The position numbers and the translations under genes are program-made. DNA of 28,692 nt from a virus. Lineage: Duplodnaviria > Caudoviricetes. Of the stretch, positions 1 to 28,692 are shown in pieces; the stretch's first letter is position 1; each line of letters starts with the position of its first letter. The notes beneath the pieces were generated by a model, which ran no database searches, was not told where the DNA came from, and saw nothing but the letters and a program-made list of their open reading frames with translations. The stretch covers positions 1 to 28,692 of IMG/VR virus record IMGVR_UViG_3300049472_000072. The stretch is one strand, 5' to 3'.

Positions 1-55
1 GATTATTATAATACATAAAGATAGTCACAAAATAAATGTAAATATTATTACTCTT

Positions 56-89
56 TTTGTTGCATATTAATATGCTTTGACTAAATTTG
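56..89 (+). promoter_or_regulatory. Bacteroidetes-type promoter with palindromic operator
   Basis: TAAATTTG at 82-89, TTG about 19 nt upstream, perfect palindrome GCATATTAATATGC at 62-75. Confidence 0.5.
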
Positions 90-110
90 CATCAGTTAAA
101 CAACAACGAC

Positions 111-371
111 ATGAACGTAACACCACACAACGAAACTGTTCACAAGGAACTGATTTCAAAAATAGATGACCTGCTTGATTTTTGCAGGCTAAACGGATAT
201 TCACACCTTGTTTTAATCGGGAAGGAAGGTCAATGTTCAAGATACATGGAAGGTACTTTTGATGATATTGGTAGCATGGTAACTAGCCTAGGCATGTCAA
301 ACGAATCATTCGGGGAAATAGTAGAAGTGTCAAACAAGGCAATTAAAAAGCACGCAAGATGTATATCCTAA
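111..371 (+). CDS. hypothetical phage protein
   Basis: ORF; ATG at 111 preferred because the TTG at 87 lies in the -7 box. Confidence 0.6.
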   Translation: MNVTPHNETVHKELISKIDDLLDFCRLNGYSHLVLIGKEGQCSRYMEGTFDDIGSMVTSLGMSNESFGEIVEVSNKAIKKHARCIS

Positions 372-505
372 TCCATATTGAGAACTGTATTTCATCTTAC
401 ATATCAACCGAGGATGATTTATTGAAAGCACGTATGGCACGTGAAAGGTTGATGAACACTGGGCTTTACAGGACTGGGTTACTTACTTGGATAACAAAAA
501 AATAA
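359..505 (+). CDS. hypothetical 48-aa protein
   Basis: Read by hand (MYILIHIENC...WITKK); TAATG overlap with the next ORF. Confidence 0.45.
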   Translation: MYILIHIENCISSYISTEDDLLKARMARERLMNTGLYRTGLLTWITKK

Positions 506-696
506 TGACAACCTGTAACAACAACTCATGCCCGCTGTCAAACGATTGCGCCCGACATGAAAAACACTACGACTACGAGACTATTCCGAAAGTACACTGC
601 TTTACGTTTGTGTCTGGAGTAGCTTCGTGTGACGACTTTCTTTACAAAACAGCAACCAATTTAATTCCAAATAGCAATGACAACTCTAAATCTTAA
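505..696 (+). CDS. small Cys-rich phage protein
   Basis: MTTCNNNSCPLSNDCARH Cys spacing; translationally coupled start. Confidence 0.55.
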   Translation: MTTCNNNSCPLSNDCARHEKHYDYETIPKVHCFTFVSGVASCDDFLYKTATNLIPNSNDNSKS

Positions 697-850
697 TTAC
701 ACCCGTAAAAATGGCATGTACCACGTGCTGAACACTCCAAATGGAGTAACACTGCCAACGGATGCAAAAGTAATCCCCACACGTAGCGAAAGACCGTTTC
801 AGGTAGTTGTAGATTTTAAGGTAGCAATGGTATATCCTAAATTTGTTTAG
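677..850 (+). CDS. hypothetical 57-aa protein
   Basis: Read by hand (MTTLNLNYTRK...YPKFV); ends just before the terminator. Confidence 0.5.
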   Translation: MTTLNLNYTRKNGMYHVLNTPNGVTLPTDAKVIPTRSERPFQVVVDFKVAMVYPKFV

Positions 851-857
851 GTATATC

Positions 858-891
858 AAAAAAAAGAGCCAGCTAATCACTGGCTCTTTTT
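858..891. terminator. bidirectional intrinsic terminator
   Basis: A8-GAGCCAG-loop-CTGGCTC-T5 between convergent operons. Confidence 0.8.
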
Positions 892-983
892 GTTCCAACT
901 CTTTAATGTTTTACTTAAAAACGGAATACGCTACCCAGAACATAACAACGCATGCACATATTAAAATCCCCAAAATAACCCCT

Positions 984-1337
984 TTATAGAACTCTCTCAT
1001 CTTGCTTTTCTTTTAGCACTATAAACTTTTTACCTTCCTTTAGTTCTATTCCTTGTGATTGCATTAATGAAATAAAGCTACTATTAATAGAATCTAAAGT
1101 TGATTCGTAATATGACAAAGGATGTTTTTTTGTATAGTCTGCGTATACTATTTCTAACCCTCTCGCTGTTTGAAACTTAGTAGTTTGTACAAATTCACGG
1201 CAATCGAAAGTAATTGCATCCTTGGTTACTTCGCCCAAAATGTCATATCCATCGTGGTAGTAATAACTCAAAGGAACGCTTTCAGGTACTTCTACAAACA
1301 CCAAAGTCCCGTTTCTAGTTTCTAGCTTTTGCATCAT
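984..1337 (-). CDS. hypothetical phage protein
   Basis: ORF with ATGA overlap in the operon. Confidence 0.7.
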   Translation of the reverse strand: MMQKLETRNGTLVFVEVPESVPLSYYYHDGYDILGEVTKDAITFDCREFVQTTKFQTARGLEIVYADYTKKHPLSYYESTLDSINSSFISLMQSQGIELKEGKKFIVLKEKQDERVL

Positions 1338-1570
1338 ATTGGATTTATTGCACTCAACATGTTATTCATCAGTTCCTTATATTCCTCTTTCGACATTACA
1401 ACTTGTTCTTCTCGCTTCTCAAGCCACCAATTTGGGACAAATGTAGTACCGTCACCATTTGACCAAATCCCGTCCTCAAAAAGCAACAGTCCTTTTTCGG
1501 TGAAGTAATAATCGGGCTCTTTCGGATGTTCGCTATATGGCACTTGTACGAATACTGTTTCTGTTTTCAT
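1334..1570 (-). CDS. hypothetical phage protein
   Basis: ORF with ATGA overlaps at both ends. Confidence 0.7.
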   Translation of the reverse strand: MKTETVFVQVPYSEHPKEPDYYFTEKGLLLFEDGIWSNGDGTTFVPNWWLEKREEQVVMSKEEYKELMNNMLSAINPI

Positions 1571-1785
1571 GATAGTTTTTCTTCAAGTTTTTCAATTCTT
1601 TTGTTCAAGAAAAAAGCAGCCCTATCGTCCATATGACGTTTAGATAATTTTAAAATTGACTTGCATTCGTCTATTTGCGCCTGTATAGCCACACGCTCGC
1701 AAGCCATAGCAGTTATAGTAATTCCATCGCTTATATTACTATCAATTTCAGAACGCATCTTGTCGTATAATGTTTCTTCTTTCAT
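1567..1785 (-). CDS. hypothetical phage protein
   Basis: Start MKEETLYDK overlaps the stop of the upstream small ORF (ATGA). Confidence 0.6.
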   Translation of the reverse strand: MKEETLYDKMRSEIDSNISDGITITAMACERVAIQAQIDECKSILKLSKRHMDDRAAFFLNKRIEKLEEKLS

Positions 1786-1940
1786 AACCAAATAGTTAAT
1801 TGCGCCCAGATTATTATTAATACACACATCCATCCTATAAAACCATAAGCTATTTCTAAATACCTCGGCATGGCAGTGTACGTCTTAAACAGGAATAAAT
1901 GATACATTGCATCTTGGACTTCTTTGATATATTCTTTCAT
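1782..1940 (-). CDS. small membrane protein (52 aa)
   Basis: Read by hand; hydrophobic C-terminus IAYGFIGWMCVLIIIWAQLTIWL. Confidence 0.45.
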   Translation of the reverse strand: MKEYIKEVQDAMYHLFLFKTYTAMPRYLEIAYGFIGWMCVLIIIWAQLTIWL

Positions 1941-1986
1941 ATATTTATTGTTTTAATATTCTTCCATTATCCTAGTAAATCCGCTT

Positions 1987-2283
1987 TTACTTACTGTCAA
2001 TCAATTGTTTAACACTGTTTTCTGCCGACATGAAGCTAAAAGCATAATCTCGTCTTTTAGCCATAATTTCAGGATGCCGTTTTATTCCCCTTGTCACGTT
2101 TGAATGTGTCAGGCAAACGGTAATCGCTATTTGCCTGTGACTAAATTTCCCATATTTTGCAGCCAAGACATAATAGGCATATCGGGCATAGGAGTGTGTT
2201 ATCTGTCTGCCAAATATCACAAAGTCGCTTTCTTCTATCCCGAAAGACTTACATACGATTGATTTTATTTCTTTAAGTGTCAT
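1987..2283 (-). CDS. DnaA C-terminal (domain IV)-like HTH protein
   Basis: IKSIVCKSFGI...ARY...SHRQIA...THSNVTRGIK matches the Bac_DnaA_C pattern. Confidence 0.7.
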   Translation of the reverse strand: MTLKEIKSIVCKSFGIEESDFVIFGRQITHSYARYAYYVLAAKYGKFSHRQIAITVCLTHSNVTRGIKRHPEIMAKRRDYAFSFMSAENSVKQLIDSK

Positions 2284-2663
2284 ATTGTTTCAATCAAACA
2301 AGGCTTGCATGTATTGCCTATCTCTACCCTCTTAAATAACTTCATTAAATCAAACGACTCACAGTTTAAGATATTTTTATCCACAATATCTAAAATCTGC
2401 TTATACTGCCTTTGATAATGCTTATCGACAATAATTAAATCATTATGCTTTCTTATCGCACTAAGAACAGTTGAGTGGTTTCTATTTATTATTCTTCCTA
2501 TTTCATTTACATTCACCACTATTTGTTTTTCAAACAAAACGCCACAAAACATAAATCGTGCATTTGTAAATTCGGTTGTCCTGTTATGTTTAAAAATATT
2601 TTGACCTGAAAGACCTAATACCTTAGCCACTATTTTTTCTATTCTCCTATAATTATTCTCCAT
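2280..2663 (-). CDS. DnaA C-terminal (domain IV)-like HTH protein
   Basis: ARFMF...EIGRIINRNHSTVLSAIRK resembles the DnaA RDHTTV signature. Confidence 0.8.
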   Translation of the reverse strand: MENNYRRIEKIVAKVLGLSGQNIFKHNRTTEFTNARFMFCGVLFEKQIVVNVNEIGRIINRNHSTVLSAIRKHNDLIIVDKHYQRQYKQILDIVDKNILNCESFDLMKLFKRVEIGNTCKPCLIETI

Positions 2664-3399
2664 CTTGTTTGTGTTTTAACCTCCTAGCCTCAATTTCCAT
2701 TATAAAATATTCCCTCAAACACTGAGCCTGAAAATAACTAGCCAATTCCTTTTCATCTTTTTTGCCCTGTTCTAATAATCGAAAGCTAACCAAGTCAAAT
2801 TTGTTTTTTGCCGATTGCTTAAGTCTTTCTATTACTCGCTCTTTATGTTCTTCTGTGACCTCGCAATGCCCAATTTCTTTTAAATAATCATAAAGAAGCC
2901 CACCAGTATCACGAATTGAGTTACCATTCTTGACTAATTGGTAATTCTCGCGCCAACGCTTACGCATGGCTTCCACGTGGTTATAACCTTCACCACCTTT
3001 ATGCTCTTCAATCAGCCTAACATCTTTATTTTGTTCAGCTTGAAATTCTTGCAACGTAACGGCTCGAATAGGCAAAGCAAGGTAAGAGGTCAAATAGAAC
3101 TTGAACGTAGCGTCACACGCATGTTTTACGTCACCAAACACGCCATTTGCTCCATACTCCAATGCCAATTTGAATTCCTGAACTGGCATATAGTTAAAAT
3201 GCTTTTTCAAGTCATCACATGTAATCGAAATCGTATCGTTTATAAACATTTCGTTGCCTTCTGCTCTTTGCCCTGTTCTGGTATAGTATTCACGAATGCT
3301 AAGAGTTATAAAAGTCTTAAATGCCTTATAATCTTCTTTTGCTATCTCAAATACCTTTTTACTAGACAAGGCTTCTTTGATGTCCGTTTTGCGTACCAT
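2653..3399 (-). CDS. replication-associated hypothetical protein (helicase-loader position)
   Basis: 248-aa ORF directly downstream of the initiator; function inferred from position only. Confidence 0.6.
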   Translation of the reverse strand: MVRKTDIKEALSSKKVFEIAKEDYKAFKTFITLSIREYYTRTGQRAEGNEMFINDTISITCDDLKKHFNYMPVQEFKLALEYGANGVFGDVKHACDATFKFYLTSYLALPIRAVTLQEFQAEQNKDVRLIEEHKGGEGYNHVEAMRKRWRENYQLVKNGNSIRDTGGLLYDYLKEIGHCEVTEEHKERVIERLKQSAKNKFDLVSFRLLEQGKKDEKELASYFQAQCLREYFIMEIEARRLKHKQDGE

Positions 3400-4249
3400 T
3401 TTCAGAACTGTTTATTTCGTTTAAAATACTTGCAAACACATCATTATTTTTTTCTTGTTTCCCTTTCTGGTTATCGGTCTTGATTGTCTTTTGCCTAAGT
3501 ATAGCGATTATTTCAGGGAACTTTGAGTTTATGAAAGCAGGATTTTTATTGTTTTGATAAAAATCTGGCAATGTTCCAAATTTAGAAAGAACAAAACGGA
3601 ACATTTCAATTGGCTCGTATCCGTCTTTTTTGTTTTCAGTGCAATATTTTTCAATCGAGGCAATCGCTACAAAATCCTTAGTTTGCATTTTGAAAGGAGT
3701 TTCGTTTTCGGAAAGAAACCAATCAGTAAAGCAATCAGAAAAAATATTTTTCCTAGTAATAACCGCTTTAGCGGCTAATACTTCTTTAGGTTTTTCTTTT
3801 TCATTATCACTTTCAATAACAGGTACAGTAACACTATCACTTACAGGTACACTATCAGCGATGTTTGCGATGTCTTGCGATTCATTTTGTCGCAGTGCGA
3901 TACTTTGCGATTTTGTGCGATTTTGTGCGATTAATTCAGCGTCTTCTATAGTTAATTCTTTTTTTATTATTAACTCATATAGGTCTAAATGCCAACGTTT
4001 TAAGTTCCCTAACTTCCCAGAATTGCTTTTTTTATCTACTTCTGATTCCCATTTTTTTAAATCACGTTTTAACGTGTTTTTTAATGGGATAAACGAAATT
4101 TCAGTTAGTCTATCAGGTGCAACTGGATTTTGGTCATTAACATACCTGAACAAATGCTTGATTAATCTACCTGCTTCTTCGTCAGTAAGAGACTCAAAAT
4201 TATCTATCCAGTCGGTATAAATCAGTATTGAACTTTTACCTTCCGCCAT
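3362..4249 (-). CDS. DUF6291-type phage replication initiator
   Basis: N-terminus KSSILIYTDW..ESLTDEEAGRLIKHLFRY; low-complexity linker containing iterons. Confidence 0.75.
   Translation of the reverse strand: MAEGKSSILIYTDWIDNFESLTDEEAGRLIKHLFRYVNDQNPVAPDRLTEISFIPLKNTLKRDLKKWESEVDKKSNSGKLGNLKRWHLDLYELIIKKELTIEDAELIAQNRTKSQSIALRQNESQDIANIADSVPVSDSVTVPVIESDNEKEKPKEVLAAKAVITRKNIFSDCFTDWFLSENETPFKMQTKDFVAIASIEKYCTENKKDGYEPIEMFRFVLSKFGTLPDFYQNNKNPAFINSKFPEIIAILRQKTIKTDNQKGKQEKNNDVFASILNEINSSENGTQNGHQRSLV
3858..3931. repeat. iteron array, probable replication origin
   Basis: TGCGAT at 3866, 3876, 3896, 3906, 3916 and 3926 (10-bp phase), plus an inverted TCGCA at 3890. Confidence 0.75.
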
Positions 4250-4445
4250 TATTTATTACTTTTATTTGTTTAGCAACTTTAATAACCTCCCTAGCAAAAA
4301 ATATGGCTTCGTCTGGAGTAAATACAAAAAATGGCGAACATTCAGATTCTACATTTCCAATAAACACTTCATTAAATGAATTACCATAAACGTGTATTAT
4401 TTCAGCGTCTTGTATGCGTTCGGATTGTTCAAATATTTTTCTCAT
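4236..4445 (-). CDS. hypothetical protein upstream of the initiator
   Basis: ATG at 4445 follows an AT-rich stretch after a structured leader. Confidence 0.6.
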   Translation of the reverse strand: MRKIFEQSERIQDAEIIHVYGNSFNEVFIGNVESECSPFFVFTPDEAIFFAREVIKVAKQIKVINNGGR

Positions 4446-4460
4446 AGTAGTAAAATAAAA

Positions 4461-4575
4461 AAGCCCAAAATCAAGCTGGCGGGCTATCAATTGGGCTTAG
4501 TGGTCAATGACCAGTTTCTCATACAAGTATCCGCCAATACAGGGCAAAGCCGTTTTGCTTTGCGTTACAAATATA
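4461..4575 (-). promoter_or_regulatory. promoter plus structured leader with complementary hairpin loops
   Basis: TATATTTG (minus strand, 4568-4575); loop UGGCGG (4531-4536) is complementary to loop CCGCCA (4477-4482) on an AAGCCCAA/TTGGGCTT stem. Confidence 0.6.
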
Positions 4576-4597
4576 CTAAATTAACCGATAGCTACAA

Positions 4598-4807
4598 TTA
4601 ATTTTCTAAGAAATCAACTTTGGAATTATTGCCCATCTTGCTATTATACTCCATTTTTAACGTAGCTGATTTTATCAGTTTGCCCGCGACATTAGCTATC
4701 TCTTTAGCGTTTCTGATGTCTATTTTCTCGTTCCTGCAATCCTCGTACAACGCTTTTAGGTCGTTTGTCAAATCTGTTATTCCGTTAAGCTTTACTTCGT
4801 TTTTCAT
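4598..4807 (-). CDS. hypothetical helical phage protein
   Basis: ORF; resembles the N-terminus of 17410..17934. Confidence 0.7.
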   Translation of the reverse strand: MKNEVKLNGITDLTNDLKALYEDCRNEKIDIRNAKEIANVAGKLIKSATLKMEYNSKMGNNSKVDFLEN

Positions 4808-5123
4808 GTCGTTTTATTTTAATTATTTGTCTTTCTGCTTCCAATATCTTTTTATTTGCTACCAAAGCCGTGTAAGGCATTTTGTATTTCCTACTGAGCA
4901 GGTCGGCAATGAAAGAATCTGTAAGTCTTTCACTTCTACTTTTTGCTTGCGCTTTACGATCGCCTCGCCCATTATTCGCCCAATTACTTTTGTTTTCCTC
5001 GTAAACATCAACTCCTAATTCTTTTCTTTTAGCTCGCATAAATTCACGATTATACTGCTTTGTGTATTCTTTTGGGTTGTCTTTTCTTTTGACCGTTATT
5101 TTGGAAAGAATATCACTTTTCAT
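4785..5123 (-). CDS. basic hypothetical protein
   Basis: ORF; C-terminal LTDSFIA motif resembles 16896..17423. Confidence 0.7.
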   Translation of the reverse strand: MKSDILSKITVKRKDNPKEYTKQYNREFMRAKRKELGVDVYEENKSNWANNGRGDRKAQAKSRSERLTDSFIADLLSRKYKMPYTALVANKKILEAERQIIKIKRHEKRSKA

Positions 5124-5125
5124 AA

Positions 5126-5335
5126 CTATTGATTTAAACTATACCTAGCCACTTTTTTCTTGCTGTAACCGACTTCTACCATTTCGGATTTTATCGAGTT
5201 GCCCCTTCGTTTCAAATCGGATATTCGAGATGCCAGACGTAGACACTGGAAGCGGTTTAGAGCCTCTAATGAAGTGATAGAGCCACCCGAACTAAGGTGT
5301 TCAAGAATGCGCTTGTTTTGTGATTCGGTTGTCAT
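5126..5335 (-). CDS. winged HTH protein (HTH_39-like)
   Basis: SQNKRILEHL..GGSITSLEA..F.CLRLASRISDLK..G..I. Confidence 0.85.
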   Translation of the reverse strand: MTTESQNKRILEHLSSGGSITSLEALNRFQCLRLASRISDLKRRGNSIKSEMVEVGYSKKKVARYSLNQ

Positions 5336-5541
5336 AACGTATCGTTTTTAGTTGTTGGCTTCATGCTGTTTTTGCACCCTTCTACACAGTAACCGCCGTT
5401 TGGTAATTGACCAGAAACTTTGGCTTCTAAGCGTTCAATTTCACATGTGATAACAAATGCTATCTCACGCATTTTTGCAGGTCTTTCATACCCTCCATTG
5501 GCTACATCACTAAGTCTTTTTTTTGCTTCGTCTGGTGTCAT
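5332..5541 (-). CDS. hypothetical protein
   Basis: ORF with ATGA overlaps. Confidence 0.6.
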   Translation of the reverse strand: MTPDEAKKRLSDVANGGYERPAKMREIAFVITCEIERLEAKVSGQLPNGGYCVEGCKNSMKPTTKNDTL

Positions 5542-5780
5542 AAATATGATTTTAATTTGTCCAACATGTCGTAAGCTTCTTTTTTAACTCCTAAACGAAT
5601 TGCATCATTTTTAAGCATTTCTTCCAAAAGATGTATTTGCCCTTCGATTGACCCACGCTTAAAATCCTTCTCGCATACTTCACCATACGAAAGCATATTG
5701 CAACTTTCATCATAAGTGTTGTCGTAAAATTCACCCCACATTTTAGTGGCGTATTCTTTTCCTTTTTCTTCCAGTGTCAT
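5538..5780 (-). CDS. hypothetical protein
   Basis: Likely start MTLEEKGKEYA. Confidence 0.6.
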   Translation of the reverse strand: MTLEEKGKEYATKMWGEFYDNTYDESCNMLSYGEVCEKDFKRGSIEGQIHLLEEMLKNDAIRLGVKKEAYDMLDKLKSYL

Positions 5781-5952
5781 GATTAATTCCATTTTATATC
5801 CCAAACATTGCCTTTTTCTTTCTCCAATTCCATCCAAGCATTCAATCTTGAAATACCGTTTCTTGACCAACTAAACTTTTGACCAGTCTTTTTGTCCGTC
5901 ACCTCAAAGTCGAACGGCTTGCGCCCGTCGTTTCTTGCGCCTATTATTTGCT

Positions 5953-6189
5953 TCATATTTTGTTTATCAATTTAGCTTCAATTTGTTCCTGTAATTCCTT
6001 TGCGCTTGTCAAGTGGAACGCCCTGTTACTGAAAAACGGTGCTTCGTTTGCCATTGTTAGGCATTCCCTTCCATTATACCTATCCATCATTACGTCAAAC
6101 TTTGCACCCGTTACTGTTTGGTATTTGCCGATATACGACTTGTCATTTTCGGACAACTTTACGTTGAACGTAGTATCTTGCTTTGCCAT
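5953..6189 (-). CDS. hypothetical protein
   Basis: ORF coupled to the upstream stop. Confidence 0.65.
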   Translation of the reverse strand: MAKQDTTFNVKLSENDKSYIGKYQTVTGAKFDVMMDRYNGRECLTMANEAPFFSNRAFHLTSAKELQEQIEAKLINKI

Positions 6190-6542
6190 TACTTGTACTT
6201 TTCGCTTAATGTTTCAAGTTCTGCCACAAACTTGACTCTGTTTTCTGGAGTCATATTTGTCATTGCTGAAATCCCCTTGCCTATCTGTTCGTACATTATG
6301 TCTTTGCTTTTTTCGTCATCTTTTACAAATGTCTTAGATATTTGTTTGTTCAGTAATCTAAGTTGATGAAATACTTGTGACATTCGATAAAGCAACGTAG
6401 AGTCGTATTGTGCTAAATAACTTTGGATTGGGAACAATGAATCGTACCACCCGTTTATCATGTGCGAGTGACCGCTTATGTTTATTAAGGCTTGCATCAT
6501 TTCTTCGTATGCCTGCTCTTTTGTGTATTCTAGTTGTTTCAT
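6189..6542 (-). CDS. hypothetical protein
   Basis: ORF in the operon. Confidence 0.65.
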   Translation of the reverse strand: MKQLEYTKEQAYEEMMQALINISGHSHMINGWYDSLFPIQSYLAQYDSTLLYRMSQVFHQLRLLNKQISKTFVKDDEKSKDIMYEQIGKGISAMTNMTPENRVKFVAELETLSEKYK

Positions 6543-6543
6543 T

Positions 6544-6969
6544 TTAAACTACCTCTACGTCTATTTGGTAAATCGCTTTCATTAATTTTTGTTTGATTAC
6601 AAACATTTGGTATGCCTGACCTTTTTTTGAGCCTTTTACATCAATGTGTTTTATCGCACCGTTTGAATAATAAATCTTAAAATCCAAGACGTACTTACAA
6701 ATAAGCTCACCATTCACATTTAAATGATAGGTTAATTGCCTTTCCCATTTTTCAACATGTTTTGCCTTAATTAACAGGTCTAATTTTTTTGCGTAATCTG
6801 CTTCTTTTGTTGAATGATACTTGACTCCGTTATACTCTTTTTGAACCGCTCCATACTTGTTTTTAGGATTCTTTTGAATCAATTTACCAACCGAACTACC
6901 ACCGCTTTCTATCGCTGTTTTAAGCCGTTCTTTCTGGACTTTCTTTTTCGAATTCATAAATCGGTTCAT
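6544..6969 (-). CDS. DUF1064 family PD-(D/E)XK nuclease (resolvase-like)
   Basis: NKYGA..Y.G..Y.S.KEA..A..L...W.RQ....L......C.Y..DF......DVKG. Confidence 0.85.
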   Translation of the reverse strand: MNRFMNSKKKVQKERLKTAIESGGSSVGKLIQKNPKNKYGAVQKEYNGVKYHSTKEADYAKKLDLLIKAKHVEKWERQLTYHLNVNGELICKYVLDFKIYYSNGAIKHIDVKGSKKGQAYQMFVIKQKLMKAIYQIDVEVV

Positions 6970-7056
6970 TAAATGCTTTCATTGCTATCGTGTAGTTTCT
7001 TTTGCTTTTCATCAGCCTACGTACTGACTGTGAGTATTGCCACCTCATTCCCTTGT

Positions 7057-7302
7057 TCATTTCTTTACCTCAATTTCAAGTTGCTGCTTCAAATAAGCTA
7101 TTGTTTCTTTGTCAACTTCTGACATTGCTTTTAGTTTGTCATTCTGGTTGCATTGGTAAAAGAACCCAAAGGCAAAGAAAACAAATAGGCACACCCAAAA
7201 TATATCGTACCAACTCAATAAAGGCGTTGGCTTGTTTTCCTCAAAAAAAGCTTCGTTTCCTTCGAACTCCTCGTTTGTCATGTTTAAATAATCTTTTTTC
7301 AT
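7057..7302 (-). CDS. single-pass membrane protein
   Basis: Hydrophobic segment IFWVCLFVFFAFGFF. Confidence 0.6.
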   Translation of the reverse strand: MKKDYLNMTNEEFEGNEAFFEENKPTPLLSWYDIFWVCLFVFFAFGFFYQCNQNDKLKAMSEVDKETIAYLKQQLEIEVKK

Positions 7303-7499
7303 AATTCTCTGGATTTTGTTTCGTGGTACATTTTAATCGTGGGCAATATATGTGTGTTGCGTTTTGCATGTTGGACGGTATCTAGGAAGTCATCACACGC
7401 CCGTTGTACCATAAATTCGGTTATCCGCATGGTGTATGTCTTGCCGTCCTTCTCGTAAATCGCTTCGCCTGAATTGCTTATTTCTTTGAGGTTAAACAT
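7299..7499 (-). CDS. hypothetical protein
   Basis: Likely start MFNLKEI overlapping the end of the exonuclease gene. Confidence 0.55.
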   Translation of the reverse strand: MFNLKEISNSGEAIYEKDGKTYTMRITEFMVQRACDDFLDTVQHAKRNTHILPTIKMYHETKSREL

Positions 7500-8229
7500 T
7501 TTTGGCTTTTTTGATGTAATAAAATTTGTTTTCGCACTTATAGAACCTGTCAACCGCAAAGATATTGCTTGCGTTTTTTATCTCACGAAACGAATAGCTT
7601 GCTTTTTGCATCTCAAAAAAAGTAACAATATCCATTTGCTCGGCGGAAAGCAACATTTCAATTAGTAGCGTCTTTTTTGGTGTCCATTCGTCTACCTTCG
7701 TAAGTATTGAGTCATGTATTTCAGCGTCTTTTTTAAACTCGAAAATACAATGCCTTTCTTCTATTGAGAAAGGGTACTCCTGCCAATCATCTTGCCCAAA
7801 GACCTCTGGCTTTGTCAAATAAAACATCAAGAACCCAACGTCCGCAAGCGTTGACATCATTTGCATCTGGACTTGATAGTAATACTTTTTTGGCGGGTGG
7901 TTTATCTGTTCAAAATAGTTGTCAACATGATAAGGACATTTTACATCCATCGGCATCCCATCAATCAAAATGTCTGGACTTGAACCGCACTTCTCATTGA
8001 TTGGCATCCATCCATCAAACCAAACAGCAGTGGGGAACTTTGGCTTTACCACCAACTCAAAAGCATTGTGTTGGTTTACAGTCCCGTGTCTCATTGCGCT
8101 GGTCTCAAAGTCGTCTTTGATTCCGATACTTTGAAGCGCAAGGTCAAGGCAATAGCTTTGTGCTGTCTTGCCAGACCCCTCTGCCAAAAGTTCACCAATT
8201 CTAGAAGCTGAAAAGTATGTGTTAATCAT
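7492..8229 (-). CDS. YqaJ/lambda-exonuclease-like recombination nuclease
   Basis: FSASRIG, AMRHG, GSSPD..., DVKCP and YYYQVQMQM motifs; TAATG-coupled to the ERF gene. Confidence 0.85.
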   Translation of the reverse strand: MINTYFSASRIGELLAEGSGKTAQSYCLDLALQSIGIKDDFETSAMRHGTVNQHNAFELVVKPKFPTAVWFDGWMPINEKCGSSPDILIDGMPMDVKCPYHVDNYFEQINHPPKKYYYQVQMQMMSTLADVGFLMFYLTKPEVFGQDDWQEYPFSIEERHCIFEFKKDAEIHDSILTKVDEWTPKKTLLIEMLLSAEQMDIVTFFEMQKASYSFREIKNASNIFAVDRFYKCENKFYYIKKAKNV

Positions 8230-8804
8230 TATACTTTCGCTTTTAATTGGGCAAGCCAATCAGGTTTTATGATGAATTTTTCTTCGTACTTTGGAATCAA
8301 TGGCACTAAAGCCAACGCATCCATTTTCATCAAAGACTCAAATTGCACATCGGTCAATAATGGCTTTTGCGGTGTTTTACCACTCGTCGGCTGTGGTGCC
8401 GAACTTGGTGGGTTTTCTTTATTTGGTGGTACTTCGTTGCTGTCTGGGTCTTTTGTATCGTCTATCAAAAACAGCCCGTTCAAAGCGTATTTTCTCGCAT
8501 AAGAACTTGAAGCACCATAACATTGCGCTACATCCATCCCCTTCCTTTGTGTGTCTATACCAGCCTGCGCCCTTACCGTAATTTCTTGCTTGTCGCAAAT
8601 CAATCTACAAGTTGATTCTACAAAAAGCATTCCCATAACGTCTTTTATTTCGTCTGAAATAGTAAGAATTGCTTTATGTTTCAATAGGATGGGTTTTAAC
8701 GCTTCCAGAATATCCTCACAGTTGCGATACTTGTATTTACCAAAAGCGTTGAATTGGTTTTTTGGGGCTTTTAATTCCGATTGAATGTTTACCAATGCTT
8801 CCAT
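8229..8804 (-). CDS. erf: ERF family ssDNA annealing protein
   Basis: IQSELKAPKNQFNAFGKYKYRNCEDIL...GMD.AQ..GASSSYARKYALNGLF.IDD. Confidence 0.92.
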   Translation of the reverse strand: MEALVNIQSELKAPKNQFNAFGKYKYRNCEDILEALKPILLKHKAILTISDEIKDVMGMLFVESTCRLICDKQEITVRAQAGIDTQRKGMDVAQCYGASSSYARKYALNGLFLIDDTKDPDSNEVPPNKENPPSSAPQPTSGKTPQKPLLTDVQFESLMKMDALALVPLIPKYEEKFIIKPDWLAQLKAKV

Positions 8805-8806
8805 GA

Positions 8807-9058
8807 TTATGCTTTTTTAGGTCGTGGGCAAGCTAAGATTAATCCATCTGTAGAAAAAGTATTCCCATTTGCTACATACTTGCGTGGTACTTTGTTATTT
8901 CTTTCTTCTTGACTTTGTGCTATATAGGCTGATACGTTTGTACCCTTATCGCTCAAAGAATCGTTTATAGCTACTGTGATCTCCACACCTTTGTCGCAAT
9001 TCTGTAACATGCTTTGAAGTTTTTCTTTTGTAAAATAAAGACTTGATAAACTAGACAT
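8807..9058 (-). CDS. small putative ssDNA-binding protein
   Basis: ITVAIND...G.NVSAYIAQSQEER...RKYVANG pattern; adjacent to the ERF gene. Confidence 0.5.
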   Translation of the reverse strand: MSSLSSLYFTKEKLQSMLQNCDKGVEITVAINDSLSDKGTNVSAYIAQSQEERNNKVPRKYVANGNTFSTDGLILACPRPKKA

Positions 9059-9237
9059 ATATTTGGTTGTTTAAATTGGTTACTTTTGAAATTCTTTATT
9101 GCTTATTTAATTGACTAACAATTTCGTGGTACTTCTTTTGTTGCTCGATAAATATCGAGTCTTTTATCTTTTCCTTTTGGACAAAGTTTACGCTACCAAC
9201 TTTGGCATAGCCTATGTAACTACTTGTTAATTGTACT

Positions 9238-9438
9238 TTATACATGGTTAAAATATGGTTTAAGGTTGAGATAAATATCAAATACTGTTTTAGGCATATA
9301 ATTTAACAAAGAAACATCGCATGTTTCTAATGCTGTTTTTAAAACGCCAATCCAATATGGTTTGCTAGACTTTTCAATGGTTTTAATTACATCTATTTGT
9401 GCAAAAATCGTAAGCCTTGAAAATTCGTCGATACTCAT
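9238..9438 (-). CDS. hypothetical early protein
   Basis: ORF in the operon. Confidence 0.55.
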   Translation of the reverse strand: MSIDEFSRLTIFAQIDVIKTIEKSSKPYWIGVLKTALETCDVSLLNYMPKTVFDIYLNLKPYFNHV

Positions 9439-9561
9439 ATTTTGCCAGTTAAACAGTCAAACGTATAGGCTAGGATAAAATGAACTGTATTTGACGAAAT
9501 TGCTATGTACAGTATTGAGGCATTAAAGCTGTAAATGAGAAACTGCGTGTAAATGTCCATA

Positions 9562-9714
9562 TTATTCGAATTGGTGTGTAAAAATATTATGGCATTCGCC
9601 CGTTTGTGCCAACTCCAAGTCTTTTAGGTGTTCGTTCCCCGTATCTTCGTCGTTTTTGGATTCGGTTGAATAATCTTCGTTGTCCAATTCTCTTTCTAAT
9701 TCTAAGCCTTCCAT
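9562..9714 (-). CDS. 50-aa highly acidic early protein
   Basis: Read by hand: MEGLELERELDNEDYSTESKNDEDTGNEHLKDLELAQTGECHNIFTHQFE; first ORF after the leftward promoter. Confidence 0.55.
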   Translation of the reverse strand: MEGLELERELDNEDYSTESKNDEDTGNEHLKDLELAQTGECHNIFTHQFE

Positions 9715-9735
9715 TTCATTCGTCGTTTATGGTTA

Positions 9736-9831
9736 CAAAGGTAACTCTATTTTTTGATAAAACAACACTTTTGTTTATAATTTATTTATTTTACGTTTAT
9801 TTTTGGTTTATCAATATAATTGCTAACTTTG
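9736..9831. promoter_or_regulatory. divergent Bacteroidetes-type promoters
   Basis: Minus-strand TACCTTTG (9736-9743); plus-strand TTTG at 9802 and TAACTTTG at 9824-9831; AT-rich spacer. Confidence 0.7.
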
Positions 9832-9849
9832 CATTGTTAACGAACGAAA

Positions 9850-10092
9850 ATGGCACGACCTATAAAAACAAAAGAGCAAAACGACTTAGACGCTAAGGCA
9901 TCGCAGGAACTTAAATATACCTTATCTAATATACAGGTAGGTGAACGGGCATTTATACCCCACATGTCAAAAAAGTTGGTGCAAAGGAAAGTATGCTACC
10001 ATAACAAAAAACAAGAGTCAAAAATAAAGTTTGATTATTGCAATGATAATAGGGACGGGGTTGTTGGTGTGGCGATATTGAGAATTGGGTAG
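9850..10092 (+). CDS. small basic protein, possibly DNA-binding
   Basis: First ORF after the rightward promoter; MARPIK start. Confidence 0.6.
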   Translation: MARPIKTKEQNDLDAKASQELKYTLSNIQVGERAFIPHMSKKLVQRKVCYHNKKQESKIKFDYCNDNRDGVVGVAILRIG

Positions 10093-10104
10093 CGCAGTGG
10101 AGTT

Positions 10105-10135
10105 GCACTGAACAGAGAAGTGTTTCTGTTGTGGG
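10105..10135 (+). repeat. short cassette junction site 1
   Basis: AACAGAGA-AGTG-TTTCTGTT mini-hairpin; 22 bp (10114-10135) identical to 11341-11362. Confidence 0.65.
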
Positions 10136-10286
10136 TTACAGTTCTTTTTCAATTGGTAAAATTATGAATAGACGATATAATGGATTCAATGATGGGCTTC
10201 ACGCTTCATCTGGCGTAGGTGGAGAAGACCCATATTGGGAGTTTGAAGAGCAACTTCTGGGCGGAGTTATAAAACCTAATGATATT

Positions 10287-10532
10287 ATGTCAAATCTAAA
10301 AATAGGGCGAATGGTGGAATTTTTCCCAAACAAAAACAAGGATGGGTTAAAGTTGCTTAACAGCATGGAAAGCGCACCGGCAATGATTGTGCAAATATTT
10401 AATGAGCATGTTAATTTGGTCGTTTTTACTGCCGATAATACAGGCGAAAATCCTGTAAAAAATGCGTGGAGCATTCGGCATAAAAACAAAGTACAAGGTG
10501 AGGGAGAGTCATATTGGGATTCAATTATTTAG
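10287..10532 (+). CDS. cassette gene, hypothetical phage protein
   Basis: IGRMVEFF...APAMIVQIF...VNLVVF; ATG follows a 25-bp leader shared with the gene at 11053 (alternative start 10164). Confidence 0.65.
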   Translation: MSNLKIGRMVEFFPNKNKDGLKLLNSMESAPAMIVQIFNEHVNLVVFTADNTGENPVKNAWSIRHKNKVQGEGESYWDSII

Positions 10533-10546
10533 CAAGTAAGCTGTAA

Positions 10547-10654
10547 TGTCATTGTTTGACGAATATTCCAAGGCGTTATCTTCAAATATCATATAATAGG
10601 CGGTTTGATAAAGAATCATTAGAAGAGATGAATTTTAGGATGCATCTCTCTTAA
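10547..10654 (+). pseudogene. 3' remnant of a deleted cassette gene
   Basis: 35 open codons with no 5' start, ending just before the inverse core TTGCTACTAAC. Confidence 0.45.
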
Positions 10655-10660
10655 ACTTGC

Positions 10661-10753
10661 TACTAACGGTTGGGTATATACGAAGTACCCGAATTAGAAG
10701 CTTAAAATTTAGTACAAACCTTAATAGGGTGTTTCGTATATACCTTGTCAGCA
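10661..10753 (+). repeat. attC-like site 2
   Basis: TACTAAC; arms GGTATATACGAAGTACCC and GGGTGTTTCGTATATACC (16/18); core GTCAGCA. Confidence 0.75.
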
Positions 10754-10765
10754 AATCGTTAAAAT

Positions 10766-10846
10766 ATGTGGATTAGAACAGTAAATGGAATTGAATGGAT
10801 AGAAGTTGAGCAAACAGCACAAGGATTGTGGATACCTAAACGGTAA
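10766..10846 (+). CDS. 26-aa microprotein cassette gene
   Basis: MWIRTVNGIEWIEVEQTAQGLWIPKR fills a cassette between sites 2 and 3. Confidence 0.55.
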   Translation: MWIRTVNGIEWIEVEQTAQGLWIPKR

Positions 10847-10860
10847 CATATTTTTATGTC

Positions 10861-10993
10861 TGCTAACGACACGTATTTGGGCTTGTGGTGGCTGAATGGA
10901 AACGTGGGTATCCACCGCCAAAAAAACTAACTAGAAATCAATAAACTAAGAATAACCAAGAACGCCACCACATGACTAAATACCGTGTTATGG
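10861..10993 (+). repeat. attC-like site 3
   Basis: TGCTAAC; arms 10873-10892 and 10964-10983 (17/20); core GTTATGG at 10987. Confidence 0.8.
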
Positions 10994-11052
10994 GCTGCCG
11001 TTTTTGTTCACCGATAAACTTCTGGGCGGAGTTATAAAACCCATTTATAATT

Positions 11053-11295
11053 ATGGATTTCATGGGCAAAAAAGCAAAAGACAAGATCACTGGTTTTGAA
11101 GGTATTATTACTTCAAAACATATTTATTTAACTGGATGTAATCAATATGGAATTCAGCCATCAGTCGATAAAGATGGGAAAGTCCCTGAAAAAAACTACT
11201 TTGATGAAGGAAGAATAGAAATAACTGGGGAAGGTATTTCTTCAAAAAGTGTCACCGCTGAACAAAATGGATGTGACCAAAGAGAACATCCATAA
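11053..11295 (+). CDS. cassette gene, small SH3-like phage protein
   Basis: GKKAKDKITGFEGIIT..HIYLTGCNQYGIQP...DG...YFDEGRI. Confidence 0.75.
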   Translation: MDFMGKKAKDKITGFEGIITSKHIYLTGCNQYGIQPSVDKDGKVPEKNYFDEGRIEITGEGISSKSVTAEQNGCDQREHP

Positions 11296-11327
11296 TTGAG
11301 TAAACTTGGCGACTGTTATGATTTCTA

Positions 11328-11422
11328 CGGTTGCCCATAAAGAGAAGTGTTTCTGTTGTGGGCTTCTTTGGACTTCAAAATCGGGAAAGTGTTTCGCCCA
11401 TAACTGAAACACAATGTTATAT
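11328..11422 (+). repeat. short sites 4 and 5 bracketing an ORF-less mini-cassette
   Basis: GCCCATAA-14 nt-GTTGTGGGC ... GCCCATAAC-11 nt-GTTATATG. Confidence 0.6.
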
Positions 11423-11437
11423 GAAAACCTTTCTTTT

Positions 11438-11725
11438 ATGAATACATTAACCCATTCAGATTTTAATAAAAAAGAAATATATTTTGTCATAATACCTCGT
11501 CCTTGGCTTCAAGGTAACCCGATTGGTTTCGGAGCAGTCGAACCAGACAAAGAATATAAACGTGGCATCACATGGGTTGCTGATGTTATAACAAGAACAG
11601 ATTTGTCGGCATGGTCTGGATTTACGATAAAACAATTTGGTGATGATTTAGGTCATTATCAATTTAAAACATACGATAATTGCTTTGATAAGTTATGTGA
11701 TGAATTTAAGCATTTGCTCGTTTAA
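11438..11725 (+). CDS. cassette gene, hypothetical
   Basis: ATG at 11438 lies inside the cassette; the stop overlaps the inverse core AAGGTTTCATATAAC. Confidence 0.7.
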   Translation: MNTLTHSDFNKKEIYFVIIPRPWLQGNPIGFGAVEPDKEYKRGITWVADVITRTDLSAWSGFTIKQFGDDLGHYQFKTYDNCFDKLCDEFKHLLV

Positions 11726-11731
11726 GGTTTC

Positions 11732-11863
11732 ATATAACGCTAGGTGTTCAAGCTTTTTTCGGGATTAACGGAGACGTAGGTCTCCACCGATGGGAACTGA
11801 ACTTGTGCAAAAAAAACACGAGTTGCCTCTAAAGCCCGAAAATGATTGAACACAGTGTTAGGC
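11732..11863 (+). repeat. attC-like site 6
   Basis: ATATAAC; arms 11744-11763 and 11835-11853; core GTTAGGC at 11857. Confidence 0.8.
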
Positions 11864-11911
11864 GCAAAGTTTTCTTTTAATTAGTAACCAATTAAATTAA
11901 TTTATAATACA

Positions 11912-12106
11912 ATGAAACTAAAAAATCTTTTGTGGCTATTATTAGCCTTTTCAGTTAGTAATTATTTCGCTTGGATGATTGGCTCGTTTGTTGAAATTAA
12001 ATCTACTTTGCTGTGGTGCTTTGCACTTACCTGCATAGGAAGCGCACTCTTTTCAGTGCTTGGATTTATTTCAAATGATTCTAATAATTTAAACAAAGTA
12101 ATTTAA
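11912..12106 (+). CDS. cassette gene, two-TM membrane protein
   Basis: Two hydrophobic helices in 64 aa. Confidence 0.7.
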   Translation: MKLKNLLWLLLAFSVSNYFAWMIGSFVEIKSTLLWCFALTCIGSALFSVLGFISNDSNNLNKVI

Positions 12107-12148
12107 TTGTGTAATGTTTTTATCTAAGGTGCACATATTTAAACTTGC

Positions 12149-12279
12149 GCCTAACGAAGACGGCTTTGTATTGTGCAAGGCTGAACCGCCAAAACGTATA
12201 AATAATGGAAAATGTATCTGATATGTGTGAAGCTCAAATAACCAGTAAACCCTTGCATAATTCAAAGCTTGTGTTATGC
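12149..12279 (+). repeat. attC-like site 7
   Basis: GCCTAAC; arms 12163-12180 and 12251-12268 (16/18); core GTTATGC at 12273. Confidence 0.82.
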
Positions 12280-12310
12280 GATGCCTTTCTTTCTTTTTTT
12301 TAGGTTTTTA

Positions 12311-12341
12311 TTTGGTGGTGTGTAATTTGTGTGTATATTTG
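12311..12341 (+). promoter_or_regulatory. cassette-internal promoter with operator repeats
   Basis: TTTG-19 nt-TATATTTG; GTGTGTA direct repeats at 12318 and 12329. Confidence 0.75.
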
Positions 12342-12352
12342 CACCATACAAT

Positions 12353-12502
12353 ATGAGACGATTTAATTTCTTCATTGAGCAACAGTGGATTGACAGAATA
12401 AAAAGAGACATGAATAAACATGGATTTACTTCTGTGTCTAGTTTTATTCGATTCATTATCATTAAGTTCTTTGATAAAAATATTGACAGTAGCAATAAGT
12501 GA
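12353..12502 (+). CDS. ribbon-helix-helix (CopG/Arc-like) regulator, 49 aa
   Basis: Read by hand: MRRFNFFIEQQWIDRIKRDMNKHGFTSVSSFIRFIIIKFFDKNIDSSNK; strand-helix-G..S.S.FIR pattern. Confidence 0.7.
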   Translation: MRRFNFFIEQQWIDRIKRDMNKHGFTSVSSFIRFIIIKFFDKNIDSSNK

Positions 12503-12619
12503 GATACTTCAACCAATCCGTGTGTCGCAGGTTCGAGTCCTGTCATAACTGTAAAAGGTTGTGTAGCTCAGCTGGTAGAGTAACTGACTAAAAAGACTCT
12601 CTTAGATTTTCTCTGTCAA
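12483..12619 (+). ncRNA. yrlA: Y RNA, YrlA-type tRNA mimic
   Basis: Terminal stem TTGACAG/CTGTCAA; T arm GCAGGTTCGAGTCCTGT precedes a closed acceptor stem and D arm TAGCTCAGCTGGTAGAG; lies upstream of the TROVE gene. Confidence 0.85.
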
Positions 12620-12624
12620 CTTTA

Positions 12625-12690
12625 TTGAAAGTGGCGATTGCAGTGTTACTTCTTTTGGTGAAAAACACACTCCAAACTTTACCCTTTCAA
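12625..12690 (+). ncRNA. short Y RNA 2
   Basis: Stem TTGAAAG/CTTTCAA with the same AGTRGCRA 5' motif and pyrimidine-rich 3' strand. Confidence 0.7.
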
Positions 12691-12694
12691 GTTA

Positions 12695-12763
12695 TTGGAA
12701 AGTAGCGACTGAAAAGCGTTCACCTGCTAACTGAAACCGCTTACCAGAGTTTTCTCTTTCCAA
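12695..12763 (+). ncRNA. short Y RNA 3
   Basis: Stem TTGGAAAG/CTTTCCAA, AGTAGCGA motif, TTTTCTCT 3' strand. Confidence 0.7.
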
Positions 12764-12771
12764 CACTTGCA

Positions 12772-12807
12772 AGGGTACATTCCAGAAATGGGGTGTACCT
12801 TTTTTTT
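12772..12807 (+). terminator. intrinsic terminator between the Y RNAs and rsr
   Basis: GGTACATTCC-loop-GGGGTGTACC followed by T8. Confidence 0.8.
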
Positions 12808-12833
12808 ATTGAAACAATTTTAAACAAATAACT

Positions 12834-14279
12834 ATGTCAAGATTCAACACAACATCAGAAGGAACTAAAACCGTAAATTTAGCAGGTGGCGAAGCTTTCA
12901 AGCAAACGCCAGAATTGGAATTGATTTCAATTCTTTTAACCTCATTTGCAAATGATAGCTTTTATCGTTCATCAAACGACACGTTTGAGCGACTAAAAGA
13001 ACTAGTAAGGATTTGCGATAAGCGATTTGTGGCACAAGCTGCCGTATATGCCAGAACACATTTTGGGATGCGTTCAATAACACATTGCGTGGCTTCTGAA
13101 CTTGCAAAGCATATATCAGGTGAGGCATGGGCAAAAGACTTCTATTCGGCTGTAATTTACCGACCTGACGATATGTTAGAAATATTGTCTTATCATTCAT
13201 CAAGAAATGGGAAAATCCCTAATTCAATGAAAAAAGGGCTTGCAAAAGCTTTTGACAAATTCGATGCGTATTCATTGGCTAAATATAGAGGCGAAGGCAA
13301 AGGGTTCAAACTAATTGACGTTGTGAACTTGGTACACCCAATTCCGACCGAAAAGAATTCAGAAGCAATAAACGCCCTTGTGAAAGGTGAATTGAAATCG
13401 TTTGACACATGGGAGGTAGAGCTTTCAAAAGCAGGACAAACGGCAACTAGCGAGGAAGAAAAAGCAGACTTCAAAAAAGAAGTTTGGATCAAACTTATTC
13501 GTGAGAAAAAGCTTGGCTATTTTGCTTTGTTGAAAAACCTAAGAAACATCATAGAGCAAGCCCCAGAAGTGATAAATGATGCAATCGCAACATTAACAAA
13601 TGAAGCTTTGATTAAAAAATCGCTTGTATTGCCTTTTCGATATTTGACAGCATTTGAAGAAGTTCAAAAATTAAATGATGGAAAAATTGTAAGAGAAGTA
13701 TTGATGGCACTAAATAAAGCCGTTGATACTGCAATAAACAATGTGCCAAAATTTGATGGTGAAACATTAGTGGTATTGGATGTTTCTGGTTCAATGAACG
13801 AATCACACATGGGGACAAAATCGCCCCATGTGATTGGTGCTTTATTTTCGGCTGTTCTAGTAAAATCTAACAATGCTGATTTTATGGTATTTTCTGATAC
13901 TGCAAAATACCACAACATCAACCCAATGGATTCAACCATAACGATTGCTAATTCTTTGCGTTTTGCAGCAGGTGAAACAAATTTTCATTCCATATTTCAA
14001 ACTGCAAATAAGAAGTATAATAGGATCATAATTCTTTCTGACATGCAAGGATGGATTGGAGGATATTCGCCAACTAGGGAGTTTTCTGAGTACAAAAAAA
14101 CAACCGAATCAAATCCATTTGTTTACTCATTTGATTTGAAAAATTACGGAACGATGCAATTTCCAGAAAGAAACGTTTTTGCATTGGCTGGATTTTCAGA
14201 AAAGGTTTTTGATACTATGAAAATGATGGAGGAAGACAAGAATTCTTTAGTGAATGAAATTAAAAAGGTCGTGTTTTAA
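12834..14279 (+). CDS. rsr: Ro60/Rsr TROVE-vWA RNA-binding protein
   Basis: N-terminal NLAGGEAF; TROVE motifs (YAR...MRS, YSLAKY, DVVNLVHP, TWE, ALLKNLRN, LPFRY); MIDAS DVSGSM, T, SDMQ. Confidence 0.95.
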   Translation: MSRFNTTSEGTKTVNLAGGEAFKQTPELELISILLTSFANDSFYRSSNDTFERLKELVRICDKRFVAQAAVYARTHFGMRSITHCVASELAKHISGEAWAKDFYSAVIYRPDDMLEILSYHSSRNGKIPNSMKKGLAKAFDKFDAYSLAKYRGEGKGFKLIDVVNLVHPIPTEKNSEAINALVKGELKSFDTWEVELSKAGQTATSEEEKADFKKEVWIKLIREKKLGYFALLKNLRNIIEQAPEVINDAIATLTNEALIKKSLVLPFRYLTAFEEVQKLNDGKIVREVLMALNKAVDTAINNVPKFDGETLVVLDVSGSMNESHMGTKSPHVIGALFSAVLVKSNNADFMVFSDTAKYHNINPMDSTITIANSLRFAAGETNFHSIFQTANKKYNRIIILSDMQGWIGGYSPTREFSEYKKTTESNPFVYSFDLKNYGTMQFPERNVFALAGFSEKVFDTMKMMEEDKNSLVNEIKKVVF

Positions 14280-14300
14280 CGCATGGCCTTTTAAGGTATC

Positions 14301-14388
14301 GCATAACGTAAATATAAATGAAGCTGGCATTTGTGAAGCCTAAAGGTAGGTGTGAACTTGCGCCAGTTTCTTTTATATAGTGTTATCA
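14301..14388 (+). repeat. attC-like site 8
   Basis: GCATAAC; arms 14312-14328 and 14362-14378 (15/17); core GTTATCA at 14382. Confidence 0.8.
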
Positions 14389-14406
14389 GAATTATTTTTT
14401 GTCCGC

Positions 14407-14444
14407 TTGTTTTGTAATGATTATGTAATTACATTTGCATTACA
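14407..14444 (+). promoter_or_regulatory. cassette promoter overlapped by a palindromic operator
   Basis: TACATTTG at 14430-14437 within TGTAAT-N5-TGTAATTACA-N5-ATTACA. Confidence 0.65.
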
Positions 14445-14460
14445 TTTAAACAATAAATAG

Positions 14461-15552
14461 ATGCAAGTACAAGTAATTACATTACCAGTAGAAGTAAGCG
14501 AATTAGCGATTAAAGTTTCGGCTAATAAGCAAGAAGAAGTTAAAAACGTATTGCAACAAATTTTTACAGGAACAGATGACTGGGAAAAACAAGTAGATGC
14601 AATTGAGGTAAAAGACATTAACGACAAAATGAGTATTGAACTTGCAGAAGTAGCAAGGAAAAACTCAAAAACAGCTAGATTGAATGCTGAAAAAATATTT
14701 GATGCAAAACGTGAAGAAGTTCAAAACCTAAAGGCAGAATTTGATTTAGAAGACAAACTTTGGTTAAAGGCAAAACAGGTAATGCAATTGAAATTCAAAG
14801 CAATTGAAGAAAAAGCAGAATGGAAGGCAAATTTTGTAAAGCGTTTTGAAGCTGAACAAAAAGAACTAAGAACACAAAAAAGAATTAACGAAGTTTCAAA
14901 ATATGCTGAAATAAACCGCATAGAATTTGAAAATATGAGTGAGGATATTTTTGATAGTTTTTTAAGCGGATTAAAGGCTAATTATGAAGCCAAAATAGAA
15001 GCTGAAAAGAAAGCAGAAGCAGAACGCATTGAAGCTGCAAGATTAGAATCAGAACGCATTGAAAAGCAAAGAATAGAAAACGAGCGACTAAAAGCCGAAG
15101 CAGAAAAGAGAGAAAAAGAAATAGAAGCGGAACGCAAGGCAAACGAGCAAAAACTTGCAGAAGAAAGAGCAAAAGCAAAAGCCGAAGCTGATAGGATCGA
15201 AGCAGAAAATAAGGCTGAACAAGAAAAAATGAACGCCTTTTTAGCTGAACAAAAACGGAAAAGTGAGTTACAACTAGAAGAAGCTAGGAAGGAGAAAGAA
15301 AGACTTGAAAAAGAAATCCAAGCTAAAAAAGATGCTGAATTAAAAGCGGAAAACGAACGCAAGGAAGCTGAACTAAAAGCAAAAGCCGAAGCAGAAAAGA
15401 ACGCTAAAGCCCCAATAAAACAAAGATTAAATGTTTGGGTAGATTCTTTTGAAATTAATAGAACTTTTGTTGAGCATGAGAAAGCAAAAGAAATAATTCA
15501 AAAGTTTGAAGCATTTAAAAAATGGGCTAAAACAGAAATTGAATCTATTTAG
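14461..15552 (+). CDS. cassette gene, long charged coiled-coil protein
   Basis: 363 aa, E/K/A/R-rich helical repeats. Confidence 0.85.
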   Translation: MQVQVITLPVEVSELAIKVSANKQEEVKNVLQQIFTGTDDWEKQVDAIEVKDINDKMSIELAEVARKNSKTARLNAEKIFDAKREEVQNLKAEFDLEDKLWLKAKQVMQLKFKAIEEKAEWKANFVKRFEAEQKELRTQKRINEVSKYAEINRIEFENMSEDIFDSFLSGLKANYEAKIEAEKKAEAERIEAARLESERIEKQRIENERLKAEAEKREKEIEAERKANEQKLAEERAKAKAEADRIEAENKAEQEKMNAFLAEQKRKSELQLEEARKEKERLEKEIQAKKDAELKAENERKEAELKAKAEAEKNAKAPIKQRLNVWVDSFEINRTFVEHEKAKEIIQKFEAFKKWAKTEIESI

Positions 15553-15553
15553 T

Positions 15554-15715
15554 ATGGCTAAGAAAAAACACGATAGGCAATTATCTAAGCGTTTTAACGG
15601 TAGTGATATTGATAAGTGGCAAGAACTAGCCAATAAAGAAACAGGTGGGAATCTCACTTTGTTTATTGAGTTGACCATAAATAAGGCTGTTGAACGTGCC
15701 AATAAGCCCTCTTAA
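15554..15715 (+). CDS. RHH-like small regulator (53 aa)
   Basis: RQLSKRF...IDKWQELANKETGGNLTLFIELTINK; stop abuts the inverse core AATATTTCTGATAAC. Confidence 0.6.
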   Translation: MAKKKHDRQLSKRFNGSDIDKWQELANKETGGNLTLFIELTINKAVERANKPS

Positions 15716-15721
15716 TATTTC

Positions 15722-15786
15722 TGATAACAATTGTGCTTGTCTAACTTGATTTACCAAATCGCTGTTATTAGCTTGTATTGTTAGTA
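15722..15786 (+). repeat. terminal, degenerate attC-like site 9
   Basis: TGATAAC followed by a weak hairpin (GATTT/AAATC) and GTT at 15764 or 15780. Confidence 0.5.
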
Positions 15787-15806
15787 TATTATGGTATATT
15801 TGTACT

Positions 15807-16055
15807 ATGAATAGTAAGTGGATTTTCACAAACGAGAAGTTGCAAGAGTACGTTATTGGGAGCGATAAAAAGGTTTACAAAAAGCCTTTCGTCTCCCACA
15901 AGCGTTACTTTGGCTATAGGGAGGTAAAAATGCAATATCCAGAAAGGTATCGCTTGAATGGTCAATGGTGGTCTAAGGCTCAACTAAAACAGCATATTGC
16001 ATTGAACCCAAACCCAGAGATTATTTTTGAGAATGGGAAAGATACCCCTTGGTAG
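15807..16055 (+). CDS. hypothetical basic protein with its own promoter
   Basis: TATATTTG at 15795-15802 just upstream of the ATG. Confidence 0.65.
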   Translation: MNSKWIFTNEKLQEYVIGSDKKVYKKPFVSHKRYFGYREVKMQYPERYRLNGQWWSKAQLKQHIALNPNPEIIFENGKDTPW

Positions 16056-16619
16056 TCATCTAGGTATAAAAAAACCAGCAACAAAGCCAGTAGCATTCCC
16101 AGCAACAAAGCCACGTAAAAACCATTTGGCATTCGTCCCAAACTTTTGCTTTTTAGTTATAAATACAGTATCGACCCTTAACGATTTTACCGAGTCGGTT
16201 ATTTTGGTGTTAATTGTTAACTGTGGCACGTTAAATTTGATTGAGCGACCTTTTACCTTATTATCGCTTATCGTGTCTATAATCGTATATTTTACGCCTT
16301 CTTTTGTTCCTGTGTCCAAAGTTGAATAAACGGAGTCGCAAGGGCTGTAAACGTAGCTAGGTTGGCGTTCGGTTGTGTCATGCTTGGCTCTTGGTTTTAA
16401 CCATCTATTTATAATCACTGGCTTTGTGTTTGCGATTATTTCTTTCAGGATTTTTATACTATCAACTTCGATAGTTCTTTTGGTTTCGATTACCGTTTCT
16501 TTGCCCTGTTTTTTTGTTACTGTGACGTTTTCTTTTCTTTCGCATCCTTGGTAAAGCAAAAGAAACAACGCTACTACTGAGAAGATAATTGCTAGTATGT
16601 TTTTTATGGTGTTTTTCAT
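16056..16619 (-). CDS. membrane-anchored protein, possibly spanin-like
   Basis: N-terminal TM ending QGC, beta-rich middle, C-terminal hydrophobic segment; lies downstream of the lysis genes. Confidence 0.55.
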   Translation of the reverse strand: MKNTIKNILAIIFSVVALFLLLYQGCERKENVTVTKKQGKETVIETKRTIEVDSIKILKEIIANTKPVIINRWLKPRAKHDTTERQPSYVYSPCDSVYSTLDTGTKEGVKYTIIDTISDNKVKGRSIKFNVPQLTINTKITDSVKSLRVDTVFITKKQKFGTNAKWFLRGFVAGNATGFVAGFFIPR

Positions 16620-16659
16620 GTTGTTGTTTTTATTATGGCAAATTTACTATATATTTGTG

Positions 16660-16747
16660 ATACCCTTGATGGGATTAACAATCAAGTTCGGTCTTCGTTT
16701 GAAGACAAGAAATCGAGAAGCGCAAGCCTAGAAGCTTTGCGCTTTTT
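16660..16747 (+). ncRNA. candidate small RNA
   Basis: Promoter TATATTTG at 16650-16657, small hairpins, terminator AAGCGCAAGC/GCTTTGCGCTTTTT, no credible ORF. Confidence 0.4.
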
Positions 16748-16877
16748 GCTTTTATAAAATGTTTTCGTATATTTGTGATATGATTCGCTCTGACAATAAG
16801 AATCAAACCCATTAAGGATAAAGCCCTTTCAAAGAAAGTAACGAGGTCAGAGCCGTTGCGAGTATTTGGGAGGGCTT
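16745..16877 (+). promoter_or_regulatory. promoter plus kissing-loop structured leader
   Basis: TTTG-19-TATATTTG; loop GCTCTGAC (16787-16794) is complementary to loop GTCAGAGC (16846-16853). Confidence 0.65.
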
Positions 16878-16895
16878 ATTTCATTTTGAAGTATC

Positions 16896-17423
16896 ATGGA
16901 AAATATATCAGATACTAAATATTGTAAGTATTGCGAATCTGATAAACCTATCGTGCGCTTTAGAATAAGATTTGACAAGAGAAGGGAGCCTCCACTTGAA
17001 TATCTCAATAATAAATGCAAAGACTGTGATGCCGAATACACAAGACAAAGGCACTACTCATTAAAAGACGACCCAGAATATAAGAAGAAAAACAGCAAGC
17101 GTTCTTCTGAATATGCTAAAAGGACTGGGAAATCAAAAGCAAGATGGCAAAAAGAAAATGATGACCCAAAAAGAATAAATGCACTAAAAGAATGGAGAGA
17201 AAATAATAGATGGCGTGTTTCTGAATTGCACAAAATAGCAGTTGGTAAGTACCACACGTATAATATGTCAAATATGACAGACGTATATATTGCTAGAAAA
17301 ATAAAAGACCAATTCCCTTGGATGGAAAGGGTTGATATTTTGAGAGACAAAGAATTGATGGATTTAAAAAGAGCGGAAATTTTAATTTACAGATTAAACA
17401 AACATAGCAATGGCAAAAAATAG
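16896..17423 (+). CDS. Zn-finger (CxxC..CxxC) basic protein
   Basis: CKYC...CKDC N-terminus, as seen in phage endonuclease-associated Zn ribbons. Confidence 0.75.
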   Translation: MENISDTKYCKYCESDKPIVRFRIRFDKRREPPLEYLNNKCKDCDAEYTRQRHYSLKDDPEYKKKNSKRSSEYAKRTGKSKARWQKENDDPKRINALKEWRENNRWRVSELHKIAVGKYHTYNMSNMTDVYIARKIKDQFPWMERVDILRDKELMDLKRAEILIYRLNKHSNGKK

Positions 17424-17934
17424 ACTTACTGAATTAAACGAAATACTTTTCAACCAACTCCATTCTTTGATAGAAAAAGGTGATAAGGAAATCGAAAAAA
17501 GCAGAGCAGTCGCAGGACTGGCAAAAGAGATAGTAAACTCCCACAAGCTTGTATTGGACGCTTCGAAGTTCGCAGTAAACCACGGGTTTATCATTTCAAA
17601 TACTGGTCAACAATCTACCATATTAGACCAGTTTGGGATATACAAAAACCATTCAAGTTTAGCAGAATCTACTAAACCAATAATAAAAGAACCCGAACAA
17701 TCAAATACGTTTGGCTATAAAAATACATGGGTGCCATCTCAGAAAGTAAAGTATATTTTAGCTAGTGGCGGTCTTGGTCTTTTAGCTATCCGTAACAACA
17801 TCGAAATGTTAGATAGCACATGGAGTATGTCCGACATTGAACTTGAAATATTACTCGAAGAAATGATTGATAATGGCGAGGTCAAGAAGGAAATAAAGAA
17901 AGATAGAAGTTTCTATTCCTTAGCATTTCTGTAA
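17410..17934 (+). CDS. phage protein with helical N-terminal domain and wHTH-like C-terminus
   Basis: NRLTELNEILFNQL...EIEKSRAVAGLAKEIVN; C-terminal LEEMIDNGEV..RSFYSL. Confidence 0.7.
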   Translation: MAKNRLTELNEILFNQLHSLIEKGDKEIEKSRAVAGLAKEIVNSHKLVLDASKFAVNHGFIISNTGQQSTILDQFGIYKNHSSLAESTKPIIKEPEQSNTFGYKNTWVPSQKVKYILASGGLGLLAIRNNIEMLDSTWSMSDIELEILLEEMIDNGEVKKEIKKDRSFYSLAFL

Positions 17935-17961
17935 TCACTCAATCTATTTTCTGACTAGCAG

Positions 17962-18384
17962 TTATTGCATCAACAAATAGTAAGTAGTAGCAAATGTAGT
18001 AACAAGCAAAATCACTTTAATAACAAAGACAATTTCGCCCGCTCTTGAGCCAAATAACCACCTTTGTAATTTATCCATATCAGAAGTAGTACCAACAAAT
18101 AAAGTAGGCTGTTTGATTAATTTATTGTAGGTCAATTCGAATTCTATCCAGAACAAAAAACCTGAATAAGCAAGCATTGAAAAGAATAGATAGATGTCGT
18201 ATGCAACCCATTTAAACACGATTGCGGAACTGCCAGACATCAATAGCACCCTAACAACAAAACGTGTCCAATGCTTTATTTGCTTTCGGTACGTTATTTT
18301 TATAATAGCGTCAATATGTGCGTTTACTTTTGCTACCAAGTAAGCAAAAAATGACAGCCAGCAAATAACTAAAAGAGTAATCAC
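17962..18384 (-). CDS. multi-pass membrane protein
   Basis: About four hydrophobic segments. Confidence 0.7.
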   Translation of the reverse strand: MITLLVICWLSFFAYLVAKVNAHIDAIIKITYRKQIKHWTRFVVRVLLMSGSSAIVFKWVAYDIYLFFSMLAYSGFLFWIEFELTYNKLIKQPTLFVGTTSDMDKLQRWLFGSRAGEIVFVIKVILLVTTFATTYYLLMQ

Positions 18385-18563
18385 TTTATTTTCGTTAGAA
18401 ATAGTCCCAATATGGTAGTCAACCCAGAATAAAACGGGATAGTGCCAGCTATTTCAAGCACATTTGAATAATCTGTAAAGAATGGGATGCTACTCAAATA
18501 AAGCATAAAAGCCCCTGTCGTTACGGCAACGAATGCGATTTTAAACAATGTGTCCTTTGTCAT
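18381..18563 (-). CDS. two-TM small membrane protein
   Basis: Hydrophobic 60-aa ORF with ATGA-type overlap. Confidence 0.6.
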   Translation of the reverse strand: MTKDTLFKIAFVAVTTGAFMLYLSSIPFFTDYSNVLEIAGTIPFYSGLTTILGLFLTKIK

Positions 18564-18658
18564 CTTACTTTTCGTTTATGATTAAAACCACTTTTCTTTT
18601 TCTATCCAAAGAGGTTACTATGTTGCTTGACGGTGAATGGATGCAAGATTGGGTCATC

Positions 18659-18877
18659 TTATTTTAGTTTTTCTATTTCAAGACACGCTATTAACTTGTT
18701 TGCCACAAATGCCAATAGAGTCACAATCAAAGCATAGGTTGCGTCCGATGCAATATAAGTCGCCCCTGTGATTAATGCAAAGAACCCATCACTTACATTT
18801 TGAAGATTCACCACATATTCGCTCGATTTTTGCCCAAGGTTCAATAAAGACCAAGACCATTTCCATTTTGTTACCAT
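18659..18877 (-). CDS. putative holin
   Basis: Small TM protein directly after the endolysin. Confidence 0.5.
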   Translation of the reverse strand: MVTKWKWSWSLLNLGQKSSEYVVNLQNVSDGFFALITGATYIASDATYALIVTLLAFVANKLIACLEIEKLK

Positions 18878-18884
18878 TGTGTTA

Positions 18885-19343
18885 TTATATATCTAATTTG
18901 CCAGTTGTGTATAATTTTGCCTCTGAAATCCTTCTGGTTACAAGCCCTTGTAATGTTTTACCGCCTGCTTTTACCCACTTTTGAAACTCACTCGAAATAG
19001 TCAAGTCGTGCGGATTCTTGTTTACTTTTTTCAACAAAGTAGACCCTCGCAATGCTTGCGAACCAAGATTATACGCAAAAGAAACAAGCGCATCAAACTG
19101 GTCTTGTGTAATGTCGTCACGGGTCATCTTGTCAACTTCAAGCTCAAAGAACCGTAAAGTACCCATTAACAAATCTGTTGCCCGTTCTTTGTCAATTACA
19201 TCGGTAATCTTAACCCTGTCACCATTTTCATAATAGGTTGAACCATACCCAATAGTAACAACACCCGCAGGGCATTTGTAGGCATTTGCACGAAACCCCT
19301 CAAAATGCTTTATCAACTCGACTCCTTTTGTGCCAATTTTCAT
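18885..19343 (-). CDS. GH24 phage lysozyme (endolysin)
   Basis: IKHFEG...AYKCPAGVVTIGYG, QFDALVSFAYNLG, STLLKK, GLVTRR.SE. Confidence 0.95.
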   Translation of the reverse strand: MKIGTKGVELIKHFEGFRANAYKCPAGVVTIGYGSTYYENGDRVKITDVIDKERATDLLMGTLRFFELEVDKMTRDDITQDQFDALVSFAYNLGSQALRGSTLLKKVNKNPHDLTISSEFQKWVKAGGKTLQGLVTRRISEAKLYTTGKLDI

Positions 19344-19344
19344 A

Positions 19345-19761
19345 TTATTCGCTATCTATATCAAAACTCTTTAAATCAATACCCTTTTCTTTGCAAATCA
19401 ATTGAAGCCCAACAAATATGATTTGCATTTTTTTGTTGTCTTGTTTTTTCTCCATCCTAGATTCAGTAACAAAATTACCCAATGTATTTTTCAAGTCATG
19501 CACGGACGTTTTGAAGCTATTGAAATCCGATTCTACCATGTTAACCTTTGCCGATACCTTAGCAAATTCGGCGTTCATTGCGTCAAACTTACTATCTATC
19601 CCGATGTTTCGAGATTCAAATTTCTTTTCCAAATCAAGTTGTTTTATGTCATCCGACTTGCCTTTGGATTTAAAGTTTTTCACCTCATTCCATAAATACA
19701 TAATCGCAATCAACAGCGTAATTGGCGTTATCCCGTGTTCCTGAAAAAATGTCAACTCCAT
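19345..19761 (-). CDS. N-terminal TM plus coiled-coil protein (holin/antiholin-like)
   Basis: Single TM followed by heptads; immediately upstream of the lysozyme. Confidence 0.6.
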   Translation of the reverse strand: MELTFFQEHGITPITLLIAIMYLWNEVKNFKSKGKSDDIKQLDLEKKFESRNIGIDSKFDAMNAEFAKVSAKVNMVESDFNSFKTSVHDLKNTLGNFVTESRMEKKQDNKKMQIIFVGLQLICKEKGIDLKSFDIDSE

Positions 19762-19772
19762 GCCACTTTTAT

Positions 19773-20342
19773 TTAATCGTTTCCTTTCAATCTAGTATCT
19801 ATCCACTCCCTACGCTTTGGTCTGCTTTCATAAACCAAAAAAGGTTTTAAGTCTCTTTGCAAATCTTGTGGGTCGCATTGTCTCCAATCCTGTCTTTTAC
19901 AGAATCTTGCCGTCAATGTGCTGCAAGTGTAACCGTCCTTAACTCCTAATTTATTCAATAATTTACGGAATAAATTACTAGTTTTAATAGGATAGTAGTT
20001 GAACCACTGATTCCATAATTGAAACAATAATTCTTCAAAAGCATACCTACTTCCTATTGCATTGTCCAATACTTCAAAATCTACGGGGACGTTTCTATAA
20101 ACAGCTATTTCCCTGTATTTGCCTACATCGTTTGAATATTCTTCCGTAGAATATGACTCACAAACACCTTGTGCTATTGCTTCTACTATTTTGCCATTTT
20201 TTACTTGAGCGCAATGATGATAATAACGTCTCGTATTGATTTGAATCAACCAAGGCAACCCGTTAAATTTTGGGGCATCAGAATAGTTGTGCACTAAAAT
20301 TATATCTCCGTTCTGTAATTTAAAATCCTTCATTAGCATCAA
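19773..20342 (-). CDS. permuted papain-like amidase (YaeF/YiiX, C92)
   Basis: LQNGDIILV, HHCA, IVEA..GV, IGSRY, YTCSTL; His precedes Cys. Confidence 0.8.
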   Translation of the reverse strand: MMLMKDFKLQNGDIILVHNYSDAPKFNGLPWLIQINTRRYYHHCAQVKNGKIVEAIAQGVCESYSTEEYSNDVGKYREIAVYRNVPVDFEVLDNAIGSRYAFEELLFQLWNQWFNYYPIKTSNLFRKLLNKLGVKDGYTCSTLTARFCKRQDWRQCDPQDLQRDLKPFLVYESRPKRREWIDTRLKGND

Positions 20343-20791
20343 ATGTTAAACAACCCCCTAGAGTCCGACACCGCAACCGATTGTAACAACATATTTTTTA
20401 AAACAATAGCATTGCCCAAATACGCAATATAGAAGTCAAATTCCCCAATTGTTCTCGCTTCAAATTCCTCTTGTGTCTCTGGTCTATCGTAAGTCGTTTC
20501 GTCTGGTAACGTCTCCGTTATCGTTGCGATAGTTTCGACCCCAAATGTAATCGGGTTAAGCCTTGTGGTATTTTTTGCACGAAGCAACCTTTCATAAGGT
20601 CTATTTCTTTCGCTTCCATCTTCTGCCAAACGAACATAATTGTCTTCACAATAATACACAAGGCAATGAAGGTGTATCTCACCAGCAATCATTGTGAATA
20701 TTGTCACATCCAAATCTCTTTTACGATTACCCTTTGGGTCGTTTGAGATTTGAATCCTAGAAAAGTCTTGGGTGATAGGTTTTGTGTACAT
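20339..20791 (-). CDS. hypothetical protein (fibre-assembly position)
   Basis: ORF following the fibre-like gene. Confidence 0.65.
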   Translation of the reverse strand: MYTKPITQDFSRIQISNDPKGNRKRDLDVTIFTMIAGEIHLHCLVYYCEDNYVRLAEDGSERNRPYERLLRAKNTTRLNPITFGVETIATITETLPDETTYDRPETQEEFEARTIGEFDFYIAYLGNAIVLKNMLLQSVAVSDSRGLFNI

Positions 20792-20795
20792 ATGT

Positions 20796-22013
20796 TTATG
20801 ATTTTGTGACCCTTACTGTCAAAAATGGGATAGTCAAATTTGAGTCATTCACTGTTGATTGTGCCGTAAATACCAAATAAGTAGCAACCGTTTTGTTAAA
20901 TGCTGGGGAGCCAAGTATAGTAGTACCATCTTGTAAAGAGTTGGTTGCTGGCGCTATTGTCGTGTTTGCAACCGTTGGCTGGTAAAAGAAAATAGTCCTT
21001 TTAAACCACCCCACACTTGCCGCTGAACTTCTTAACGCTACCTGAACGGGACTTCCTGACAAATCGGGCGTTGCGTTAAAATAGATCCTCCAACTCGCAC
21101 TATTGGTCGGGGAGTTAATTATCTGGTCTATCTCCATAATGGAATCGGCTGTCAGATAATTGGCTGGTATCAACTTAGTTGAATATACCCTTTCCGTGTT
21201 ATCCGTAGTGACTGTTGAACTTATTTGCGAATGGAATATCTTTGCATCCCTTGGGTCTGATAAACGAGAGTCGGTAGTATCAACTGGAGTAAATCCTAGC
21301 AAATCAGGAACTGTCCTATACGCTCCACTACCTGCAAATGCCTTGTTTTGGTCGCCTGCTGACGGTGCGGGTACTCTACCCGATGTACCTCCCAATCCAG
21401 CCGTTGCGCCTGTCATGACAGCTATTGCATTGGCTGCTACTTTTTGAAGTGCTGTTAGGATAGTATCTGTGTTTGTTACAGTCCCAACTCCTGCAACAAA
21501 ACTTGTCAATGTAGCTGCAATAGTAAGAGCATTTGACCAATATTTATTTGTAGAACCTTCTGCAATGTCGTCAGTATCTAAAACAACCGTACCAGTCTGT
21601 CCGTTCACACTATCCACAGCACCACCTCCTCCAGTGCTTACACCACCCACTATAACATTTATATTATTTAATGAGTCATACGCAATCATTACGACTTGCT
21701 CTGGCTGCAATTCAACATCCGCACCCGTTCCTGTTATGATGTCGTCACCACCTGTACCCGCATTGTTTTTCAATGTAATTATCTCTGTCGAACTGTTTCG
21801 TATTATCTTGACTCCTTTTGACGTGTTTCTTATATCTGTAATGTCAAATGGCGCACTAGCTTCAAGACTAAAATAATGCGGCTCTTCTGGGTCACTCAAA
21901 TCGAGTGTGGAAGTAGTAAGCTCTATCTGTACAGGAGTCGCAAGATGCCAGAAACTATCATCTATACCCCCAGATAAATCTACTTTCCCTATTTTTTTTG
22001 CGTACTTAGTCAT
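20796..22013 (-). CDS. tail fibre/virion structural protein
   Basis: G/T/S-rich; VDSVNGQTGTVVLDTDDIAEGSTNKY and DSRLSDPR fibre motifs. Confidence 0.7.
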   Translation of the reverse strand: MTKYAKKIGKVDLSGGIDDSFWHLATPVQIELTTSTLDLSDPEEPHYFSLEASAPFDITDIRNTSKGVKIIRNSSTEIITLKNNAGTGGDDIITGTGADVELQPEQVVMIAYDSLNNINVIVGGVSTGGGGAVDSVNGQTGTVVLDTDDIAEGSTNKYWSNALTIAATLTSFVAGVGTVTNTDTILTALQKVAANAIAVMTGATAGLGGTSGRVPAPSAGDQNKAFAGSGAYRTVPDLLGFTPVDTTDSRLSDPRDAKIFHSQISSTVTTDNTERVYSTKLIPANYLTADSIMEIDQIINSPTNSASWRIYFNATPDLSGSPVQVALRSSAASVGWFKRTIFFYQPTVANTTIAPATNSLQDGTTILGSPAFNKTVATYLVFTAQSTVNDSNLTIPFLTVRVTKS

Positions 22014-22016
22014 ATA

Positions 22017-23732
22017 CTATTGGTCTTCACGTGTATTTATACCACCAGTCACATACGTAGGGCTTCCAGTTGTAGATTTAGCTGCCAATGTTACCCATTC
22101 CCCTGGTTGTAATGTAACCTCCTCCATGTTTATATCGCTTGTACCTCCGAAATGGTGGTCAAATTCCCCCGTGTCTCCTAAATGTCCAGTCCATAATAAT
22201 TGGTCGCCAGTGCTATAAGTAACCGTTGTGGCTGCCGTGTCATACACACTACATGAATTACTAGCAAGAACTTGGAAACTAGGATTGCCAGCTAATGTCC
22301 CTCCTTTGATTAAGTAATAAATAACGGGTGACGTGTGTTTTATCGCACCTGAAATAGACAGTAAATTAATAACGCATTGGTTTGCTTTCCCCGCATAATA
22401 ACGAGTATTATAGATTGTCATTAATGCTTGAAGGTTCACCGCCCCAACTGTTGTAAGTTGATTGAAATAACTAAAGCGATTCCCATGCAATACTTTTAAC
22501 CCTTCAACAAAACCCGAAAACGATGCAACTTTTACACTTACGTCTGTTGTGCTTCCTGCTGAATAAGCAGCCATTGTAAACGGGAAACTAGGATTAGAGA
22601 AACTAGGTGACGTTAATGAATTTGGGATATTTATTACATGTACCGTTGCCCACGTTGGGTTGTTCCCTTCTAAACAAGTTTCGACTTTGAAAACTATTGC
22701 ACCAAAACCAAGATATTGAATACCTATTTGGAATACATTTCCCTTTGTCCAATCTGCCGTTACTCCACTTGAACCAGTACCATCCAATTTGTCCCCGTTC
22801 CAGTCTGATTGTGAAATAAACGTATCTGTACTTGCTACACCTGCTTTTGTTTGTGCGATAGTAGCTGCTGCACCTGTACTTCCTGCGGCAAAAGATTGTG
22901 TTCCTGCTGTTGTCCCTGCTGACTTACGAACAAATACAACTGTCGTGCTACTTGCTGGGTAGGCATCCCATCCTGTATAGCTTGCATAACTGGCTATTTC
23001 ATAAACAGTTTTTTGAATGTTACTCGCATTGGTCAAAGGAACTGTGAACGCTGTACCGTTTAGCGTTATTGTACAGTTGTTTGCACTTGTCGCCCCTGTG
23101 GTAACTGTCAAAGTCTTGACTTCACGAACGCCCCCTTTTACATACAATATACCAAATTCTGTGTTTGATAAATCGCTTGTGTCTCCGTACCCAAAATAAA
23201 CGCCATCACTTGCAGTCCCTACTCCTGCGATTGCGTAACTATTAGCAACAGGTGCGCTATATAGTGCCGTAAATCTTGCTACTACTCCCTGACCTGCTCT
23301 GTACCTTAATCTTTTTCTACCTAACAAAACAGCTTGCGAATAAATAGTAGTTCCTGTATTGCACGAAAATAAATTATCCGTTCCTGTAACTGCTCCAGAA
23401 CCACTTACCGTTGTAGTGCTTTGCCCTGAATTAATCCCATACACCGCATCTGTTTGGAATATAGGAATAAGACTTTCAGTATGAACGCTACCAAACGGCA
23501 ATAAAGGGTCGTGTATCGCTACTTCTGCATGACCCTCTGACGTGACTGCAAGTTTTTTGTTAGTGCCATTGTCTTGTTCACCGTATACAATCACTGGCGA
23601 CTTACTATCTGATAAAGCAGGGGTTTTGTTGTCAATGCTTGTCAGGATTGTTTGTTGTTCAGTAGACAAAACCACTGGTGCTGAATTAGCACTAGAAGCC
23701 TGACCGTTTGCGTTTGGAGGTGTATATGACAT
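22017..23732 (-). CDS. beta-rich virion structural protein
   Basis: 571 aa, T/S/G-rich; RYRAGQG, Q.DWNGDKLDGTG.SG and QYLGFG motifs. Confidence 0.7.
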   Translation of the reverse strand: MSYTPPNANGQASSANSAPVVLSTEQQTILTSIDNKTPALSDSKSPVIVYGEQDNGTNKKLAVTSEGHAEVAIHDPLLPFGSVHTESLIPIFQTDAVYGINSGQSTTTVSGSGAVTGTDNLFSCNTGTTIYSQAVLLGRKRLRYRAGQGVVARFTALYSAPVANSYAIAGVGTASDGVYFGYGDTSDLSNTEFGILYVKGGVREVKTLTVTTGATSANNCTITLNGTAFTVPLTNASNIQKTVYEIASYASYTGWDAYPASSTTVVFVRKSAGTTAGTQSFAAGSTGAAATIAQTKAGVASTDTFISQSDWNGDKLDGTGSSGVTADWTKGNVFQIGIQYLGFGAIVFKVETCLEGNNPTWATVHVINIPNSLTSPSFSNPSFPFTMAAYSAGSTTDVSVKVASFSGFVEGLKVLHGNRFSYFNQLTTVGAVNLQALMTIYNTRYYAGKANQCVINLLSISGAIKHTSPVIYYLIKGGTLAGNPSFQVLASNSCSVYDTAATTVTYSTGDQLLWTGHLGDTGEFDHHFGGTSDINMEEVTLQPGEWVTLAAKSTTGSPTYVTGGINTREDQ

Positions 23733-23736
23733 TTTC

Positions 23737-24882
23737 TTATCTTATTAACCAATTAGAACCATTTGAAATAAAATCCAAACTTAAATATGGAGTAGTCATT
23801 ACAATCGAACTACTACCATTTATTGTTTGAGAACTTGTTGTGTTTATTGTAGTCGAGCCACTTACAACCGTAACCGTATATTTGTTTATGTTCCCAATTG
23901 CAGTCGGCAAAGTTAATGTATTAGTCCCCGTGCAATTTTCTACATAATCAGTTAATGCAGCCGCCCCCAATGTAACCGTAACACCTGCCCTATTTTCAAT
24001 TACACGAACTATCCCTGTCTGCCCGCTGGGAACTAATGTAGTCTCAATGTACGTCTCGTCAGGATTAAACTCCAATTCAGTCGTACTTTTTGCAGTCCCT
24101 ATGCTTCTAACTATAATGCCCTCCGTATCAGGAATATCATCATACAAACAAATAGCACCACTCGCCCCAACGTAGTATAATTCTCCCGCTGTTAATCCAG
24201 AAAACCCGTCTTTTAACCCGATTGACAGAGATTCCCCCGTAGCATTGGCTGTTATTGTCGCATCCGTTACAAGTCGTAATTCAGTAGAACATGTAGCAAC
24301 CGTTAGATAGTCAGCTTTCCAATATTTGCCATCCGATTTTAAGTAAACCAAATCATTTTCAACTAAGTTTTCTCCTGCTGTTATTGTATCGGTTAAAGAA
24401 GTCCCTGAACCACCACCACCCGAAACAACTACCCAATCTCCTAGCTCGTTCAGATACTTTGTAGAATCACCGCTACTAGAAATACCTATACAATCCTTTA
24501 CGTCTTGACACGTTCTAATCAAAGGCGTATTTCTTGGTTGTACTACACATGTTGAATCCCCTTGAACGAATACTGTGGTAGTGCTAAGTAGATTAGTTGC
24601 TAAGTCTACATTTAGATTAGTTGCGCTCGATTGTGAGTATATCCTAGCCTCCCAATTGCCTACTACATTTAGATTTACTTCACCATCTAAAGGATTTGGC
24701 GTACCATAACCTCCTGAATCAGTAATTAAAATAATTGGTTTTAATGTACTTCCTAAATTTTGAAATATAGCCAATACTTCATCTTGGTTATACTGATTAG
24801 TAAACTTAATCAGGAAATAACCTAATGAGTTGGTTACATTCAACCTTACTCGTCTTGCAGTACCTTGTACTATCGCAAACAT
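23737..24882 (-). CDS. virion structural protein
   Basis: Modular; AGENL...VYLKSDGK.WKAD decoration/fibre motif; C-terminal SNGSNW. Confidence 0.65.
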   Translation of the reverse strand: MFAIVQGTARRVRLNVTNSLGYFLIKFTNQYNQDEVLAIFQNLGSTLKPIILITDSGGYGTPNPLDGEVNLNVVGNWEARIYSQSSATNLNVDLATNLLSTTTVFVQGDSTCVVQPRNTPLIRTCQDVKDCIGISSSGDSTKYLNELGDWVVVSGGGGSGTSLTDTITAGENLVENDLVYLKSDGKYWKADYLTVATCSTELRLVTDATITANATGESLSIGLKDGFSGLTAGELYYVGASGAICLYDDIPDTEGIIVRSIGTAKSTTELEFNPDETYIETTLVPSGQTGIVRVIENRAGVTVTLGAAALTDYVENCTGTNTLTLPTAIGNINKYTVTVVSGSTTINTTSSQTINGSSSIVMTTPYLSLDFISNGSNWLIR

Positions 24883-25440
24883 TTATTGGTGGTCTAGTAA
24901 GTTGTTGTTGACAATTTCCTGAATGCTTGGTTTTCTTGCTGGTCTACCAATTGACGTAATTTTAAAACCACCTGAACTACTTGAATCACAACCGCAATTA
25001 TCGTAAAATGGTGAAAAGCATTCTTTGTTAGTTGTCAAGAATAATTTTAAATCATGTTCATAAGTCAAGGCATCTTGGTCAGCTTGTGAAATCAATTCAC
25101 CTAATCTTTTATCTGTAATTACAGTGCTATTGTCTTCATTCCACGTCCTTAATCCTTTTTCAGTAGAATCGATGTTGGCATTATTCAAGTACCTAGAATA
25201 AGCTCTAAAAGATAGGTAAGGAATAATGCTATCAATCAAATCTTGGAAGTCAGGTGTAATAGTGCCCGCTTCAATTTGGGTCAATAATTCATTGTACAAG
25301 TCAACACAAAGGATAGGCTTGACGTACCTGTCTTGTGCGATAATTATAGAGCGTGTAATCTTGTCAGCATCTACGTTAAGAGCCAAATCTACCCACTCGT
25401 ATAACTGTTCGGGTGTGATTATGCTAATCCTGCAACTCAT
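24883..25440 (-). CDS. head-tail adaptor-like protein (DUF6712-like)
   Basis: NVD.DKI...I..AQD.YVKPIL..DLY..L; follows the portal gene. Confidence 0.7.
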   Translation of the reverse strand: MSCRISIITPEQLYEWVDLALNVDADKITRSIIIAQDRYVKPILCVDLYNELLTQIEAGTITPDFQDLIDSIIPYLSFRAYSRYLNNANIDSTEKGLRTWNEDNSTVITDKRLGELISQADQDALTYEHDLKLFLTTNKECFSPFYDNCGCDSSSSGGFKITSIGRPARKPSIQEIVNNNLLDHQ

Positions 25441-27197
25441 TTCTTGTCAATGTTATGACCGTAATTTTTCAAAGCCAAATCCCTTTTAAAACCACAAGAG
25501 TTCCCGTTGTTCATTACCTCATTTGATACCTCAAGTTCCTGCAATCTGTTTATAGCTGAAATGATTATTCCAGCCATTCTAAACTCCTTTGCAGTCCAAT
25601 CGTTCTTATTCAGGTTTAGAATATGCAAGTTTCTTTGGATAGGCTGTTTTGAGTAACCTAAAGCCTTACAGCAATCCGACTCACTCCAAGTTTGTAGTTC
25701 CTTGTAAGTCATGTTTACAAGCGAGTAGTATTCGTTGTACCTAGCTTCGATTGTACCCTTAGACATATTCAAAGGAGTGTTGATTTCAAAGCCATCAAAT
25801 AAATTTAGTTGCGTTGCTATTTGTGTTTCGGCTGGTATTTCTTCTACAACTGGCTCAAGATTAACTAACCCTCTTACTTCATCATTTGTAAGTTTTTCGA
25901 TTACTTTATTCGCCAATAATGGACTTAGCGTACTAAGTGTGTTAAGTCGTTTTTGAATTTCATCCTGAACTGGTGCGGCAGCCATCTCAACATCATAATT
26001 CTTTTGAACCCATTTACGTTTTTCTTCTGCTGTTAAAGTAGCAAGAACGTAATCAGGTAAATCAACTGTCAACGATAACGGTCTGATAGTTATTTTTGAA
26101 ACGTCAAATGGCTGATGCCAGTGCCTCATTATCTCTTGCAAACATCTTTCTATTTCCCTTTGTGGGTCGTTTACGTTTTGTTGAAGCATCTTGATAGCGT
26201 TCAACAAAAGTCCGTTGTTCCCTAATGTTGCCCCTTGGTCAATCCCAATAATGACAGGATGAACACCAACTGCCATGCAAATATTTTGTTGCACTTGCTT
26301 AATGAACGCCTCGCTTATTTTGTCGTTATAATTGTTGGGAAAAGGTGTAATCTTAGCTGCACTTTCGGCAGTTTTTGACCAAAACACCATAGCTGAACCT
26401 GCCATTTCTCCACCTGTCATTCTACGTAAGTCCTTATCTAGTAAGTTCCCTACTGTTTCAAAGTCTTCTGGGTCGTCTGACATTTGAACTTTTTCGTCAG
26501 GATCACCAATCATTTGAATAAGCGTACTTTGATAAAAGTTGTTATCTACCAAACGCTCCCTGTAAGTACCTGTTTTAGCATCAGCAGTTATATCATTAAT
26601 TGCAGAATAATAATCAGGTATTGGATAAAAACGATTGCTTATATTTGATTGACCATACCAGAAAACTTGTCCTTTGTATTCTTCTTGTTCTACCGAATAT
26701 TGTTCAGCTACTTTTTTTGGGTCGAACGTCCAACGAAAAATGGTGTTCTTTTTCTTGTAGTCAGCCATCCCGAAAAATGGATTAGTAGCTATTTTATTAA
26801 TTTCACCGTCAGCATCTGGGATGGTCAACCTTGCATTCTCATATGGGATGTGAGTAATTGATACAATCTTGAACATTTGGTTGTAACGAATATCCAACGA
26901 AAAACCACGCAGCAAAGTAAAATCTTCTACTATTTGCTTTAATAGCATGTCAAGCGTTTCGCCCCTACCATTGACAACCATTTTAGCAACATCTTGGTCT
27001 CCAATACCGTCACCGCCAATATATTTTTGAAGTTTGTTTAATGCAGACGTAGCAACTGGAGAATCATAAATAGCCTCTGTCAAACGTAAAGGGAAATCGT
27101 TATAACTACCATACGGCAATATATCGTTTGATTTGTCCTGTTTGGCTAATGGTGCAGGGCTGCGGAATAGGTTATATACTTTCGCTAAGAAACTCAT
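25437..27197 (-). CDS. portal protein with C-terminal DUF3140-like domain
   Basis: YG..NDFP..L.....SP, YPIPDY, G.E.AG, P.IIGI and LT.DE.R motifs; tail LVNMT..EL..W...LKNYGH. Confidence 0.8.
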   Translation of the reverse strand: MSFLAKVYNLFRSPAPLAKQDKSNDILPYGSYNDFPLRLTEAIYDSPVATSALNKLQKYIGGDGIGDQDVAKMVVNGRGETLDMLLKQIVEDFTLLRGFSLDIRYNQMFKIVSITHIPYENARLTIPDADGEINKIATNPFFGMADYKKKNTIFRWTFDPKKVAEQYSVEQEEYKGQVFWYGQSNISNRFYPIPDYYSAINDITADAKTGTYRERLVDNNFYQSTLIQMIGDPDEKVQMSDDPEDFETVGNLLDKDLRRMTGGEMAGSAMVFWSKTAESAAKITPFPNNYNDKISEAFIKQVQQNICMAVGVHPVIIGIDQGATLGNNGLLLNAIKMLQQNVNDPQREIERCLQEIMRHWHQPFDVSKITIRPLSLTVDLPDYVLATLTAEEKRKWVQKNYDVEMAAAPVQDEIQKRLNTLSTLSPLLANKVIEKLTNDEVRGLVNLEPVVEEIPAETQIATQLNLFDGFEINTPLNMSKGTIEARYNEYYSLVNMTYKELQTWSESDCCKALGYSKQPIQRNLHILNLNKNDWTAKEFRMAGIIISAINRLQELEVSNEVMNNGNSCGFKRDLALKNYGHNIDKK

Positions 27198-27927
27198 TAA
27201 TGCCGAAATAATTAGGCACTAATTTACGTCCGTTTCCAGCTTCTTTTCTAATTTGTGCAAAGTCGTGCAACTTTGTTTCTAAATCAAAATTACATTTAGC
27301 ACTCGAATTACGGTACTTCCTAGCTATGTCTTTGCGAATGCTAGTGTAGTGATGCATCGTTATAGGTGCTTCTTTCGGGTTTTTATGTGTTGCCTTTCTG
27401 GTAGGGTCTACCAGTACAGGATATTCACAAAATCCATGTTTTAAGTTATCCTGAATTTTGTTGACAAATGGCACGTAATAGCTTTCCAAGTTTTCAAGTG
27501 CCAAAGTAGGGTATTTATCGTAAGCCTGAATCTTGCAGTAGCTTGCTTCAATGTCGTTTTCAATTACCCAATTTTTAGCTTTTAAAAATTCATCACTAAA
27601 ATAGTATTCGTCACAATCCATGTGTATGTAATGGGTACAACCTTTTTCTTTTACTAATTCAAATCCTAGCTTACGTTTCTCCGTTTCGTTCTTGCATCCG
27701 TTCAATCGTTCATTAGTCTGTCTAGGGTTGAACAATGTAACAACATCAATTAAACCTAAAGACTGTAAGCGAACACACTCTAATAAGCCACCGTTATATT
27801 CTTCACCCCAATTGCTTTTAGTTTGAACAATGGCAATAATTAAATCAACTGAATTTCTTATCTGTTTAATTGAATCTTCTAAAAGTTCCTCTGAATCGTA
27901 TACCGAGTATATGGCTGATAGTTTCAA
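27172..27927 (-). CDS. GT-A fold (GT2-like) glycosyltransferase
   Basis: MKLSAIYSVYD.EELL..SI....VDLII; HMDCDEYY DxD motif; MHH. Confidence 0.8.
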   Translation of the reverse strand: MKLSAIYSVYDSEELLEDSIKQIRNSVDLIIAIVQTKSNWGEEYNGGLLECVRLQSLGLIDVVTLFNPRQTNERLNGCKNETEKRKLGFELVKEKGCTHYIHMDCDEYYFSDEFLKAKNWVIENDIEASYCKIQAYDKYPTLALENLESYYVPFVNKIQDNLKHGFCEYPVLVDPTRKATHKNPKEAPITMHHYTSIRKDIARKYRNSSAKCNFDLETKLHDFAQIRKEAGNGRKLVPNYFGINEFLSESI

Positions 27928-28088
27928 TGTGTTAAAGTTAATTATGAATTGAAAATTATTTTAGGCTCTGATAAAAATATCATACACATATCGTTTAAGC
28001 AATAACGCCATTTGGTGCAATTTGAAATTGTCAACACTTCACCACAACACTGACAATATTTACGTTTTGGTTTTGTCATCTGCTATAT

Positions 28089-28328
28089 TTAATTATTTAA
28101 TATCTTTTCTAGTTCTTCCTTTGAACCTATACTATAATGGCTTCCATCTTTGCCTTTATAATGTACTAAAATACCAAAATAAGGCTCTGTACTCCAATAT
28201 AACTCTCCCTTTTTGTTATCAAGAATGGTGTTTCTATTACAACCATCAAAAGCTAATATTTTCATTGATGTTGCAATAGTACACATTTCTCTATATTTTG
28301 AATCGGTTGCCCATTTAGTATCACTCAT
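28089..28328 (-). CDS. hypothetical protein
   Basis: Likely start MSDTKW just after the upstream stop. Confidence 0.5.
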   Translation of the reverse strand: MSDTKWATDSKYREMCTIATSMKILAFDGCNRNTILDNKKGELYWSTEPYFGILVHYKGKDGSHYSIGSKEELEKILNN

Positions 28329-28332
28329 AATT

Positions 28333-28524
28333 TTACCATTTACCTTGTATACATTCACAACCTTCGCAAGCTGTTTTTGCCTTGATGACACACCAACATG
28401 CAGTACAAATCCCACGTTTTTTAAACTCGCATCCCTTACAAATTGACCTACGTTTTTTTGTCAGTTTGGTAGGCGATATAAATAGCCAGTCAAACCACCC
28501 TTTAATTATATTTATAAATACCAT
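28333..28524 (-). CDS. Cys-rich DUF6171-like protein
   Basis: RRSICKGC...C..C.C.IKAKT......C..GKW. Confidence 0.7.
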   Translation of the reverse strand: MVFINIIKGWFDWLFISPTKLTKKRRSICKGCEFKKRGICTACWCVIKAKTACEGCECIQGKW

Positions 28525-28692
28525 GATTTGAATTTACTGAAAATACTTTTACCCCATCAATATAAACGTTCATTTGTATTTTACTAGTATCGCTTACATT
28601 TTGGTTGAAGCATGATATTTGTAATGAATTTATTTTTAATATAGTATCAGAATAAGTAAATGAACCTATTGGATATTTGTCAATTTCTGGCT

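Follow-up and report, generated by a model that had tools for sequence, protein, structure and literature searches.

The window, the whole stretch of 28,692 nucleotides that was analysed, is an entire freshwater phage contig and a partial phage genome. Six hairpin sites (S1 to S6) of the form TAAC-arm...arm-GTT lie in it between small co-oriented genes. All sites, units and unit ORFs described below are on the + strand, which bears out the co-orientation of genes noted in the initial annotation. Upstream stands a remnant, S0 (10111..10135), made up of AAC and a 22-nt exact copy of the S3 left arm (direct repeat D17); its right arm is absent and it gave no covariance-model match. Short duplications at S0 and at 10252/11017 resemble illegitimate events. 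A decayed first unit (10164..10667) holds a 122-aa ORF (10164-10532) and ends at the TAAC of S1, and a matching GTT start was not found for it. S1 (10664..10750; 39.6 bits in the covariance model) is a short-form hairpin with GTT changed to GTC at 10747-10749; the GTT is intact in a related contig, and the X2 match has a loose end at 10748. Unit 2 (10667..10866) consists of the S1 hairpin and a degenerate 121-bp body whose sole ORF is 26 aa long. This sixth site (10664-10750) and its gene-less 121-bp unit (10747-10867) had been missed in the initial annotation.

S2 (10864..10990; 123 nt from TAAC to GTT, 33.8 bits, folding z -3.7) opens unit 3 (10867..11340), which carries an 80-aa phage gene (11053-11295; PHROG 16275, unknown function). 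In S3 (11338..11419; 23.7 bits) the core reads TAAA, the C of AAC being lost. This loss is likely to block the main crossover described below and so to fuse unit 3 with unit 4; an AAA variant inactivates the bottom strand of attI (PMC4792948). Unit 4 (11341..11737) contains the S3 hairpin and a 103-aa ORF (11414-11725) with no Pfam or PHROG family. S4 (11735..11860; 122 nt) has the most stable fold (z -5.0) and the lowest model score (17.7 bits), and is followed in unit 5 (11738..12154) by a 64-aa hydrophobic ORF (11912-12106). S5 (12152..12276; 121 nt, 44.3 bits) belongs to a hairpin family whose copies, in each of the four lake runs examined, are flanked by other sequence. Unit 6 (12155..14306) comprises the S5 hairpin, a motif at 12334, a 49-aa ORF (12353-12502), a YrlA-like RNA (12497-12606) and a Ro60/Rsr gene (12834-14279) with TROVE and vWA_Ro60 domain matches. 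The YrlA match (RF02553), 230 bp upstream of the TROVE gene, is full-length at 40.1 bits (E 2.5e-6), under the gathering score of 69. Behind the short-form S6 (14304..14385; 37.4 bits), unit 7 (14307..15727) carries a motif at 14430, a 363-aa coiled-coil-like phage gene (14461-15552) and a 53-aa ORF (15554-15715). Unlike promoterless cassettes read from Pc, units 6 and 7 have motifs of their own, TAnnTTTG at 12334 and that at 14430, which we take to be promoter-like. The array end (15725..15783) consists of a final TAAC and a weak hairpin, and is followed by an 82-aa ORF (15807-16055). Erf and a YqaJ-like exonuclease are also encoded on the contig.

The ends of each unit are mutually complementary. 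The five end-pairs previously listed, from 10987/11328 to 14382/15714, were recovered at the same coordinates, with qualifications for the first three: pair 1 (10987/11328-11341) is mismatched at two internal positions and has TAAA in place of TAAC, and pairs 2 and 3 align only once one base is gapped. The match is 14/15 in pairs 4 and 5, as reported. The rule that a start arm pairs with the end of its own unit and not with the adjacent upstream end held in a wider sample as well (142 versus 4 of 208 viral units, with a match defined as 8/10 or better). Between 10100 and 15800 there are seven GTT/AAC pairs of at least 13/16, compared with 1.9 +/- 1.3 (maximum 6) in 100 first-order Markov resamples, which makes this simple chance test modest; four of the seven are pairs of the initial annotation. 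A covariance model built from 50 sites, all from other genomes, recognized each of the six on the + strand (E values between 1.4e-8 and 0.043; 17.7-44.3 bits), with no further + strand match below E 0.6 in the whole 28.7 kb. The scan of Bacteroidetes and phages that had been proposed with such a model gave matches in other genomes also. Folding z scores of the six hairpins ranged from -1.8 to -5.0, and an Rfam search gave no attC-type match in the window. The hairpins are unrelated in sequence among themselves, as first described, but not beyond the array, for the S1, S3 and S5 families recur in other contigs. The array is real. Its sites, at 18-44 bits, score far under typical family members (up to 116), the core is damaged in two of six (GTC in S1, TAAA in S3), and the inner G.T pair is present in only four of six.

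The sites belong to a family found widely among Bacteroidota and the phages that infect them: one of its sub-patterns is estimated to occur in 3000 genome stretches and 910 viral ones, and one host array (G003) extends over about 0.5 Mb with at least 150 sites. In 50 aligned sites AAC and GTT are invariant, as the detector required; pairing extends to 91% of cells and 296 double changes occur, and a G.T wobble, lying on the transcribed strand, is invariant in 50/50. Pairing between the arms is colinear across 19 columns, the mismatches being fixed, and the arms of the window sites are gap-free except in S4. Spacers are about 8/4, the left exceeding the right by 4 nt in 260/346 viral and 263/298 bacterial sites, a figure partly set by the search pattern; the asymmetry is 1-3 nt in the four window sites scored by the detector. 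The outer arm, formed by the two ends of a unit, shows no Watson-Crick pair at position 11 (0%) and G.T in 82% of 164 viral units; pairing is 72-93% at positions 12-15 and falls to 12% at position 16. Window units 3-7 likewise have a mismatch or extra base at position 10-11 and an arm of about 15 bp. RYYYAAC occurs in 48 and GTTRRRY in 58 of 828 site calls, and each half in one of six window sites. Genes run with and against site polarity in 79 and 3 viral units and in 11 and 72 bacterial units, respectively. The polarity strand folds better in 76/120 viral and 70/120 bacterial sites, a weak bias.

No tyrosine recombinase was found on the 28.7-kb contig (hmmsearch at E<=10; best tblastn E 0.63). 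The statement that the window has no integrase therefore holds for the entire contig, and any enzyme would have to act in trans. A co-oriented tyrosine recombinase starts 41-53 bp past the last AAC at 7 of 44 viral array ends, the other 37 having no adjacent recombinase, and host arrays also end at such a gene. Ten array-adjacent enzymes scored 136-216 bits with TIGR02249 (cut-off 265), the match falling in two pieces, and the L060 enzyme is about 48 residues shorter than VchIntIA (2A3V) across the insertion region. These enzymes, linked to the arrays by adjacency, thus appear to be Xer-like tyrosine recombinases without the IntI insertion. Related phage arrays end in a recognizable attI-like half-site followed by the recombinase. 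The window's array end (15725..15783) scores -10 on the end profile, compared with above 0 for 33/35 left-out ends, and has no recognizable attI. With no recombinase, no such attI and two damaged sites, the phage array looks orphaned.

With classical integrons (IntI/attI/attC; class 1 and the sedentary chromosomal ones of Vibrio) the present family shares arrayed cassettes bounded by hairpins, the AAC/GTT core, crossover at AA/C of one strand, very large host arrays such as that of G003, and a tyrosine recombinase at one array end, which in phages, judged by site polarity, points away from the array. Classical integrons differ from the present family in their enzyme, 10/10 array-adjacent enzymes falling below the TIGR02249 cut-off and lacking the IntI insertion, and in their sites: the RYYYAAC/GTTRRRY consensus and 5-6 nt spacers per arm of classical attC are replaced by spacers of about 8/4, a 15-bp outer arm and a fixed G.T at position 11, and the extrahelical bases near L'' by mismatches. 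Furthermore, in the phages of the present family each hairpin precedes its gene, which is directed to the presumed insertion end. Spacers, colinear stems, consensus and enzymes together support the earlier suggestion that the family is distinct from classical attC.

The published record holds only fragments of this system, the P12002L sites and an attC-like integration in Riemerella. Qi et al. (2023; PMC9892861) treated the sites of Polaribacter phage P12002L as classical attC and counted few; P12002L_attC1 was the sole non-integrated site among six phage sites given IntI1. This site (30008-30056) is a family member, and the phage carries ten detector-called family sites on the gene strand in mirror layout, with no recombinase. 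Its attC2, which did work with IntI1, corresponds to the array end in reverse orientation, which explains the 'divergent' sites noted in that study; both arrays of the phage are closed by this end sequence, which begins at AA/C. In Riemerella anatipestifer, aph(3')-IVb with 27 bp upstream and 140 bp downstream was inserted precisely and independently of homology, and the 140-bp part folds like attC (PMC13148043). Judged from this description, the 140 bp would be the expected carry of a host-polarity cassette with a 122-nt hairpin; unlike the family, the insertion had no recombinase or array identified. An R. anatipestifer genome gave 41 covariance-model matches, and on a plasmid of Empedobacter lnu(H) is flanked by two family sites. 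A Xer-type enzyme acting on a folded stem has a precedent in CTXphi, an IMEX for which PMC4792948 describes XerCD, without an I2 domain, using folded ssDNA without extrahelical bases. IMEXs integrate as whole elements at dif through host XerCD, whereas the family has single-gene cassettes arrayed beside a dedicated enzyme. Pairs of a Ro60 gene (Rsr) and an adjacent tRNA-like Y RNA (YrlA) were already known in phages (PMC4201824); here the pair is packaged as a cassette, unlike 4/4 other viral Rsr loci examined. The 363-aa gene family is unframed in 12/16 loci and has two unrelated cassette frames.

The initial annotation had set the main boundary at G/TT on the + strand and proposed comparing related phages for changes there. 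When this was done, most boundaries fell at AA/C, with a minority on the GTT side. An independent contig (X4 record 19) matches 14304-15728 exactly and nothing beyond, that is, a hairpin with its downstream genes; unit 7 thus occurs in a different neighbourhood, in keeping with the claim that cassettes are mobile. X4 record 15 matches 11295-11340 and continues with C and different sequence, diverging right after the TAA of unit 3, and loci L005, L006, L008 and L050 share one cassette end followed by four different hairpins. The hairpin was shared in 0/13 viral pairs (0/8 clusters) with the same upstream 100 nt, and in 24/34 (7/13 clusters) with the same downstream 100 nt, against a background of 0.6%. 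These counts and the boundaries of record 19 place the main crossover at AA/C of the gene strand, so that the units mirror classical ones and the hairpin moves with the downstream gene. The classical polarity, in which a gene precedes its hairpin and crossover is mainly at G/TT of the gene strand, is compatible with the permuted end-pairing, which fits both boundaries, and with X3 record 12 (14381-15727), in which unit 7 stands behind another hairpin and the match begins at a GTT. Six of the 13 downstream clusters lack a common hairpin at 85%; about four are truly different and break on the GTT side, as does one bacterial pair (L215/L276) that keeps upstream sequence and hairpin and differs downstream. 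The bacterial linkage test had eight pairs only, two of them from a false palindromic call. That polarity predicts, however, that a gene keeps its downstream hairpin, which it did in none of the 13 viral pairs and in 0/25 of a shorter-context test, and record 19 covers the hairpin upstream and ends at the AAC downstream. G/TT as the main route is largely refuted by these results, and we consider the classical polarity very improbable; GTT-side exchanges appear to be a minority, yet not rare. The comparison, which covered contigs only, revealed neither recombination itself nor a circle, an excision joint or a joint spanning a unit.

An ordinary CALIN, in which classical attC sites taken from a host integron are recombined by IntI, would share the core and size range, and virulent phages, a Polaribacter phage among them, are reported to carry CALINs (PMC9892861). 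It is equally improbable, however, given spacers of about 8/4 and not 5-6/5-6 and colinear stems with mismatches and no extrahelical bases (definitions in PMC5027507), the rarity of both consensus halves among the 828 calls, adjacent enzymes without the IntI insertion, the failure of the P12002L family site with IntI1 and the phage-type cargo. Hairpins that are themselves mobile, REP- or MITE-like, with genes as passengers only, would account for hairpin families recurring with both flanks different (219 pairs; also S1, S3 and S5) and for the 51/142 well-paired viral units without an ORF of at least 60 aa. They leave unexplained the 15-bp own-end complementarity with its fixed mismatch (142 versus 4 of 208), whole units in new contexts and a recombinase fixed at one array end, so that this reading too has little probability, if marginally more than the preceding two. 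Least probable in our judgement are RNA elements (processing sites or terminators) serving as hotspots for phage homologous recombination. In their favour are the Erf and YqaJ-like exonuclease genes of the contig, the G.T pairs on the transcribed strand and the illegitimate look of the S0 and 10252/11017 duplications; but bacterial sites stand opposite the gene strand in 72/83 units, so site polarity does not follow transcription, and boundaries are base-precise at a 4-nt core, presumably too short for annealing-based recombination.

We consider it likely that the array consists of integron-like mobile cassettes of Bacteroidota, hairpin first and then gene or genes, bounded at AA/C, probably assembled by a Xer-like enzyme on folded ssDNA, and that it is an orphan needing an enzyme from the host or a helper phage. 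The mechanism we infer builds on the site anatomy, the boundaries in other contigs, the mirror polarity in phages and the enzyme beside related arrays. The gene-sense strand would fold and be cut between A and C, like the attC bottom strand by IntI. Excision would give a circle in which both unit ends pair into the 15-bp outer arm. The inner arm is the mirror image of this one, each having G.T at position 11; by this symmetry both arms would bind a Xer-type enzyme. Circles would insert at the array's downstream end, adjoining the recombinase gene. If the opposite strand were used now and then, a gene would be cut out together with the hairpin after it, which would account for the same gene standing at times behind a different hairpin.

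Integrons have been held to depend on an IntI that bears the I2 domain and on extrahelical bases in their attC sites, and existing tools report almost no integrons in Bacteroidetes (one complete integron with IntegronFinder 2.0). The present family takes in both the host array that extends over about 0.5 Mb and resistance cassettes, lnu(H) among them. The window is one orphan, partly decayed example, valuable for the exact boundaries of its own cassettes and for the Ro60/Y RNA cassette. If the proposed mechanism is true, a large gene-shuffling system has been overlooked in a major phylum; it would explain the precise Riemerella integrations and the failed site of the phage attC study, give phages a modular accessory locus of their own, and offer material on the origin of IntI from Xer-like enzymes and on the making of cassettes. 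More tentatively, and with the odds somewhat against it, the family may be a second integron lineage in Bacteroidota and their phages, Xer-like, without I2 and with wobble-defined symmetric 15-bp arms, near the speculated phage-borne intermediate between Xer and IntI. Phages would then employ it, in mirror polarity, as a cassette factory of their own that repeatedly frames ordinary phage genes, with the use of both strands reshuffling hairpins, and cassette genesis would be directly traceable.

The initial annotation had proposed an integron-like cassette array (10105-15786), with the start of each unit pairing with the end of the same unit. The five proposed end-pairs were present at their coordinates (10987/11328, 11416/11724, 11857/12141, 12273/14293 and 14382/15714), although in pair 1 the C of AAC is missing and aligning pairs 2 and 3 takes a one-base gap. 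A crude pair count gave 7, modestly above chance (1.9 +/- 1.3, maximum 6, over 100 resamples), and the proposed pairs make up only 4/7 of those counted. Six hairpin sites with the form TAAC-arm...arm-GTT (S1, 10664-10750; S2, 10864-10990; S3, 11338-11419; S4, 11735-11860; S5, 12152-12276; S6, 14304-14385) gave folding z-scores of -1.8 to -5.0. A site model, as the initial annotation had advised, was built from an alignment of 50 sites unlike one another, taken from viral and bacterial loci elsewhere, picked by a hairpin detector and leaving out sites that match the left half of the search pattern. Scanning with this model recovered all six sites on the + strand at 17.7-44.3 bits. A minus-strand match at 15725-15855 (17.7 bits) was attributed to chance, as it overlaps an 82-aa open reading frame (ORF) and its stem is broken. 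S1 carries GTC in place of GTT, and the C of AAC is gone from S3, with intact forms of both detected in related contigs; an inner G.T pair is present in 4/6 sites. The window sites are a divergent subtype of a wider hairpin-site family. The decayed first unit shares one short direct repeat with the start of unit 3 (10252-10284 and 11017-11049) and another with the left arm of S3 (10114-10135 and 11341-11362), which suggests an earlier duplication or illegitimate rearrangement.

End-pairing alone fits breakage at G/TT and at AA/C alike; the boundary was settled from homologues of the 363-aa gene of unit 7 (14307-15727). One cassette end was followed by four different hairpins (loci L005, L006, L008 and L050), and the same hairpin was found ahead of a 363-aa gene homologue with different upstream ends (L005 and L015). 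In a comparison of 326 distinct viral sites, the hairpin was common to 0/13 pairs (8 clusters) with an identical upstream 100 nt and to 24/34 pairs (7/13 clusters) with an identical downstream 100 nt, against a background sharing of 0.6%. With 50 nt of context the values were 0/25 upstream and 28/53 downstream, the pairs not being independent. The palindromic L264, for which both strands had been called, was excluded from the counts. A contig from metagenome run X4 matched the window over 14304-15728, between the TAAC of S6 and the final TAAC, and nothing beyond, thus carrying a hairpin with its downstream genes, and a second contig matched the end of unit 3 (10867-11340) and continued with C and a different sequence. 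These linkage counts and the X4 contig largely overturn the earlier preference for G/TT as the main boundary.

Breaks at the GTT side were also seen. In a contig from run X3, unit 7 (starting at 14381) was preceded by a different hairpin, 6/13 downstream clusters had no common hairpin at 85% (about four of them plainly different), and in one bacterial pair the upstream sequence and hairpin were kept while the downstream sequence changed; the bacterial test comprised only 8 pairs, 2 of them false, and is too small to stand alone. Units thus break mostly at AA/C and in a minority of cases at the GTT side. Hairpin families recurred with both flanks different. Hairpin swaps by second-strand exchange at the inner box were considered and found unsupported, the 4-nt spacer usually being lost in swapped pairs. 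Excision joints across a unit were absent from the assembled contigs of the five runs, an absence that carries no weight as only contigs were covered. Run X1 is not independent, as it may be the window's own source, and runs X2-X5, matched in small shares only, were used for boundaries and not for habitat.

The span from TAAC to GTT was 115-129 nt in 253/346 viral and 251/298 bacterial sites, a range set in part by the search pattern. The inner arm, the stem within the site, is under structural selection: in the 50 aligned sites 91% of cells were paired, with 296 double changes, compared with 33-50% in slid controls. One inner G.T pair was invariant (50/50 sites) despite a detector penalty against G.T; a C.A mismatch at position 3 of the inner arm is an artefact of the search pattern and was left out of the evidence. 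The outer arm, formed between the start and end of one unit, was 15 bp long in the units with well-paired ends (164/208 viral, 127/159 bacterial). In these units its position 11 was G.T in 82% and Watson-Crick in 0-1%, and pairing collapsed at position 16. The inner G.T also falls at position 11 counted from the core, so the circular form would have two pseudo-symmetric arms. The strand bias in folding was weak, and folding energy could not serve to decide strand choice. Among the viral loci L052-L193, 51/142 well-paired units had no ORF of at least 60 aa, and several sites had loops of 180-215 nt.

These features set the sites apart from classical attC sites as defined in the available text of PMC5027507. 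Spacers are about 8/4, extrahelical bases are absent from the consensus, and RYYYAAC and GTTRRRY occur in only 48 and 58 of 828 hairpin-site calls, which bears out the earlier suggestion of a family distinct from classical attC. Phage CALINs have been reported by Qi et al. 2023 (PMC9892861), and their P12002L_attC1, in the text available the only one of six sites that IntI1 failed to integrate, is a member of the hairpin-site family. Polaribacter phage P12002L (NC_028924) has two arrays with the same closing sequence of about 70 bp (about 29170-29240 and 37195-37265), which begins exactly at AA/C; attC2 of the same study maps to this array-end sequence. In Riemerella, a precise, homology-independent gene insertion with flanks of 27 and 140 bp and an attC-like fold has been described, with lnu(H) named as a parallel case (PMC13148043, available text); lnu(H) itself is flanked by hairpin-family sites. 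An Empedobacter plasmid (L338, 2878-6279) carries lnu(H), catB and an aminoglycoside phosphotransferase gene between family sites, catB being inverted with phage-like polarity, and a stretch matching ere(D) lies between such sites in Riemerella (L227). The part of the IntegronFinder 2.0 report consulted lists one complete integron for Bacteroidetes, and the available text of PMC8138268 and PMC8618304 adds nothing on the family. Our literature search, in which subscription journals were poorly covered, found no description of the hairpin-cassette family, its recombinase or its mirror polarity.

As the initial annotation had noted for the window, no tyrosine recombinase is encoded anywhere on it; the window makes up the complete 28,692-bp viral contig. 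Elsewhere, a co-oriented recombinase began 41-53 bp past the last AAC at 7/44 viral array ends, about 8 of the 44 possibly reflecting missed hairpins and not true ends. Ten array-adjoining enzymes best matched XerA-like NF040815; TIGR02249 matched in two pieces only, below cut-off, and the L060 recombinase has 35 residues over a region with 83 in VchIntIA. Past the window array the recombinase place is occupied by the 82-aa ORF. An attI half-site at the end of the window array was unsupported, and this end misfits the profile of other array ends. Host recombinases were 337-391 aa and pointed toward the array (L231, L234, L242, L214, L333 and L335), with an N-terminal extension in all four aligned; phage recombinases were 266-295 aa and pointed away.

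Matches to one sub-pattern numbered 143 stretches in viruses, where the estimated total is about 910, and 141 in genomes, where it is about 3000; labels of the 77 genome loci listed included five outside Bacteroidota and one Ignavibacteriaceae. Five genomes selected for already containing a match had from 17 to at least 150 model matches. In Bacteroidota genome G003 (C1, about 3,476,000-3,982,500), at least 150 sites are spread across about 0.5 Mb, those listed all having the same polarity. This array is of superintegron scale, and a convergent 368-aa tyrosine recombinase lies 3.3 kb from its end. Relative to site polarity, genes ran with the site in 79, against it in 3 and were unclear in 60 of 142 viral units, compared with 11, 72 and 22 of 105 bacterial units. 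The classical layout is thus that of the host cassettes, and phage cassettes show its mirror image. The idea that phage cassettes are merely inverted host cassettes was rejected, as inverting the whole body would give A.C at position 11 in place of G.T, and G.T made up 82% of both the viral and the bacterial group. L240, a contig of a Saccharimonadales bin and possibly a mis-binned phage, carries a phage-type array with a recombinase, and its best site matches S1.

The contig encodes portal, endolysin, Erf and YqaJ-like genes, and the array sits within a + strand gene block flanked by minus-strand early and late genes. TAnnTTTG, which we take to be a Bacteroidota promoter element, lies just 5' of the ATGs at 9850, 12353, 14461 and 15807, pointing to a Bacteroidota host. 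Two further + strand genes (endonuclease-like PHROG 2340 and PHROG 2044; 16896-17934) lie amid minus-strand late genes near promoter-like stretches and without hairpin sites. Unit 6 (12155-14306) is one cassette in which a promoter-like motif and a small ORF lie upstream of a YrlA-like Y RNA (12497-12606) and a Ro60/Rsr gene (12834-14279). Its predicted role, established for the family, is likely RNA quality control or repair. The pairing of Ro60/Rsr with YrlA is already known from phages (PMC4201824, available text); 4/4 viral Rsr loci examined elsewhere were not in cassettes. Run X2 contains near-identical pieces of unit 6, including the right arm of S5 joined to the unit start. Neither Pfam nor PADLOC assigned a family to the remaining array genes, which look like viral hypotheticals; a weak Cas12k match (E 0.005), the sole PADLOC result for ten ORFs, was regarded as chance. 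In the ESM Atlas two cargo proteins fell in hypothetical viral clusters, one with DUF1351 on 11% of members, and the 49-aa and 53-aa ORFs presumably resemble ribbon-helix-helix regulators, by pattern only and with no database match. Of 16 long viral matches to the 363-aa family, 3 were complete cassettes, 1 had the downstream site only and 12 were unframed; the outer arm of the window's frame differs from theirs, so framing has probably occurred independently at least twice. In searches for close phage relatives, no viral locus matched the 82-aa or 80-aa ORF and the 97-aa query returned one weak locus; in cultured phages, a blastn search with the array matched only cargo genes and tRNA-like sequences.

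From the boundaries, anatomy, polarity and recombinase adjacency observed here, we infer how cutting, circle formation, insertion and strand use might proceed. The gene-sense strand would fold and be cut at AA/C, the excised circle would acquire a full 15-bp arm, and it would insert at the recombinase-proximal end of an array. Occasional excision from the other strand would let a gene leave with the next hairpin, giving a hairpin swap with polarity unchanged. Strand choice by IntI relies on I2 and extrahelical bases (PMC4792948, available text); with an enzyme and a site that lack these, less strict strand choice would be expected. The window region is a real cassette array that would work in an integron-like way and that fell outside IntI and attC membership when tested for both. 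It is probably an orphan and partly decayed copy, whose enzyme would be supplied by the host or a co-infecting phage or be encoded off the contig; as two of its cores are damaged and it shows no clear attI, it may be partly frozen.
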